64,000 nucleotides of DNA from positions 6,341 through 70,340 of the forward strand of contig JBDSDR010000020.1 of the NCBI GenBank assembly GCA_039920385.1, in the 5' to 3' direction. The stretch is from Candidatus Saccharimonadales bacterium (GTDB taxonomy: Bacteria > Patescibacteriota > Saccharimonadia > Saccharimonadales > JAUPVS01). Shown in pieces: positions 1 to 64,000 of the stretch (position 1 is the stretch's first letter; the number at the start of each line of letters is the position of its first letter). A program made the translations under genes and the position numbers. The notes under the pieces were generated by a model. It was not told where the DNA came from and did not search any database. It saw only the letters and a list, made by a program, of their open reading frames with translations.

Positions 1-3000
1 GTTTATACGGCACCAATAACAGGCGGAGGAACTATTGGCAGCTGGACTTCAGGGGCTTCTTTGCCTGCAATAACCTCTAGCGGAGGCGCCTTTACTAATA
101 ATGGTTTTGTCTATGCTCTTAGCCAAGATAAGACATATTACACCGCGCTCCCGGGTGCCCAAACTGGAGCAACCTTCACTGCGGCTAGCAGCAATTTTAA
201 CAGTAATCTTAATGTCCAAAATGCCGACACCAGCCCGTTCATCACGGCAGACATTGGCAATGATAGCTTGTCTGTGTTTGGATCGGCTCTATATAAGAAT
301 GCGACAAACTCAACGACGGCATTTGTTATCCAAAACGCCAATGGCGTTAACTTACTTCAGGCTGATACTAATAATAGTATTCTGTATGTTGGCAATGCGA
401 CTGCCGATGCAACTGGTACTCTGCTGGTGCTTGATACTAAAAACAACACCGGTGATCCAACGGGCGTTAACGGGGCAATGTACTACAATAGCTTCCTCGG
501 TAAATTCCGTTGTTATGAGGCCGGTGCCTGGGCTAACTGTAGCGGTAGTGGTGGCGTCGGTAATATTCTGCAAGATGGTAACAGTTTTGGAACCAACGTA
601 ACAATTGGCTCAAACGATGGCTTTGGATTGAATTTAGAAACTGGTTCAGGCACAACCGTAGCTTCATTTAGCAATACCGGCGCGGCTCAGTTCAAAAACT
701 CCACCAATAGTACGAATGCCTTCCAAGTTCAGAATGTTGCTGGCGAAAACCTCTTTAATGTTGACTCGGCTAACACTAACATTACCTTAAACGGGGTTGG
801 TACGGGTGAGCTTCAGAACTGGGCAACCAATGCCAACGCTCTGCCAGCTGGTCGCGCCCAAAGTGCAGTCGTAACTGCCAATGGCTATGTGTACTCGGTC
901 GCTGGTGCTTCGAGTACTATGCCTCAATCGGCTATCTATTATGCTAAGTTGAATGCTGACGGTAGTGTTGGTGCCTGGGCAACTAACAGTTATGCGCTCG
1001 GCTGTACGACGCCGGGGTGTGTATCGCCGGTTGCCCGATTAGGGAGTACCGCAACGGTAGTCAATGGTTTTATTTATGTAATTGGCGGTAGCGACGGTAC
1101 TAACGCACAAACTACGGCGTATGTGGCACGATTGAATCCGGATGGCTCAACCGGTGCCTGGACCACTGTTACTAGTTTGCCAGCAGCTCGTCAGAACCAT
1201 GCTTCGGTAAATGCCAATGGCTATATCTATGTCATCGGTGGCGAAATTGGTGGAACCGATCAAACTACGGTTTACTACGCAAAAACTAATCCCGATGGAA
1301 CATTGGGCGCGTGGACAACTTCAGCCAACCCGCTGGCTAATGCTGCAACCAATGTTTCGGCTACAATTGTAAACGGTTATGCCTTTGTGGTCGGTGGTGG
1401 CGCTGGTTCTAATTATCAGAACTTTGTTCGCTACGCCAAGCTGAACAGTGACGGAACCACTGCTGCCTGGGCAACTACCACAGCCCTGCCGCTACCGACT
1501 AAATCTTATGGAGTAACTACCATGAATGGTTACATCTATATAGTCGGTGGTGTTAGTGGGGCAGGGGCCAAGGATATAACCTACTATGCAAAGGTAAGTG
1601 GCACGGGAACAATCAGTAGTTGGCAGACTTCGGCGGCTCTCCTGCCGGCAACTCGCTACTACGGTAGTTCATTCAGCTCAAATGGTTACGTCTACCATCT
1701 TGGTGGCACAGCCGGTGGCGGTGGTCTTACTACTGTTTACTACGCTTCAACCTCTCGGGTTTCGGTAGGAGGTTCACTTGACTTAGTTGGTGTGGCCGGT
1801 GGTGATGGCTCTTCAGGCGGTAGTTTAACGGCCACCAATGGTACCTTTATAGGTCGCATACAGGTACTCGGTAATGCGGCAATTACTGGCAACACCAGTA
1901 TTGGCGGTAACTTCACGGTCTTTGGTCAGACAGCCTTTCAGAATTACACTAACTCGGCCAGTGCCTTCCAGATTCAGAACGCCAGTGGGGTGACTTTATT
2001 TAACGCCAATACGGTTAATAATCTGGTTTCAATTGGCAATGGGGTGTCGGCAACGCCAACATTGCTACAGCTTGGCAATAGCAATAATGCGGTTGACCCA
2101 ACTGGTTACGATGGCGCAATGTACTACAACGTAGCCCTCAATAAGTTCCGCTGTTACGAGAATGGTGGTTGGAAGAACTGTATCACTATTGCTGGCGGCG
2201 GCGGTGGTGGTGGCGACATCCTGAACGGTGGTAACACTGGTCTTGGTAACATGGCGATTGGTAACCTCGATGGCAACCGCCTTGATTTGCTTACAGCTGG
2301 CCAAACCAGAATTCGAATTGCTTCCGGCGGCGGCGTTATGATTAATAGTGTCGGTACGGCTGGTACGGTAGAAAAGTTCCGAGTTAATACGCCGGTAACT
2401 GTTGATAATGCAGCTGGTTCGATAATCGCGAGCACTGGAGCAGCCGATAAGGCTTTGGTCATCCAAGGAGTAGCTAGTCAAACTGGTAACTTGCAAGAAT
2501 GGCAGACCAGTAATGGAGTTGCTCGCGTTGTGGTTACGGCTAGTGGCGAACTGCGTATTTACGACACGACTGGTCTTGAAGCAACTCGCTTTGTTTCGTC
2601 TGCTAACGGGAGCCTCAGTATACTAACGACCGCCAGCAGCGGGAGCGCCGTCACCATAGCTCCAGATGGTGGATTGAACCTCGGTACGGGATCGACCGAT
2701 GCTATTGTGGTAGGCCGAAGCAGTGCCGATCGGACACTTGGTATTCGAGCCATTACTAGTATTAATGCGACTGCTTCGACGGTGGCTTTGACGGTAAAGG
2801 GTGTTACCAGTCAAACAGCCAACCTCCAGGAGTGGCAAGCTGTGGGCAGTACCATCTTGTCTGGTATTAACGCTAGTGGCCAACTCTTTCTGGGTCAACC
2901 ATCGGCCAGTACTGGCTCGACTCGATTCTATAACTCAGGCGGGGCAGGCGCAATTACCCTTCAGGCTAATAACCCAGGAGCAACCAATTACACACTAAAC

Positions 3001-5253
3001 TTACCGGCAGAAAACGGCACCCTTTGTAGTACTGGTAGCGTCTGTACTGGCTACGCTGCCGCTGCCACCAACGGATATGTTCAGATAGCGCCCGCAGCTG
3101 CTCAAATTGATACTACCACCAACAGCTCAATCTTTATAAATAAGACCGGTGCCAGTGGTAATATCTTCCAATTACAAAAAACGGCAACAGATGTCCTTAC
3201 GGTAGGCAACACCGGTGCAGTCTTATTTAAGAATACGGTTAACTCAACCACAGCCTTCCAAGTCCAGAACGCTTTAGGCACCAATGTTACGCTTGATGTC
3301 GATACAACTAATAACCGAGTTGGTATTGGTACTAATGCTCCTGGCGCGCAGCTTGAAGTCAATGGCAATATACTCTTTACGCAAGGCGCCGCTCGAACGC
3401 TTTCTGTCGCGGCTGCAACTACTACTGATGCGGCAGGGGCGGCACTAACGGTCCAGGCAGGAGCGGCCAATGGTACTGGCACCGGTGGAGCACTTAATTT
3501 GATTGGTGGCGCTGTTGGAAGTGGTAGTAATGCATCCGGTGCAGTTAATATCAGTACCAGCGCGGCCTTTGGGGTTAGTGGCGCAATCAACTTAACCACC
3601 AGTAACGGTGGCATTACTGGTGGCGCGATCAACTTAACGGCAGGTAACGGTGGATTTGTGGCCGGTACAATTAATCTGCAAACGGGTACTAACGGCTCCT
3701 CGGTCTATGGGGCAACTAATATCAATGCTGCTGGCGGCCGGGTCAACATCGGTCCAGCCCTTAATGCGGCAAAATTAAGTATTGTAAATGATGCTGCCAA
3801 TGCAAGTGATAATGTCTTACTCGTGTATGGGGCAACTGGTCAAACAGGTACTTTGCAAGCTTGGGCAAGCGCCTCTAACGGTGTTGTCGGTGTTGTCACT
3901 GATGCAGGTACAGCCACATTTTTATCTATATTCCAGGGTGCTAACCAAGTCTGTGACACTAGCGGAAACTGTCCTTCAACTTTGCAGGCTGTTTACAATA
4001 GCAGTACCAACCCCGAAATTGTCTTGGGCTCTGGTGCCAACGCTGGTTTGACGATTCGCAATAATGCCACACCGATTGCCGGAAGCTTATTTGAAATCCA
4101 GAATAATGCCGGTACGGTAACGTACTTTAAAGCCGATACTAACGGTATTGATATTCCAACCGGTAGCCTGAAGGTTGGCGGCACCGATCGTATTAGTAAT
4201 AGCGGTACGTTGTTGAATGTAACGTATAACGGTAGCACCATCGGTACGGCTTACGGTGGCACCGGTGCAGCCAGCTTTACCTCCAACGGTCTTTTGTTCG
4301 GCAATGGTTCCGGAACCTTGCAGGCAACTGCCGCCGGAAACAGTGGCCAGTGTTTGATCGCAACCACTGGATCGGCACCAACTTGGGGTTCTTGTGCGCC
4401 AGCTTCATCGGGTAATATCAACCAGGGTGGTAACAACTTTGGTAGTGATGTGACAATTGGTGCCACCGATGCTGGCTTCGGGATTAACTTATTGGCTAGT
4501 AATAACGCCGTGGCGCGTTTCTCGGGGGTCAATGGTTCGGCCATCTTCCAGAACTTCACCAATGATCCAAACGCTTTCCAGGTCCAGAATGCCGCTGGTA
4601 CCAGCCTCTTTAATATCGATTCTACTAATAATCGAATTTATATCGGCAACGCCACACCGGACAGCATCGGTACCATATTAGTACTGGATAATAAAAATAC
4701 AGCCGGTGATCCAACTGGCGTTGACGGCGCCATGTACTACAACTCTAACCTCGGCAAATTCCGTTGTTACGAAAATGCTGAATGGAAAGACTGTATTTAC
4801 AATTCTAAGACTGCTACCAAGACGGCCGACCAGACCTTTAGTTCGACCGCTTATGCCAATGTAAACAGCCTATCATTTGGTGTAGTCGCCAATAAGTCCT
4901 ACCGACTAACTTGTTCGCTTTTGGTGTCGGTGCCTAGTGGTACTAACGGTGGTAATGTGTCAATGACCGGCCCAGCCGCACCAACCCAGTACACAGCCAC
5001 CTTCCTGAAATCACTTGATCAATCAGGTGGCGATAACTATGCCACTAGTAGTACTTATGACGATGGTAGTGCTGCCACCACCTTTAAGGTCAATACGATT
5101 TCAACTGGTAGCAACCGCTTTATTGTTAACTTTAACGCGGTGTTAGCTAATGGCGCTAGTTCGGGTACTTGGCAGCTGCGGGCCAAAGCCTTTGATGGCG
5201 CTAGTTCGATCACATTCTATGCCAATAGTTCATGTAATATGTTGCCGCTGTAA
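1..5253 (+). CDS. Giant cell-surface/secreted repeat protein, 5' end cut by the window edge (Kelch-like propeller, tail-fibre-like repeats, C-terminal beta-rich domain)
   Basis: Frame 1 is open from nt 1. Nt 1-120 already encode a blade-like unit (GSWTSGASLPAITSSGGAFTNNGFVYAL), so the TTG at 61 in the ORF track is not the real start. Stop at 5251-5253. The protein is Gly/Thr/Asn/Ala-rich, with blades NGY[IV]Y[VI][IV]GG...YYAK.N.DG..G.W, five NST.AFQ[VI]QN units and three Cys-pair modules. Confidence 0.85.
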   Translation, partial: VYTAPITGGGTIGSWTSGASLPAITSSGGAFTNNGFVYALSQDKTYYTALPGAQTGATFTAASSNFNSNLNVQNADTSPFITADIGNDSLSVFGSALYKNATNSTTAFVIQNANGVNLLQADTNNSILYVGNATADATGTLLVLDTKNNTGDPTGVNGAMYYNSFLGKFRCYEAGAWANCSGSGGVGNILQDGNSFGTNVTIGSNDGFGLNLETGSGTTVASFSNTGAAQFKNSTNSTNAFQVQNVAGENLFNVDSANTNITLNGVGTGELQNWATNANALPAGRAQSAVVTANGYVYSVAGASSTMPQSAIYYAKLNADGSVGAWATNSYALGCTTPGCVSPVARLGSTATVVNGFIYVIGGSDGTNAQTTAYVARLNPDGSTGAWTTVTSLPAARQNHASVNANGYIYVIGGEIGGTDQTTVYYAKTNPDGTLGAWTTSANPLANAATNVSATIVNGYAFVVGGGAGSNYQNFVRYAKLNSDGTTAAWATTTALPLPTKSYGVTTMNGYIYIVGGVSGAGAKDITYYAKVSGTGTISSWQTSAALLPATRYYGSSFSSNGYVYHLGGTAGGGGLTTVYYASTSRVSVGGSLDLVGVAGGDGSSGGSLTATNGTFIGRIQVLGNAAITGNTSIGGNFTVFGQTAFQNYTNSASAFQIQNASGVTLFNANTVNNLVSIGNGVSATPTLLQLGNSNNAVDPTGYDGAMYYNVALNKFRCYENGGWKNCITIAGGGGGGGDILNGGNTGLGNMAIGNLDGNRLDLLTAGQTRIRIASGGGVMINSVGTAGTVEKFRVNTPVTVDNAAGSIIASTGAADKALVIQGVASQTGNLQEWQTSNGVARVVVTASGELRIYDTTGLEATRFVSSANGSLSILTTASSGSAVTIAPDGGLNLGTGSTDAIVVGRSSADRTLGIRAITSINATASTVALTVKGVTSQTANLQEWQAVGSTILSGINASGQLFLGQPSASTGSTRFYNSGGAGAITLQANNPGATNYTLNLPAENGTLCSTGSVCTGYAAAATNGYVQIAPAAAQIDTTTNSSIFINKTGASGNIFQLQKTATDVLTVGNTGAVLFKNTVNSTTAFQVQNALGTNVTLDVDTTNNRVGIGTNAPGAQLEVNGNILFTQGAARTLSVAAATTTDAAGAALTVQAGAANGTGTGGALNLIGGAVGSGSNASGAVNISTSAAFGVSGAINLTTSNGGITGGAINLTAGNGGFVAGTINLQTGTNGSSVYGATNINAAGGRVNIGPALNAAKLSIVNDAANASDNVLLVYGATGQTGTLQAWASASNGVVGVVTDAGTATFLSIFQGANQVCDTSGNCPSTLQAVYNSSTNPEIVLGSGANAGLTIRNNATPIAGSLFEIQNNAGTVTYFKADTNGIDIPTGSLKVGGTDRISNSGTLLNVTYNGSTIGTAYGGTGAASFTSNGLLFGNGSGTLQATAAGNSGQCLIATTGSAPTWGSCAPASSGNINQGGNNFGSDVTIGATDAGFGINLLASNNAVARFSGVNGSAIFQNFTNDPNAFQVQNAAGTSLFNIDSTNNRIYIGNATPDSIGTILVLDNKNTAGDPTGVDGAMYYNSNLGKFRCYENAEWKDCIYNSKTATKTADQTFSSTAYANVNSLSFGVVANKSYRLTCSLLVSVPSGTNGGNVSMTGPAAPTQYTATFLKSLDQSGGDNYATSSTYDDGSAATTFKVNTISTGSNRFIVNFNAVLANGASSGTWQLRAKAFDGASSITFYANSSCNMLPL
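295..540 (+). repeat. Cys-pair module copy 1 (NST.AF.IQN ... GDPTGVNGAMYYNSFLGKFRCYEAGAWANC)
   Basis: This ~80-aa module recurs three times in the giant CDS. It ends in the conserved DPTG..GAMYYN....KFRCYE..W..C motif. Confidence 0.8.
841..1755 (+). repeat. Array of ~50-aa Kelch-like beta-propeller blades inside the giant CDS
   Basis: A recurring unit is visible in the translation: LP..R......V..NGY[IV]Y[VI][IV]GG.......T.[VA]YYAK[LT]N.DG..G.W.T. Examples are NGYVYSVAG, NGFIYVIGG, NGYIYVIGG, NGYAFVVGG, NGYIYIVGG and NGYVYHLGG. Confidence 0.7.
1939..2181 (+). repeat. Cys-pair module copy 2 (... VDPTGYDGAMYYNVALNKFRCYENGGWKNC)
   Basis: Same module as 295-540. It is followed by a GGGGGGG linker encoded by ggcggcggcggtggtggtggc at 2196-2216. 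Confidence 0.8.
4549..4794 (+). repeat. Cys-pair module copy 3 (... GDPTGVDGAMYYNSNLGKFRCYENAEWKDC)
   Basis: Same module. My hand alignment of the 90-nt core against copy 1 gives 68/90 identical nucleotides. Confidence 0.8.
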
Positions 5254-5325
5254 AGGAAATTAGTATGAATATCTCACCAAAGTTGAAAATAACCATAAGA
5301 AGGAAGATAATGTAAGGGTCAGATC

Positions 5326-6753
5326 ATGGACAAACACAAACAATTCACCAAAAATGCTCATGAAGTCGGCTCGGTTGTTACGCCAGGCGGCAATGCCACT
5401 GTGCCCAGCAAGCATTTCAAATTTTCCGAAGCTGATTTATCGTCGGATTTTACTCCCGATATTGACCCTAGCGCCGTAGAGCCCGTAACAGTTAAACAGG
5501 CCCCAGCCGAAGAACCTGTCGAAGCTCCGGCCGACAATATTAAGGACATCACCGCTAAACTCTCGACAGCCCAGGTTGTGCCATTTGCAGCCAGTGCTGC
5601 CAACATGGGGGATGGAGCTGGCCCTACTGGTATTAAAGGCTTTTTCGCTAACCGCAAATATCGCTATGCCACGCTTGGGGTCGGCGTAATGATATTTGTC
5701 GTTGGTGGTTATTTAATCGGAAAGCAATTAACCAAGCCTGTTCAGATGGTAAATGATAGTAGCCAGCTTGATCAAGCCACTCTATTTATTGATTCCGATA
5801 CAAATACGGTTGGTATTAAGGTACCGGCTAACCCAGATGGTTTGCAGGTTGGTTCTACAGTGGGCACTAAACCAAGAGGGGCTGCCAATATTCGGATGGG
5901 CCTAATAAAGGGAACTGACCCGAGTTTACTGTTTGAAGACAGCCAAAAGAATACCTGGCAGGTCTTAGGGGCGAATGGTTCCTTGCAATTTATTCAAGGA
6001 GATACGACTCGGGCTAAACTTGATGAAAACGCTCTGTCGCTGACAAACTCACTAAATGTCGGCAGTAATTTGTCGGTTAAAGGCACTACTGTTCTGGGAT
6101 CAGATGCCAATAGCGCGTTAACAATCCAGGGCAATAAGGCTAACATACCAAACGGCCTTAGTTTTAATAATAATTTGCTTCTAATTGATAGTGGTAAGAA
6201 TAATGTGGCAATCGGGGCGGCTTCGGCGGGTGGTTACAAGCTGTTGGTGTCTGGTGCCGTCAAGGTCAATGGTAGTTTAACAACCGATGATCAGGTCTTA
6301 GCCACGGCCGGTAGTGTCGGCAGCCCAAGCTTTAGTTTTAACAATAATACAAATACTGGGATATTTAGGGCAGGGACTAATGCCGTCGGGGTGAGTTCTG
6401 GTGGAACCCAGGTTTTGCAAATTCAACAAGGTGTTGCCTATACCGTAAACGGCGCTAACTTCGAGGCTGATGGTTTCTTGCGAGCCGGCCGGGGCGGCAA
6501 CAGCCCATTATTCCAGGTTTTGCGGTTTACCGGCACGCTTGACGGCGGCGGCGCATCAACGGTTAACAACGGTTTACCTAATGGCAATGCTCAAGTTCTA
6601 ACAATCCAGGCTTTTTATAGGGGTAATAGCAATGAGGCACTGCCGCTCAACATCGAGTATGTAAATGGTGGTAATTTCCGAATTTCTGGTGGTATACCAG
6701 GTCGCCAGTTCCGAGCCTCGATGGTTTACAGTCAAGATACAGCCGGTTGGTAG
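5326..6753 (+). CDS. Membrane-anchored tail-fibre-like surface protein (hypothetical)
   Basis: ATG at 5326. One hydrophobic helix (YATLGVGVMIFVVGGYLIG) follows a charged N-terminus. The remainder carries tail-fibre-type motifs: NNVAIGAASAGGYKLLVSGAVKVNG and SPSFSFNNNTNTGIFRAGTNAVGVSSGG. Confidence 0.75.
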   Translation: MDKHKQFTKNAHEVGSVVTPGGNATVPSKHFKFSEADLSSDFTPDIDPSAVEPVTVKQAPAEEPVEAPADNIKDITAKLSTAQVVPFAASAANMGDGAGPTGIKGFFANRKYRYATLGVGVMIFVVGGYLIGKQLTKPVQMVNDSSQLDQATLFIDSDTNTVGIKVPANPDGLQVGSTVGTKPRGAANIRMGLIKGTDPSLLFEDSQKNTWQVLGANGSLQFIQGDTTRAKLDENALSLTNSLNVGSNLSVKGTTVLGSDANSALTIQGNKANIPNGLSFNNNLLLIDSGKNNVAIGAASAGGYKLLVSGAVKVNGSLTTDDQVLATAGSVGSPSFSFNNNTNTGIFRAGTNAVGVSSGGTQVLQIQQGVAYTVNGANFEADGFLRAGRGGNSPLFQVLRFTGTLDGGGASTVNNGLPNGNAQVLTIQAFYRGNSNEALPLNIEYVNGGNFRISGGIPGRQFRASMVYSQDTAGW

Positions 6754-6754
6754 C

Positions 6755-6994
6755 CTAGTAGCCAAGCTCGAGGTCGCGTAATCGTTCACCATAAGCTTTG
6801 AGCTCGTAACTGTGATCTGTTACAACCGCCCTCATAACCGTAACCTCGGCCTTTAGTTGGTTCAAATCTTCTTTAATGTTCCGGATGTCGCTGGGTACTT
6901 TGGCCAGTGCTTCGTCTAAGGCTATTAACCTTGCTAGGATATCCTTTAGGATCATTTGGGTCGTTTTTTGTGAAGCCACCATAACGCCCATCAT
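6755..6994 (-). CDS. Small coiled-coil protein, unexpanded relative of the D-x-R-F repeat proteins at 43595 and 48239
   Basis: 79 aa. The C-terminus IRNIKEDLNQLKAEVTVMRAVVTDHSYELKAYGERLRDLE resembles LRRDVSELKTDMKDVKINLRTIKKVLTATNAQVTDHDFRITRLE of the 48239 product. The N-terminal T..ILKDILARL resembles TNQDILEAL of the 43595 product. Confidence 0.55.
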   Translation of the reverse strand: MMGVMVASQKTTQMILKDILARLIALDEALAKVPSDIRNIKEDLNQLKAEVTVMRAVVTDHSYELKAYGERLRDLELGY

Positions 6995-7099
6995 AGTGGC
7001 TAGACAGTAGTAATGGCAATCAAAATGAATAGTTAATTAAAAGTTAAGGATTAAGCAATTACTTTGGCCGGATGATACCAAGATGTTACCATAAGTGTA

Positions 7100-7363
7100 A
7101 TGAAAGCCGTGATACTTTATCATCCTAAATCCGCCGAAGCCCGCACTGTTGAAGAATACGTCCATGATTTTGCGGCCCGCAATAGCAAAGAGATCGAACT
7201 GCTGAGCCTCGAAACCAGAGAAGGTGCGGCCATGGCCACAATTTATGACATCGTTCGCTATCCATCTCTGATGGTTTTAGATGGCGGTGGGCAACTCCAT
7301 AAAGCCTGGCAGGGTGAAACCATGCCGCTTATCGACGAATTAGCAGCCTATCTTGTCGCCTAG
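7100..7363 (+). CDS. Hypothetical 87-aa protein (possibly a thioredoxin-like fold, no CxxC)
   Basis: Clean ORF between two intergenic regions with no overlapping alternative. The fold guess rests only on the beta-alpha pattern and a YPSLMVLD-like segment. Confidence 0.5.
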   Translation: MKAVILYHPKSAEARTVEEYVHDFAARNSKEIELLSLETREGAAMATIYDIVRYPSLMVLDGGGQLHKAWQGETMPLIDELAAYLVA

Positions 7364-7381
7364 ACCCGTTTAAGCTATAAT
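7353..7381 (+). promoter_or_regulatory. Candidate sigma70-type promoter of the ileS leader (TTGTCG-N17-TATAAT)
   Basis: ttgtcg lies at 7353-7358 and tataat at 7376-7381, with a 17-nt spacer. This predicts a ~230-nt 5' leader. Confidence 0.45.
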
Positions 7382-7387
7382 AACAGA

Positions 7388-7605
7388 GTGACAATTCGGT
7401 AAATCCCTTGAGCAGCCATCAACTGCAATCCCGCTAAAAGGGGAAGGGAGCGGAAAGAACAGCCCATAAAGGCTTAGTAGACTCCGACGGCACGATGCCC
7501 GTTATAGCAATAATTAAGTGCTAAAAGAATCATTTCTTTTGGAAATCAGATGGAACCATCCGCCTCACCGTGGATTCTGATATCCGTTAAGAAATGATTT
7601 TTTGT
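7388..7605 (+). promoter_or_regulatory. Candidate T-box riboswitch leader (Ile specifier) controlling ileS
   Basis: Antiterminator-type architecture: helix A1 atcaga (7545-7550) pairs with tctgat (7576-7581). A 7-nt bulge tggaacc (7551-7557) matches UGGNACC. Helix A2 atcc (7558-7561) pairs with ggat (7572-7575). The upstream context aaatcag resembles the T-box consensus. A small hairpin at 7408-7428 displays AUC-A (7418-7421) in its loop. Confidence 0.55.
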
Positions 7606-7619
7606 ATATAAGGAGCCAT

Positions 7620-10463
7620 ATGAAGTTCAAACAACGTGACAAGCAAAAACATTCCGACATCGAAAAACGAGTCATTGCTGGCTGGGCTAAAGACAATACC
7701 TTCGAAAAGTCGATCAGTAACCGCCCAGCTAAAGACGCCTTCGTATTTTACGACGGCCCTCCTTTTCTGACGGGTACTCCACACCATGGGCATTTGCTGA
7801 TCTCGACAGTTAAAGACTCGGTGGCCCGCTATCAAACTATGCAAGGTAAAAGGGTCGAACGCCGTTGGGGCTGGGACTGTCACGGCTTGCCGGCCGAACT
7901 TTTTGTTGAAAAACAACTCGGCATTAATAATAAGAAAGAAATCGGCACCAAGATCTCGATCGAAGACTATGTGAACGCCTGTCGTACCGCCATGGTCAAA
8001 ACCGGCACCGAATGGGAAGACACCATTGAACGGGTCGGCCGCTGGGTTGAGTTTAAGGGTGCTTACAAAACGATGGATCCGGAGTTTATGGAATCAGTTT
8101 GGTGGGCCTTCAAAACTTTATACGAAAAAGGCAAAGTTTATGATGGTGAAAAGATCCTGATCTATTGCACCAAAGACGCTACGCCAATCAGCAAATCCGA
8201 AGTCGCCATGGAGAACAGTTACCAAATGGATACTGACCCCAGTGTTTATGTCTACTTTAAGCTTGAAGATAGCGACGAATCCGTCATGGCTTGGACGACA
8301 ACACCGTGGACCTTGCCAGCCAACGTCGCCGTGGCCGTTAACCCAAAACTTACCTACGTATTGGTAGATTATGAGGGCAAGTTAACCTACGTGGCCAAAG
8401 AAGCTGTTCAAAAAGTTTTTGTGAATGAAAAACATCAGCCATTGAACTACAAAATTATCAAAACTGTGAAGGGGGCCGAACTAGTTGGCCGCAAATATCA
8501 TCCTCTATTCGAAAACCGTGGCCCTGAGGCTCATATCATTCTGGCAGCCGATTTCGTAACAGCCGAAGATGGTACTGGTATTGTTCACGAAGCCCCAGCT
8601 TATGGTGAGGAAGATTACGAACTCTGTAAGCAAAATAATATTCCTGTCGTCTCGATTGTCGATGAAAACGGTAATTACACAGAAGGCCGCTGGCAAGAAC
8701 AAAATATCTGGGACGTTAATAAAGAGATCGCCAAGACCTTAGTGGCCGAAGGCACGGCATTTAAGGTGGAGTATATTAAGCACGAGTATCCGCACTGTCA
8801 CCGTTGTGGTGGCAAGCTGATGTACCGAGCTCACCCTAGTTGGTTCATGGATATCCAGGGTCAAAAGACCGAAATGCTCGAGGCTAGCGCCCAGACAAAC
8901 TGGGTACCAAAGACACTCAAAGAGGGCCGTTTTGCCAACATCATAGACTCAGCTCCCGACTGGAACCTATCACGCGACCGCTATTGGGCAACGCCAATCC
9001 CGGTTTGGGAAGGAATCCGTCCGGATGGCACCAAAGTTGTTAAGGTTATTGGATCTTACCAAGAATTCGAAGAATTAACCGGGAAGAAGCTGGACGACTA
9101 CCATCTGCCAAAGGTTATGAATATTGAGTTCGAAGTTGATGGTGTGGCGCTTAAGCATATCGGCAAAGTCCTTGATTGCTGGTTCGAAAGCGGCTCGATG
9201 CCATTTGCCCAGTTCCATTACCCCTTCGAAAATAAAGCTAAGTTCGAGGCCAGCTATCCGGCTGACTTCATCGTCGAAGCTATCGACCAAACCCGTGGCT
9301 GGTTCTATTCGTTAACAGCCGTTAATGTCGGTTTATTCGGCACCTCACCGTTTAAGAACCTGATTTGCACAGGATTCATTAACGCTGCCGACGGCCGCAA
9401 AATGAGTAAGAAACTAGGCAACTACACCGATCCATTAGAGCTGATGGACAAGGTCAGCGCCGATGCCTTCCGCTACTCATTATTAACCTCACCAGTAGTG
9501 GTTGGCGAAGATATTAATCTTGATGACAAAGATGTGGCTACTATGGAGCGCAAGCTGACCATGATGTATAACGTGCTCGATTTCTTCTTAATGTACGCTT
9601 CGGTGGATGGCTGGCAACCCGATCAAGACAAACTCAACCCACAGCACCCACTCGATAAGTGGATCCTCAGTAAACTCCAAACTTTAGTAAAAGATGTTTC
9701 TGAGAATATGAACGGTTACGATTTAATGCGTGCCACACGGCCAATCATGGAATTCCTTGATGGACTCAGCAATTGGTATATTCGCCGTAGCCGTAAACGT
9801 TTCTGGAAGAGCGAAAATGATACCGACAAAGACCAAGCCTATCACACGCTCTACTTTGTTTTAACCGAACTCAGCAAGTTAATGGCACCATTTACACCAT
9901 TCATGGCCGAAGATATATATCAGACTTTAACAGGGAAGGAATCGGTTCATTTAGAAGATTTCCCAACCTATCAAACAAATTTGGTAAACTCAGAAATCGA
10001 GCAAGAAATGGATGCTGTCCGCGAGTACATCACCGAAGGTTTATCGTTGCGGGCGAAGGCCCAACTTAAGGTTCGCCAGCCAATTGCCTCAATAACTACG
10101 CCCGAGTTTAACGAACAATATAAGGAAATTGTCCTAGAAGAGTTAAATGCCAAAGAGGTAAAGTGGGGTAAACAAGTATCGATTGATACCAAGTTAACCC
10201 CGGCCCTCAAGCAAGAAGGCTTGATGCGGGAAGTTGTCCGACAGATCCAAAATGCTCGCAAGCAAGCCGATTTACAGGTTGACGATCGGATCGAATTACA
10301 TCTTACGACTGCCGATAAAGACCTCCAGGCAGCACTTAGTGCCTACAATGGCGAGATCATGACCGAAACCTTAGCTACTAAACTTTCAGACAAAGAACTT
10401 AAATACAGCTCCGAAACAAAGGTCGAAGGCGCCACCCTTAAAATCAGCCTCCAAAAATCCTAA
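7620..10463 (+). CDS. ileS: Isoleucyl-tRNA synthetase (type 2-like)
   Basis: Contains the HIGH motif PHHGHLL, KMSKK, and the N-terminal FVFYDGPPFLTGTPHHGH segment. ATG 7620 is preferred over the track TTG at 7602 because of the AAGGAG at 7610-7615. Confidence 0.95.
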   Translation: MKFKQRDKQKHSDIEKRVIAGWAKDNTFEKSISNRPAKDAFVFYDGPPFLTGTPHHGHLLISTVKDSVARYQTMQGKRVERRWGWDCHGLPAELFVEKQLGINNKKEIGTKISIEDYVNACRTAMVKTGTEWEDTIERVGRWVEFKGAYKTMDPEFMESVWWAFKTLYEKGKVYDGEKILIYCTKDATPISKSEVAMENSYQMDTDPSVYVYFKLEDSDESVMAWTTTPWTLPANVAVAVNPKLTYVLVDYEGKLTYVAKEAVQKVFVNEKHQPLNYKIIKTVKGAELVGRKYHPLFENRGPEAHIILAADFVTAEDGTGIVHEAPAYGEEDYELCKQNNIPVVSIVDENGNYTEGRWQEQNIWDVNKEIAKTLVAEGTAFKVEYIKHEYPHCHRCGGKLMYRAHPSWFMDIQGQKTEMLEASAQTNWVPKTLKEGRFANIIDSAPDWNLSRDRYWATPIPVWEGIRPDGTKVVKVIGSYQEFEELTGKKLDDYHLPKVMNIEFEVDGVALKHIGKVLDCWFESGSMPFAQFHYPFENKAKFEASYPADFIVEAIDQTRGWFYSLTAVNVGLFGTSPFKNLICTGFINAADGRKMSKKLGNYTDPLELMDKVSADAFRYSLLTSPVVVGEDINLDDKDVATMERKLTMMYNVLDFFLMYASVDGWQPDQDKLNPQHPLDKWILSKLQTLVKDVSENMNGYDLMRATRPIMEFLDGLSNWYIRRSRKRFWKSENDTDKDQAYHTLYFVLTELSKLMAPFTPFMAEDIYQTLTGKESVHLEDFPTYQTNLVNSEIEQEMDAVREYITEGLSLRAKAQLKVRQPIASITTPEFNEQYKEIVLEELNAKEVKWGKQVSIDTKLTPALKQEGLMREVVRQIQNARKQADLQVDDRIELHLTTADKDLQAALSAYNGEIMTETLATKLSDKELKYSSETKVEGATLKISLQKS

Positions 10464-10501
10464 AATAGCGGAATTAACAGATAAGAACACTCTGGCAACT
10501 G

Positions 10502-10552
10502 CCGAACAGTGCATCCGCAGACCCTCGAGGTCGAGGACTCTGCACTGTTCGG
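10502..10552 (+). other. Perfect 12-bp-arm inverted repeat between the ileS stop and the rplU promoter
   Basis: ccgaacagtgca (10502-10513) pairs with tgcactgttcgg (10541-10552). The loop contains the palindrome cctcgagg. No U-tract follows. Confidence 0.5.
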
Positions 10553-10554
10553 TG

Positions 10555-10583
10555 TTGACCAGAGGTGTCTAATCTGTTAGACT
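10555..10583 (+). promoter_or_regulatory. Candidate rplU promoter TTGACC-N17-TAGACT
   Basis: ttgacc lies at 10555-10560 and tagact at 10578-10583, with a 17-nt spacer. The -10 ends 12 nt upstream of the ATG at 10596, and there is no Shine-Dalgarno sequence. Confidence 0.5.
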
Positions 10584-10595
10584 TTCTTGGTACTT

Positions 10596-10904
10596 ATGAA
10601 AAAAGCCGTAATCGCCACAGGTGGCAAACAATACATCGTAACCGAAGGAGAAACCCTTGAGGTCGAGTTGTTGCACCCCGAAAAAAAGACTGTCAGTTTT
10701 GACGCACTTTTGCTAATTGATGGCGATAAAACTACTGTTGGCGCTCCACTTGTAAAAGGTGTAACTGTTACAGCCGATGTTGTTAACGAAGATTTGGCTG
10801 GTGATAAAGTCACAGCTATCCGTTACAAGCCTAAAAAACGCGTTCACAAAGTTCACGGTCATCGCCAGCACCATACCGTTATCAAGATTTCCAAAATCGC
10901 GTAA
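10596..10904 (+). CDS. rplU: Ribosomal protein L21
   Basis: The sequence MKKAVIATGGKQYIVTEGETL... is typical of bL21. ATG 10596 is preferred over the track TTG at 10587. Confidence 0.9.
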   Translation: MKKAVIATGGKQYIVTEGETLEVELLHPEKKTVSFDALLLIDGDKTTVGAPLVKGVTVTADVVNEDLAGDKVTAIRYKPKKRVHKVHGHRQHHTVIKISKIA

Positions 10905-10930
10905 TTTAAGAACTATTTAAGACTTACGGT

Positions 10931-10955
10931 AAGACCTCTCGAGAGGTCTTTTTTA
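10931..10955 (+). terminator. Rho-independent terminator after rplU
   Basis: aagacctctc/gagaggtctt forms a perfect hairpin followed by tttttt. Confidence 0.8.
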
Positions 10956-11062
10956 ATGTCGCACAATACAACATCAATCAAGCCAGAAGATTGCCGACCG
11001 ACCCGTTAAATGGTAAGCTAATGCTTAGAGAATGAGGACCCAAAAGGGATAAGCAAACAGAC

Positions 11063-11824
11063 ATGTCGCAAACAATTGCAGTACTAAACCAAAAAGGAGG
11101 CGTTGGTAAAACCACCACGGCTATTAATTTAGCAGCCTACCTACAAAAGATGTCTAAATCTGTCCTACTGGTAGACCTTGATCCGCAGGGGAATGCCACT
11201 AGTGGACTTGGCCTCGACAAAAATCATCTCGACGGCGGAACCTATGAACTTTTGCTCGGTCAAATCGAGCTGGGCCAAGCTATTAAGCCAGTTGATAATG
11301 GTGGTTTTTATATTATTCCAACCAATGCAAACCTGGCGGCCGCTGAGATAGAGCTAGTAAATAAGCCAGACAGGGAAGAATCACTCAAAAATGGTCTCAA
11401 ACAGGCGGCTTATGACTATATTATTATTGATTGCCCGCCGGCCTTGAGCCTTCTTACTGTTAACGCCCTAACGGCTGCTGACCATATAATTATCCCAGTT
11501 CAGGCTGAGTATTATGCCCTCGAAGGGTTGGGGCAGCTCTTGCAAGTCTTCCAACAGGTTAAGCAGAACCTCAACCCCAAACTCGAAATTATGGGCGTAT
11601 TAATTACCATGTATGATAGCCGAACCAGTTTGTCCGAACAGGTATTAACAGAGGTAAAAAAGCACTTTTCCAATAAGTTATTTAACACTATTATCCCGCG
11701 TAATGTTCGGCTGGCCGAGGCGCCCAGTTATGGTCAGTCAATTTTGCAACACGACAAATGGTCAAAGGGCGCCCGTGCCTACAAGCAACTTGCCAAGGAG
11801 GTAGTCGAATATGGTCAAAAATAA
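11063..11824 (+). CDS. parA: ParA/Soj partition ATPase
   Basis: Contains the deviant Walker A motif NQKGGVGKTT. Adjacent to parB. Confidence 0.92.
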   Translation: MSQTIAVLNQKGGVGKTTTAINLAAYLQKMSKSVLLVDLDPQGNATSGLGLDKNHLDGGTYELLLGQIELGQAIKPVDNGGFYIIPTNANLAAAEIELVNKPDREESLKNGLKQAAYDYIIIDCPPALSLLTVNALTAADHIIIPVQAEYYALEGLGQLLQVFQQVKQNLNPKLEIMGVLITMYDSRTSLSEQVLTEVKKHFSNKLFNTIIPRNVRLAEAPSYGQSILQHDKWSKGARAYKQLAKEVVEYGQK

Positions 11825-12677
11825 AGCTGGTTTGGGAAAAGGTTTCGGTGCTTTAATCCCCGATAACTTCGATAGCTCTCTGTTAACTGATGAGCAAGAG
11901 CGAATACAAAAGTTACTCATTGCTGATATTTCGCCCGGCAAGATGCAGCCTCGAACCGAATTTGATGATGTCGCCCTTAGCGAGCTAGCTAGTTCTATAA
12001 AGCAGCACGGCATCCTCCAGCCCCTAATTGTGCGGGTTGATGACAGCGGTTATCGCTTAGTTGCCGGTGAACGACGTTGGCGAGCCGCCCAACTGGCCGG
12101 TCTTAAGCAGGTACCAGCCATTGTCCGTAGTCTCGAAGAACTCGAAGAACTCGAGCTGGCGCTAGTAGAGAATGTTCAGCGTGAAGATCTGTCACCACTC
12201 GACCAAGCTATGTCGATCCATCGGTTACTTAATCAGTTTAACCTTAAGCAAGAAGTGATCGCCCAGCGTCTTGGCAAGGCTAATTCTACGATTGGCAATA
12301 TTCTTCGCCTACTTAATCTGCCAGTTAATGTCCAAGAAGCATTGCGTGACGGCTTGATTAGCGAAGGTCATGCTCGAGCCATCTTAGGGCTTGGACCAAA
12401 CCCCGAAAAGCAAACCGAGATGCTCCAGCTCATCATTAAGAATAAGTGGAGTGTTCGTCAGGCCGAACAGTTTGTGGTGGCAAGCCGAAAAGGGGCTGCT
12501 TCAGATAAAGCCCGCAAACAGTTAGCAACGACGACTCCTGCTACCGAAAAACTCGGTAAAAAACTCGGTGCACCGGTCTCAATTAAGCGAACTGCCAAGG
12601 GCGGTAAGCTCGAAATTGCCTTCAAAACCAACAGTCAGCTAGAGCAGCTCATCAGCAAACTGGCCAAATCTAACTAA
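11811..12677 (+). CDS. parB: ParB/Spo0J partition protein
   Basis: Contains the GERRWRAA ParB box and an HTH region. Overlaps parA by 14 nt. Confidence 0.92.
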   Translation: MVKNKAGLGKGFGALIPDNFDSSLLTDEQERIQKLLIADISPGKMQPRTEFDDVALSELASSIKQHGILQPLIVRVDDSGYRLVAGERRWRAAQLAGLKQVPAIVRSLEELEELELALVENVQREDLSPLDQAMSIHRLLNQFNLKQEVIAQRLGKANSTIGNILRLLNLPVNVQEALRDGLISEGHARAILGLGPNPEKQTEMLQLIIKNKWSVRQAEQFVVASRKGAASDKARKQLATTTPATEKLGKKLGAPVSIKRTAKGGKLEIAFKTNSQLEQLISKLAKSN

Positions 12678-13351
12678 AAGAGCTTAGCTTGGTTAAAGGG
12701 GTAAACTCGCAGGCCGAGTTTACCAACAATGTCATTGGCTGGGACAGTCCCAAAATAACGTGAGTCGAGTGAGTTGCCACGGTTATCGCCGCTAACAAAA
12801 ACTTCGCCGGCGGGTACGATCAGGTCGACATTACCGGCCGTTTCGCCAATGACTGATCCATAGGGCATAGTTTTGTCGGGCGAAAAACCTTCGGCATGTT
12901 CGAGGTTGTAGACGGTTAAGGTGCCATCTTTTACGACAACTCGATCGCCCGGTAGCCCAGTGACGCGCTTAATCAGTTGTCTGCTGCTTTCACCGGGGCC
13001 GGAGACATCAGCTCGATTGAAGATAATCACGTCACCACGGTTTGGTATGTAGTTGTGGTGGGTCAGTCGGGCCCAGCTACGCGCCACCTTTACGACTATT
13101 AAGCGATCATTATTTTGCAGAGTAGTCTGCATACTTGGCCCATCGACTTGGTAGGACTGAAAGACAAAGGCTGTTAATAATAGGGCAATTATAGGGGCTA
13201 GTAACAATAGCGAAATTGTTGAAATAATACTTTTCAAACCCTCTTTGGAGGGTTTTTGTTCGGGCGTCGAGTCTGGTGCGGCCGGTAGCGGTTGTGTTTC
13301 GGCCTCTGGTGTCAACGGGGGTGGTACTGCCACATTATTATTTTCGTCCAT
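12674..13351 (-). CDS. lepB: Signal peptidase I
   Basis: N-terminal TM helix, GPSMQTTL (catalytic Ser box) and the GDNRGNSLDSRYFG box. Confidence 0.9.
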   Translation of the reverse strand: MDENNNVAVPPPLTPEAETQPLPAAPDSTPEQKPSKEGLKSIISTISLLLLAPIIALLLTAFVFQSYQVDGPSMQTTLQNNDRLIVVKVARSWARLTHHNYIPNRGDVIIFNRADVSGPGESSRQLIKRVTGLPGDRVVVKDGTLTVYNLEHAEGFSPDKTMPYGSVIGETAGNVDLIVPAGEVFVSGDNRGNSLDSRYFGTVPANDIVGKLGLRVYPFNQAKLF

Positions 13352-13487
13352 ATCAGCCTATAACTATAGTCTATTTTTACTAAAATGCACATGTTTACGT
13401 CTGGCCAGTTAATCGTTATACTTAAGACCACGTGTTAGCCCTAAAATAGTCTTATTTACTAACGAAAGTGAAGTGTAAAACCAGTTA

Positions 13488-15128
13488 ATGGATAATTTTA
13501 GAAAACCCAAACGACCAAAGCGTGGTTTCGCTATAGATGGCTTTATAAGAACACCATCAAATAATGGCGGTGTCGGTGGCTTTAATAGGCAGACCGCTAG
13601 ACAGCCCGTAAAGCAGCAACCACTCGGTGACTTTAAGCGACCTAATGGGTTTAGAGCAACTAGCCAGCCAGATATCCCTGTCTCAAACCCTCTCAAAAAA
13701 TCGTCTCATAAACTAGCCGAAACCGAAGAGCCCGTTAAAAAGCAGCGTTTTAGGTTATTCCGCCGTAACCCCACCAAGCGCCAAGCCAAAAAAGACTACC
13801 GCCAAGCGCATAAGTGGCGAACCGGTGCCAAACGAACAAGTTTAGCCTTGATGGCACTAGTTTTAATTGGCGGTGGTTTTGTCGGCGTTAAAGCCTATAT
13901 GAAGTCACGCAATGTGCTGAAGGGTGGTGGTGCCGCTGCCGCTTTAGAAGAGAACGTGGATCCGTCATTGCTAAACGGCGAAGGCGACGGCCGAATTAAC
14001 ATTCTGTTATTAGGTAAAGGCGGCGCCGGTCACGAAGGTCCCGACCTAACAGACACCATTGTGATTGCTAGCATTGACCCAGTAAGCAACGAAGCTGCTT
14101 TAGTAAGTATCCCGCGCGATTTTTGGGTTAAACCAGCCGGCGGTAGCTATACCAAAATCAACTCTGTTTACGCTAACGCCAAATACGCCGTGGAAGATGG
14201 TCGCACCATCCCTAATCAAGCGGCCGAAGCCGAAAAAGCCGGACAAGCCGCCATCGAAAAGACCATTGAGACTACTCTGGGGATCCCTATTCATTACCAT
14301 GTTATGGTCGATTTCGAAGCCTTCCGCAAATCAATCGATACAGTTAATGGTATCGACATTAATGTTAAAACTCAGCTTTACGACCCAACGGTTGCCTGGG
14401 AAAATAACTGGAATCCGCTAATTGCGGCCGTCGGTCAACAACACTTTAACGGCTCCAAGGCACTTTTATACGCCCGGTCCCGTCACGGTAGCGCCCGCGG
14501 CGACTTTGACCGAGCCGAGCGACAAAGAGAAATTATGATAGCTCTCAAAGAAAAAGTCTTTAGTTTGGGCACTTTTGGTAACCCGGTAAAAGTCTCGCAG
14601 TTAATCGACGCATTCGGTGATCACGTCGAGACTAACTTCAACAGTAGCGAGGTGATGCGTTTATACAGTATTGCTAAACTGATCCAAGCCAATAAAGTTA
14701 CCTCAATTGGCTTGGCCGATCCACCAAATGACTACATCACTACTGGCAGTGCAGGCGGCCAGTCTGTTGTCATGCCAAAGGCCGGAATTGGTGAGTATGC
14801 GGCAATTCAAAGCTATATCCGTAACACTCTGCGCGATAGCTACCTAAAGAGCGAAAATGCTAGCATTATTGTTTTAAATGGTACGCCTCAAGCCGGCTTG
14901 GCCACAACTAAAGCCGACGAGCTCAAGTCGTACGGCTATAATGTCGTTAAGGTGGCTGATGCCCCAACCGGTAACTACACCAGTAGCCAGCTAATCGACT
15001 TACGAAATGGCACCAAAAAGTACACACAAAGCTATCTAGAGAAGCGACTGGGGCTCAAGGCAAGCAGTAGCTTGCCAGCTGGAATCGACGCCGGAACAGC
15101 CGATTTTGTGATAATATTAGGTAAGTAA
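13488..15128 (+). CDS. LytR-CpsA-Psr (LCP) family cell-envelope phosphotransferase
   Basis: Basic N-terminus plus a TM helix. LCP core INILLLGKGG...DTIVIASIDP...VSIPRD. C-terminal LytR_C-like IIVLNGTPQAGLA. Confidence 0.85.
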   Translation: MDNFRKPKRPKRGFAIDGFIRTPSNNGGVGGFNRQTARQPVKQQPLGDFKRPNGFRATSQPDIPVSNPLKKSSHKLAETEEPVKKQRFRLFRRNPTKRQAKKDYRQAHKWRTGAKRTSLALMALVLIGGGFVGVKAYMKSRNVLKGGGAAAALEENVDPSLLNGEGDGRINILLLGKGGAGHEGPDLTDTIVIASIDPVSNEAALVSIPRDFWVKPAGGSYTKINSVYANAKYAVEDGRTIPNQAAEAEKAGQAAIEKTIETTLGIPIHYHVMVDFEAFRKSIDTVNGIDINVKTQLYDPTVAWENNWNPLIAAVGQQHFNGSKALLYARSRHGSARGDFDRAERQREIMIALKEKVFSLGTFGNPVKVSQLIDAFGDHVETNFNSSEVMRLYSIAKLIQANKVTSIGLADPPNDYITTGSAGGQSVVMPKAGIGEYAAIQSYIRNTLRDSYLKSENASIIVLNGTPQAGLATTKADELKSYGYNVVKVADAPTGNYTSSQLIDLRNGTKKYTQSYLEKRLGLKASSSLPAGIDAGTADFVIILGK

Positions 15129-15156
15129 ATAGCCTAGGTGAGAGGAAGACGTTAGT

Positions 15157-15921
15157 ATGTTGCGGTTGTCTACAAAGCGCTTAACAAAGATGAAGCCCAA
15201 AAAGGGCTTAGCTAACGTTTTTCATATTATTTTAACTCTGTTATTGCCGTTGCTGGTATATGTTATGGTGCGAATTCACTTTGCCCAAATCGCTCTATTA
15301 TTAATCTTGTTGAGCAAATGGCGCATGTTTGCTGTAAAACCGCGCCATTGGCCGGCTAATATTAGGGCTAATGCCATCGATATGATCGTAGGCGTGTCGA
15401 TACTGGTATTTATGTTGCAAAGTGGCTCGCAGTTGTTTCAGGTGGCCTGGGCGTTGTCGTACGCAATCTGGCTATTGTTCATAAAGCCTGGTTCAACCGT
15501 CTTTTCGGTTTCGGCGCAAGCTCTAATCGGCCAGTTTGTTGGCTTGACGGCCTTATTCTTGCGTTTTGGCGGTGCCAGTACGGCAACTTTGGTTCCAGCT
15601 ACCTGGTTAATCTACTATTTAGCGGCTCGTCACTTTTTAGCTAGTTTTGACGAGCCACAAACCCGGTTCTTTTCTTATCTATGGGGGTACTTTGGTGCCG
15701 CCTTGGTGTGGGTACTTAGCCATTACTTGCTATCGCGCAGCGTATTCTTCCAACCAATCTTAATTATTAGTGTGGTTAGCTTTGGTCTTGCTTCGCTTTA
15801 TTACCTGCAAGAAGCTGATCGCTTGTCGACATTCTTTCAGCGACAGATTACCTTTATTGTATTAGCCGTAGTCGTGATCTTGGTGGCCTTGCCGTTTGTG
15901 CTTTGGGATGTAGTTATATAA
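15157..15921 (+). CDS. Polytopic membrane protein, hypothetical
   Basis: GAGGAAG lies upstream of ATG 15157. The translation shows 6-7 hydrophobic segments and no recognisable motif. Confidence 0.7.
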   Translation: MLRLSTKRLTKMKPKKGLANVFHIILTLLLPLLVYVMVRIHFAQIALLLILLSKWRMFAVKPRHWPANIRANAIDMIVGVSILVFMLQSGSQLFQVAWALSYAIWLLFIKPGSTVFSVSAQALIGQFVGLTALFLRFGGASTATLVPATWLIYYLAARHFLASFDEPQTRFFSYLWGYFGAALVWVLSHYLLSRSVFFQPILIISVVSFGLASLYYLQEADRLSTFFQRQITFIVLAVVVILVALPFVLWDVVI

Positions 15922-15923
15922 GT

Positions 15924-17072
15924 ATGAAAGCTTTAAAAATATCCAAACGACAACTTGGATTAGTCGGGGTGGCCATCTCGTTCCTGATCATAAGTTTGGC
16001 AGGAGGTTTTGCTGGAGGCTATTGGGCATCACGCAAAAGCCAAACTAACCTAAGTACAACTGCTCAAAAAGAGGTTGTTTCCTCCGAAGGTAATCTAATT
16101 AGTCAGATTGCCAAAGACGTTGGTCCCAGTGTTGTGTCGGTTAATGTGACCGGCCAGGCGGCTGCCAGCCGCTACTCATATGGTGGCGAACAACAGAGTG
16201 CCGGAACCGGATTTATTGTTAGTAAAGAGGGCGTGATTGTAACTAATCGTCATGTTGTGCCAGCTGGGACAACCAGTGTTAGCGTTGTTATGTCAGATGG
16301 CACGCAGTTTGATGACGTAACCGTAATTGGTCGTACCAACGAAAGTGATTCGCTCGACATCGCATTCCTAAAGATTAAAGACACCAAGGGTAAAGAATTA
16401 AAACCGGCAAAACTAGGCGATTCTAGTAAGATGCAGGTCGGAGATAAAGTCGTGGCGATTGGAAATGCTCTAGGTCAGTTCCAAAATACTGTGACGTCCG
16501 GCATTATTTCTGGCTACGGTCGCGACGTCGAAGCCGGCGATAGTACTGGTAGTAGTACCGAACAATTACAAGATTTATTCCAAACCGATGCCGCTATTAA
16601 CGAAGGTAATTCAGGCGGCCCGCTGGTCAATATTAACGGCGAAGTTATTGGTATAAATACGGCTGTAGCTGGCGGTAACGCTCAGAGTATCGGCTTTGCC
16701 ATACCTTCAAACGACATCAGCGGTTTGGTAAAAAGTGTTCTGGCGACCGGTAAGTTAGAGCGACCATATCTTGGCGTTCGCTATATCTCCATCACCGATG
16801 ATTACGCCGCCCAAAACGACCTATCAGTTAAACGTGGTGCTTTTGTGATTAAAGACAACGGATCAATCCTGGCCGGAAGCCCCGCCGATATTGCTGGCAT
16901 CAAGCCGGGCGATATCATTACTAAAGTTAATGACAAGCCAATTAACGAAACTAATAATCTTTCAATTGTACTAGGCCGTTTTACAGTTGGCGAAACCGTC
17001 GTTTTAACAGTGATTCGTGACGGTAAAGAACAAAAAATATCGGTTACACTGGCGGCAGCACCGCAGAACTGA
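15924..17072 (+). CDS. htrA: HtrA/DegP-family serine protease with PDZ domain
   Basis: Contains TNRHVV (His), GNSGGPL (Ser) and a C-terminal PDZ-like GIKPGDIITKVN. ATG 15924 lies just after the upstream stop. Confidence 0.88.
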   Translation: MKALKISKRQLGLVGVAISFLIISLAGGFAGGYWASRKSQTNLSTTAQKEVVSSEGNLISQIAKDVGPSVVSVNVTGQAAASRYSYGGEQQSAGTGFIVSKEGVIVTNRHVVPAGTTSVSVVMSDGTQFDDVTVIGRTNESDSLDIAFLKIKDTKGKELKPAKLGDSSKMQVGDKVVAIGNALGQFQNTVTSGIISGYGRDVEAGDSTGSSTEQLQDLFQTDAAINEGNSGGPLVNINGEVIGINTAVAGGNAQSIGFAIPSNDISGLVKSVLATGKLERPYLGVRYISITDDYAAQNDLSVKRGAFVIKDNGSILAGSPADIAGIKPGDIITKVNDKPINETNNLSIVLGRFTVGETVVLTVIRDGKEQKISVTLAAAPQN

Positions 17073-17859
17073 ACACCTGAATAAAATCATCAGTCGTTTC
17101 TAAATTGTACCCGTAGTCCTTGGCAATTTTTGCTAAAGCGCTATGTTGAAATGGCAGTGACTCCGTTAAGACGTAGCCCTGGTGACCTTGTAACTGGTCA
17201 AATAATTCTCGGTATAAATCGAGCCCGTCATCCCCGCCAAAAATTGCTAGCTTTGGTTCCAAGGTTGCCGCTCGGTTAATGGTGTGTGCATTTGGGACAT
17301 ACGGTAAGTTCGCTAAAATAGTTTCACCGCCGGTGACACCGACGGTAAAAATTAAATTTGATTCAATCAAATCAACTGTCGCTTTATGCTTGACGCAGTT
17401 CCGTCGGGCAACCGCAAGACACGCCGGGCTGATGTCGGTAGCCAGTACTTGCACCGCACCAAGTTCGCAGGCCATCGTGATTGCGATTGCACCAGAACCA
17501 GTACCAATATCAATAAAAGTTTGACGGGCTTCACTCGGCAAATTCTTAGCTAATTCAATCATCGTCTCGGTCTCGGGCCGGGGAACGAGCACGTCTTTGT
17601 TGACGATAAACTCGCGGCCATAAAACTGGCATTTTTGGCGAATATAGGCGAGCGGTTCGTGTTGTTTGCGGCGTTCTAAAAGCTGGTTTAACCTCTGTTG
17701 TTGTTCATTGGATAGAATTATTTCCGGTTGTGCTAGTAGTTGAGCACTATTTGTGTTCAATTCATCACAAAGTAGCACCATCGAGTCTAAGCGGGCTGTC
17801 GTGATATTGGCGGTCTCTAAGTCTTTGGTGGCTTGGTTGAGCCACTGCTGGAGGGTCAT
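17044..17859 (-). CDS. prmC: Release-factor glutamine N5-methyltransferase
   Basis: Contains [11 protein letters not shown] (SAM motif) and NLPYV (NPPY-type). Overlaps the prfA stop by 4 nt. Confidence 0.88.
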
Positions 17860-18905
17860 TCTTTGCCGATCAGCTCACGTTCGTAAGCCTGCAGGTTCTC
17901 AATCAGGTCATCGATTTCGCCGGCCAGGGCACTCGGGATATTACTCCGGCTGTAGCCAATTCGGTGGTCGGTAATCCGGTCTTGCGGGAAGTTATAGGTA
18001 CGGATTTTTTCGGAGCGGTCGCCGGAGCCAATTAGTTTTTTACGAGAATCCGACAGAACTTTTTGTTCTTCTTCGAGTTTTTGGGCCAACAAGCGGGAAC
18101 GTAACACACCCATCGCTTTGGCCTTGTTTTTAATCTGAGATTTTTCGTCTTGGTTGCTTACAACTAGGCCAGAAGGCAAGTGAGTAATCCGTACTGCTGA
18201 GTCGGTGGTGTTAACAGATTGGCCACCGTGGCCACCGGAGCGGTAAACATCAATCCGTAGGTCGCCGGGGTTAATTTCGATGTCTGATTCTTCGGCTTCA
18301 GGCAAGACGGCAACTGTTACGGTAGAAGTATGAATCCGGCCCTGACTTTCGGTGGTTGGTACGCGCTGCACCCGGTGGACGCCAGCTTCAAACTTAAAGG
18401 TCTTGTAGGATTCAACTCCGCGAATTGCAAAAATAATTTCTTTAAAACCGCCGTTTTCATTGACACTTTCGTTAAGCAGTTCGAGCTTATAGCCGCGTTT
18501 TTCGGCTAAGCGGGCGTACATGCGGTACAGCTCACCGGCAAACAAACCGGCTTCGTCACCACCGGCTGCGGCGCGAATTTCCATAATGCAATCACGTTCG
18601 TCATTGGGGTCTTTAGGAGTCAGGGCTTCATCTAAAGCCGCATTAACTTCTTCTAGAATGGCAGCTTGTTCGGTTAGCTCAGTTTGGGCCATATCGGCCA
18701 TGTCGGGGTCGCCAATAAGTTCCTGTGCCTCTTTTTGGGCTTTTAGGGCAGCATTACGGCGGGTGAACAGTTCGACTAAATCTTCTAGCTGACTTTGTCT
18801 GCGCGCCAGCTTGGGATATTCTGGCGCACTAAAAATCGAAGAATCTTGCAGTTGTGTCTGTAGATCTTCGAGTTCTTGGCGTAGGCTGGCTTCTTTTTCT
18901 TCCAT
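17856..18905 (-). CDS. prfA: Peptide chain release factor 1
   Basis: Contains the PTT (PxT) tripeptide in RVPTTES and the GGQ motif in [10 protein letters not shown]. Confidence 0.95.
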
Positions 18906-18973
18906 AATTCAGTCCTTAGTATATACAAAAACCGCCAGTTCATGCGAAAAGGCGGTTTTATTGGTTTACGTAG

Positions 18974-19330
18974 TTATTTATCAGTAGTCGCGGTAGCGGT
19001 TGGAGCTTCGACTTCGGCGTCGTCTTCATCGTCTTTGCGGACGCGAACTTTGGCGGCGCTTTTCTTGCGAGCTTCCAAGGCCTTTTTAGCAGCTTCGGCA
19101 CGGTTTTTGAACTTATCAACGCGACCTTCGATGTCAACGATGCGCTCTTCACCGGTGAAGAAGGGGTGAGACGAGCTGCTGATGTGAACCTTTACCAATG
19201 GGTATTCAACGCCATCAAGAGTGGTTTTTTCTTCAGTCACCACTGTTGAGCGAGTTAAATACTTGGTACCGTTATTAAGGTCTTCAAAGACGACCTGTCG
19301 ATAGTTAGCGGGGTGTAAATCTTTTTTCAT
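18974..19330 (-). CDS. rpmE: Ribosomal protein L31, type B (no CxxC), with a long Lys/Asp-rich C-terminal tail
   Basis: The sequence is [15 protein letters not shown]...HPFFTGE. ATG 19330 is preferred over the track start at 19351. Confidence 0.88.
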
Positions 19331-19510
19331 AGTCAGGTGGCAATTATACACATCTGTTAGCCAAGAGTCAACAGGGGAATACGTTCATAGCAATCTTGTC
19401 CTGCGGCTTCGGCCTTACGGCCTGCAGATGCAGCCCAAATTTGCTGTGAACTGGTTTATTGCTATTTTGCTAAACTTGGCAGAAAATGGACTCATAAAAG
19501 AGGGGACCAT

Positions 19511-20386
19511 ATGCCAGACGTGATGTTATCTACCGAGGGACTTTTCGAAAATGCAGAATTCGATGGGCATCTAACTGAGTGGCAGCGCGCTCAGCAGACG
19601 ATCTTAAATGCTAATAACGCGTTTGGGGAGGCGGTCGCAGTTGATTACGAAGATTCGAGCCGGAGTAAAGATGCTATAGAAGAAGACATTTCATATATTC
19701 TTGAAATGACTCCCGAAGAACTGAAAGATAGCTTTCGTTTTGATGGTCTTTCCGAGAAGGCACAACGTCTGGCAGAGTTACGCGGACAAGCCACTGTTGC
19801 TAAAGCCGAGACAAGAGCTGCACTTTTAGAATTTGCCACAGAGCTAGGCGCTCACCAGTTTGTCTTATTTGGTCTGAGTGAGGTTCTCAGACCCTATAGT
19901 GATCGGCAGTTATCACGATTAACTTTAGTAGATGGTGTCAGCGCCACAGAAAAGAAGTTAAAAGTAATTGATCGCATCGCTCGCGAAAATTCCGGAGAAG
20001 TTCTGACGGTCGTCAGTTACCCTATGAGCATCGAAGCTGGGCAGCTTGGCGTTGGTGGACTAACCATAGCCGATAATAGACATGGCGTCCTCCCAATGGC
20101 TGACGGTCGTCAGAGTTTTTCGGTGTCGATGTCCTCGCATATGGACGAAATCTATCCAAATGATACGTTTTTGCTTGATGGTAGAACTTTACTGAGCGAT
20201 AATCTCGCTTTAATTACCCCAGAACAATATTGCGCAAACGAGGATCATCTTTATGATCGAGCGACATTAGTTCTTGGCCAGATACCGGAAGGTCCGCCAC
20301 GAGTTGAAAACAAAGAAAATGTTAAGCACAGCACTATGATTCTTAATCGAGCTCGAACAGTTGGTCGCTTAGCAGCCTCGCAGTAA
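19511..20386 (+). CDS. Hypothetical protein; C-terminal ~130 aa paralogous to the 35520 product
   Basis: AGAGGGGA lies upstream of the ATG. SSHMDE...LLDGRTLLSDNLALITPE...IPEGPP...KHSTMILNRARTVGRLA aligns with MHWDSS...LVSDGVVLDRSLIQATSTE...FPPGS...VHGSPIMEFDTVRTFFRLA. The spacing from the H of HxD to the distal H is 63 aa here and 62 aa in 35520. Confidence 0.75.
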   Translation: MPDVMLSTEGLFENAEFDGHLTEWQRAQQTILNANNAFGEAVAVDYEDSSRSKDAIEEDISYILEMTPEELKDSFRFDGLSEKAQRLAELRGQATVAKAETRAALLEFATELGAHQFVLFGLSEVLRPYSDRQLSRLTLVDGVSATEKKLKVIDRIARENSGEVLTVVSYPMSIEAGQLGVGGLTIADNRHGVLPMADGRQSFSVSMSSHMDEIYPNDTFLLDGRTLLSDNLALITPEQYCANEDHLYDRATLVLGQIPEGPPRVENKENVKHSTMILNRARTVGRLAASQ

Positions 20387-20607
20387 TTATTAAATCTTTT
20401 AATGAAATAACTTAATAATTCAATACAGAACCAGCGTAGGCATATTTCACACACCAAAAACCCCAGGGTTGGCAAAGACCCCTCAATCTGTTACAATAGT
20501 CGAGTAACAAATTAAAGCAGTCTGGGATTAGATCCTCCAAAGTAAGTCTCTCCAAGACGAACGGCGGCACCCAAATGAAGGTCAAGGATCGAGAAGGAGT
20601 TCAAATC

Positions 20608-21384
20608 ATGGCTACAGAAGTAGACATTAAACAACTATTAGAAGCTGGTGCCCATTTTGGTCACAAGACAAGCCGTTGGCACCCAAAAATGTCACAGTAC
20701 ATTCACAGCAAGCGTAACGGCAGCCACATCATCGACCTCACCAAAACAGTCGACGAATTAGAAAAAGCACTTAAATTTATCGAACAAGTCGCTGGTGAAG
20801 GCAAGCAAGTTTTGTTTGTCGGTACTAAAAGACAGGCTAAAGATATTCTTAAGACTGCTGCCGTCAGCACCAACATGCCATACGTTACAGAACGTTGGTT
20901 GGGTGGCATGATGACTAATAAAGCGACTATCGGTGGCCGTATCAAGCACCTCAAAGATCTCGAAACTCGGATGGAAAACGGCCAATTGGCTGCTAAGTAC
21001 AACAAGCTCGAAGTCCAACGCTTTCAAGAAGAAATCGACGAAATGAACCACAACTACAGTGGCATCAAAGACCTCGGCGCTAAAGCTGGCGCTTTGTTTG
21101 TCGTTGATATTATCGAAGAAGACAATGCCGTTAAAGAGGCCCGCACTTTGGGTATCCCAATTGTTGCGATCGTTGATACTAATACTGATCCAACCCTAAT
21201 CGATTACCCAATTCCGGCTAACGATGACGCCCTTAAGACAATTAAGCTCATCACTGACTACGTTGTATCAGCTATCAATACCGGGAAGAGTAAAGTTAAG
21301 CCTGCAAAAGACGAAGCTGACAAAGACGAAAAGCCAACTGAGCGAGTAGTTTTAGGTCTAGAAAGCACAAAGGAGGCAAAATAA
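20608..21384 (+). CDS. rpsB: Ribosomal protein S2
   Basis: The sequence is MATEVDIKQLLEAGAHFGH. AAGGAG lies 7 nt upstream of ATG 20608. Confidence 0.95.
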   Translation: MATEVDIKQLLEAGAHFGHKTSRWHPKMSQYIHSKRNGSHIIDLTKTVDELEKALKFIEQVAGEGKQVLFVGTKRQAKDILKTAAVSTNMPYVTERWLGGMMTNKATIGGRIKHLKDLETRMENGQLAAKYNKLEVQRFQEEIDEMNHNYSGIKDLGAKAGALFVVDIIEEDNAVKEARTLGIPIVAIVDTNTDPTLIDYPIPANDDALKTIKLITDYVVSAINTGKSKVKPAKDEADKDEKPTERVVLGLESTKEAK

Positions 21385-21980
21385 TGGCCGTTAATATCGA
21401 AGAAATCAAACGACTCAAAAACCTAACCGGTGTTGGCTTAACCGACGCCAAAAAGGCCCTCGAAGAAGCTAACGGCGACTTCGACAAAGCTCTCGAAGCC
21501 ATGCGCAAAAAAGGCTTAACCAAGGCCGAAAAGCGTGGTGAGCGCGAAGCTCGTTCTGGTGTTGTTGGTACTTACAACCACGACGGCCGGATTGGCGTTT
21601 TGGTAGAAGTAAACTGCGAAACCGACTTTGTGGCACGCAACGAAATCTTCACCAACTTGGTTAAAGATATTGCTATGCACGTGGCCGCTTCTGCCCCACA
21701 ATATGTATCTGTTGAAGAGGTCCCAGCCGACGAACGCGACAAAGTTGCTGCTGAGTTTAAAGAGAAGGCCAAAGCCGATGGCAAGCCCGATGCTATGCTC
21801 GACAAGATAGTCGAAGGCATGCTCAAAAAGCACTTTGCCGATCGTTGCTTAATGGACCAGCCGTTCATCAAAAACCCTGACCAAACTGTGGCCGACTACG
21901 TCAAAGAACATGGCGCCAAACTTGGCGAAAACATCGTTGTCCGCCGCTTTGCCCGCATGGCCCTTGGCGAAATCAGTTAA
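21384..21980 (+). CDS. tsf: Elongation factor Ts (short form)
   Basis: Contains the UBA-like N-terminus IKRLKNLTGVGLTDAKKALEEANGD. The start overlaps the rpsB stop (TAATG). Confidence 0.93.
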   Translation: MAVNIEEIKRLKNLTGVGLTDAKKALEEANGDFDKALEAMRKKGLTKAEKRGEREARSGVVGTYNHDGRIGVLVEVNCETDFVARNEIFTNLVKDIAMHVAASAPQYVSVEEVPADERDKVAAEFKEKAKADGKPDAMLDKIVEGMLKKHFADRCLMDQPFIKNPDQTVADYVKEHGAKLGENIVVRRFARMALGEIS

Positions 21981-22000
21981 AGAATTTTAAGGTTAATACC

Positions 22001-22810
22001 ATGAGTAAAGAATCATGGGTGGGTTTTCCGGACGTCGCCGATAAAACCGGTGGCGAGATTTTCGTTGGCCATACCGGCTTGCCGGTAGGGGTTGATCCAG
22101 AAAGTCTTCAGCTTAATGCTGATGCGCTTCGCCGTGCAGTCATTGGGTGGGGAGGTTACGAATCTTTAACACTTGCTGGCTATAGTGGCGAAGCTGACGA
22201 AGTAACATTTGGTGTGAGCGGTGTTGATGCATCGGGAGTTGGTCATGCAGTAGGTGCAGCAGCGATAACTAAAGCCCAAAGCTCAGATTACACAAGCGCG
22301 TCGGATCATATGAAAAATATGTTTAACGCTCGCAACGGCACTTTGAGTGTGCGTTGGAATATTGACGCACTCAATAGTCGCATCGAAACGCATGAACGTT
22401 ACGATCCGAATATCAGAGCCCGGCAGTTCCAGAAAGAGATTCGCAAAAATACCATTCAAGGGGTGGTTGATCATAGTGTGTTTGATGATTGGCGAACCGC
22501 AAAAGGTGCCATGACAAAAAGTCCCACAATCTTTATTGATGGGCAATGGATGCATGCTCTAACAGCTGATTTTATGGATCAAGATTATACTGGAGTAGCT
22601 ACAAACGTGGGGCTAAGACTTGTGTTCATGCAAACGGCGATCAAACTTGTATGGTCAATCGGAGCTTACGCCGACTTCAGGACTGATATGATTATGGATC
22701 CACTATTTACCGTTGCTCGCCCAACTCGAGCTGCCATCGCCACCGGTATCCTTGCTTCTCATAAACTCGTTCGTGCCACACCAACCACCGCTACCCAAAA
22801 AGACCAATAA
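22001..22810 (+). CDS. Hypothetical 269-aa protein occupying the usual pyrH position
   Basis: Clean ORF between tsf and frr. It shows no amino-acid-kinase motifs. Confidence 0.75.
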   Translation: MSKESWVGFPDVADKTGGEIFVGHTGLPVGVDPESLQLNADALRRAVIGWGGYESLTLAGYSGEADEVTFGVSGVDASGVGHAVGAAAITKAQSSDYTSASDHMKNMFNARNGTLSVRWNIDALNSRIETHERYDPNIRARQFQKEIRKNTIQGVVDHSVFDDWRTAKGAMTKSPTIFIDGQWMHALTADFMDQDYTGVATNVGLRLVFMQTAIKLVWSIGAYADFRTDMIMDPLFTVARPTRAAIATGILASHKLVRATPTTATQKDQ

Positions 22811-22826
22811 CCGTTAGAATAAAAGC

Positions 22827-23390
22827 ATGAATCCAAACGACGTCGTCACCCAAGCCAAAACCAAATTCGATAACAGCCTCAAACACTTTGAGGAAGAACT
22901 AAAAAAGCTCCGGACCGGACGGGCCAATAGTGGCATGCTCGACGGTGTTATGGTGACAGCCTATGGCTCACCAATGCCGCTTAATCAAGTTGCCAATGTT
23001 ACCGCACCGGACGCCCAAAGTTTACAAATCACACCATTCGACCCAACCAACCTAGAAGCCATTTCGGTGGCCATCCGCGACAACCAAAGCCTGGGCTTAA
23101 ACCCAAGTGATGATGGGCGGGTTGTACGTGTGCCAATCCCAGCTTTAACCGAAGAGCGCCGTCGCGATATTACTAAGCAAGTTGGTACCAAGCTCGAAGA
23201 TTGTATGGTGTCGCTACGTGGTACTCGTCACGAAATTCTAGATACTTTTAATGAAGCCAAAAAAGATAAAGACCTCGGCGAAGACGATGTTAAGCGCTAT
23301 GTTGCTCAAGTCGAAGATGCTATGACCCAGACTAAGGCCAAGGCCGAAGCTCTGGCCAAAGCCAAAGAGCAAGAAATTATGACCATCTAG
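22827..23390 (+). CDS. frr: Ribosome recycling factor
   Basis: Length and sequence pattern (LRTGRANSGMLD, LNPS.DG..VRVPIP.LTEERR) are typical of RRF. Confidence 0.93.
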   Translation: MNPNDVVTQAKTKFDNSLKHFEEELKKLRTGRANSGMLDGVMVTAYGSPMPLNQVANVTAPDAQSLQITPFDPTNLEAISVAIRDNQSLGLNPSDDGRVVRVPIPALTEERRRDITKQVGTKLEDCMVSLRGTRHEILDTFNEAKKDKDLGEDDVKRYVAQVEDAMTQTKAKAEALAKAKEQEIMTI

Positions 23391-23417
23391 GTCATCTTTC
23401 CTATATACTAGAAGAAC

Positions 23418-24098
23418 ATGTCAGACACACTTCCAGTTCATTTGGGTATTATTCTCGACGGTAATCGCCGTTGGGCTAAAGCTAAGTCAAAGCCTACTCT
23501 CGAAGGCCACCGCCAAGGCCTCGAAACTTTTAAGGATATTTCGTTAGCTGCCTTCGAACGGGGTATCCACTACGTGTCGGCCTATATATTTTCGACCGAA
23601 AATTGGCAACGTACTCAAGAAGAAGTTTCTTATCTAATGGGTTTGGTAGTAAAGGGTATCGACAAACATTTTCAGACCTTCCACGAAGCTGGTATTAAAT
23701 TGCTGATGCTTGGCAGTCGCGAAGGCCTCGATCAAAAAATTTTGAAAACAATCGACCAAGCCGTCGAAAAATCAAAAAATAATACCAAAGGCGTGCTCAG
23801 CATCTGTTTTAACTATGGCGGCCAACAAGAGATCGCCGAGGCTGCCCAAAAACTTGCTGCTGCTGGCCAAGAAATTACAATCGAATCAATCAGCCAATCG
23901 TTATATCAACCACAACTGCCGCCAGTCGATTATGTTATTCGGACTTCCGGCGAGGCTCGTTTGAGTGGTTTTATGATGTGGCGGACTGCTTATAGCGAAC
24001 TATATTTTAGCGATGTTTTGTGGCCCGATTTTACTACCGGAGACCTCGACATGGCCTTGGCCGAGTATGCCCAACGCCAACGGAGGTTTGGTAACTAA
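23418..24098 (+). CDS. uppS: Undecaprenyl-diphosphate synthase
   Basis: Contains HLGIILDGNRRWA and RTSGE.RLSGF. Confidence 0.93.
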   Translation: MSDTLPVHLGIILDGNRRWAKAKSKPTLEGHRQGLETFKDISLAAFERGIHYVSAYIFSTENWQRTQEEVSYLMGLVVKGIDKHFQTFHEAGIKLLMLGSREGLDQKILKTIDQAVEKSKNNTKGVLSICFNYGGQQEIAEAAQKLAAAGQEITIESISQSLYQPQLPPVDYVIRTSGEARLSGFMMWRTAYSELYFSDVLWPDFTTGDLDMALAEYAQRQRRFGN

Positions 24099-25228
24099 TG
24101 TCGATCTTTCTGATTATCGTTGGGCTGGTGTTGTTTGTTGGCCTTGTTGTAGTGCACGAATTTGGCCATTTTATTGCTGCCCGGCGTAATGGTATTGAAG
24201 TCGAAGAGTTTGGCATTGGTTTTCCGCCCCGAGCCATGGTGATGACCAAAAAACAGGGCACCACCTTCACGCTCAATTGGTTGCCACTAGGCGGCTTTGT
24301 GAAGCTTAAAGGCGAGCATGATGCCGACACCGAAAAGGGCAGTTTTGGTGCCGCCAGCCTAAGCGCTAAAGTTAAAGTCATGGTGGCTGGCGTGGGTATG
24401 AACCTAGCCACAGCCTTTGCCATATTCACGGTTCTGGCTCTACTGGGAATGCCCAAGATTTTGGATAACCAGTTTACTATTAGCAGCGACACCAAAGTAG
24501 CTAAGAGCCAGGTGTTAGTTGGCTATGTCGAAAAAGGCTCGCCAGCTGAGCAGGCCGGCATTAAACAACGCGATCAGATTATTGGGCTTACTTCGCCTGG
24601 TCAAAGCACTGCTACGCCCCTAACCAGCCAAGAACAGTTACCGGATTTTACTAAGAACTACTCTGGCGAGACCGTAAAAGTAACCGTCCTCAGCAATGGC
24701 CAAGAAGCCGTTAAGACCGTCAGCCTAAGAACCGAAGAAGACGTTAATGAAAGCAAGGCGACTAGCCAACCCAAAGGTTATCTAGGCGTTAGTCCAACTG
24801 AGTACCGATTACAAAGGTCGACTTGGTCGGCGCCAATTGTCGCCGCTGGTCTAATTGTTCAGCTCACCCAAGCCACTCTGCAAGGGCTCGGCTCGGCTTT
24901 AAGTAGTTTGTTCCAGGGCAATGCTGGTGCGGCCAGTAACCAGGTAGCTGGTCCAGTCGGCATCTTTGTGCTCATTAAAGACGGTAGCCTGCTTGGCTAC
25001 CAGTTTATATTGCTAATTGTTGGTGTCATTTCGTTAACATTAGCGATTATGAATATTTTGCCAATCCCGGCCTTAGACGGGGGGCGACTATTTACCATTT
25101 TAGGTGCTCGTATAATCAAAAAGCCTCTGACGGCCAAAACCGAAGAGCTTATTAACGGCATTGGCTTTGTTTTGTTAATGGTGTTGTTTGTGGTGATTAC
25201 AGTTGTTGACGTAAAACGGAATTTTTAA
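24098..25228 (+). CDS. rseP: RseP/RasP-type M50 site-2 metalloprotease with PDZ domain
   Basis: HEFGHF lies in the first TM helix. Also has a PDZ-like segment and the C-terminal NILPIPALDGG motif. Confidence 0.9.
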   Translation: MSIFLIIVGLVLFVGLVVVHEFGHFIAARRNGIEVEEFGIGFPPRAMVMTKKQGTTFTLNWLPLGGFVKLKGEHDADTEKGSFGAASLSAKVKVMVAGVGMNLATAFAIFTVLALLGMPKILDNQFTISSDTKVAKSQVLVGYVEKGSPAEQAGIKQRDQIIGLTSPGQSTATPLTSQEQLPDFTKNYSGETVKVTVLSNGQEAVKTVSLRTEEDVNESKATSQPKGYLGVSPTEYRLQRSTWSAPIVAAGLIVQLTQATLQGLGSALSSLFQGNAGAASNQVAGPVGIFVLIKDGSLLGYQFILLIVGVISLTLAIMNILPIPALDGGRLFTILGARIIKKPLTAKTEELINGIGFVLLMVLFVVITVVDVKRNF

Positions 25229-25987
25229 GTGCAGCCAAAGCCTGAGCCGGTAGAATACAAAGTTACCTGGGGCCCGCTAGTTGCTGTAGTTGTGACGGTT
25301 ATTATTTACTTTTTGGCGCAGTTTTTGGGTAGCGCTATTATTTTAACGGTTGCTCATATTAAAGGTCTGCAAGGGGAGGCCTTATCGGCTTGGGTTGAGC
25401 AAACTGGCCCGCAATTCTTTTATATAGTTTCGGTTGAGGCAATGACACTTTTGGTACTTTGGCTATTTTTAAGACAGCGTAAAGCTAGTTTTAAAACCCT
25501 GGGTTTAACTAAGCCAAAGTGGGCCGATCTGGGCTATGTGCTAGTTGGTTTTGGCATGTATTTACCGATCCTGATTGCCGTTATGGCAGCTGTAAAGTTG
25601 TGGTTCCCAGAAGTTAATGTTGATCAGCAACAGCAAATTGGCTTCCAGCAGGCTCATGGGTTGGCCTTGGTTGTAGTGTTTGTTAGCCTTGTGCTGCTAC
25701 CGCCGATTACTGAAGAAATTTTAGCGCGCGGCTTTTTGTTTCTTGGCTTGCGTAGCAAGTTGCCAGTTATCTGGGCCGCACTCCTAACCAGTTTAATTTT
25801 TGCGTCAGCTCATTTGCAGTTTGGTAGCGGCGCACCACTGTTATGGGTAGCGGCGATTGATACCTTTGTATTGTCGCTGGTGTTAGTTTTCTTGCGTCAA
25901 AAAACTGGTCGTTTGTGGTCCTCGATGGGCTTACATATGCTCAAAAACAGCATTGCCTTTATGGCTCTCTTTATTTTTATGACGTAA
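25229..25987 (+). CDS. CPBP-family (CAAX-type) intramembrane protease
   Basis: Contains EEILARGFLF (the EExxxR motif) and FASAHL, and is polytopic. The GTG start lies immediately after the rseP stop. Confidence 0.8.
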   Translation: MQPKPEPVEYKVTWGPLVAVVVTVIIYFLAQFLGSAIILTVAHIKGLQGEALSAWVEQTGPQFFYIVSVEAMTLLVLWLFLRQRKASFKTLGLTKPKWADLGYVLVGFGMYLPILIAVMAAVKLWFPEVNVDQQQQIGFQQAHGLALVVVFVSLVLLPPITEEILARGFLFLGLRSKLPVIWAALLTSLIFASAHLQFGSGAPLLWVAAIDTFVLSLVLVFLRQKTGRLWSSMGLHMLKNSIAFMALFIFMT

Positions 25988-26099
25988 TGCAGTAGGATAA
26001 AGGCGTATGAGAAACACCAAAGTCATTATGATTGCACCGAAGCCACTCCATTCAGGGGCTGACGTTTAGTTTCTTATCATAAAATCAGTAACGTCCAAC

Positions 26100-26124
26100 C
26101 CCTCGCAACCAACGAGGGATTTTT
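26100..26124 (+). terminator. Terminator-like hairpin 19 nt upstream of the proS start (possible attenuator)
   Basis: Stem ccctcg (26100-26105) / cgaggg (26113-26118), loop caaccaa, then attttt. Confidence 0.6.
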
Positions 26125-26143
26125 AATAAAAGAAAGACTAACA

Positions 26144-27853
26144 ATGCGCGTAAGCCAACAATTTACCAAGACTCGCAAGCAAGCACCTGCCGACGAAATC
26201 GCCAAGAACGCCCAGCTACTCATTAAGGCTGGCTTTATTCACAAAGAAATGGCCGGAGTCTATAGTTTCTTGCCGCTGGGCCTAAGTGTGCTCGAAAAGA
26301 TTAAGCAAGTCGTTCGTGAAGAAATGGATGCTATTGGTGGACAAGAGCTAATTATGTCCAGTTTGCAACCCAAAGACATCTGGGAAAATACCAATCGGTG
26401 GGACGACGAAAAAGTTGATGTTTGGTTTAAGTCAAAACTACAAAATGGTACTGAAGTCGGTTTTGGCTGGTCTCACGAAGAACCTATCACCGAAATGATG
26501 AAGGATTACGTTACCAGTTACAAAGACCTTCCTGTAGTAGTTCACCAATTCCAAACTAAACTTCGTAACGAAGTTCGCGCTAAAAGCGGCATAATGCGTG
26601 GCCGCGAATTTGTAATGAATGACATGTATGGCTACTTTTTTAATGAACAGGAACACCTCGACTTTTACGAAAAATCAAAAGTAGCCTATATGAATGTTTT
26701 TAAACGAGTTGGGCTTGGGGATGTGACATTCATAACCTACGCTTCGGGGGGCGCCTTTACTAAATTCAGCCACGAATTTCAAACCTTAACTGATGCCGGC
26801 GAAGACACACTCTTTCAAGTTCCAAGCACCAAGGAAATGTTTAATGAAGAGATCACGCCATCTCAAGCAACTGCAGTGACTGGTAATGATGATCCAAAGC
26901 CACTCCAAGAAGTCGAGGGTAAGGGGTTAATTGGTGTTGAACCCCTCGCTAAATTCCTCAAAATCCCAGTCGAAAAAACAACCAAGACAATGCTTTATGT
27001 AACAGATAAGGGCAAAGTAGTAGCTGCTGCTGTGAGAGGTGGCTACAATGTTAATGAAGACAAACTCAAAGATGTCCTTGGCGTCGAACGCATCCAGCTC
27101 GCTGATGAAGCAACTGTTAAGCGTGTCACCAACGCCGAAGTCGGTTATGCAGGATTACTCAACTTACCAGATGAGGTCGAAATTATCGTTGACGAGTCTT
27201 GTGCCAATCGCACCAATTTCGAAATGGGTGCTAACCGCACTAATTACCATAGCATTAACGTTAACTGGGGCAGGGACTTACCAGAACCTAAGCAGTTCTA
27301 CGATATTAAGGTAGTTAAGAAGGGTGACCTTCACCCCGAAACTGGCGAAGCCTACATCGTACACAAAGCGGCCGAAGTAGGTAACATTTTTAACTTCGGC
27401 ACTGCTAAGTGCGACGACGTTGGTTTGCATGTAAACGATGAAAACGGAAAGCTCGCCTCTGTCTATCTTGGTTCATATGGAATTGGCGTGACACGTTTAA
27501 TGGGTGTTGTGGCTGAACATTTTGCCGACGACCGGGGTCTGGTTTGGCCAGCCAACATCGCTCCCGCCCAAGTGTACTTAGTCCGCTTAGGCGAAGACGA
27601 AGTTGTTGTTAAGGCGGCCGACAAGCTTTATGCAGAGCTTCAGGATGCCAACATCGAAGTTTTGTATGATGATCGTGATGCGCGAGCTGGCGAAAAGTTT
27701 GCGGACGCTGATTTAATCGGATTACCATACCGGGTCGTGGTTAGCGCCAAGACCATCGAGCAGAGTAAAGTTGAAGTTAAAAAACGTACCGACCAAGAGG
27801 TCAAGCTGGTTGAATTATCAGAAATCATAAAAAGCCTTAAAGGGGGCAAATAG
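26144..27853 (+). CDS. proS: Prolyl-tRNA synthetase (bacterial type)
   Basis: 569 aa. Contains class II motifs (REF.M.D.Y, GIGVTRL) and sits in the conserved position after rseP. Confidence 0.93.
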   Translation: MRVSQQFTKTRKQAPADEIAKNAQLLIKAGFIHKEMAGVYSFLPLGLSVLEKIKQVVREEMDAIGGQELIMSSLQPKDIWENTNRWDDEKVDVWFKSKLQNGTEVGFGWSHEEPITEMMKDYVTSYKDLPVVVHQFQTKLRNEVRAKSGIMRGREFVMNDMYGYFFNEQEHLDFYEKSKVAYMNVFKRVGLGDVTFITYASGGAFTKFSHEFQTLTDAGEDTLFQVPSTKEMFNEEITPSQATAVTGNDDPKPLQEVEGKGLIGVEPLAKFLKIPVEKTTKTMLYVTDKGKVVAAAVRGGYNVNEDKLKDVLGVERIQLADEATVKRVTNAEVGYAGLLNLPDEVEIIVDESCANRTNFEMGANRTNYHSINVNWGRDLPEPKQFYDIKVVKKGDLHPETGEAYIVHKAAEVGNIFNFGTAKCDDVGLHVNDENGKLASVYLGSYGIGVTRLMGVVAEHFADDRGLVWPANIAPAQVYLVRLGEDEVVVKAADKLYAELQDANIEVLYDDRDARAGEKFADADLIGLPYRVVVSAKTIEQSKVEVKKRTDQEVKLVELSEIIKSLKGGK

Positions 27854-27931
27854 TCTGCTATAATTAACCCCTAATAGGGTAGGGGCAAAAGCAAAAGCTG
27901 AAAAAGTCACCAAATTAAGAGGACAAAACCT

Positions 27932-28387
27932 ATGAAAAAATCATTCCACCTGACAGCCGAAGGCATAGCCGAATTACAGACCGAAGTTGCCGAATTAATT
28001 GCTCAGCGCGGTCCTGTTGCCGAACGAATCAAAGCCGCCCGAGAATTCGGTGACTTAGCCGAAAATGCCGAGTACACCTCGGCTCGTCAAGAACAAGAGC
28101 GTGTCGAAAACCGAATTGGCGAAATTGAGCACATCTTGCTTAACTCCGAAGTAATCAAAAAGCCGAAAGGCGATAAAGTTCAACTTGGTTGCAAGGTTAG
28201 CCTCAAGAGTGATGGTAAAGCCAAAGAGTTCCAGGTGGTTGGTACTGTCGAAGCCGACCCTCTAAACGGCAAAATCTCTGACGAGTCACCAATCGGCCAA
28301 GCTTTACTTGGCAAAAAAGTCGGGGATCAAGTCGAAATTAAAACTCCAGCCGAAACTCATACCTATAAAGTCGTCGCGATTAGCTAG
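27932..28387 (+). CDS. greA: Transcription elongation factor GreA
   Basis: N-terminal coiled coil with ...GDLAENAEY..A... and a C-terminal FKBP-like domain. AAGAGGA serves as the SD. Confidence 0.92.
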   Translation: MKKSFHLTAEGIAELQTEVAELIAQRGPVAERIKAAREFGDLAENAEYTSARQEQERVENRIGEIEHILLNSEVIKKPKGDKVQLGCKVSLKSDGKAKEFQVVGTVEADPLNGKISDESPIGQALLGKKVGDQVEIKTPAETHTYKVVAIS

Positions 28388-28419
28388 TAGCATAGCCACT
28401 CGACTGACTCCTCTACATA

Positions 28420-28788
28420 ATGCAAACTCCAACTGACGACGAATTCGATACCCTAGTTAGCCAGGCTCTCGATACACTGCCGACCCAATACGTTGCTAAG
28501 ATGACCAACGTAGCAATAGTTTACGCAGATGAACCAACCGAGCAACAACGACAAGAACTTAACTTACGCGGTGATCAAACTCTATTGGGGCTGTACCAGG
28601 GGGTCCCTTTGCCGCGCCGTAATGGAACAACCAACCTATTGCCCGACAAAATCACTCTGTTCAAGTTGCCCCTAACGGCCCATAGCCAAACCATGACTGA
28701 TCTTCAAGAAAACGTTCGTCATACTTTGTGGCACGAAATGGCTCACTATTTTGGGCTCGATCACAAACGTATCCACGAACTAGAGTAG
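28420..28788 (+). CDS. Small zincin-like metallopeptidase-family protein (HExxH)
   Basis: The C-terminal LWHEMAHYFGLDH motif and the 122-aa size fit the possible-metallopeptidase family. Confidence 0.7.
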   Translation: MQTPTDDEFDTLVSQALDTLPTQYVAKMTNVAIVYADEPTEQQRQELNLRGDQTLLGLYQGVPLPRRNGTTNLLPDKITLFKLPLTAHSQTMTDLQENVRHTLWHEMAHYFGLDHKRIHELE

Positions 28789-29310
28789 CTAGTTGGCCAT
28801 AATCTGGTAGCTATTAAATATGTGGTTAACTAACCCGGCGCCGTTGTAGAAGGCCGGCATAGTATCGGTTTCATAGTGAAGATCATCCATCGCCAAATCA
28901 AGCATGGTGCGTAAGATTTCATCACCTTCAAGCGCGAAATGCCAGACCAGCTCCTCATGTTCGGAACGTGGCGCATCTTGCATTAAGTTACTTAAGATTT
29001 TACCGTCGATGCGCGGTACGTCATACGGGGACTGTCCGCTGGTCAAGGTGTGGTAGGCGACAATCGAACCAGCCAGGTAGGCATTACCAAGCGCCCGGGC
29101 TTTTTCTTCATCACCACGTCGATCAATCTGCTGTGCAATTACCATGCCGCCAATCCATCTTAATCTTGCAAACAAGGGTTCATTAACAAACTCCATATCC
29201 ACCCAGGAGGAGTTAAGCGAGGGTTGAAGCTCCTTATGCGTAATGGTGGTCTTAAAGCGCTCCAGGTCGTCCGGGCTTCGCTGGAATGGCTTAGGATAGT
29301 AAGTTTTCAC
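28789..29310 (-). CDS. Hypothetical 173-aa protein
   Basis: Clean ORF convergent with 28420-28788. The two stop codons abut as TAGCTA. No recognisable motif. Confidence 0.65.
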   Translation of the reverse strand: MKTYYPKPFQRSPDDLERFKTTITHKELQPSLNSSWVDMEFVNEPLFARLRWIGGMVIAQQIDRRGDEEKARALGNAYLAGSIVAYHTLTSGQSPYDVPRIDGKILSNLMQDAPRSEHEELVWHFALEGDEILRTMLDLAMDDLHYETDTMPAFYNGAGLVNHIFNSYQIMAN

Positions 29311-29376
29311 AGTTACAGCCTATCACCGTGCCAAAATATACCCAAGCAACAGCGGGATATAGGGTATAATAGGGTT

Positions 29377-29679
29377 ATGAAAGCAATCTGGAACAATCAA
29401 ACCATCGCCGAAGCCCCTAAAGAAGATCTAATTTATATCGAAGGCAACTGGTATTTCCCAGCAGCCAGCGTTAAGCAACAATTTCTAAAAAAGAGCGATA
29501 CGCCTTACACCTGCCCATGGAAAGGTGTCTGCCAATACTTTAACGTTACAGCTGGCGACAAGACTAGCCAAGACAATGCCTGGAGTTACCCAGAGCCATT
29601 ACCCGGTGCCTTAGAGCGCGTCAAGAAAGACTTCTCTAATTACGTAGCCTTCTGGCAAGACGTCTCGGTTCAAGAGTAA
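29377..29679 (+). CDS. DUF427-family protein
   Basis: MKAIWNNQTIAEA...IEGNWYFP...TCPWKG.CQYF matches the DUF427 pattern. ATG 29377 is preferred over the track start at 29224. TATAAT at 29365-29370 lies 6 nt upstream. Confidence 0.75.
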   Translation: MKAIWNNQTIAEAPKEDLIYIEGNWYFPAASVKQQFLKKSDTPYTCPWKGVCQYFNVTAGDKTSQDNAWSYPEPLPGALERVKKDFSNYVAFWQDVSVQE

Positions 29680-29793
29680 TTCAGCCTACGGCTTCGGCCT
29701 AACCGACTGCAAGTGTTGACCGAAGGAACTTACGCTTGATTTTAAGCACAAAACGGTGCATGATATGTTCATAGAGACCAATAAGGAGGACAT

Positions 29794-30345
29794 ATGGTTA
29801 AAAAAGTCGCAGAAGATCTCGGTATTCACTGGTGGGCACTAACACTTCGTGGCATCGCCACAATTATGTTTGGTGTTGTTGCAGTCGTTTGGCCTGGCCT
29901 AACATTAGTTGGCTTGGTGTACATTCTAAGTGCATTCATTGCTATTAACGGTGTGATTAACATCGTTGAAGGCATGATGAGCATCGGTAAACACCGTGCT
30001 TGGTTCCTAACTTTGCTACTCGGTTTCTTGCAAGTAGCAGTTGGTTTGTACTTCGTACGCCACCTAGCTGTCACACTAGCTACCTTCATCTTGGTTGCCG
30101 GCCTCTTGTTCGTCGCTCGCGGCGTGCTCGAAGTTGTCGTGGCTTTTGCCGAAGATGGTGTCAGCACAACTGGCCGCACCATGACCATCATTGCTGGTCT
30201 CGTGTCATTCCTCGTTGGTATTGTTTTACTGTTCCAGCCGGTTTCTAGCGGCTTGGCATTTGTATGGTTGTTCGGAGTCTTCGCACTCGTGGCTGGCCCA
30301 ATGCAAATTGCTATGTCACTCGACGTCAAAAAACAGCTTTCCTAA
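29794..30345 (+). CDS. HdeD/DUF308-family membrane protein
   Basis: W.L.LRGI..I.FG..A...P N-terminus followed by six hydrophobic segments. AAGGAGGA serves as the SD. Confidence 0.7.
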   Translation: MVKKVAEDLGIHWWALTLRGIATIMFGVVAVVWPGLTLVGLVYILSAFIAINGVINIVEGMMSIGKHRAWFLTLLLGFLQVAVGLYFVRHLAVTLATFILVAGLLFVARGVLEVVVAFAEDGVSTTGRTMTIIAGLVSFLVGIVLLFQPVSSGLAFVWLFGVFALVAGPMQIAMSLDVKKQLS

Positions 30346-30368
30346 AAATTAACGTCCCGGTCTCTAAA

Positions 30369-30401
30369 AACAGCCACTTTGAAAAAGGTGGCTGTTTTCT
30401 T
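30369..30401 (+). terminator. Rho-independent terminator
   Basis: aacagccac (30369-30377) pairs with gtggctgtt (30388-30396), followed by ttctt. Confidence 0.75.
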
Positions 30402-30415
30402 GCTACACTAATACT

Positions 30416-30904
30416 ATGAAGAAACAACAAGCCATTTTTGCGGCTGGATGCTTTTGGGGAGTTCAGTATTACTTTGACCAAATCCCCGGTGTCCTCGAAA
30501 CCGTAGCTGGTTACACTGGCGGACACACCCAGAACCCTAGTTACGAAGATGTCTGCGGCCATACTACCGGCCACGCCGAAGCCGTCAAAATTACATTTGA
30601 CTCAAGTCAGGTCAGTTACAAAACACTCCTCAAACAGTTCTTTCGAATGCACGATCCAACCCAGTTAAATCGCCAAGGCCCTGATGTCGGCGATTCATAC
30701 CGTTCGGCCATATTCTACGTCAGTGAAATTCAGAAGCAAGACGCCCTAGATGCTAAAAAAGACGCTCAAACAGATTGGGATGAGCCGATTGTCACGCAGA
30801 TAAATGAGGCCGGGGAATTTTACGCGGCCGAAGACTATCATCAAAAGTTCGCCGAGCGGACCGGGCGAGGGATGTGTCATATCCCGTACCAACCAATAGT
30901 TTAG
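30416..30904 (+). CDS. msrA: Peptide methionine sulfoxide reductase MsrA
   Basis: Contains the GCFWGVQ active-site motif and HDPT. Confidence 0.93.
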   Translation: MKKQQAIFAAGCFWGVQYYFDQIPGVLETVAGYTGGHTQNPSYEDVCGHTTGHAEAVKITFDSSQVSYKTLLKQFFRMHDPTQLNRQGPDVGDSYRSAIFYVSEIQKQDALDAKKDAQTDWDEPIVTQINEAGEFYAAEDYHQKFAERTGRGMCHIPYQPIV

Positions 30905-30952
30905 TAACAAAACAAACTTGCTTTTTCATCTCGCTTATGTTAAAGTTTTAAT

Positions 30953-31696
30953 ATGTCGCTTGAAACAAAAACCGCTCCATACAGCATCAGCGAGCAATTA
31001 CTTCTAGCACAAGAATCGGTTATTCAGCCACCAGTCGCCGAATATATTTCGGTTGAAGAAGCTGCCGCTCTAGACACCCCTAATCAGTTGTCAGTCCAAA
31101 CTACTAACGGGCGGTTTGCGCCTCGTATGAGTGAGCTTCGGGCCAATGTCGCCGGACCTCAATATACAGATACTCAGGAACTGAGCCCTGTTGTAGCAGA
31201 GCAGCCAGTAATAATGCCAATCGAAGTCACTAAAGTCAGTTTGGCCAGTCGTCTAAAAACTAAGTTCAGCCGAGCTCGTCAAAATCTGCAAACCATTTTT
31301 CATAAAGAAGAAGCACCGACTAACGTCGAAAAGTTTGGTCGCCGTCGCGCTATAGCTGGATTGGCTGGTACGATTGCGGTTGGCCTAGTCATGTCAGTCG
31401 CCCCATCGACCAGTCCTTCTACTAATGTTGTCGAGCAGCATCCAATGACTAGTGTTACGGCTGTGGCCGAAGCAGTTAAAGCGCCAGCCCATCATAACAG
31501 TATGAATAGCTCTGTTGGCCAGGCCACTGGTCAGGAGTTCTCTAAACGTGATGAAGTTAGCCGTTATATCGTGGCTCATCCCGAAGCATCCCAGCGTTTG
31601 TTAACCTGGATTAGTACCAGCAAAGCCCAAAACCCAGCTATTAGCGATGCTCATATGCAGGATCAGTTTAACCACTACTTCAATATTGATAGCTAA
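30953..31696 (+). CDS. Hypothetical single-pass membrane protein
   Basis: One TM helix (AIAGLAGTIAVGLVMSVA) mid-protein. No recognisable motif. Confidence 0.65.
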   Translation: MSLETKTAPYSISEQLLLAQESVIQPPVAEYISVEEAAALDTPNQLSVQTTNGRFAPRMSELRANVAGPQYTDTQELSPVVAEQPVIMPIEVTKVSLASRLKTKFSRARQNLQTIFHKEEAPTNVEKFGRRRAIAGLAGTIAVGLVMSVAPSTSPSTNVVEQHPMTSVTAVAEAVKAPAHHNSMNSSVGQATGQEFSKRDEVSRYIVAHPEASQRLLTWISTSKAQNPAISDAHMQDQFNHYFNIDS

Positions 31697-31728
31697 TCCT
31701 CGGCCGACTCTTGTGGTAAAGTAGAGGT

Positions 31729-32553
31729 ATGCCTAAAAAAACTACTGCTAAAGCCAAATCGGCCAAGACTACAAAATCTAAAATCAGCTTCGATAGCCTC
31801 AATAAGTGGAATTTAATTATGGCGGCCCTGCACTTTGTGCAAGGTGTCGCAGTGATTATCTTGAGTGGTGCATCTAGTCTGCCAGTTACAACTAGCTATT
31901 TAACGCTCGATAAGTTGGCCTCGCAAAGCGGTAACCCAGTGTTGGTGGCGGCCAGCCGTCATTTGTTCGACGTAAATCTGGCTTACTTGGTAGCAGCCTT
32001 CTTCTTTATGTCGGCAATCGCTCACTTGGTAATCGCAACGGTTTACCGTAAAAACTACGAAGCCGATCTTAAGAAGGGCCTCAACAAGGCCCGTTGGATC
32101 GAGTACGGCATTAGCGCCAGTACCATGATGGTGGCCATTGCCATGCTTAGCGGTGTTTACGACCTATCTAGCTTGCTGATGATCTTTGCGCTGGACTTTA
32201 TCATGAATATGATGGGTCTAGTTATGGAAGTCCACAACCAGACTACCAAAAAGACTAATTGGTTGAGTTATGGAATTGGCTGTTTGGCCGGTATTGTGCC
32301 GTGGTTCGTCTTTGCCATTTATGTAGCCGGGGCTACCAGTTACGGCAGTGGCCAAGTGCCAAGTTTTGTTTATTGGATATACCTCAGTATGTTCCTGTTC
32401 TTTATGAGTTTTGCCGTCAATATGTTTTTGCAGTACAAGAAAATTGGCAAATGGGCCGACTATCTTTACGGTGAACGAGTTTATATGATTCTTAGCTTGG
32501 TTGCCAAATCGGCTCTGGCTTGGCAAGTATTCTTTGGGACGCTTAGACCATAA
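31729..32553 (+). CDS. Heliorhodopsin
   Basis: Seven TM helices. The sequence closely matches my recollection of heliorhodopsin 48C12: RWIEYGISASTMMVAIA, GCLAGIVPWFVFAIYV, GERVYMILSLVAKSALAWQVFFGTLRP (retinal Lys in SLVAKS) and the N-terminal LHFVQG His. Confidence 0.88.
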   Translation: MPKKTTAKAKSAKTTKSKISFDSLNKWNLIMAALHFVQGVAVIILSGASSLPVTTSYLTLDKLASQSGNPVLVAASRHLFDVNLAYLVAAFFFMSAIAHLVIATVYRKNYEADLKKGLNKARWIEYGISASTMMVAIAMLSGVYDLSSLLMIFALDFIMNMMGLVMEVHNQTTKKTNWLSYGIGCLAGIVPWFVFAIYVAGATSYGSGQVPSFVYWIYLSMFLFFMSFAVNMFLQYKKIGKWADYLYGERVYMILSLVAKSALAWQVFFGTLRP

Positions 32554-32555
32554 AT

Positions 32556-33188
32556 ATGAAACATGTCATTTTTGACTTTGACGGCACGCTGGTAAACAGC
32601 TTGCCGGTGGCAGTCAGCATCGCCGAAGAGATGGTGCCGGGGATAGACTTGAGCGACAAGCAGTTGGCCCAATTCCGCGAAATGCCGGCCCGCGAAATTA
32701 TTAAAGCCAGCGGTATTCCTTACTGGAAGCTGCTGCGTTTGCTAATTAAGGGCAAGAAGATTTTGGGAGCACACCTAGACGAATTAAAAGTTTTTCCGGG
32801 TATCGAAAAGGTCGTTAAAGATTTACATAAACAAGGCTTTCAACTCTCCGTCGTCAGTAGCAATAGCCAAGAAAATATTCATAAGGTTCTAAAGAGCCAG
32901 GGAATTGATGCTTACTTTAGCGGCGTTTATGGCAATGTTGGCCTGTTTGCTAAATCCCGAGTTTTTAAACTAATTTTAAAAGACCAAAAAGTTCTAGCCA
33001 GCCAGTGTGTCTATGTTGGTGACGAAGTCCGCGATATCGAATCATCACGCAAAGGCGGTCTGCCAATAGTTTCGGTTACTTGGGGCTACAACGGCAAAAA
33101 GATCTTATCATCGTACGAACCAACCTACATGGCCGATACCCCGCAACAACTTTACAAAATCATAACCGAACAGGTTCACATCGGGTGA
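32556..33188 (+). CDS. HAD-superfamily phosphatase (PGP-like)
   Basis: Contains VIFDFDGTLVNS (motif I), SVVSSN (motif II) and YVGDEVRD (motif IV). Confidence 0.85.
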   Translation: MKHVIFDFDGTLVNSLPVAVSIAEEMVPGIDLSDKQLAQFREMPAREIIKASGIPYWKLLRLLIKGKKILGAHLDELKVFPGIEKVVKDLHKQGFQLSVVSSNSQENIHKVLKSQGIDAYFSGVYGNVGLFAKSRVFKLILKDQKVLASQCVYVGDEVRDIESSRKGGLPIVSVTWGYNGKKILSSYEPTYMADTPQQLYKIITEQVHIG

Positions 33189-33871
33189 GGTTGCATCGTT
33201 TTTACACCACCGCTAAGTTAGAGCATTATGTTGAACTACGCGATCAACGCTTGCTTGATCAGTGGCGAAAGGTATTACGGTTTCGGCCTGGTCAAGAGGT
33301 GGTGTTATTTGACGGCCAGCAACACGAAAGGCTTTACAGTTTGAATGAACTGGGCAGAGATAAGGCCATCCTAGAATTGATAACTGATTTTGAGCGTAAA
33401 ACGCCCAGCAAAGAGGTGACCCTGTTCTGGAGTTTGCTCAAGAAAGATAAGAATGATTGGGTTCTGCAAAAAGCTACTGAGCTGGGAGTCAGCCACTTTG
33501 TGCCAATCTTGGCCGAACGGTCTGAGAAGACCGGTTTTAACGAAGACCGGGCTATAAAAATTGTTATCGAAGCGGCCGAACAGTGTGGTCGGAGCGATAT
33601 ACCGATGGTTCACTCGCCGATACTTTTGCAAACAGCCCTAAACGAGTACTCTAGTAAATTACCAATGTTTGTTTGTGAGCAAAATGACTTAACTAAGCCT
33701 AAGAACCCCAATTATCAAGAAGTCGGTGTGCTGGTTGGCCCAGAGGGCGGCTGGAGCGACAACGAAAAACAAATGTTTTTGAATCAAGAAGTCGGGAAGT
33801 TACAACTGGGCGAGTTTACGTTGCGAGCCGAAACCGCCAGTGTGACCGCGGCCGCTAAGCTTCTCAATTAG
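33185..33871 (+). CDS. rsmE: 16S rRNA (uracil1498-N3)-methyltransferase RsmE
   Basis: (V/M)RLHRFY N-terminus and the C-terminal GPEGGWS motif. The GTG at 33185 overlaps the HAD stop (GTGA). The track start at 33080 is an upstream extension. Confidence 0.85.
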   Translation: MRLHRFYTTAKLEHYVELRDQRLLDQWRKVLRFRPGQEVVLFDGQQHERLYSLNELGRDKAILELITDFERKTPSKEVTLFWSLLKKDKNDWVLQKATELGVSHFVPILAERSEKTGFNEDRAIKIVIEAAEQCGRSDIPMVHSPILLQTALNEYSSKLPMFVCEQNDLTKPKNPNYQEVGVLVGPEGGWSDNEKQMFLNQEVGKLQLGEFTLRAETASVTAAAKLLN

Positions 33872-33896
33872 CAGTAAAAGTGTTATAATATAGTTA

Positions 33897-34661
33897 ATGA
33901 TAGAAGTTCGCAGAGATTTAGAGTTGCCAACTGTACAGGATGGCGACCCCCAGGCTGTGCCCAAAATGGCCGAAGCTTTGCTTCAGGTTATCGATGGCGA
34001 TATACCGGCTGTTGGGATCGATCACACCGCCAGCGATTTGGGGCTAAATCATATCGAAGTTCATAATTCGCACCAGCGTATCATCTTTGAGGCCGCCAAA
34101 ATAATTAAACCAGAAGTTGTTATGGGTGACTCGTTTGATAAATTTGGTGGTCTTCAGCGCGATGCACACCAACCTCTACATAATGACCGACCAATTAGGA
34201 TGAGAGACGAAGAGCTTTGGTCGAATTCGGGCCAGCTCAGTTTGGTATTGTTTCTTCGTCTGCATACAGCTGACGGCCATAATGGGGCTAGTGTTACGTT
34301 GGCTAACTCACGCCCAGGGATTGACCCAGCAACAGCGCGGGATGGTGCCGTCTATCGCTTAAGGGGAGATAACAGGCAGACAGCTTTTGAAGAACTTGGC
34401 TACGACCCAACACTAGAATATTTAGGGGCAAGAATTAGCCCAGAAGCCGCTACCGGTATTTACGAAGGTGCGTCAGGAGTGGATGGAACACGCATAAGCG
34501 GTGACATTTACAGCTATACACAAAAACCGTTGTCCAGTGTACTATTTCGATCACGCGCCGCCCTTGGGTCGGTGACACTGCACGGCTTTAGATCGCTTGA
34601 TGCCAGCCAGGAGAGAACTTTTCATCTCTCTAATATCACGGCTTATTCGCAACTAATTTAG
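33897..34661 (+). CDS. Hypothetical protein, paralog family (conserved H[QE]PL, L.LH and C-terminal H-G-x9-R-T-F); metal-binding beta-barrel fold suspected but unverified
   Basis: Aligns by eye with the 35520 product: DAHQPL/DQFHEPL, LFLRLH/LLTLH, VTLHGFRSLDASQERTFHL/MSVHGSPIMEFDTVRTFFRL. TATAAT at 33883-33888 lies 8 nt upstream of the ATG. Confidence 0.75.
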   Translation: MIEVRRDLELPTVQDGDPQAVPKMAEALLQVIDGDIPAVGIDHTASDLGLNHIEVHNSHQRIIFEAAKIIKPEVVMGDSFDKFGGLQRDAHQPLHNDRPIRMRDEELWSNSGQLSLVLFLRLHTADGHNGASVTLANSRPGIDPATARDGAVYRLRGDNRQTAFEELGYDPTLEYLGARISPEAATGIYEGASGVDGTRISGDIYSYTQKPLSSVLFRSRAALGSVTLHGFRSLDASQERTFHLSNITAYSQLI

Positions 34662-34687
34662 TCGGCGAACTGCTACAATAAGACCCT

Positions 34688-35464
34688 ATGGCAAACTATT
34701 GGCAGGAGCGAAACAAACCATATCAACTCGGGCAAACCGAGGTTTTTAAAGTTAGTCGCAGTAAAATCGAACTGTTTATGCAGTGTCCGCGCTGTTTTTG
34801 GTTGGATGCTCGGTTAAAGATTAAGCGACCCAACGGTCCACCATTCAATATAAATAAAACCATCGACGAACTTTATAAAAAAGAATTCGATCGCCACCGG
34901 AAGGCGGGCACGCCGCACCCAATCATGGCTGACATCAAAGCCGTGCCGATGAAGCACGACAGCTTAGATCAATGGCGCCATAACTTTACTGGTGTGGTAG
35001 CCTTGCACAAGCCAACCAATCTGCACGTTTTTGGAGCAATCGATGACTTGTGGATTGATGACCAAGGCAATGCCATTGTGGTTGACTACAAAGCCACCTC
35101 CAAAGATAAAGAAGTTTCGATCGACTCTGATTGGCAGATTAGTTATAAACGCCAGCTCGAAGTTTACCAGTGGTTGCTGCGCCAAAACGATTTATCGGTT
35201 AGTGATGTCGGCTATTTTGTCTACACTAATGCCCGAATTGATGTTGATGGTTTTGCTGACAAACTCGAATTCCGGACCAAGCTCATCCCTTATAAAGGCA
35301 ATGACGCCTGGGTTGAGCCGACTCTAAAAAAGATGAAAGACTGTCTAGAAGGCGACATGCCAGCAGTTGGCACCGCCGCGATGGGCGGGGAGTGTGATTT
35401 TTGCGCTTACGCCAAGTCACGGACAATGTTGACCCTCCAGGCACTACAAAATAAATCAATCTAG
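34688..35464 (+). CDS. PD-(D/E)XK (RecB/Cas4-like) nuclease with two CxxC pairs
   Basis: Contains GAIDDL (motif II Asp), VVDYKAT (D-x-K) and QLEVYQWLL (QxxxY). CPRC near the N-terminus and CDFC near the C-terminus bracket the core. Confidence 0.8.
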   Translation: MANYWQERNKPYQLGQTEVFKVSRSKIELFMQCPRCFWLDARLKIKRPNGPPFNINKTIDELYKKEFDRHRKAGTPHPIMADIKAVPMKHDSLDQWRHNFTGVVALHKPTNLHVFGAIDDLWIDDQGNAIVVDYKATSKDKEVSIDSDWQISYKRQLEVYQWLLRQNDLSVSDVGYFVYTNARIDVDGFADKLEFRTKLIPYKGNDAWVEPTLKKMKDCLEGDMPAVGTAAMGGECDFCAYAKSRTMLTLQALQNKSI

Positions 35465-35494
35465 TGTACTAAACTACAAAATTGTTGTATAAAT

Positions 35495-35506
35495 ATTGTA
35501 TACAAT
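35495..35506. promoter_or_regulatory. Perfect 12-bp palindrome ATTGTATACAAT overlapping a -10-like TACAAT (candidate operator)
   Basis: Lies in the AT-rich 55-nt spacer upstream of ATG 35520. A partial direct copy, attgttgtata, sits at 35481-35491. Confidence 0.4.
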
Positions 35507-35519
35507 TAATTAAGGCTAG

Positions 35520-36218
35520 ATGGTGATTACTTTAGAAGTACCAAATGTTGTAGTTGATCTTGGACGAATTGACCCTTACGATGTGCGGCAACGGCAAGAT
35601 CGGATTGGCCAGCCCGATTCTGCTTCATCATCACCAAAACCGATCCACGTCGGCATGATTACCGAGCGAGCCGCTTTCTCTCAACCAATCGAGCTAGGCT
35701 TGATTGATGCCTCCGACTTGCCGCAAACCGATGGATCGATGTTTCACTCTTTTCCTATCGATCAAAAAACTGGTCGGGTACAATATGACTTGCCAAATGG
35801 GCTGGATCAGTTTCATGAGCCACTTAGGCTGGCGATTGGCCACGAAGAACGATATTACCCGGGTAGGCGTTACCGAGCGGCGCTGCTAACACTTCATCAA
35901 TCCCCGGTATTGGCTGGTACTGCCCAACGTTCATTCTGGCCAAAGGTACTGGATATGCATTGGGATAGCTCCGACCATAACTATGGATGTGCTGATGTCG
36001 CTCCAACCATACATTTGGTATCCGACGGAGTTGTACTAGATCGTAGTTTAATCCAGGCCACGTCAACCGAGAATTTCCCGCCGGGTAGCCGAGCATATCA
36101 AGCTGAGCCATACGAGATAGTCCAATCCAATGCTATGTCAGTCCACGGGTCACCAATCATGGAATTTGACACGGTTCGAACGTTTTTTCGGCTAGCCTAT
36201 ACCTACGAGATTAGGTAA
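35520..36218 (+). CDS. Hypothetical protein, paralog of the 33897 and 19511 products
   Basis: See 33897 and 19511. Contains HWD 62 aa upstream of VHG-x9-RTF. Confidence 0.75.
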   Translation: MVITLEVPNVVVDLGRIDPYDVRQRQDRIGQPDSASSSPKPIHVGMITERAAFSQPIELGLIDASDLPQTDGSMFHSFPIDQKTGRVQYDLPNGLDQFHEPLRLAIGHEERYYPGRRYRAALLTLHQSPVLAGTAQRSFWPKVLDMHWDSSDHNYGCADVAPTIHLVSDGVVLDRSLIQATSTENFPPGSRAYQAEPYEIVQSNAMSVHGSPIMEFDTVRTFFRLAYTYEIR

Positions 36219-36268
36219 CCGTAAAGACTCCATGTAACTCGGTCTCTATTTAGGCTATAATACAGAGT

Positions 36269-37567
36269 ATGTTAGATATTCAGTTTATTCGCGACAATCC
36301 GGAGTTGGTCGAAGAGAAGTCCCAGCAAAAAAACGTTAAAGTAAGTATTAAAGAGTTGTTAAGGTTCGACGAGCAGCGCCGTGAATTACTGGGCAAGGCC
36401 GAAGAATTGCGCCAAACTCGTAACCAGCAGGCTGGTGCAACCAAGGGTCAACGGCCCACCGATGAACAAATTGTTTCCGCCAAAAAGCTCAAAGATTCTT
36501 TAACCAAAGTCGAAGACGAATTGAGTAAAGTCGAAACTCACTACCTAAAACTACTTAAGCAGGTTCCTAATGTGGCACTCGATAATGTGCCGGTTGGTAA
36601 AACTGAAGACGACAACCAAGTGGCTAAAACTGTTGGCGAACCGCCGGTGTTCGATTTTAAACCAAAATCCCATGCTGTGATTGCCGAAGCCAAGGGCTGG
36701 CTAGATAAAGAACGAGCTGCTAAAGTGGCTGGTTCGCGCTTTGCCTATGTTAAGGGCGATCTTGTAAAGCTGCAGTTTGCGATTATCCAGTTCATTATGG
36801 ACAAATTATCCGACCAAGACTTTATCGACGAAGTTATTGCCGAAAATAATCTTGAGGTCAGTAACAAACCATTCCTGCCAGTCTTGCCGCCTTACATGAT
36901 CCGGACCGAACTGTATGATGCTATGGACCGGCTCGAACCGCGCGATGACCGTTATAAAATCGATGATGAAGATTTATGGTTGCAGGGTAGTGCCGAACAT
37001 GTCTTAGGCAGCATGCACGCCAAAGAAGTTTTAGACGAAGCTAGCCTGCCTTTGCGCTACATCGGTTATGCTACATCTTTCCGCCGCGAGGCTGGTACTT
37101 ATGGCAAAGACATGGAAGGTATGTTCCGGATGCACCAGTTTGACAAGCTCGAAATGGAAAGTCTCGGTCTGGCCGAAGCAGGCTATCAAGAACATCTCTT
37201 CTTAATTGCTATTCAAGAAAAAATTATGGATATGCTAGAGATTCCATATCAATTAATCGCCAAATGTACGGCCGATATTGGTAAGCCCAATGCCGCCGGG
37301 GTCGATATTGACGCCTGGATGCCGGGCCAAGATGCCTACCGCGAAACCCACACGGCCGACTACATGACTGATTACCAAGCCCGCCGCCTGCAAACTCGGG
37401 TGCGCCGGGCCGACGGCAAGTTGGAGCTGGTTCATAGTAACGATGCCACGGCTTTGCCTTTGAGCCGGGGACCGATTGCCATCATCGAGAATTACCAGAC
37501 CAAAGACGGCGATGTTCAAGTTCCAAAAGTTTTACAACCTTACATGGGAGGCAAGCAAACAATATGA
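36269..37567 (+). CDS. serS: Seryl-tRNA synthetase
   Basis: MLDIQFIRDNPE N-terminal coiled-coil arm and class II core. TATAAT at 36256-36261 lies 7 nt upstream of the ATG. Confidence 0.93.
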   Translation: MLDIQFIRDNPELVEEKSQQKNVKVSIKELLRFDEQRRELLGKAEELRQTRNQQAGATKGQRPTDEQIVSAKKLKDSLTKVEDELSKVETHYLKLLKQVPNVALDNVPVGKTEDDNQVAKTVGEPPVFDFKPKSHAVIAEAKGWLDKERAAKVAGSRFAYVKGDLVKLQFAIIQFIMDKLSDQDFIDEVIAENNLEVSNKPFLPVLPPYMIRTELYDAMDRLEPRDDRYKIDDEDLWLQGSAEHVLGSMHAKEVLDEASLPLRYIGYATSFRREAGTYGKDMEGMFRMHQFDKLEMESLGLAEAGYQEHLFLIAIQEKIMDMLEIPYQLIAKCTADIGKPNAAGVDIDAWMPGQDAYRETHTADYMTDYQARRLQTRVRRADGKLELVHSNDATALPLSRGPIAIIENYQTKDGDVQVPKVLQPYMGGKQTI

Positions 37568-37923
37568 TCCAGAAAATCGAAATCAATAGTGTTCACGCCG
37601 AGGTCGATGATGATCTTAAGAAATACGTTGGCAAAAAAATTGGCCACCTCGATAAGTACATGTCAAAACACGCCGAAGCGACCGCCCACGCCGAAGTTAA
37701 ACTTAAAGAGAGTCATGCCAAAGACAAAAAGCAATGTGAGTGCGAAGTTGTACTGTACTTGCCAAAGGAAACCTTAGTAGTCAAAGAAAGCACCATTAAT
37801 ATGTACGCCGCTGTCGACATTGTCGAAGCAAAGCTTAAGAATCAGATTAAAAAATACAAAGATATTCATGAATCAGCCAAATTTCGGCAACGGGTGATAA
37901 GGCGTTTTCGACGTCAACTTTAG
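37564..37923 (+). CDS. hpf: Ribosome hibernation promoting factor / RaiA family (short form)
   Basis: 119 aa. The beta-alpha-beta-beta-beta-alpha pattern (I.I.....V.D.L..YV..K...L.KY) fits the family. Overlaps the serS stop (ATGA). Confidence 0.8.
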   Translation: MIQKIEINSVHAEVDDDLKKYVGKKIGHLDKYMSKHAEATAHAEVKLKESHAKDKKQCECEVVLYLPKETLVVKESTINMYAAVDIVEAKLKNQIKKYKDIHESAKFRQRVIRRFRRQL

Positions 37924-37925
37924 CC

Positions 37926-37944
37926 TGTCGCCGGGCGACAATTT
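37926..37944 (+). terminator. Weak terminator-like hairpin after hpf
   Basis: Stem tgtcgc / gcgaca with loop cgg, followed by aattt. The U-tract is poor. Confidence 0.35.
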
Positions 37945-37983
37945 AAGATACAATAGACGGATAACGGGAGTATTGCTGTAAAC

Positions 37984-40602
37984 ATGAAGAAAATTTTTAA
38001 ACGCGTCCTGGGTGATCCGCAAGCAAAGACTCTTAAGCGCTTGCGCAAAAAAGCCATTCTAATCAACAATCTATCTTCTAAATATAAGAAGATGAAAGAC
38101 CCGCAGTTAAAAAAGCAGACAGCGGTCTTAAAAGACCGTCTTAAAAAAGAGTCTCTCGAGCAAATTTTGCCCGATGCTTTTGCGTTGGTGCGAGAAGCCG
38201 CCGACCGTGTACTTGGTATGCGCCACTTCGATGTTCAGTTGGTTGGCGGTATGGCTCTGCACGAAGGTAGTGTCGCCGAAATGAAAACCGGTGAAGGTAA
38301 AACTTTAGTTGCGACTTTGCCAGTCTATCTAAATGCCCTTACCGAAAAAGGTGTCCATGTTGTGACCGTTAACGATTATTTGGCCCAGCGTGATGCGGGC
38401 TGGATGGCACCAGTTTACGAGTTTTTGGGCCTTAAAACTGGCGTTATTATTGCCGACGAGTCATTTATTTACGACTCCAAATTTATAAACGAAAAACACC
38501 AAGACGAGCGAATTAAGCATCTCAAGCCAGCCACTCGCCAAGAAGCCTACGCTGCCGACGTTGTCTATGGTACCAACAACGAATTCGGTTTTGATTATTT
38601 GCGCGACAACATGGTTCGCGAGATTGACCAACTACGCCAGCGCGAACTCCACTACGCCATCGTTGACGAAGTCGACTCGATTTTAATTGACGAAGCCCGC
38701 ACACCACTAATTATTTCTGCTCCATCAGTTACTAGCGCCAGCGCCTATCTGCAATTTAGCAAAGTTGCTCGCCAACTTAAAAAAGAAACCCACTTCGAAG
38801 TCGACGAAAAACGTAAGTCAGTGGTACTTAACGACGATGGGGTCGAGATGGTCGAAAAAATCCTCGGCATCGACAATCTATATTCCAGCGACAATATCCG
38901 CACCATCTATCACTTAGAACAGGCTTTGCGCGCCGAAGCTCTGTTTAAGCGCGACAAAGATTACGTTGTTACGACCGATGGGGAAGTTGTCATTGTCGAC
39001 GAATTCACCGGAAGATTGCTTAAAGGAAGGCGTTATAACGAAGGTTTACACCAGGCCATCGAAGCTAAGGAGAATGTTACTGTCCAAGAAGAATCAATGA
39101 CCTTAGCCACAATTTCTTTCCAAAACTACTTCCGTCTATACGAAAAGCTGGCCGGTATGACTGGTACCGCCGAAACCGAGAGCGAAGAATTCCACCAAAT
39201 TTATGAACTAAGCGTCAATCAAATCCCGTCTAATAAAAAACTAATCCGTGATGATCGTCCCGACCGTATTTACAAAAGTGAAACCGGCAAATTCAAGGCA
39301 ATTATTAACGAAGTTCGGATGCTTCAGCAAAAGGGTCAACCTGTTTTGATTGGTACAGTTTCGATCGAAAAGAACGAAAAACTGGGCCAGATGCTCAAAA
39401 AAGCCAATATCCCACACCAGGTTCTGAATGCCAAAAATAACGAAAAGGAAGCCAGTATTGTAGCCCAGGCTGGTCAACCCGGTGCGGTTACATTAGCAAC
39501 TAACATTGCCGGCCGTGGTACCGACATCGTGCTCGACGAAAAAGTTAAAGAGCTAGGCGGGCTGTTCATCCTTGGTTCGGAGCGACATGAGTCACGGCGG
39601 ATCGACAACCAGCTGCGCGGTCGTGCTGGTCGCCAGGGCGACCCTGGTGTGACCCAGTTCTTTGTTAGTACCGAAGATGATTTAATGCGTGTTTTTGGTG
39701 GTGATCGCATTGGCGGCATGATGGAACGGATGAAAGTTCCCGAAGATATGCCAATCGAAAACCGAGTTATATCGCGTAGCCTTGAGTCTGCCCAAAAGAA
39801 AGTCGAAGGCCACAACTTCGATATTCGAAAAAATGTCGTGCAATATGATGATGTGATGAACCGCCATAGGCGAGCCACCTACACCATGCGTAAAGAAATC
39901 CTACATCGCAACGATATCGAAAAACGCATCCGAATTTTTATCGAAGAAGAAGCCCGCGATCTAGCTCGTTCGCCTCAAGCTATGACCGATATCTACGAGA
40001 CGCTCATCACCGAAACTTTTACGTTTGATGATGCCACGCTCGACCGTTTGTTTGATACTGAGGCTCAAGGTTTTGAAAAAGTCTTAGTCCAAGAGGCGAT
40101 TACACTTTACGAAAGTCGGACGGCCGCCTTTGGGGTCGACAACATGCGTAAAGTTGAGCGCGATATCTACCTGCAAGTCCTTGATAACCTCTGGATGCAA
40201 CACCTTGAGAATATGGAGCACTTGCGTGAGGGAATTGGCTGGATTAGTGTCGGTCAACGTGACCCATTAGTTGAGTATCGCCGCCAAGGTCAGCAGTTAT
40301 TTGAAACCATGCAAGAAACTCTGAGGCATGACGTTGTCCGAACTTTGTTGCATGCCGAACCAGTTAACGTCAGTGATTTAGATGAACCAATCGAAACTGA
40401 TTTGACCAGAGCGGCTCGTCGATCAGTCGATAATGCCGATAAGGTAATCGAAGTTGACGAGTTTAAAGAAACCGACTTTGCTTCAGTTACTAGCGAGGGC
40501 TTACCAGCTAGTAGCACCAAAAAAGTTAAGACAGTAGACGCTCGTAAAAAAGCTCGCAAAGCCGAGCGTAAACGCAAAAATAAGTCTAAGAAAAAGAAAT
40601 AA
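37984..40602 (+). CDS. secA: Preprotein translocase ATPase SecA (Lys-rich tail, no C-terminal Zn-finger Cys)
   Basis: Contains MKTGEGKTLV (Walker A), DEVDSILIDEARTPLIIS and TNIAGRGTDI. Confidence 0.96.
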   Translation: MKKIFKRVLGDPQAKTLKRLRKKAILINNLSSKYKKMKDPQLKKQTAVLKDRLKKESLEQILPDAFALVREAADRVLGMRHFDVQLVGGMALHEGSVAEMKTGEGKTLVATLPVYLNALTEKGVHVVTVNDYLAQRDAGWMAPVYEFLGLKTGVIIADESFIYDSKFINEKHQDERIKHLKPATRQEAYAADVVYGTNNEFGFDYLRDNMVREIDQLRQRELHYAIVDEVDSILIDEARTPLIISAPSVTSASAYLQFSKVARQLKKETHFEVDEKRKSVVLNDDGVEMVEKILGIDNLYSSDNIRTIYHLEQALRAEALFKRDKDYVVTTDGEVVIVDEFTGRLLKGRRYNEGLHQAIEAKENVTVQEESMTLATISFQNYFRLYEKLAGMTGTAETESEEFHQIYELSVNQIPSNKKLIRDDRPDRIYKSETGKFKAIINEVRMLQQKGQPVLIGTVSIEKNEKLGQMLKKANIPHQVLNAKNNEKEASIVAQAGQPGAVTLATNIAGRGTDIVLDEKVKELGGLFILGSERHESRRIDNQLRGRAGRQGDPGVTQFFVSTEDDLMRVFGGDRIGGMMERMKVPEDMPIENRVISRSLESAQKKVEGHNFDIRKNVVQYDDVMNRHRRATYTMRKEILHRNDIEKRIRIFIEEEARDLARSPQAMTDIYETLITETFTFDDATLDRLFDTEAQGFEKVLVQEAITLYESRTAAFGVDNMRKVERDIYLQVLDNLWMQHLENMEHLREGIGWISVGQRDPLVEYRRQGQQLFETMQETLRHDVVRTLLHAEPVNVSDLDEPIETDLTRAARRSVDNADKVIEVDEFKETDFASVTSEGLPASSTKKVKTVDARKKARKAERKRKNKSKKKK

Positions 40603-40606
40603 GCCT

Positions 40607-41893
40607 GTGAAACACACGGTAACTGAGATTAAGGCCAAAAATGGTGCTAGGGGGTTGCTGATTCATATTCCTGACGCCAGTGTTATGACCTTCGACTTTA
40701 ACTTTCGCGCTGGTGAGTACTTGGTCGAACGTGATATTTGGGAGACGCCACATTTAATGGAGCACCTACTACTGGGAGCTAACGAGTTAATACCTAAGGC
40801 ACGAACCTTTCAGGCTGAATTCGAAAAAAATGGCGCCTACTCTAATGCCTCAACTGGTAGTTATGACATAACTTACGAAGCTGAGTGTGCCGATTTTGAA
40901 TGGGATCGGGTTTTGGGACTATTACTGACAGCTATTACTAAGCCGCTATTTTTGGCCGATGAATTTGAAGCCGAGTTTGGTAACGTCCGCGAAGAGCTGA
41001 ACGCTCGGTCTAACAGCCACTTCCGCCATCTTAGTCTAGCCCTGCGCGAAGAGTATGGCTTCAAGGTTGTAACCGACCAAGAACGGCTTTTGCTCATGAA
41101 AAACGTTACCCTTAAGGACATTAATCATCATTACAAACGGACACACACCAGTAGCAATCTGAGATTTGTGATTGCCGGCAACCTTAGCAACGACCGGCGG
41201 GCCGCCGTTAAATCTTTAATTAGCTCTATAGAGTTACCGGAGGGGGATGGCCGCCAGCCTTTACCAGTCGAAAAGCCGCGCCGACTCGAAAAGCCACTCT
41301 ATATAAATAACGCAACCGTCGATAACATCTATTTTTATTTGGACACCTTTAAACAACGACGGCTATCCGATCCAGAAGCTGATGCTCTTGGCCTACTCAA
41401 TACTATGTTAACCGAAACTTTGTATTCCCGAATTTTGGGAACGGCCCGCGAAAAGGGCTTGGTTTACAGTATGAGTTCTGGACACTCGCAGTTAATCGAT
41501 AGTAGCAACTGGTGGTTTGGTGCTCAGGTTATGCCAGCCAATGCCGAAGCTCTCTTCAAAATTATTACCAAAGAACTTAATGCTGTATTTCGGGCTGACT
41601 TGGCTGATGAAGATGTCCAAGCAGCTAAACAATATGCCATTGGCCGCTATCAGCGGGGCGCTCAGACTGCCGCAGGTATCTCGAGCGGCTACGCCTATCG
41701 TTACTTTTTTGATGATGAAATCGAAGATTATTATCAGGTGCCCAATCGAATTAAAGCAATTACTAAAAACCGAATTATTAAAGTTGCTAATACCATGTTT
41801 GAGGACGATACCTGGGGCTTGGGATGTCTTAGCAGTGCTGGGCAGGAATTTGCTGATAAACTTTATGGCCAGGCCAAAGGATTGTGGCGTTAA
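40607..41893 (+). CDS. M16-family (pitrilysin-like) zinc peptidase
   Basis: Contains the inverted zinc motif HLMEHLLL (HxxEH). The GTG start lies just after the secA stop. Confidence 0.8.
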   Translation: MKHTVTEIKAKNGARGLLIHIPDASVMTFDFNFRAGEYLVERDIWETPHLMEHLLLGANELIPKARTFQAEFEKNGAYSNASTGSYDITYEAECADFEWDRVLGLLLTAITKPLFLADEFEAEFGNVREELNARSNSHFRHLSLALREEYGFKVVTDQERLLLMKNVTLKDINHHYKRTHTSSNLRFVIAGNLSNDRRAAVKSLISSIELPEGDGRQPLPVEKPRRLEKPLYINNATVDNIYFYLDTFKQRRLSDPEADALGLLNTMLTETLYSRILGTAREKGLVYSMSSGHSQLIDSSNWWFGAQVMPANAEALFKIITKELNAVFRADLADEDVQAAKQYAIGRYQRGAQTAAGISSGYAYRYFFDDEIEDYYQVPNRIKAITKNRIIKVANTMFEDDTWGLGCLSSAGQEFADKLYGQAKGLWR

Positions 41894-41941
41894 ATACGCT
41901 TATGGTATGATACCAACAATGTAATAAAAGGTGCCAAGCGA

Positions 41942-42427
41942 ATGCCTCCACAAGATCCAATGAATCCCAGTCCTGTTAACCCAACGACACCGCCGGCCGA
42001 TAGCGGTGCCACAAGTATCAATGTTAGTACTACTCCATCAGCCTCAGTCGACCCAATGTCTTCGACCCCGTCGGTCGACAGTCCAGCCAGTGATTTTGTA
42101 CCCGACACAAGCGCCAATACCCAACCGGCTATGCCCGATTTTAGTGCGTCAGTACCACCGGTATCATCAACTCCAGTCACTCCATCTATGCCGGCAGCAC
42201 CGCTTTTCCCGGCCGACAACCCATCACCAGCTGCAGTTCCGACGCCAGAAATGGCCGCTCCAATGGCCGCTCCAATCGGTAAAGCTAAATCTTCCAAAAA
42301 AGGCTTAATGATAGCAGTTATTGTAGGCGCGGTTATTATTGTTGTCATGTTGGGAGTAGTTTTGCTATTGGGAAGAAGTTCGTCAGACCAGACTGACATC
42401 ACTACCGATACCACGATCCCACAATAG
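41942..42427 (+). CDS. Pro/Ser-rich protein with a C-terminal TM anchor (hypothetical)
   Basis: A low-complexity P/S/T/A N-terminal ~120 aa is followed by LMIAVIVGAVIIVVMLGVVLLLG. Same orientation as its neighbours. A 191-aa antisense ORF also exists (see rejected list). Confidence 0.6.
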   Translation: MPPQDPMNPSPVNPTTPPADSGATSINVSTTPSASVDPMSSTPSVDSPASDFVPDTSANTQPAMPDFSASVPPVSSTPVTPSMPAAPLFPADNPSPAAVPTPEMAAPMAAPIGKAKSSKKGLMIAVIVGAVIIVVMLGVVLLLGRSSSDQTDITTDTTIPQ

Positions 42428-42446
42428 TAGGTTATAATCTGCAGTA

Positions 42447-43535
42447 ATGCAGGAATTAATCTCACAGTTATCAGAACTTCAGTCGAGCGTGACAGAAGCT
42501 CTAAAAACGCTCCAAATTAGCCAGCTAGAAAATGAGCTGGCTTCATTGGCCGCTAAAAGTCAGCAGGCTGATTTTTGGAGTGATCAAATAGCCGCCCAGG
42601 CCACAATGAAGCAACAGTCAAATCTGCAAGCTCGAATCGAGCCTTGGCGGGAGCTTGAAAAACAAATTAGCGATGCCCTAGAATTAGCCGAACTCAACGA
42701 CGCTAGCGTGGAGGTTGACCTCCAAAAACAACTGAAGATTCTTAACAAACAACTCCAGGGTTTTAAACGGGAACTGCAGTTTAATGGACCGTACGACGAT
42801 TTAGATGCGATTGTTTCAATTCATGCTGGTGCCGGCGGTACCGACGCCCAAGACTGGGCGCAGATGCTACTAAGGATGTATGTGCGCTGGGCCGAACAGC
42901 AAAAGCTTAAGGTCGAGGTTATCGATCAGGCAAATGGCGACGAAGCCGGCCTAAAAAGTGTAACTTTCGAAATCAGCGGGCCGTTTGCTTACGGCAAACT
43001 ACAGGGTGAGCATGGTGTTCATCGTCTAGTCCGGCTTAGCCCATTTAATTCCGATAATTTACGCCAAACTAGTTTTGCCAAGATCGAGGTTTTGCCCAAA
43101 GTCGAAACTGCCGATAAGCTTGAGATTGATGACAAGGATTTGAAGATTGATGTTTACCGCTCCGGCGGTAAGGGCGGACAATCAGTTAACACGACCGATT
43201 CAGCCGTCCGCATTACTCACATACCGTCCGGTATAACGGTGGCCATTCAAAACGAGCGTTCTCAGTTGCAAAACCGTGAAACTGCTATGACTATCCTGCG
43301 CTCGCGTCTAGCCCAACTACAACTGGAGCAACATCAAGAAAAGCTGGCTGGGATTAAAGGGCCTAACCAATCAGCTGAGTGGGGTAATCAAATTCGCAGC
43401 TATGTATTGCATCCCTACAAGCAAGTAAAAGACTTGCGGACTAAGCACGAAACTAGCGATGCCGAGGCGGTTTTAGACGGTAAGCTCCAGCCCTTCATCG
43501 ATGCTTATTTAGAAAACCAGCTTACTAACAACTAA
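42447..43535 (+). CDS. prfB: Peptide chain release factor 2, single uninterrupted ORF
   Basis: Contains the SPF motif (RLSPFNS) and GGQ (SGGKGGQSVN). TATAAT at 42433-42438 lies 8 nt upstream of the ATG. Confidence 0.95.
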   Translation: MQELISQLSELQSSVTEALKTLQISQLENELASLAAKSQQADFWSDQIAAQATMKQQSNLQARIEPWRELEKQISDALELAELNDASVEVDLQKQLKILNKQLQGFKRELQFNGPYDDLDAIVSIHAGAGGTDAQDWAQMLLRMYVRWAEQQKLKVEVIDQANGDEAGLKSVTFEISGPFAYGKLQGEHGVHRLVRLSPFNSDNLRQTSFAKIEVLPKVETADKLEIDDKDLKIDVYRSGGKGGQSVNTTDSAVRITHIPSGITVAIQNERSQLQNRETAMTILRSRLAQLQLEQHQEKLAGIKGPNQSAEWGNQIRSYVLHPYKQVKDLRTKHETSDAEAVLDGKLQPFIDAYLENQLTNN

Positions 43536-43594
43536 AAGTTGTAATTTATAACAGCCTTAAGATTCTGTTAATTTTCTAATTGTATAGTAGCGGT

Positions 43595-43900
43595 ATGGCT
43601 AGCACAGATGTTACCAATCAAGACATTCTTGAAGCACTGAATGTATTCGCAATCAGTGTTGATGGGCGCTTCACGGCTGTCGACAAACGATTTACTGCCA
43701 TTGATGACCGATTTACTGCCATCGACAAACGCTTTGACCAGATAGATCTGCGGCTTAGCTTTGTGGAAAACCAAAATCATTCAATTGGCTACGAGCTACG
43801 TGAGGTTAAACAAAAGGTCGAAGATATCGACGGTCGGCTGATAGGGGTAGAGAACGACATTAAAGAAGTATATAGCTACTTACCGCTAACCGCTACATAA
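43595..43900 (+). CDS. Small coiled-coil protein with heptad D-x-R-F repeats
   Basis: Repeats read VDGRFTA VDKRFTA IDDRFTA IDKRFDQ IDLRLSF. TATAGT at 43583-43588 lies 6 nt upstream of ATG 43595. The track TTG at 43580 is rejected. Confidence 0.7.
   Translation: MASTDVTNQDILEALNVFAISVDGRFTAVDKRFTAIDDRFTAIDKRFDQIDLRLSFVENQNHSIGYELREVKQKVEDIDGRLIGVENDIKEVYSYLPLTAT
43661..43765 (+). repeat. Five tandem 21-bp (7-aa) coding repeats
   Basis: The units are gatgggcgcttcacggctgtc / gacaaacgatttactgccatt / gatgaccgatttactgccatc / gacaaacgctttgaccagata / gatctgcggcttagctttgtg. Confidence 0.85.
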
Positions 43901-44018
43901 AAAGTTTGCAATAGCCCGCTGCGCGGCCTTACCAAACTAACGACAGGTATGCGGACATAACCTCACGATGTTCGGTTGTGCCCGTGCACCTGACGTAAAG
44001 TTTGCTATAATAAAGCTA

Positions 44019-44702
44019 ATGATTTTATTGGACAGGGTAACTAAGGTTTATGGCAAAGGTATGGCACCGGCGCTGGACCGTATAAACTTGCACGTCGAGC
44101 CGCGTGAGTTTGTGATTGTAGTCGGGGCCAGTGGTGCTGGTAAATCAACTCTTCTTAAGCTTCTGACCAGGGAAGAGAAGCCAACCAGTGGCAAAATAAT
44201 TGTTGGTGGAATCGATTACGACAAACTTAAAGATAAAGAAATTCCTTATTTGCGACGTCGAATTGGTACGGTTTTCCAGGATTTTAAGCTTCTTCCCAAT
44301 AAGACTGTTTTCGAAAATGTTGCCTTTGCACTCGAGATTGTCGGTACCGGCAAGCACGAAATTCACTATACTGTGCCGCGTGTGCTCGACATTGTTGGAC
44401 TTAAAGGCAAAGAAAAACGCATGCCGCTCGAATTATCAGGCGGTGAAAGACAGCGGGTGGCAATTGCTCGAGCAATTGCACGGCAGCCCAAGATTTTGAT
44501 TGCCGACGAGCCAACCGGTAACCTTGACCCCAAGCACGCCTGGGATGTTGTCAAAGTCCTCCAAAAGATTAACCAATACGGTACAACGGTCCTACTAACT
44601 ACTCATAACCAAGAAATTGTTAACAAACTGAAGCGCCGGGTAATTACAATTAGCGACGGCAAAATTGCCAGCGATCACGCTCAGGGAGCCTACAAAGGGT
44701 GA
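44019..44702 (+). CDS. ftsE: Cell-division ABC ATPase FtsE
   Basis: Contains GASGAGKST (Walker A), [14 protein letters not shown] and [15 protein letters not shown] at 44006-44011 lies 7 nt upstream of ATG 44019. Confidence 0.93.
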
Positions 44703-44704
44703 GT

Positions 44705-45649
44705 ATGAAACGTAAACTAATCGTACTAGAACGAATCACCAAAGCCGGAGCTGTTAACTTTGTGCGCAATGCCTGGTTGTCGGCGGCCGCCATCGCCGTT
44801 ATGGTAATTACTCTAACAATTGTTCTGTTTTCGGTTATTGCTCGGGCGACGTTCAATAACACCATTACCCAAATCAATAACAAAATTGATGTCTCGGTCT
44901 ACCTAAAAGACGAAATCACCGACGAACAAAAGAATAACTTAATTAAAGAAGTTAAACAGCTACGAACCGTTAAATCAGTTGAGTATGTTTCTAAGGATGA
45001 TGCCCTAAAGAGTTACAAACAAGCTAACCAAGACAATCTTGATCTTCTGGTGGCCATTTCACAAACCGACAACCCACTACCAGCCAGTTTAAAAATCAAA
45101 CCGGTTGACCCTAATAAGCTCGACGAATTAAGGGTCTTCCTCGAGAAGTCCGAAAATAAACAGCTGCAGTCAGACCAAACCTCCTATTCGGGCGATCGCA
45201 AAGAGGCCATCGACAAAATTAGTAGTGCCACCAGCTTCTTCCAGAAGGGGGGACTAATCGGCATTCTTATCTTTACCTTTATCTCGATGCTAATTATCTT
45301 TAATACCATCAGAATGGCTATCTTCAATCGCCGCGATGAGCTTAATATTATGCGTTTGCTGGGGGCCAGCACCTGGTTTATCCGCGGGCCATTTATTGTT
45401 GAGACGATGTTATACGGGTTTGTGGCGGCAATTTTGTCGGTTCTTATCTGTAATGGTTTATTCAGTTTATCGTCGACGACGTTTGAGGCCAGTAGTCTAG
45501 GTCTGCTCGATATCAGTTATGCCAACAAGTACTTTTTAGACCATTACTGGTTTATCTTGACCGCGCAGATTGGCATCGGTATAGTAATTGGTGCCGCCTC
45601 ATCATACTTAGCGACCCGGCGGTATCTCAAATTCAAAAGTCCAAAATAG
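44705..45649 (+). CDS. ftsX: Cell-division permease-like protein FtsX
   Basis: Follows ftsE. Shows one TM helix, a large extracytoplasmic loop and three C-terminal TM helices. An alternative GTG start at 44699 would overlap the ftsE stop. Confidence 0.88.
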   Translation: MKRKLIVLERITKAGAVNFVRNAWLSAAAIAVMVITLTIVLFSVIARATFNNTITQINNKIDVSVYLKDEITDEQKNNLIKEVKQLRTVKSVEYVSKDDALKSYKQANQDNLDLLVAISQTDNPLPASLKIKPVDPNKLDELRVFLEKSENKQLQSDQTSYSGDRKEAIDKISSATSFFQKGGLIGILIFTFISMLIIFNTIRMAIFNRRDELNIMRLLGASTWFIRGPFIVETMLYGFVAAILSVLICNGLFSLSSTTFEASSLGLLDISYANKYFLDHYWFILTAQIGIGIVIGAASSYLATRRYLKFKSPK

Positions 45650-45746
45650 CAGCAATTCAACAATTTAGTGCAAGGACACTTAACTTCGGTTATTGCAATG
45701 TCCTGGGGGGTATGTTATTATGCTAATGCTAACTCATAAAAACAAA

Positions 45747-46889
45747 ATGAAAAAACAAAAAGCTACACCGGTCAGAAGGTTTTTGACGAACACCCGCAAC
45801 ATTACGGGCATGCTGATGATTATTGCCGTTTTGGTAATTGGCATGAGTATTAAGCCATCAGTTAAAGCCGACAGCGTAAGCGACCAAATTAATACCCTGC
45901 AACAAGAGAATGCCCGCAATAACGACGTTGTGGCTAACCTACAAGATCAAGCTACCAGTTACCAAGATGCTATCGGTAAACTACAAGCCGCTATTGCTAC
46001 CTTGCAGTCACAAATTGATGCCAATACCGCCGAGCAAAATCGTTTACAAACCGAAATCACCAATGCCGAGAACGAGCTGGTCAAGCAAAAAGAAGTACTC
46101 GGCACCAATATTAAGCAAATGTATCTCGAAGGACAAATCTCTACTCTAGAAATGTTGGCTTCCAGTAAAGACCTTAGCCAATTCGTCGACAAACAGCAGT
46201 ACCGTAACTCTGTGCAACAGAAAATCAAAACCACGCTCGATAAAATTACCGCTTTAAAGCACCAGTTGAACAGCCAGAAAGAGCAGATTGAAAAGCTTTT
46301 AGCCGATCAAAAACAAAAACAATCCAGTCAACAAGCTAGCCGGGCCGAACAAGCCAACTTACTTTCCTTCAACGAAGGCCAACAGTCGGTTTATAACCAA
46401 AAAACTAAAGATAATCAATCGAAGATCGACGCTTTAATCGCTTCACAGCGTCGGGCTAACTTTAACCCTGATGGTGGCTATTACTTCCTGCGTTTCCCAG
46501 GGCCGGTTAACGGTATCAACCCTAACGCCTATCCTTATGCTAATGCTGGTTTTGGAATGAGTCCTGGACCTGGCTGTGTCGACAATGACGGGCCCGATCC
46601 ATGGGGTTACTGTACTCGCCAATGTGTGTCTTACACTGCTTGGGCTGTCCAGGCATCAGGCCGATCTGCACCATCCTTTTATGGCAATGCCCGTGACTGG
46701 GTAGGCGCCGCCTACGCTCGTGGTATTCAGGTTTCACGAACTCCACAACCTGGTGACGTGGCTATCAGCACATCTGGTTACTGGGGACACGCCATGTATG
46801 TCCAAGGGGTGTCTGGCGGATCATTCACTACCAGTGAGTACAACACCTATTTAACTGGCCAACTATCTTACCAAACCCGAAATTATTAA
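45747..46889 (+). CDS. PcsB-like peptidoglycan hydrolase: signal anchor, long coiled coil and C-terminal CHAP domain
   Basis: The coiled coil is Q/L/K-rich. CHAP Cys lies in TRQCVSYTAWAV and His in GHAMYV. The start is uncertain (45726 or 45747). A TTGCAA-N17-TATTAT promoter lies at 45693-45721. Confidence 0.8.
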   Translation: MKKQKATPVRRFLTNTRNITGMLMIIAVLVIGMSIKPSVKADSVSDQINTLQQENARNNDVVANLQDQATSYQDAIGKLQAAIATLQSQIDANTAEQNRLQTEITNAENELVKQKEVLGTNIKQMYLEGQISTLEMLASSKDLSQFVDKQQYRNSVQQKIKTTLDKITALKHQLNSQKEQIEKLLADQKQKQSSQQASRAEQANLLSFNEGQQSVYNQKTKDNQSKIDALIASQRRANFNPDGGYYFLRFPGPVNGINPNAYPYANAGFGMSPGPGCVDNDGPDPWGYCTRQCVSYTAWAVQASGRSAPSFYGNARDWVGAAYARGIQVSRTPQPGDVAISTSGYWGHAMYVQGVSGGSFTTSEYNTYLTGQLSYQTRNY

Positions 46890-46956
46890 ACTCTAGAACA
46901 TCAAGCCATAAACGGTTACAATAATGGTTCAAGATGCTTAAAAAGAGGGGATACCT

Positions 46957-48180
46957 GTGGTTCAACCTGTGCCAGACCAACCAACTGAAAAGAAACGTTC
47001 CAAACGCTCCAAAATCGCTCTCAAACGGATTGCACTAGTAGTTTTCGCAGCAGCAATATTTATCCTGGGGTTAAATATTGGCAGTGGTAGAATTACTTTC
47101 TCTAACCAAACTGGTGTTCAAAAGAACCTACCAAATAAGCTCGATTACACATCGGTTAATGAACTGTATCGGGCTCTAAAAGCTAACTTTGATGGTGAAC
47201 TCGATACCACCAAACTAACTGATGGCATGAAGCAGGGCCTAGTTAAGGCCGCTGGCGACCCTTATACCGAATATCTAAGTGCTGCTGAGTATAAAGACTT
47301 TAATGATCAATTAAGCGGCTCGTTTACGGGTATTGGGGCCGAGTTAAGCCAAGGTAGTGATGGCAGTATCGTGATTGTTTCGCCAATTGCCGGTTTCCCA
47401 GCCGAAAAGGCTGGCCTCAAGCCAAAGGATGTAATTGTCGAGATTGATGGCACCTCTACCGCCGGAATGACAGTTTCCGAAGCGGTCCAAAAAATTCGCG
47501 GTCCAAAAGATTCTTCCGTTAAGCTAAAGATTATACGCGGCAGTACACCGGTCGAAGTAACAATTGTTCGTCAAGATATTTCCATCCCAAGTGTTAATAG
47601 CAAGGTCGAAAACGGCATCGGTTATCTAACGATTAGTCGGTTTGGCGAAGACACAGCCAGTTTAGCTAAGGCTGCTGCCGAAGACTTTAAACAACAGAAT
47701 GTTAAGGGTGTGGTGGTAGACGTCAGAAGCAACCCAGGCGGCTTGTTAGACGCCGCCGTGTCGGTTTCGAGCTTGTGGCTGCCTAAAGGCACGACTGTGC
47801 TGACAGAGCGGCGTGATGGCTTGGTGACCAATACTTTTAAAGCCGAAGGTGGTGATGTCCTCAAAGGCATTCCAACCGTCGTTCTAATCGATGGTGGTAG
47901 TGCCAGCGCCAGCGAAATTTTGGCCGGTGCTCTCAAAGACAACGGGGCAGCCAGCCTAGTCGGCGAAAAGTCATACGGTAAAGGTAGCGTTCAGCAACTA
48001 ATTAAACTTGATGGCGGCGGTGTCCTTAAAGTTACTATCGCACGTTGGTTTACACCCGGTGGCAAAAACATCGACAAGGCCGGCATCGAACCCGATAAAA
48101 AAGTGACTATTACGCCGGATGACGCCAAAAATGGCAATGACCCGCAAAAATCGGCCGCTACCCAGCAACTCAGCCAGTAA
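46957..48180 (+). CDS. ctpA: S41 C-terminal processing (tail-specific) protease with PDZ domain
   Basis: Contains the PDZ segment AGLKPKDVIVEIDG, Ser in GGSASASEILAGALKD and Lys in SYGKGSVQ. The GTG start has GAGGGG 8 nt upstream. Confidence 0.88.
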   Translation: MVQPVPDQPTEKKRSKRSKIALKRIALVVFAAAIFILGLNIGSGRITFSNQTGVQKNLPNKLDYTSVNELYRALKANFDGELDTTKLTDGMKQGLVKAAGDPYTEYLSAAEYKDFNDQLSGSFTGIGAELSQGSDGSIVIVSPIAGFPAEKAGLKPKDVIVEIDGTSTAGMTVSEAVQKIRGPKDSSVKLKIIRGSTPVEVTIVRQDISIPSVNSKVENGIGYLTISRFGEDTASLAKAAAEDFKQQNVKGVVVDVRSNPGGLLDAAVSVSSLWLPKGTTVLTERRDGLVTNTFKAEGGDVLKGIPTVVLIDGGSASASEILAGALKDNGAASLVGEKSYGKGSVQQLIKLDGGGVLKVTIARWFTPGGKNIDKAGIEPDKKVTITPDDAKNGNDPQKSAATQQLSQ

Positions 48181-48238
48181 ATTAATCATCTTTTAATAGT
48201 TTTTGCGATCCAAAATAGGCGCATGATAGGCTGTTAGT

Positions 48239-48700
48239 ATGAAAGAAAAAACGACTGCAGTCATTACCCTAAACGACCTAGACGAACGTTTCGCCGCCAG
48301 TGCCAAAGACCTAGACGAACGTTTCGCCGCCAGTGCCAAAGACCTAGACAGGCGCTTTTCCGCGAACGCCAAAGATTTAGATAAACGCTTTGCTGCCAAC
48401 GCCAAAGATCTCGACCAACGTTTTGCTGCGTATACCCAGTCTATGGATAGTCGCTTTGCCTTATACATCCAAGCTATGGACAAACGTTTTGCTATTGCCG
48501 AGGCAGCATCAGATCGTAAGTTTCAGATAGTTCTTGAAATAGCTCAAGATATCGGTATGTTACGGCGTGATGTTTCTGAGCTAAAAACAGACATGAAAGA
48601 TGTCAAAATCAACCTAAGAACTATCAAGAAAGTCCTAACTGCCACAAATGCCCAGGTAACCGACCATGACTTTAGAATTACTCGTCTAGAAACAGCTTAG
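48239..48700 (+). CDS. Small coiled-coil protein with hendecad (11-aa) D-x-R-F repeats
   Basis: Repeats read LDERFAASAKD x2 (identical), LDRRFSANAKD, LDKRFAANAKD, LDQRFAAYTQS, MDSRFALYIQA, MDKRFAIAEAA. The C-terminus is shared with the 6755 product. Confidence 0.75.
   Translation: MKEKTTAVITLNDLDERFAASAKDLDERFAASAKDLDRRFSANAKDLDKRFAANAKDLDQRFAAYTQSMDSRFALYIQAMDKRFAIAEAASDRKFQIVLEIAQDIGMLRRDVSELKTDMKDVKINLRTIKKVLTATNAQVTDHDFRITRLETA
48278..48541 (+). repeat. Eight tandem 33-bp coding repeats; the first two are identical
   Basis: ctagacgaacgtttcgccgccagtgccaaagac occurs at 48278-48310 and again at 48311-48343. Progressively diverged copies follow, each starting with (c/t)t(a/c)ga(c/t)... or atgga(t/c).... 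Confidence 0.9.
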
Positions 48701-48787
48701 TCTGCGAGGCCCATTGTAAAAGCGACCTTGGAAATAACCACAAAATGCGGTAGCATATTAAGGAATAACGAAGGGGTAGTAATAGAG

Positions 48788-50392
48788 GTGGCAAAGCGAC
48801 CAACTAAATTTATATTTGTGACAGGTGGTGTGCTTTCGGGGCTCGGTAAAGGCATCACCGCCGCCTCCATCGGTAACCTCTTAAAAGCTCGCGGCCTAAG
48901 CGTCAACCTCCAAAAGTGCGACCCCTATCTTAATACCGATGCTGGTACGCTTAACCCGGCTGAACACGGCGAATGCTTCGTTACTAAAGATGGTGCCGAA
49001 ACCGATCTTGATCTTGGTCACTACGAACGCTTTCTCGACCAAGAGCTGACTCAGGCCAGCTCTTTGATGAGTGGTCGCGTCTTAAGTAAGGTTATCGAAG
49101 ATGAACGAAACGGCAAATACCTTGGTAAAACCGTCCAGTTCATACCCCATGTAACTAGCGCTAGCCAAGAAGAAATCCTTAAAGCTGCTGATGGCTTTGA
49201 TGTTCACATTGTCGAAATCGGCGGCACAGTGGGTGATTACGAGGGCTTAAGCTTTCTAGAGGCAATTCGCGAACTAGCCTTTAAGGTTGGCCGCGAAAAC
49301 TGTACCTACGTACACGTTGTTTATATGCCATACCTCGGTGCCAGCCACGAATTTAAGACTAAGCCGGCCCAAAATGCTGTACGTGAACTGCGTGGCTTGG
49401 GCGTTGTACCGGACGTTTTAGTAGTCCGAAGCGAACAGGCCGCTCCCAAAAATGTTATCGACAAACTGAGCTTATTTTCTGGTGTCCCCACCGAAGCTGT
49501 GGCGCTTTTGCCCAATGCCAGGACTATTTACGATGTGCCACTAACGCTCGAAGACGCCGGAATTGCCGATTTCATCGGTCGACGACTCGATCTTAAGATT
49601 AAAAAACCCGACCTCAAACAGTGGCGAGCAGTTGTTCAGAAGGCCACCAAAGATCATAAGCATACTGTAACCGTCGGTGTGGTCGCTAAATATATGGACA
49701 ACCAGGATACTTACATGTCGGTGTTCGAAGCTTTGCGAGCGGCTGGTTGGGCGCACGATGCTAAAGTCGAAATTAAATGGATTGATGCCGAGAAGCTCGA
49801 AAAAGCCAAAAACCCAGGCACTATGCTAAAAGATGTCGATGGCGTCGTCGTGCCTGGTGGCTTTGGTGTGCGCGGCCTCGAAGGCAAAATTAAGGCAGCC
49901 CAATACTGCTTAGCAGAAAAAGTTCCGTATCTTGGTTTGTGCCTCGGTTTGCAAATGGCGGTAATTGCCGCCGCTCGCAACGCTGGGCTTAAAGATGCTA
50001 CCACTTTTGAGCTTAACCCCAAGGGCGAGAATCAAGTCATCCACTTTATGGCCGACCAAAAAGGCAAAGAAAACACTGGGGGCACCATGCGGCTCGGTGA
50101 TTATCCGTGCGTAATCGAAAAGGGCAGTTTAGCAGCGAAGGTTTACGGTACGACTAAAATTACCGAACGACACCGTCATCGCCTAGAATGTAACAATCAG
50201 TACCGCGATCAGTACCAAAAATGGGGGATTAAAGCAGTTGGCCTATCACCCGATCACCATTTGGTCGAAATGATTGAGGCGATTGATCACCCCTTCATGA
50301 TGGCCAGCCAATTCCACCCCGAATTCAAATCGCGTCCCAATCGACCACACCCAATGTTCGAAGGCTTCATTAACTCACTCTTGAAAAATTAA
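48788..50392 (+). CDS. pyrG: CTP synthase
   Basis: Contains KFIFVTGGVLSGLGKG and the GATase triad region LGLCLGLQ. GTG 48788 is preferred over the track TTG at 48728 by comparison with typical PyrG N-termini. Confidence 0.93.
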   Translation: MAKRPTKFIFVTGGVLSGLGKGITAASIGNLLKARGLSVNLQKCDPYLNTDAGTLNPAEHGECFVTKDGAETDLDLGHYERFLDQELTQASSLMSGRVLSKVIEDERNGKYLGKTVQFIPHVTSASQEEILKAADGFDVHIVEIGGTVGDYEGLSFLEAIRELAFKVGRENCTYVHVVYMPYLGASHEFKTKPAQNAVRELRGLGVVPDVLVVRSEQAAPKNVIDKLSLFSGVPTEAVALLPNARTIYDVPLTLEDAGIADFIGRRLDLKIKKPDLKQWRAVVQKATKDHKHTVTVGVVAKYMDNQDTYMSVFEALRAAGWAHDAKVEIKWIDAEKLEKAKNPGTMLKDVDGVVVPGGFGVRGLEGKIKAAQYCLAEKVPYLGLCLGLQMAVIAAARNAGLKDATTFELNPKGENQVIHFMADQKGKENTGGTMRLGDYPCVIEKGSLAAKVYGTTKITERHRHRLECNNQYRDQYQKWGIKAVGLSPDHHLVEMIEAIDHPFMMASQFHPEFKSRPNRPHPMFEGFINSLLKN

Positions 50393-50416
50393 CCAAATCC
50401 TTGTAGCATTAGCAAT

Positions 50417-50869
50417 ATGGAACCAACCGCAACACCACCAACCCCGGCAGCTCAACCCAATCCGCAAACTCCGCCGCCGGCCGCTCCACCAGCCAGCGCC
50501 AGCAAAAAGATTTTACTAGTCGAAGACGATGATGCCCTAGCAACAGTGTATGTTACCCGGCTACAAGCCGAGGGCTTTGATGTTAAGCGGGTACCTAATG
50601 GTGAGGAAGCCCTCGCCACCGCCCTACAGTACAAGCCAGATCTTATTTTGCTCGATGTTATGATGCCTAAAGTCAGCGGTTTCGACGTACTCGATATTTT
50701 GCGTAATACTCCCGAAACTTCGGCCGTTAAGGTCATTATGTTAACCGCCTTAAGCCAAGACAGTGACAAAGACCGAGCTACTCAACTTGGTGCCGACGAC
50801 TACTTAGTTAAGTCCCAAGTTGTGATTGCTGATGTGGTCGACCGCATCCGACATCACTTAGGTATCTAG
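50417..50869 (+). CDS. Single-domain (CheY-like) response regulator with a Pro-rich N-terminal extension
   Basis: Canonical receiver residues are present: VEDDD, LILLDVMMP (phospho-Asp), MLTAL (Thr) and YLVKS (Lys). Confidence 0.88.
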   Translation: MEPTATPPTPAAQPNPQTPPPAAPPASASKKILLVEDDDALATVYVTRLQAEGFDVKRVPNGEEALATALQYKPDLILLDVMMPKVSGFDVLDILRNTPETSAVKVIMLTALSQDSDKDRATQLGADDYLVKSQVVIADVVDRIRHHLGI

Positions 50870-50881
50870 TTAGCTAGCAAG

Positions 50882-50910
50882 TTGACAAGCTAAGCCGCTA
50901 ATGCTAATAT
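50882..50910 (+). promoter_or_regulatory. Near-consensus promoter TTGACA-N17-(TGc)TAATAT
   Basis: ttgaca lies at 50882-50887 and taatat at 50905-50910, preceded by tgc (extended -10). GAAGGAAG SD precedes ATG 50950. Confidence 0.7.
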
Positions 50911-50949
50911 ACTGTTATTAGCAACTAAAACAAAAAAGAAGGAAGAACG

Positions 50950-51210
50950 ATGCAACCAGACGAAAACCCACAACCACCAGTTGTCCCTCAGGATAATCCT
51001 CCTGTGGTCGACCCAGCTCCATCAGTTGACCCAATGGCGAGCCCAGCTCCAACCGTTGATCCGACTGTACCAGCTGAACCAGCTGCTCCGGTTATGCCCG
51101 AAGTCCCGGCTGACCCAGCTCCAGAAGCGCCTGTCACACCCGACATGCCAACTCCCGAAGCTCCAGCCGAACCGGCCGCACCAGTCGACCCAATGGCTCC
51201 ACAACAGTAA
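50950..51210 (+). CDS. Pro-rich low-complexity 86-aa protein (hypothetical)
   Basis: Has its own strong promoter, SD and terminator. The composition is P/A/V/D/E only, with no TM helix. Confidence 0.6.
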   Translation: MQPDENPQPPVVPQDNPPVVDPAPSVDPMASPAPTVDPTVPAEPAAPVMPEVPADPAPEAPVTPDMPTPEAPAEPAAPVDPMAPQQ

Positions 51211-51232
51211 ACTTAGGTTTACTAGCAAAAAG

Positions 51233-51256
51233 ACGCTCCGCAAGGGGCGTTTTTTA
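51233..51256 (+). terminator. Rho-independent terminator
   Basis: Stem acgctcc / ggggcgt with loop gcaa, followed by ttttt. Confidence 0.8.
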
Positions 51257-51293
51257 TATTCCAACATAAAACTACTAACTTCGTACAACTAGA

Positions 51294-51322
51294 TTGACAA
51301 ATCAACAAGCTTATGCTAGTAT
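51294..51322 (+). promoter_or_regulatory. Near-consensus promoter TTGACA-N17-(TGc)TAGTAT, copy 1 of a duplicated promoter
   Basis: attgacaaatcaacaagcttatgctagtat (51293-51322) is 28/30 identical to 52575-52604. Confidence 0.7.
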
Positions 51323-51348
51323 TATATCTGTTAGGACAAAACAAACAC

Positions 51349-52554
51349 ATGCCACAAACACCACACGGTCACATAATGGAACCATTACCTGAGTACTACA
51401 GCTCATCACGTGCTGCTCGAGAATTTGGTGAAACTAACCCCAACCGTGCCATGCTTGAAAATCTTCGAGCTGATATAGGCTGGAATCCTAACACCGAAGC
51501 GGTAATGGGTTCACTCTACTCAGCCTCACGTATTATTGGTGATAGCGAACTCTATGCTGGTGATTCAACGGGACAAGTAGCTCTATTGCTTGAACCTTCT
51601 CGACCTCAAGCAGCCCCAGAAGCCTTTAACGACGCAGGTGATGGCGTTGAAAACTCGCTTGAAGCCGGCTCATATAATGAAGTTGACCACTTGGTTAACA
51701 TGAATATGACTAAGCTGCTTAAACACGCAGACTCAATGGTTTCTTATTTTGACAAAGCAGGTGAGCCACTTAAAAACCCCGCTGACGCTCACTTATTTAT
51801 GATACTTGGTGTCGCATCTCATGAATCGGGCCATGTCATTATGTCTGGCCTGAGTAAATTTCAACGACAAGTCCCAGGTATGGACGTTGATTACAGCAAG
51901 AATTTGGCAACCCGTACTTTCTTGGGTGCTAACCCAGATCTTGGCTTTACTGGTAACTGGGACACCGATGTTCAGATTCACGAAGAACGCTTTGCAGAAG
52001 GCTATTCCCAGATGGTATTACGAAAAGCCATGGAAACATTAGGCTATGAACCCGATCATATCGAACGGATTGCCGAGTACTTAACAGCAGGCTTTAGCTG
52101 GAAAGATACGCATGAAGGCGAGCACCAACTGGACCATATCGAAAAGGTTAGCGCAGATAGCCCTATTAACAAAGTTATGGAAGCAGTTGTCAGTACCGAT
52201 GAACTGATTAAAACACACCAACATTACTTAGGTGACTTAGGTTATAGCGCGCCATTGACCCCAGAAGACATGATTAGCCAGTTCCAGAACCTACACTTAA
52301 TCCTGAAAGATCGTGAGGCAGGGCAAGCCAATCCAACCGCTCAGCAGTGGGAAGAAAAAGTAAGGGCGGCTCAGTCTTCAGAGACAAAGGCGATTATTGA
52401 AGGTCTGCGCGAGAAGCGCGCTAATGAGTTACAGATGCAGAAAGAAGCTGCCCACCAGCAAGCCAAGCTATCTCGCCGCCGCCGACTTGTTGGTGGAATT
52501 TCATTACGGGGTAGCCGGAAGCGAACCAATGATACCCCAGCCGAAACTCGCTAA
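51349..52554 (+). CDS. Hypothetical 401-aa protein with an HExxH motif (putative zinc metalloprotease-like)
   Basis: Contains GVASHESGHVIMSG followed by QIHEERFAEGY, and has a basic C-terminal tail. ATG 51349 is chosen because the track ATG at 51313 lies inside the promoter spacer. Confidence 0.7.
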   Translation: MPQTPHGHIMEPLPEYYSSSRAAREFGETNPNRAMLENLRADIGWNPNTEAVMGSLYSASRIIGDSELYAGDSTGQVALLLEPSRPQAAPEAFNDAGDGVENSLEAGSYNEVDHLVNMNMTKLLKHADSMVSYFDKAGEPLKNPADAHLFMILGVASHESGHVIMSGLSKFQRQVPGMDVDYSKNLATRTFLGANPDLGFTGNWDTDVQIHEERFAEGYSQMVLRKAMETLGYEPDHIERIAEYLTAGFSWKDTHEGEHQLDHIEKVSADSPINKVMEAVVSTDELIKTHQHYLGDLGYSAPLTPEDMISQFQNLHLILKDREAGQANPTAQQWEEKVRAAQSSETKAIIEGLREKRANELQMQKEAAHQQAKLSRRRRLVGGISLRGSRKRTNDTPAETR

Positions 52555-52575
52555 AACCCAGTTTATTTAACTACA

Positions 52576-52604
52576 TTGACAAATCAACAAGCTTGTGCTA
52601 ATAT
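52576..52604 (+). promoter_or_regulatory. Near-consensus promoter TTGACA-N17-(TGc)TAATAT, copy 2 of the duplicated promoter
   Basis: attgacaaatcaacaagcttgtgctaatat lies at 52575-52604. AAGGAA SD precedes ATG 52638. Confidence 0.7.
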
Positions 52605-52637
52605 GTAAGTATAGTTAATAAAACAAAAGGAAATAAT

Positions 52638-52871
52638 ATGCAAGAAAACGCACCAACAGAACAAGAACAACAGATGTTTCAACCACCAGATGCGGCTGAA
52701 TTAGCCGGTAATCCAGATGAAATGCAGGCTGCCGTAGAAGCTGCTGCAGTTCGATCAGTGGATCCCCGAAGTGAACTTCAGGTTCAGGTAGATCAGCAAA
52801 TGAATCTTTCTGCTGCTGCTCGTAAGAATGCTGCTGCCGTTGGCAAAGTCCCAACTGCAGATCTTCGCTAA
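52638..52871 (+). CDS. Hypothetical 77-aa acidic Q/A-rich protein
   Basis: Has its own promoter, SD and terminator. No recognisable motif. Confidence 0.55.
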   Translation: MQENAPTEQEQQMFQPPDAAELAGNPDEMQAAVEAAAVRSVDPRSELQVQVDQQMNLSAAARKNAAAVGKVPTADLR

Positions 52872-52885
52872 CACGCCAAGGAAAT

Positions 52886-52918
52886 TAAAAAAGCGCTCCG
52901 TCACGGGGCGCTTTTTTA
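52886..52918. terminator. Bidirectional rho-independent terminator (A-tract / hairpin / T-tract)
   Basis: The sequence is aaaaaagcgctccg-tcac-ggggcgctttttt. It sits between the convergent 52638 ORF (+) and rpmA (-). Confidence 0.8.
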
Positions 52919-52938
52919 ATTTCTCTAGAGGAGGGAAG

Positions 52939-53211
52939 TTAGATAACAGTAACTTCGGTGCGGATGGTAGTTTTACCAGTGAAGCGGCGGATTTTGCGCT
53001 TGCGGTAAGTGACGATGCCATCTTTGGCAGCGTGAATAGTGTAGTTACGACTTAGGGAAGTACCAACGCCAGCCCGCTTGTTAAGGCCGACTTGCCGAAC
53101 AATAACTTGGCCAAGTTTGACTTTTTCGCCACCAAAAAGCTTAACGCCTAAGCGTTGACCGGGACTATCGTGAACGTTTTTTGCTGCGCCACCAGCTTTG
53201 ACATGTGACAT
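52939..53211 (-). CDS. rpmA: Ribosomal protein L27
   Basis: The sequence is MSHVKAGGAAKNVHDSPGQRLGVK. Confidence 0.95.
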   Translation of the reverse strand: MSHVKAGGAAKNVHDSPGQRLGVKLFGGEKVKLGQVIVRQVGLNKRAGVGTSLSRNYTIHAAKDGIVTYRKRKIRRFTGKTTIRTEVTVI

Positions 53212-53215
53212 ATTG

Positions 53216-54382
53216 TTACTTCCTTGTTAGTACTACCAGTTCACGACCAACGAATTGGCCTTCGCGGTGATAGATCAGATCTTCACTGCGGGTGTGAACA
53301 AAACTTATACGAGTATACCCCAAATCCTCGAGAGAATCAAGCGTCGGTAGGTGTTTAAAGCCATTTTTTGTCATCCAGGCCGGAATGGCTAAACACATAG
53401 TAAAGCCGTATTGAGTTTGCTTGGCTAGGTTTTTTAGGAATTTGCGGTGGATGGTGTCGACTTCGCGGATGGTTTGCTCGAGGATATCACGGGCTGGTTC
53501 GGTGGTGAAGGGGCGGCCCAGGTAGGTTTCGCCGGCGACTACGTCGAACGGCTCTTTCCAGAGGTGGTTGGTGGCATCGCCGGCTTCAACAACAAAGCTG
53601 CGGTCAGATGGCCACTTTTCGTTTAGCCACTCTAGATTGGCCTTAGTGTAGTCGATCATGCGTGGTTCTAGATCGGTGCCGTAGGCATTGTAGCCATCCA
53701 AAGTAGCTTCTTGCAAAATAACTCCAGTACCGCAGAAGGGGTCGAGCAAACGGGTTTTTGACTCCCCAGCCAAGTTAACGATAATCTGGGCTAGTTTGGG
53801 GGGAAGCATGCCAACTCGGGCGTCACGCTTGGGGCGGGCTTGGTCGCGGGCGGCGTAGGTGTTGATATCTTGCGAGTCGGTAACTTGAGCCAAGATCGTA
53901 GTGTTGCCATCTTTGACGATGATTAATTCCAGGCCGGTTGGGCCAGCCAGTTGGTTGTGCATACTTTGGGCACTATTCAGCTCTAAACCGGTATTTGGTA
54001 CAACTCGCACTGATCGACCGGCTTTTTTGATGGCTTTTTTTAGCTCCAATCCGGTGCGATTAATCTCGCGGACATCAATCCTGAAGTCGTAAACATTTAG
54101 GCCGAGCCGAATTTTGCCTTCGGGCATGTCCTGAATGTAATCGGACAGATTTTTGGCAATGTAGCGAACGACTTGTGGCCAAGCGGTGACGTTAATGTGA
54201 GTTAAGACTTTGGCGAGTTTGATACTACCGCCCAAGCGAGAGAAGTTAATGTCGGTATGATCACGGTCTAGGACGGCGATTTGAGCACTTACCGGGCGCA
54301 ACGAATCGGCACCGTAGAGGCTTTCTAATTCCGCCAGACCGAGGGCTGGCTGCCGACCGAGAACAACTAAACTCTGATTCAT
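53216..54382 (-). CDS. THUMP/Trm11-like SAM-dependent RNA methyltransferase (COG1041-type)
   Basis: Contains LLDPFCGTGVILQEA (motif I) and YGTDLEPRM. The N-terminal ~170 aa form a non-catalytic RNA-binding-like domain. Confidence 0.7.
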   Translation of the reverse strand: MNQSLVVLGRQPALGLAELESLYGADSLRPVSAQIAVLDRDHTDINFSRLGGSIKLAKVLTHINVTAWPQVVRYIAKNLSDYIQDMPEGKIRLGLNVYDFRIDVREINRTGLELKKAIKKAGRSVRVVPNTGLELNSAQSMHNQLAGPTGLELIIVKDGNTTILAQVTDSQDINTYAARDQARPKRDARVGMLPPKLAQIIVNLAGESKTRLLDPFCGTGVILQEATLDGYNAYGTDLEPRMIDYTKANLEWLNEKWPSDRSFVVEAGDATNHLWKEPFDVVAGETYLGRPFTTEPARDILEQTIREVDTIHRKFLKNLAKQTQYGFTMCLAIPAWMTKNGFKHLPTLDSLEDLGYTRISFVHTRSEDLIYHREGQFVGRELVVLTRK

Positions 54383-54448
54383 TTGCTATATTATACCATT
54401 AACGGATTAAAATTAACAGCTGGAATAAGTAGGGTATAATAGCTAGCA

Positions 54449-55501
54449 ATGACCGAGACGAAGAAAAATAAGCGCTGGAAATTAGTTCTTAACATTGCCA
54501 CCGTTATCGCGTTGGCGGTATTGTGCTATCTAATTAGGGATGAAATTGTTCAAACTGTGGAGAATGTGCAACGGGTCAATATTTACGCACTCCTGCTAAT
54601 TATTCCGTTACAAGCTCTTAATTATAATGCCTATGCGCGGATGTATGTGCGTTTGTTTGGGTTGCTCGGCAACAAAATAAGCCGTAAAGACATGCTCAAG
54701 GTGACGCTCGAGCTAAACCTTGTTAATAATGTCTTTCCAAGTGGCGGAGTATCGGGCTTTAGTTACTTTGGGGTGCGTCTAAAACGCCTAGGGGTTAGTA
54801 CCGGTAAGGCGACTCTGGTGCAAACTATGAAGTTTGTTTTGCTGTTTGTGTCGTTCGAGATCTTATTGGCCTTTGGTTTGCTGTTTTTGGCGCTTGGTGG
54901 TCAAGCTAGCAATATGACTATTTTGGTGGCCAGTTCACTGGCAACCTTCTTGTTTATGGCTACTGCCGGGGCAGCTTTCTTGATTGGTAGCGAAAAGCGC
55001 ATTAACAGCTTCTTTACATATGTCACTCAACAGATAAATCGCTTAATTCATTTGGCGCGCCGCAAACATCCCGAAACTATTAGCGTTGACCGAGTCCAAA
55101 AAACCTTTAAAGAGCTCCACGAAAACTATGTAATTTTGAAAAGTGATTATCGTAAGCTAGTCGCGCCAGCATTATTTGCTCTGTTAGCCAATGTCAGTGA
55201 AGTTTTAACCCTATATGTGGTTTATATCGCCTTTGATCAATGGGTCAACCCAGGCGCAATTATTTTAGCCTATGCTATCGCTAACTTTGCCGGCTTAATC
55301 TCGGTGTTGCCAGGCGGAATTGGTATTTACGAAGCGATTATGACAGCGGTGCTGGTAACGGCTGGTATCCCGGCATCGGTTAGTATTCCGGTAACTATAA
55401 TGTACCGAGTCTTAAATACGACTGTTCAGCTGGTGCCGGGCTACTACTTCTACCATAAAGCACTGCGCGAAGATCCGGTGATAGAAACACTCCATGAGTA
55501 G
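54449..55501 (+). CDS. Polytopic membrane protein, UPF0104/flippase-like (LPG-synthase TM-type) family
   Basis: Shows about 8 TM segments and the conserved-looking VLPGGIGIYEA near the C-terminus. TATAAT at 54435-54440 lies 8 nt upstream of the ATG. Confidence 0.6.
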   Translation: MTETKKNKRWKLVLNIATVIALAVLCYLIRDEIVQTVENVQRVNIYALLLIIPLQALNYNAYARMYVRLFGLLGNKISRKDMLKVTLELNLVNNVFPSGGVSGFSYFGVRLKRLGVSTGKATLVQTMKFVLLFVSFEILLAFGLLFLALGGQASNMTILVASSLATFLFMATAGAAFLIGSEKRINSFFTYVTQQINRLIHLARRKHPETISVDRVQKTFKELHENYVILKSDYRKLVAPALFALLANVSEVLTLYVVYIAFDQWVNPGAIILAYAIANFAGLISVLPGGIGIYEAIMTAVLVTAGIPASVSIPVTIMYRVLNTTVQLVPGYYFYHKALREDPVIETLHE

Positions 55502-56609
55502 CGATGTAGTTTTAAGTGTCTCCGACTTTGTTGGAGTGCTTAATCAAACTTTAGAAAACGCTTACCCCAATGTGGTAATTGTTGGCGAACTGGCCAACTT
55601 TAAAATTAGTAAGAACCGTTGGGTCTATTTTGATTTAAAAGATGAGTACGCCAGTGTGCGGTTTTTTGGGACGGTTTATATGTTGCCAGGTCCGCTGGAA
55701 GACGGCATGATGCTGCAGGTTCGTGGTAACCCACGATTGCACCCGTTGTATGGCTTTAGTGTTAGTGTGATGAATATCCAACCGGTGGGCGAGGGGTCGC
55801 TCAAGAAGGCTGCAGCTTTGTTGCAGGCTAAGTTGACAGCCGAAGGTTTATTTGACGAATCACGCAAACGCCCGTTGCCGTATCCTCCGCAGCGAGTTGG
55901 GCTAATTACCTCTGGAGAGTCGGCCGCCTACGCCGACTTTGTAAAGATCATGCAAGAACGTTGGGGTGGGGTAGATATCGATTTAGCTGACGTTCAGGTA
56001 CAGGGCGAAGTGGCGCCGATGCAGATTGTGCGAGCGATTGAATACTTTAATGCTCATGCCCAGCCACCCGATGTGCTGGTCGTTACTCGTGGTGGCGGCT
56101 CGGCCGAAGATCTGGCCGCCTTTAGCACCGAGCAAGTTACTCGAGCAGTGGCGGCTAGCCGCATCCCGACAATTGTGGCCATCGGACACGAAGTCGACAT
56201 TAGCCTGGCCGAACTGGCCGCCGATCAACGCGCCAGCACACCAAGTAACGCTGCTCAGATGTTGGTGCCAGATAAGCGCCATGAGCTCGAAGTGTTAAAG
56301 GATTACCAAAAAGTCATGGCTAATGCGCTCGATGGTCACTTAGACGAACTTCGAAGAATTTTGCTAGAGAGCAGGGAAGATTTAACTGCAAAAGTTGAAC
56401 GTATTTTTGAAGCTGCTCACCAAACCCTGCGGACTGAAAAACGGTTGCTAGAGCAAATTAACCCGCAAAAAGTACTGCAACGTGGTTATGCGTTGGTTTA
56501 CCAAGACGGTAATCTGGTTCGATCGGTTAAGAAACTGAAGGTTGGCAGCGAATTAAAAGTTAAACTAAGTGACGGCTCCATTGATACAACAGTAAGTAAG
56601 GTATTATAG
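55494..56609 (+). CDS. xseA: Exodeoxyribonuclease VII large subunit
   Basis: N-terminal OB fold (VSDFVGVLNQTLE...V.GE..NF) and the catalytic region TRGGGS.EDL..F. Followed by xseB. Confidence 0.9.
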   Translation: MSSDVVLSVSDFVGVLNQTLENAYPNVVIVGELANFKISKNRWVYFDLKDEYASVRFFGTVYMLPGPLEDGMMLQVRGNPRLHPLYGFSVSVMNIQPVGEGSLKKAAALLQAKLTAEGLFDESRKRPLPYPPQRVGLITSGESAAYADFVKIMQERWGGVDIDLADVQVQGEVAPMQIVRAIEYFNAHAQPPDVLVVTRGGGSAEDLAAFSTEQVTRAVAASRIPTIVAIGHEVDISLAELAADQRASTPSNAAQMLVPDKRHELEVLKDYQKVMANALDGHLDELRRILLESREDLTAKVERIFEAAHQTLRTEKRLLEQINPQKVLQRGYALVYQDGNLVRSVKKLKVGSELKVKLSDGSIDTTVSKVL

Positions 56610-56613
56610 AGAC

Positions 56614-56808
56614 ATGCCCAAAGACATTAACTACAAAGCCCTCCGGGCTGAACTCGAAACGATCATGAATAGCCTTGATGATGACACGCTTGATGTCGAC
56701 GAGGTCACCAAGCAATACCAGCGTGGCATGGAAATCGTTAAAGAGCTCGAAACTTACCTTAAAACTGCCGAGAATAAAGTGACTAAGGTTAAAGCAAGCT
56801 TTAAGTGA
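56614..56808 (+). CDS. xseB: Exodeoxyribonuclease VII small subunit
   Basis: 64-aa helical protein in the position directly after xseA. Confidence 0.85.
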   Translation: MPKDINYKALRAELETIMNSLDDDTLDVDEVTKQYQRGMEIVKELETYLKTAENKVTKVKASFK

Positions 56809-57290
56809 ACTGGCTCTTTTTGGCTTTTATTGTTTCGGTATTATTATTTGGTTTTGTGGTGGCTTTTGGGGCACCCTATTTGCCAACTCTCAAGAAACAA
56901 ACCAATGAGGCTCTCGATCTTTTAGATTTAAAACCCGGTCAAAGCTTGTTGGAGCTGGGCTGTGGTGATGGGCGTGTCGTCAAAGCCGCCGCCAGGCGCG
57001 GTTTAGTGGTAACAGGCTATGAACTCAATCCTATCTTGGTTATTATTGCTAAAATTAACACCTTGAAGTACCGAAAGACTGCCAAAATTATCTGGGGCAA
57101 TTATTGGCAAAAACAGTGGCCTCAAACCGATGCGATTTTTGTATTTTTGCTTGATAAATATATGGAAAAGTTGGATAAAAGAATTATTCAACAAAAGGCC
57201 CCAGTTAAACTGCTGAGTTTTACCTTTAAGGTGCCAGGACGTAAAATTGACGCTCAACAGGGCGGGCTGTTCTTGTATAAATACCAATAA
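56805..57290 (+). CDS. Small class I SAM-dependent methyltransferase with an N-terminal TM helix
   Basis: Contains LLELGCGDGRVV (motif I) and GYELNP. Overlaps the xseB stop (GTGA). Confidence 0.7.
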   Translation: MNWLFLAFIVSVLLFGFVVAFGAPYLPTLKKQTNEALDLLDLKPGQSLLELGCGDGRVVKAAARRGLVVTGYELNPILVIIAKINTLKYRKTAKIIWGNYWQKQWPQTDAIFVFLLDKYMEKLDKRIIQQKAPVKLLSFTFKVPGRKIDAQQGGLFLYKYQ

Positions 57291-57309
57291 TCCTTTAACA
57301 TAAGCGTAT

Positions 57310-57972
57310 ATGAAACAGCTCGACCAGCGTGGGCATATGGACATGCTCCTCATTCCTCTTATTTTAGTCGCTATTTTGTTTGTGGCGGCTGGCAGTTTTG
57401 GTATTTGGGCTTACATGAGCCGTCAAGATTACAAAGACAATAGTGACGCTAAAGTAGATGCCGCCGTGGTTGTGGCCGAGCAAAAGACCTCTACAGCCAA
57501 AGACGTGGAGTTTTTAGAGAAAGAAAAACAACCACTGGTTTCGTACAATGGCCCAGCGCCTTACGGGAGCCTAAAAGTTTCTTATCCCAAAACTTGGAGT
57601 GCCTACGTCGCCGAGAAAGCCAACGGCTCAACACCGGTTGATGCCTACTTCCACCCTAAGTTTGTGCCGGCCCAGACACCAGATGTTTCTTATGCCTTGC
57701 GGGTTCAGATTAGTGACACATCATTTGCTAGCGTCGTCAAAACTTTTGACAATGCCGTCAAGAGCGGCAAAGTAAAGGCTAGCGCTTATGTGCCGGCCAA
57801 TGCGCCTAATGTTACTGGGGTTCGTTTTGATGGTGAGATCGCCTCTAAAAAGCAGGGCAGTATGATTATCGTACCAATTCGTGATAAATCGCTCAAAATT
57901 TGGACCGAATCACAAGATTTCGTCAAAGACTTCAACGAAAACATCTTACCCAACTACACCTTCTCCCAATAG
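57310..57972 (+). CDS. Hypothetical membrane-anchored extracytoplasmic protein
   Basis: One N-terminal TM helix (LLIPLILVAILFVAAGSFGIWAY). TAACAT at 57296-57301 lies 8 nt upstream of the ATG. Confidence 0.65.
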   Translation: MKQLDQRGHMDMLLIPLILVAILFVAAGSFGIWAYMSRQDYKDNSDAKVDAAVVVAEQKTSTAKDVEFLEKEKQPLVSYNGPAPYGSLKVSYPKTWSAYVAEKANGSTPVDAYFHPKFVPAQTPDVSYALRVQISDTSFASVVKTFDNAVKSGKVKASAYVPANAPNVTGVRFDGEIASKKQGSMIIVPIRDKSLKIWTESQDFVKDFNENILPNYTFSQ

Positions 57973-58056
57973 TTTCGGTTGTGCCTAACTTTTTTGCGGC
58001 TTCGACCTCAAGTAATTGGTGCTATACTATTTGTAAATAGAAGGAGAGGGTATAAG

Positions 58057-58722
58057 TTGGGGATTTCTGCGTCCGACAGACTGATGCAAGCGATGGTGGA
58101 AGAGTTAAAGCTGCCCTTGGTGCAGATTGCTCGTCAGGCTGAGTTGTCGTCGTTACCGGAGATTGAGTTATCGGCCGCCCAGGCTCTATGGTTTGTGGAC
58201 AGTTTTTTACTCAGTCGCCAGCTGCAGCAATCCAGTTTACAGTTAGAGCCGGTGGCGGTAGCGGCGGTATTGCAGGACACAGCGCATGCTCTGGATGCTT
58301 TAGCTAAGCAATATAACTGTGGGTTGGAACTCGAAATCAGTGGTCGCTATGTGCCGGCCATGGCACACCGTCAGGGCTTACAAGCGGCCTTGGTTGGTTT
58401 GGGCAGCACCTTGATTACGGCTAATCAGACCACAGAAAAATCGAAGCTTGTTCTGGCCGTCCATCGGACGCGCGGTGGGATTGTGGCCGGAATATTTAGC
58501 CAAGCCGAAGGTTTGAGCCAATCTGTTTATAACCGAGGACGGGCCTTACATGGCCAGGCTCGGCAACCGATGCAGGAGCTGACGGCTAATTCTAGTGCTG
58601 GTGTGTTTGTGGCCGATGCTCTGTTTGAATCAATGGAGAGTCGCTTGCGGGTAGCCAGACATAATAAATTAACTGGGTTGGCAGCCACACTGCAACAAAG
58701 TCGACAGTTGGCCTTAATTTGA
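58057..58722 (+). CDS. Histidine-kinase-like protein lacking the phospho-His and the ATP-lid boxes (pseudo-HK)
   Basis: The H-box reads MVEELKLPLVQI, with E where HELRTPL has H. The DHp and HATPase_c-like layout is retained, but the N, G1 and G2 boxes are degenerate (LGSTLITAN, IFSQAEGL, SSAGVFVAD). The start is uncertain: TTG 58057 after AAGGAGAG, or ATG 58084. Confidence 0.6.
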   Translation: MGISASDRLMQAMVEELKLPLVQIARQAELSSLPEIELSAAQALWFVDSFLLSRQLQQSSLQLEPVAVAAVLQDTAHALDALAKQYNCGLELEISGRYVPAMAHRQGLQAALVGLGSTLITANQTTEKSKLVLAVHRTRGGIVAGIFSQAEGLSQSVYNRGRALHGQARQPMQELTANSSAGVFVADALFESMESRLRVARHNKLTGLAATLQQSRQLALI

Positions 58723-59108
58723 TGGCGACGGTATTGCTGATGGAACCAGATAGGCAATTAGCCAGTAGTTATACCCAGGCTTTAGAAGCCGCCGGGCATC
58801 AAGTTCATTGGCAAAAGGACGCCCAAACCGCTTTGGGCGTAATTGACGAGCATGCCCCAGACATTGTGGTGTTAGAATTTCATTTGCCCAACCACAACGG
58901 CGTGGAGTTTTTGTATGAAATTCGGTCTTACCCAGACTGTGATCATATTCCGGTTTTGGTACATACCATGGTACCAGCGGAGCATCCCGGTTTAGGCCGA
59001 GACTTTTGGCCGCAACTGGGCATTAAAGATTATTTGTATAAACCGCAAACTAGTTTGGCGCAACTGGTAAACCGGGTGGAGCGATTAACGGCCCGACCTT
59101 TAGTATGA
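58719..59108 (+). CDS. Receiver-domain-like protein with Glu in place of the phospho-acceptor Asp (pseudo-receiver)
   Basis: VLLMEPD stands in for VDD, and DIVVLEFHLP for D..LD..MP. Thr (VHTM) and Lys (YLYKP) are retained. Overlaps the upstream gene (ATGA) and recO (ATGA). Confidence 0.7.
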   Translation: MMATVLLMEPDRQLASSYTQALEAAGHQVHWQKDAQTALGVIDEHAPDIVVLEFHLPNHNGVEFLYEIRSYPDCDHIPVLVHTMVPAEHPGLGRDFWPQLGIKDYLYKPQTSLAQLVNRVERLTARPLV

Positions 59109-59794
59109 ACCAGATTGTTACTCAGGGAATCGTCCTATCACGAACCAATTTTGGCGAAGCTGACCGGATAATTACCATGCTAACCCCTGATCAAGGCAAG
59201 GTACGGCTGATTGCCAAGGGCGTTCGCAAAATTAAGAGTAAGCTAGCCGGCGGCATCGAGCTGTTCAGCATTAGTCAGATTACTTATTTGCCCGGTAAGA
59301 GTGAGATCCAGACCCTGATTTCGTCACGGCTCGTTAAACACTATGGCAGTATTGTGCATGATATTGCCCGAACCATGCTGGGCTACGAACTAATTAAGAG
59401 GATAAACCGGGCGACTGAAGACGCCACCGAGCCGGCCTATTTTGAGTTATTACATGCCACTCTACAAGCTTTAGACGGCAGTATTCCCGAAAGCCTATTA
59501 GAATTATGGTTCGATGCCCACTTACTAAGAATCGCCGGCTTTCAGCCCAACCTAGTGACCGATTTAAAAGGCGTCCGGTTGCAGGCTGACAAGCTCTATA
59601 CTTTTGATTTTGACAACATGACTTTTGCCCAAGCCGATCAAGGCTTGCTAACACCGGCTCACATTAAATTTTTACGTTTGGTGTTTGGCGTTACCAGCCC
59701 AGAAGCCTTAGGCCAGGTAACTGATGCCGCCAAAGTAATCGGACCCTGCGCACTACTGATCAGCAGTATTCGGCAGCAGTATATTCGCGTCTGA
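59105..59794 (+). CDS. recO: DNA repair protein RecO
   Basis: N-terminal OB pattern GIVLSRTNFGEADRIITMLT...GKVRLIAKG.R, with length typical of RecO. Confidence 0.85.
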   Translation: MNQIVTQGIVLSRTNFGEADRIITMLTPDQGKVRLIAKGVRKIKSKLAGGIELFSISQITYLPGKSEIQTLISSRLVKHYGSIVHDIARTMLGYELIKRINRATEDATEPAYFELLHATLQALDGSIPESLLELWFDAHLLRIAGFQPNLVTDLKGVRLQADKLYTFDFDNMTFAQADQGLLTPAHIKFLRLVFGVTSPEALGQVTDAAKVIGPCALLISSIRQQYIRV

Positions 59795-59832
59795 GTAGCC
59801 TAACAGACTGATGTTAGCTATAATACAACCTA

Positions 59833-61212
59833 ATGAGTGATAAAAAAGTTTCGATGGAAGATATTGTCAGCCTATGCAAGCGGCGCGGTTTTGTTTACCC
59901 TGGTAGCGAAATCTACGGTGGCGAAGCTGGTTTATACGATTTTGGTCCTTACGGAGTTGAGCTTCTCAACAATATTAAAAAATCATGGTGGCGGGCTAAC
60001 GTTCAGCTAAAAGAGAACTATGTTGGGCTGGACTCTGCCATGTTCAAAAATCCTAAAGTCTGGGAGGCCTCGGGCCACGTTGGTGGCTTTTCTGATCCGC
60101 TGGCCGAGTGCAAAAAATGCAATACTCGCATTCGTGTCGATAAAGAACTCGAAAAAGTTGGTGTTACCGCTGACGAAAAAATGTCCGAAGCCGAACTCAA
60201 TAAGTTGTTTGACGAAAATCGCGACAAAATTAAATGCTCTAACTGTGGTGCCCACGAATTTTCGGAGGTAAAAGCCTTCAATCTTTTGGTTAAATCCAAC
60301 CTTGGTGATTTTACTGGTGCCGGTGATCGCCCGGTTTATCTTCCAGGCGAAGCCTGCCAAGGTATCTACCTGAACTTTAAGAACATTGTCGATACGACGC
60401 GCATGAAGGTGCCATTTGGCGTCGCTCAGATTGGCAAGGCCTTTCGTAACGAAATTAGCCCGCGTAACTTCTTATTCCGCACCCGTGAGTTCGAACAGGC
60501 CGACACCCAGTTTTTTGTGCCACCACATCAAAATAAAGAGAACTACCAAAGAATTAAACAAGAACGATGGGATTGGTACGTTAATGAGCTGGGCATTGAA
60601 GAAGCTAAGTTACATTGGAAAAAGCACGACAACCTAGTTTTCTATACTAAAGAAGCATGGGATATTGAATACGATTTTCCGTCATATGGCTTTGATGAGG
60701 TCGAAGGTATCCACGACCGTACCGATTACGACCTTAGCCAGCACACTAAGTTTTCGGGTACTGACCTTAACTACACCGACCCACACGCTGGCGAAAAATA
60801 TATTCCTTGGATTTTGGAAACCTCAATGGGTATGGGACGAATCTTTTTGGCAGTTATGTCGGATGCCTACACAGTCGAAGACAAGGGCGATGATAGCCGC
60901 ACAGTTCTAAAACTAAAGCCAGAACTAGCTCCCGTCAAGGCAGCCATCTTTCCGTTACTTAAGAATAAGCCAGAACTTGTCGCAAAAGCCCGTGAGGTCT
61001 ACCAAATGCTGGCTAATGAAATGCAGTGTGAGTTTGATGACAACGGTAACATCGGTAAGCGCTACCGTCGCCAAGACGAAATCGGTACACCAAGCTGTAT
61101 CGTAATCGACTTTGACACTCTAGAAGACGACACCGTGACGGTGCGCGATCGGGATACAACCGAACAAAAGCGCATCAAGATTAGCGAACTTTCCAACCTT
61201 CTAAATAATTAG
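59833..61212 (+). CDS. glyQS: Glycyl-tRNA synthetase (alpha2 dimeric class II type)
   Basis: MEDIVSLCKRRGFVYPGSEIYGG N-terminus, class II motifs and a C-terminal anticodon-binding domain. TATAAT at 59819-59824 lies 8 nt upstream of the ATG. Confidence 0.93.
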   Translation: MSDKKVSMEDIVSLCKRRGFVYPGSEIYGGEAGLYDFGPYGVELLNNIKKSWWRANVQLKENYVGLDSAMFKNPKVWEASGHVGGFSDPLAECKKCNTRIRVDKELEKVGVTADEKMSEAELNKLFDENRDKIKCSNCGAHEFSEVKAFNLLVKSNLGDFTGAGDRPVYLPGEACQGIYLNFKNIVDTTRMKVPFGVAQIGKAFRNEISPRNFLFRTREFEQADTQFFVPPHQNKENYQRIKQERWDWYVNELGIEEAKLHWKKHDNLVFYTKEAWDIEYDFPSYGFDEVEGIHDRTDYDLSQHTKFSGTDLNYTDPHAGEKYIPWILETSMGMGRIFLAVMSDAYTVEDKGDDSRTVLKLKPELAPVKAAIFPLLKNKPELVAKAREVYQMLANEMQCEFDDNGNIGKRYRRQDEIGTPSCIVIDFDTLEDDTVTVRDRDTTEQKRIKISELSNLLNN

Positions 61213-61227
61213 ATTAGGATTTACATT

Positions 61228-61773
61228 ATGAGAGAAATTGAAATTAAAGCTCGGGTTAAAGACCTCAAAAAACTCGAGGAAACCATTACTGATAAAGGTA
61301 TTAAAATCGGCAAGGAACTTAAACAGCATGATGTTGTTTATGGTGAAGTTGGTGACCTGCCCAATGGCTACGGGCATCGCTGGTTACGGATTAGGACCGA
61401 GAATAGTACAAAAGTGTACTTTACTTACAAACAATCGATTGTTGGCCACCTCGATAGCTTAGAGCACGAAATAGTAGTTGATAGTGCCGAGGAGTTAGAG
61501 GCTATCATTAAGGCGCTTGGCTTTAAGCCGTATTCGGACTTAACTAAGGTTCGGCGGAAGTTCAAGGTTGGCGAGGTTGAGGTTTGCGTTGATTCTTTGC
61601 CCAGATTAGGTGACTATATCGAAGCCGAAAAAATGTCCAGCCAAGACGACGATCACGACGAGGTCGTAAAAGAACTTTGGGAATTGCTGAATTCATACGG
61701 CATTAATAAAACCGACGAAGAGCATGATGGTTATGATGTGCTGGATAGGCGAGCCAAAGGTCTGGTCAATTGA
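61228..61773 (+). CDS. CYTH-domain protein (class IV adenylate cyclase / triphosphatase family)
   Basis: Contains the N-terminal EIEIKA (ExExK) signature. The ~180-aa size fits the family. Confidence 0.8.
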   Translation: MREIEIKARVKDLKKLEETITDKGIKIGKELKQHDVVYGEVGDLPNGYGHRWLRIRTENSTKVYFTYKQSIVGHLDSLEHEIVVDSAEELEAIIKALGFKPYSDLTKVRRKFKVGEVEVCVDSLPRLGDYIEAEKMSSQDDDHDEVVKELWELLNSYGINKTDEEHDGYDVLDRRAKGLVN

Positions 61774-61843
61774 TTAGTATGCAAATTATTGCTGGTTCAG
61801 TTAAAGTTTAATCTGCTACAATACCTCAAAACGAGGTAGTTTA

Positions 61844-62437
61844 ATGGAACGTATCAAACAGAACTTTATTCCATGGAATCGTAAGTGGGTGACTTTTCGG
61901 CGGCATCTGCCGGTAGTTATTAAGCCAGCGGTTGCTGGTTTGCTAATGGTGCTGGTTTGGAAGTTTGTAATTTATGATCACGATTTATCTTTTGCTAAGA
62001 GCGCCGAAAACCCGCTGTTGCTGATGATTATCCCGCTAGTTGGGTTTATTTACGTAATTTTTGCGAGCTTGGCAATCAGCTCGGTGTTTGATGAGTACAA
62101 AACAATTTCGCGCTGTGTAGTTAAGTCCGACCTAGAAACCTTTTTAATCCACCGCGACGAACAATTGCCGATTATGATGCATATTTTGGTTGGAGCACCA
62201 TCGCTCATCCTAGTGCTTTTTGCGATATTCTTTCGTTACGAAGACCCCTATATTGCCGTAGCAGCAATTTTTTCGGTGGTCTTTATGATTGTGATTACCT
62301 GGGTAATTGCCACCGAGCTAGATCGCTACGAAAAAAGTATTTGGTTTAAAGAAAAAATTCCTAAAGATTGGTATGAAGTCGACGTTAGCGAGTATTTTAA
62401 GTCCAAAAACAAGCCTCAGAAGAAGTCGACAAAATGA
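61844..62437 (+). CDS. Hypothetical 4-TM membrane protein
   Basis: Four hydrophobic segments and a Lys-rich C-terminus. Overlaps the next gene (ATGA). Confidence 0.65.
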   Translation: MERIKQNFIPWNRKWVTFRRHLPVVIKPAVAGLLMVLVWKFVIYDHDLSFAKSAENPLLLMIIPLVGFIYVIFASLAISSVFDEYKTISRCVVKSDLETFLIHRDEQLPIMMHILVGAPSLILVLFAIFFRYEDPYIAVAAIFSVVFMIVITWVIATELDRYEKSIWFKEKIPKDWYEVDVSEYFKSKNKPQKKSTK

Positions 62438-63153
62438 AGTCTATCGGCATAATCGGTTTTGGTAGTTTTGGAAAGTTCTTGGCCGAGCAGTTAAGCGCGC
62501 ACGGTGAGGTAAAAGTATATAGTGCCAGCGGTAAGCAAAGTCAGTGGGCAACTAGTTTACAAAACGTGGCGGAGTGCGATTATGTGATTCCGGCCGTGCC
62601 GCTAGAAGCTTATGAGAAGACTTTAACAGAGTTAAAACCGTTTTTAATGCCAACAACGGTGATTGTTGATGTCTGCTCGGTTAAGGTTGAGCCGATGCAG
62701 ATTATTGCTAATTGTTTGCCCGGCCAGCCCGTTGTGGCGACTCATCCGCTATTTGGCCCGGAGTCGGCCAAGGATAGTTTAAAGGATCATGTTTTAGTTT
62801 TATGCCCAGACCAATCGGACGTCGACCAGCTACAAATAGTTGAAAAGTTTGCGATGAACCTCGAGCTCGATGTCGTTAAGATGACTTGCACCCAGCACGA
62901 CCAAGAAATGGCTACTGTCCATGGCTTAACATTTTTTATAGCTCATGCTCTTAAGGATATGGGTTTGCACAATCAAAAATTAGCCACCCCATCGTTTAAA
63001 AAGTTGCTAGCTTTAGCCGAGTTAGAGAAGCATCACAGTCAGGATCTATTCCTGACCATTCAAAATGGCAATCCTTACACCGAGGCCGTTCGTCAACAGT
63101 TTGTGGACGAAGCAACCAAGCTTAATCAGCAGATTAAGCCCAAGCATAACTAG
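62434..63153 (+). CDS. tyrA: Prephenate/arogenate dehydrogenase-like NAD(P)-binding protein
   Basis: Contains the GIIGFGSFGKFLA Rossmann motif, VDVCSVK and ATHPLFGPES, the pattern typical of the PDH family. Confidence 0.65.
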   Translation: MKSIGIIGFGSFGKFLAEQLSAHGEVKVYSASGKQSQWATSLQNVAECDYVIPAVPLEAYEKTLTELKPFLMPTTVIVDVCSVKVEPMQIIANCLPGQPVVATHPLFGPESAKDSLKDHVLVLCPDQSDVDQLQIVEKFAMNLELDVVKMTCTQHDQEMATVHGLTFFIAHALKDMGLHNQKLATPSFKKLLALAELEKHHSQDLFLTIQNGNPYTEAVRQQFVDEATKLNQQIKPKHN

Positions 63154-63187
63154 CATCGTATCTGTATTGCATCTATAATCCGAAACC

Positions 63188-63991
63188 ATGAATGATTCTA
63201 CTGGCCGAAAGTTTGAAGTTGCTAGTGACGGTAGCGACACAACTGAGCTTTTATGCAAAGCAATCTTAGAACCACGTGCCGATGAGTTAATAGGGGGCGA
63301 AGGGTTTAAGGAATCGGGGATAATGGTAGCTTCGACTAATATCCAACTAGGTTTTATTGATGACGCCGCTATTGAGATTGAATTTACGGCGCGTGTTAGT
63401 GGCGTGGAGCCAGACACCCACGAGCTTGGTGTAACCTACAATATTTGTGTCAGTTTTTTGCGAAGCCGCAATAGTGGTGAATTGTGGCCGGTAGATGAAG
63501 CCGAAGATGATGATGAAATCGACTATGATGAAGGCACGATTCTATTGGTAGAAAATGACGACAGTGACCCTGTCGAGGTGGCACTATCAAGCATTCATAT
63601 GGTTCAGGAAGTTTGGGATTATTATGTTGACGACGAAACCTACGAGCCACGAAAGGATTTGCGCTACGAGTACTACAACGCTAATGGCACCTTATTAGGA
63701 GTGCTTGGGATTGATTCTGGTCGTCCATCCAAAGATGGCAATATGTTGAGTGAAGACCCCGAGGAAGATATTGCATTGCAGATTAACGATGCACTATTCG
63801 AAAAATCGTTTAGTGAACTGGATATTGCTCTACTAGAGGCGGTTTGCCGACAGGACGTTATGGCTATTCGGCAAATGATTGAAGAAATTGGTGGCTGGGA
63901 AGGTCAGGACAAATTTGAAGATGATGAGGTTGATGACAGTGAACTAAAAATCGAAGTCGACGAAGTCTCATTAGGCAACGACGATGAGTGA
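63188..63991 (+). CDS. Hypothetical highly acidic 267-aa protein
   Basis: Contains D/E runs (DEAEDDDEIDYDEG, ENDDSDPVE, FEDDEVDDSELKIEVDEVSLGNDDE). TATAAT at 63174-63179 lies 8 nt upstream of the ATG. Confidence 0.7.
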   Translation: MNDSTGRKFEVASDGSDTTELLCKAILEPRADELIGGEGFKESGIMVASTNIQLGFIDDAAIEIEFTARVSGVEPDTHELGVTYNICVSFLRSRNSGELWPVDEAEDDDEIDYDEGTILLVENDDSDPVEVALSSIHMVQEVWDYYVDDETYEPRKDLRYEYYNANGTLLGVLGIDSGRPSKDGNMLSEDPEEDIALQINDALFEKSFSELDIALLEAVCRQDVMAIRQMIEEIGGWEGQDKFEDDEVDDSELKIEVDEVSLGNDDE

Positions 63992-64000
63992 GCTGAAGAT

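Follow-up and report, generated by a model that had tools for sequence, protein, structure and literature searches.

The window analysed here, a 64,000-nt stretch of DNA, contains between ctpA and pyrG a gene whose 153-residue product is built of 11-residue repeats in its N-terminal part and ends in a 68-residue module shared with a family of small proteins (Table 1). The frame was listed with exactly these boundaries among the mechanical open reading frames, and cutting 33-bp units from position 48278 reproduced all eight unit peptides of the initial annotation. The protein (17.4 kDa, pI 8.8) contains no proline, cysteine or tryptophan and a single glycine, and it has neither a signal peptide nor a hydrophobic segment. 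Strand and frame are fixed by the C-terminal homology. The gene is real, and its product is modelled as an all-helical rod protein.

The window PyrG and the gene order agree with Saccharimonadales MAGs, and a PyrG scan returned 80 loci with titles that nearly all name Saccharibacteria or Saccharimonadales (top identity 85%). The ctpA-pyrG slot of the four closest relatives measures 50-90 bp and holds no gene, the window having ~560 bp extra, and the median gap across 74 Saccharimonadales genomes is 92 bp. No orthologue of the gene was found around pyrG in 80 Saccharimonadales loci, just one of which (L043) carries a 69-aa member of the family in this slot. The gene has been inserted here on its own; pyrG itself has a promoter element TAGCAT (48750-48755) and a GTG start at 48788.

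Table 1 Features of the repeat-containing gene, its locus and the two other reading frames discussed
Feature	Position	Strand	Description and basis
Lineage-specific segment	48181..48742	.	ctpA stop to conserved pyrG promoter; comparison with four closest relatives
Putative promoter	48203..48232	+	-35-like TTGCGA (48203-48208), 18-nt spacer, extended -10 TGaTAGGCT (48224-48232); read from sequence
Coding sequence	48239..48700	+	ATG to TAG, 153 aa
Youngest duplication	48275..48349	+	Exact 42-nt direct repeat at 33-nt offset (48275-48316 = 48308-48349); read from sequence
Repeat array	48278..48541	+	Eight in-frame 33-bp (11-aa) units; consensus L-D-x-R-F-A-A-x-A-K-D
C-terminal family module	48494..48697	+	Residues 86-153 (68 residues); family HMM match
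Candidate trimerization motif	48674..48691	+	R146-I-T-R-L-E151; fits Arg(g)-h(a)-x-x-h(d)-Glu(e), heptad positions included
Paralogue	6755..6994	-	79 aa, canonical family size, no repeat array; family HMM without window sequences E=7.4e-21
Coiled-coil ORF	43595..43900	+	101 aa; four or five 7-residue [VI]-D-x-R-F-T-A repeats; D-x-R-F alone in common with the 153-aa protein

With the -10 element of the putative promoter ending 6 nt upstream of the ATG, the mRNA would be leaderless, and no Shine-Dalgarno sequence precedes the start codon. The same -10-to-ATG geometry was seen in all eight family members examined outside this genome as well as in the window paralogue; among the long ORFs of the window it occurs in 17 of 52, compared to 9% at random positions. 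A consensus scan for promoters and terminators called neither for this gene, the proposed promoter included, and ATAGGCT is found 14 times in the window against 7 +/- 2.6 expected, which is not a clear enrichment. Together with the shared geometry, the sequence upstream of the ATG suggests that the gene is probably leaderless and has its own promoter.

The array comprises the units LDERFAASAKD (twice), LDRRFSANAKD, LDKRFAANAKD, LDQRFAAYTQS, MDSRFALYIQA, MDKRFAIAEAA and SDRKFQIVLEI. Tandem Repeats Finder reported positions 48275-48426 (period 33, 4.6 copies, 81% matches, score 157) as the sole period-33 array, and also the highest-scoring array, of the window. Units 1 and 2 were found to be identical at 33 of 33 nucleotides, as the initial annotation had stated, and this identity upholds the recent duplication that it read from them. 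Identity to unit 1 declines from 5′ to 3′ (33, 33, 23, 24, 20, 14, 16 and 8 of 33 for units 1 to 8). Because unit 8 lies at chance level (~8/33) in DNA, it is recognisable as protein alone, through D-R-K-F, and the array is composed of seven clear DNA units and one degenerate unit. The 42-nt direct repeat is the sole substrate for slippage by plus or minus one unit, and the gradient of identity suggests that the array grew with its youngest copies at the 5′ end. At the protein level the proposed hendecad periodicity was borne out, with D-x-R-F occurring seven times at a spacing of exactly 11 residues (chance ~6e-23 from the protein's own composition); in the hendecad register F occupies position a, the eighth and ninth residues occupy d and e, and L occupies h.

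An exact-sequence look-up of the protein returned no record, and a word-indexed homologue search with the full-length sequence gave one match (P0001), via the repeat alone. An exhaustive phmmer search gave 167 matches, the strongest of which were repeat-only and came from heterogeneous proteins (Mab-21, RRM, zinc finger and DUF3782/PDDEXK); these were discarded as evidence of homology. Near-equal 11-mers of the form h-D-x-R-F-A-A-h-x-x-x make up long tandem arrays in DUF3782/PD-(D/E)XK (PDDEXK_10) proteins such as P0003, where the hendecads read M-D-x-R-F-A-A-M-Q-E-Q, and in stand-alone arrays such as P0001. The flanking domains differ, with a nuclease in P0003, and the top array matches include unrelated eukaryote-type proteins; the similarity is therefore one of repeats and not evidence of common descent. 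A metagenome scan for close relatives that might differ in repeat copy number found none, and no other collection searched contained one. The combination of RF repeats with the C-terminal module was shared by one of the phmmer relatives, P0038, and this distant case is the one exception to the lack of an orthologue of the architecture in ~15 billion proteins.

The initial annotation could assign the protein to no family. For curated collections this holds: scans of the protein, both other ORFs and family members against Pfam, NCBIfam, PHROGs and PADLOC yielded sub-threshold, generic coiled-coil matches, and no family reached its cut-off. However, an HMM of 50 members, built without the window sequences, matched residues 86-153 over HMM positions 12-79 of 80 (E=3.8e-19, 62.9 bits), and the protein was placed in an uncurated family of at least 246 proteins at E<=1e-3. 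These proteins have a median length of 79 residues, nearly all measure 75-90 residues, and a Pfam domain is absent from nearly all of them; among the matches listed, three of the four members named by NCBI are Candidatus Saccharimonadales. Literature searches brought up no account of a family like this from Saccharibacteria or Patescibacteria. The family consensus is MQSLxDDERKxVLGEVLxDELKAIxEYVxDVPxIKxxVxxLxxDxxELKSDMKVVKAAVTDxSxQxxDHExRITRLExA.

The module of the 153-aa protein aligns with this family end to end and retains every near-invariant residue; taxon, the C-terminal R-h-x-x-h-E element and the leaderless promoter geometry are also common to both. The protein differs from the family in its length, which lies outside the usual 75-90 residues, in an I-G in place of the conserved V-P helix break, and in its N-terminal helix, which is replaced or extended by the eight hendecads. 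The N-helix of the closest family subgroup ('LEDINxKFxxxLEI') aligns with units 7-8. No RF array was present in the 119 other family members read (of at least 246), and P0038 was the one phmmer relative to have one; a different in-helix expansion, by heptad repeats, is seen in the member P0161. AlphaFold2 modelled a canonical member (P0083) as two helices with a break at the conserved V-P, and Foldseek returned 0 matches for this two-helix model in the PDB. Judged from its sequence, the 153-aa protein is an expanded variant of the ~79-aa family.

Two further ORFs of the window had been tied to the protein through its C-terminal helix, making a family of at least three. One of these links stands: the 6755 ORF is a clear member and also matches the 153-aa protein directly by BLASTP (E=2e-5). 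The 43595 ORF was ruled out, with an E-value of 0.27 against the family HMM and an hhalign probability of 4% for ORFs of its type against the family. It has orthologues in the same prfB-ftsE slot of two other loci (L013 and L016) and matches phage PHROGs without an assigned function; the mechanical list starts it at 43580 (TTG), but the ATG at 43595 is preferred, a TATAGT box being located 6 nt before this codon. A haemolysin XhlA (PF10779) match of the 6755 ORF remained at 17.9 bits against a threshold of 34.7. For the 153-aa protein a holin-like identity was rejected, the XhlA model being absent from its matches and the protein having no hydrophobic segment.

Residues I105-L150 form a regular heptad coiled coil, with I105, V112, M119, L126, L133, V140 and I147 at the a positions and L108, L115, V122, I129, T136, H143 and L150 at the d positions, and the hendecad register of the array joins it without a break. 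AlphaFold2 predicted the monomer as one continuous helix spanning residues 11-152 (mean pLDDT 94.8, pTM 0.47), a long helix being the outcome for almost any such sequence. The hydrophobic moment of the array peaks near 98-100 degrees (0.31, compared to 0.11 +/- 0.06 in shuffles) and that of the C-terminal part near 103 degrees.

The protein ends in TDHDFRITRLETA, which fits the ending D-H-[ED]-x-R-I-T-R-L-E. No element of the family is better conserved than R-h-x-x-h-E: 104 of 120 members have it within their last 14 residues, compared to a background rate of 0.2 per 1000 aa, with the glutamate at position 151 invariant and R146 and L150 conserved at 90% or more. This motif has been defined as specifying parallel three-stranded coiled coils (PMC3653964; PMC6173795). 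The motif, exact here as RITRLE in the g-a-b-c-d-e register, is shared with coronin-1, the FapF periplasmic domain and engineered GCN4 and cortexillin (PMC3653964; PMC6173795), although there is no sequence homology to these parallel trimers outside the motif and the trimer is a prediction for the protein studied here. Many of the proteins that the family profile matched best in the PDB are trimeric coiled coils (gp26, CC-Tri peptides, UspA1, trimeric autotransporter fragments and Lpp); every similarity to PDB or Pfam entries, for protein and family alike, is sub-threshold and typical of coiled-coil composition bias. From its motif and register, the protein is predicted to be a homo-oligomer, probably a parallel trimer. 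The conserved polar surface of the module (K-x-D, T-D and D-H-E) would be the likeliest partner-binding site.

Canonical family members resemble ZapB (81 aa), Lpp and HSBP1-like proteins in size class and helix-only build. Matches to ZapB (2 of 52 members) and Lpp (4 of 52) were weak and reached no cut-off, the protein and its family differ from Lpp in having neither lipobox nor signal peptide, and no linkage of the family to cell division survived cross-genome comparison.

Taken together, these results support, with moderate confidence, a model in which the protein is a cytoplasmic, homo-oligomeric and probably trimeric coiled-coil rod, the N-terminal helix of which has grown by hendecad duplication. 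The entirely alpha-helical chain would assemble into a rod ~21 nm long, most likely as a parallel trimer, with the conserved 68-residue module forming the regular heptad coiled coil that ends in R-h-x-x-h-E. The ancestral N-terminal helix, already containing one '[ND]-x-K-F-x-x-x-L-E' segment, would have been lengthened by successive in-frame 33-bp tandem duplications. Since each unit corresponds to exactly three helical turns (~1.6 nm), the hydrophobic stripe of L, F and a small residue would stay in phase, and for this reason the array may be regarded as an extension of rod length rather than a new domain. Transcription would start at a promoter belonging to the gene itself and yield a leaderless mRNA.

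Hendecads are also compatible with a different role, the initial annotation having named them as characteristic of lipid- or membrane-binding helices as well as of right-handed coiled coils. In this reading the array would form an 11/3 amphipathic helix on membranes, lipid droplets or desiccated surfaces, and the protein would be a lipid- or stress-associated coat like apolipoproteins, perilipin, alpha-synuclein or group-3 LEA proteins. Apolipoproteins A1, A4 and E are secreted and contain proline-punctuated 22-mer (2 x 11) amphipathic repeats. An apolipoprotein-like component is measurable: the 11-residue amphipathic periodicity is exact and is shared with apolipoproteins A-I, A-IV and E (and, by analogy, with perilipin, alpha-synuclein and LEA3), Apolipoprotein PF01442 is the top Pfam match (E=3.8e-6), and apoA-IV is the top PDB match (E=8e-7 for the whole protein, 0.13 per stretch). 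Units 1-4 have a HeliQuest-style moment of 0.43-0.48, the Ala-rich hendecad face could accommodate a membrane or lipid, and the apolar positions 1, 5 and 9 agree with the LEA3 11-mer consensus. For perilipins, 11-mer repeats are described as the lipid-targeting element (PMC4807253; PMC5889406).

However, the PF01442 match amounts to 27.2 bits, below the gathering threshold of 90, and the protein has neither proline-punctuated 22-mers nor a signal peptide. No LEA_4, Perilipin or Synuclein model appeared among its Pfam matches even at E<=10. Units 1-4 offer two large apolar positions per 11 residues and a narrow apolar face (arc ~100-130 degrees); the array as a whole has a net charge of 0 and no Lys/Arg belt, and it passes directly into the canonical heptad coiled coil bearing the trimerization motif. 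Because the apolar positions are so few, the charge is neutral and one predicted helix runs on into the heptads, the array resembles a coiled-coil core stripe more than a surface for binding lipid. Moreover, the lack of an RF array in the other members read indicates that it is not the functional core of the family. The hendecad periodicity stands, and a lipid coat is an unlikely explanation of it.

A neutral or degenerative origin would make the gene a young and dispensable duplicate with an N-terminus drifting by slippage and no specific function. Such an origin is consistent with the near-absence of the architecture elsewhere, with the lack of the gene in the four closest relatives and with the presence of a canonical paralogue in the same window. 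Against it, the frame is intact through all eight units, and codon differences among units 1-4 are more often synonymous than not (4:3, 6:2 and 3:2; 13 vs 7 in total). Codon changes such as CTA/TTA/CTC, GAC/GAT, CGT/CGC and TTC/TTT leave L, D, R and F unaltered. The hydrophobic stripe is in phase with the C-terminal core and the module keeps all its near-invariant residues, which leaves neutral drift rather improbable.

It is also conceivable, while quite doubtful, that the gene is accessory cargo of mobile, phage or defence origin rather than one for a housekeeping structural protein; it could be what remains of a phage fibre or needle coiled coil, or encode a small protein that partners a nuclease or defence system. 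The lineage-specific insertion of a single gene fits this idea, as do the positions of some family members in variable regions: beside CBASS CD-NTase/Cap15 and an integrase, in the vicinity of Mrr, HNH and toxin-antitoxin genes, or close to Fic and DUF87. Others adjoin housekeeping genes (UvrA and L25, FBPase, SmpB), and the neighbourhoods of eight members revealed no neighbour conserved family-wide. The three members closest to the 153-aa protein (the P0213/P0241/P0247 clade) each lie immediately upstream of an Exo_endo_phos gene, the loci being partly syntenic and counting as a single observation. A phage connection is hinted at by the PHROGs matches of the 43595 ORF and by the P22-type tail needle gp26 (PDB 4lin, 4zxq), in which a long helix and a recurring heptad segment 'D-H-E-x-R-I-t' recall the family. 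The gp26 match of the family profile has a whole-sequence E-value of 5e-4 and a best stretch i-E of 0.45, and the protein lacks both the N-terminal gp10-binding domain and the C-terminal tip. No relative was detected in the viral contigs scanned or in a tblastn search of the C-terminal module against 50,697 phage records, and identity with gp26 was rejected. No PADLOC model scored better than E=1e-3, the best values of 0.0014-0.0025 falling in coiled-coil stretches of LmuB, GajB and ZorA.

That the real gene is instead the antisense ORF open across the array (48193..48483, 96 aa, TTG start), or that the repeat is a non-coding element, is extremely improbable, as this ORF covers the array only in part together with its upstream flank and belongs to no family, third codon positions coincide in both frames so that the antisense frame is open as a reflection of the repeat, the plus frame runs on into a module with family homology (E=4e-19), and an Rfam scan of the region matched no family.

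The coiled-coil rod therefore remains our preferred reading of the protein. A bolder extension of it, which we regard as a long shot, is that the ~79-aa proteins are abundant, specific to Saccharibacteria, and serve as trimeric coiled-coil adaptors or cytoskeletal elements that bind a partner through a conserved surface; the pairing with Exo_endo_phos would hint at partners in DNA repair or at nucleases. Expansions of the helix by hendecads in the protein studied here and by heptads in P0161, P0101 and others would then adjust the length of the rod, acting as an adaptive 'molecular ruler', and the identity of units 1 and 2 would be a sign that this length is still varying.

Saccharibacteria are reduced-genome epibionts in which a large share of genes has no assigned function. 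One such family is defined here: it numbers at least 246 small proteins, is marked by a sharp C-terminal signature and is predicted to form a trimeric coiled coil. The gene between ctpA and pyrG presents a member of this family that grew by in-phase hendecad duplication, a tidy example of coiled-coil growth through tandem repeats rather than a new mechanism. If the family is an abundant scaffold or adaptor, it would be a good entry point into how Saccharibacteria cells work, and the protein described here would be its natural length variant.

The repeat proved genuine at the DNA level. Cutting the sequence into eight 33-bp units from 48278 reproduced every peptide quoted in the initial annotation, and the reported identity of the first two copies was confirmed (33/33 nt). 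An exact direct repeat of 42 nt was read directly from the sequence, and Tandem Repeats Finder called a period of 33 with 4.6 copies (score 157), the sole period-33 array and the top-scoring array within the window. From 5′ to 3′ the units share 33, 33, 23, 24, 20, 14, 16 and 8 of 33 nt with unit 1, so that unit 8 is recognisable as protein only. The D-x-R-F motif recurs seven times in the target protein at a spacing of exactly 11 residues (chance probability ~6e-23 given the protein's own composition). The initial description of the repeat is accurate and its interpretation is correct in part.

Within units 1-4, more codon differences are synonymous than non-synonymous (4:3, 6:2 and 3:2), and the array residues that are conserved (L, D, R and F) use varying codons (CTA/TTA/CTC, GAC/GAT, CGT/CGC and TTC/TTT, respectively), the pattern expected under selection on the peptide. 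Strand and frame are fixed by the strong homology to the family that the plus frame shows further on, in its C-terminal region. An antisense ORF composed of AKRLSxSLALA repeats was rejected as a gene; since the third codon positions of both frames coincide, it simply mirrors the repeat and is a shadow ORF that gene finders could mis-call. An Rfam scan of the target region gave zero family matches.

Positions of the target, its signals and related loci (window coordinates unless a locus in another genome is named)
Feature	Locus	Position	Strand	Remarks
Target ORF	window	48239..48700	+	ATG start, 153 aa, from ORF list
Array of eight units	window	48278-48541	+	33 bp/11 aa each
42-nt direct repeat	window	48275-48316 = 48308-48349		exact
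Tandem Repeats Finder call	window	48275-48426		period 33
Antisense ORF	window	48193..48483	-	96 aa; spans part of array and its upstream flank
-10-like hexamer (TAnAAT or TAnnnT), 6-10 nt before start	window	48224-48241		no Shine-Dalgarno sequence
Same	window	6994-7015	-	no Shine-Dalgarno sequence
Same	window	43583-43597		no Shine-Dalgarno sequence
Same, upstream of family genes	L005, L007, L008, L043, L090, L092, L094, L095
ORF at 6755	window	6755..6994	-	79 aa
ORF at 43595	window	43595..43900	+	TATAGT 6 nt upstream of ATG
Orthologue of ORF at 43595	L013	5361-5690		prfB-ftsE slot
Orthologue of ORF at 43595	L016	5274-5594		prfB-ftsE slot
prfB to response regulator	window	42447-50869		also loci L010-L089
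pyrG promoter TAGCAT	window	48750-48755		conserved in alignment with relatives
pyrG start GTG	window	48788		Shine-Dalgarno-like GAAGGGG; mechanical ORF start TTG 48728
P0001 gene	L001	6001-6606		also in L002-L004
P0247, P0213 and P0241 genes, upstream of Exo_endo_phos	L094; L095/L096; L099	5001-6067; 5001-6070; 5001-6071		co-oriented, 12-70 nt upstream
CBASS-like pair, integrase, primase	L007	6266-7806		adjoin P0154 gene

The initial annotation had assigned the protein to no known family. This held for the curated libraries (Pfam, NCBIfam, PHROGs and PADLOC), where it reached the cut-off of no family; the last three gave only weak coiled-coil noise, and the top Pfam match, Apolipoprotein (PF01442), scored 27 bits where the cut-off is 90. 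The suggested likeness to apolipoprotein and LEA proteins stands for hendecad periodicity but goes no further. An uncurated family was, however, found. An exhaustive phmmer search with the target returned 167 proteins in two classes. In the first, residues ~10-100, covering the array, matched proteins of all sizes and kinds, including Mab-21, RRM and zinc-finger proteins and a DUF3782/PD-(D/E)XK protein whose hendecads read MDxRFAAMQEQ; the similarity here is at the level of the repeat and is no evidence of common descent. In the second, residues ~83-153 matched stand-alone proteins of 63-87 aa. A profile (A1) built from this second class retrieved at least 246 proteins (E<=1e-3), nearly all of 75-90 aa and nearly all without a Pfam domain; of the four NCBI-named family members among the matches listed, three are Candidatus Saccharimonadales. 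An independent HMM, built from 50 members with the window sequences left out, matched residues 86-153 of the target (E=3.8e-19). Within this uncurated family of small coiled-coil proteins, in which almost every named member comes from Saccharimonadales, the target is an expanded form. Literature searches found no published description of a family of this kind in Saccharibacteria or Patescibacteria, and an exact-sequence look-up found no record of the target protein.

The C-terminal helix had also been said to link the target to the ORFs at 6755 and 43595. The former belongs to the family (E=7.4e-21 against the independent HMM), but the latter does not (E=0.27; 4% probability in profile-profile comparison) and shares with the target only D-x-R-F, as 7-residue [VI]DxRFTA repeats. 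This small coiled-coil ORF carries four or five such heptads, probably starts at ATG 43595 rather than TTG 43580, and has its best matches among phage PHROGs of unknown function (phrog_12015, E=7e-9). Separately, the 201-aa protein P0001 contains five M-D-E-R-F-A-A-L-Q-Q-Q hendecads and is encoded between truA and rplM in a ribosomal-protein gene cluster, its start overlapping truA by 29 nt.

AlphaFold2 predicted the target as a single helix spanning residues 11-152 (mean pLDDT 94.8, pTM 0.47), with a calculated length of ~21 nm at 0.15 nm per residue. For the canonical member P0083 the prediction gave two helices (6-28 and 31-78), interrupted at a conserved V-P where the target has I-G. The hydrophobic moment of the array is 0.31 at 98.2 degrees vs 0.11 +/- 0.06 for shuffled sequences. 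Its 11/3 hydrophobic stripe comprises L/M at position 1, F at 5 and A/T/I at 9, with Y/V added at 8 in later units. In units 1-4, large apolar residues occupy just two positions per 11, and the array as a whole has a net charge of 0; this pattern agrees more closely with the a/d/e/h core of a coiled coil than with a wide face that binds lipid. Towards the C-terminus the protein continues in phase as a regular heptad coiled coil (I105-L150). Its last heptad, R146-I-T-R-L-E151, has the residues of the published parallel-trimer motif R-h-x-x-h-E at the matching heptad positions, Arg(g)-h(a)-x-x-h(d)-Glu(e) (PMC3653964). No other element of the family is conserved as strongly as this motif (E151 invariant; R146 and L150 at least 90% conserved), which lies within the last 14 residues of 104/120 members, against 0.2 occurrences per 1000 aa in the long ORFs of the window. 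The best, though weak, PDB matches of the family profile include many trimeric coiled coils; among the matches are CC-Tri peptides, UspA1, trimeric autotransporter fragments, Lpp and the P22-type tail needle, which carries 'DHExRIt'. From these sequence features we infer that the target may form a parallel homotrimer. A cytoplasmic homo-oligomeric, probably trimeric rod is reasonably supported, in which the C-terminal module is conserved and bears a conserved polar surface, and the array extends the length.

In the closest subgroup (P0021, P0213, P0241, P0247, P0252 and others), an N-terminal helix '...LEDINxKFxxxLEI...' aligns with units 7-8 of the target, 'RFAIAEAASDRKFQIVLEIA', indicating that the ancestral helix already had one [ND]-x-K-F segment. 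The units diverge progressively towards the 3′ end, and the first two, at the 5′ end, remain identical. The simplest reading would be that 33 bp were duplicated in frame again and again, the youngest copies lying at the 5′ end; every copy would add three helical turns and so preserve the phase of the core stripe. The hendecad array extends the helix in phase and is a product of tandem duplication, a mechanism ordinary among coiled-coil proteins. The 42-nt repeat could serve as a slippage substrate for gain or loss of one unit. P0038 has the same layout of RF repeats plus C-terminal module (E=2.7e-14), and heptad-repeat expansions were seen inside P0161, P0101, P0047 and P0126 (e.g. VSQLKSD x4 and DVTxLKS runs); helix lengthening thus recurs in the family in different registers, while 116/120 members are of 100 aa or less. 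The best full-length relatives of the target are 30-44% identical, and a metagenome scan for close relatives found none.

Scanning species-representative genomes with the adjacent PyrG yielded 80 loci, and the titles of nearly all of these name Saccharibacteria or Saccharimonadales. The best PyrG identity was 85%, too low for the window's own species to be one of the genomes scanned. The order prfB-ftsE-ftsX-pcsB(CHAP)-ctpA-pyrG-response regulator is kept in more than 70 Saccharimonadales genomes; a median of 92 bp (n=74) separates ctpA from pyrG. In the four closest relatives (L010-L013) this gap is 50-90 bp long and contains no gene. Homology with them ends just past the ctpA stop and restarts at ~48743, at the conserved pyrG promoter, Shine-Dalgarno sequence and GTG start, which identifies the intervening ~560 bp (48181-48742) as a lineage-specific single-gene insertion. 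The comparison also marks these signals as the genuine ones for pyrG, in preference to the TTG of the mechanical ORF. Among the 80 loci, L043 is the sole other genome with a family member in this slot (69 aa, without repeats). The prfB|ftsE and ctpA|pyrG slots range from <10 bp to ~5 kb, hold unrelated genes in different genomes and look like insertion hot spots.

In every family member whose upstream DNA was read, a TAnAAT-type hexamer ends 6-10 nt before the ATG without a Shine-Dalgarno sequence, which suggests leaderless mRNAs. In the target, TGaTAGGCT ends 6 nt short of the ATG, and TTGCGA precedes the hexamer by 18 nt; a generic promoter scan did not call this site and found no terminator. 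The target is predicted to be expressed. The same geometry occurs at 17/52 long ORFs of the window vs 9% at random positions, so leaderless starts appear to be widespread across the genome of this Saccharibacterium rather than peculiar to the family.

Gene neighbourhoods differ completely among the eight family members examined (UvrA, DedA and L25; a CBASS and integrase island; Fic and DUF87; FBPase and glyoxalase; Mrr, HNH and toxin-antitoxin genes), except for the three closest to the target's C-terminal module. The CBASS-like pair (CD-NTase C-terminal domain and Cap15-type effector) lies on a 424-kb metagenome contig, in what appears to be an island of defence or mobile genes. Searches of viral contigs, phage genomes and defence-system models found no relatives of the family or target. 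The three exceptions (P0247, P0213 and P0241) each lie directly upstream of an Exo_endo_phos (PF03372) gene and may form an operon with it in this clade; as the loci are partly syntenic, the pairing counts as one observation, and the window holds no such gene. The finding is of modest interest in that it defines a family that is widespread and unannotated, bears a sharp trimerization signature and belongs to a phylum about which little is understood.
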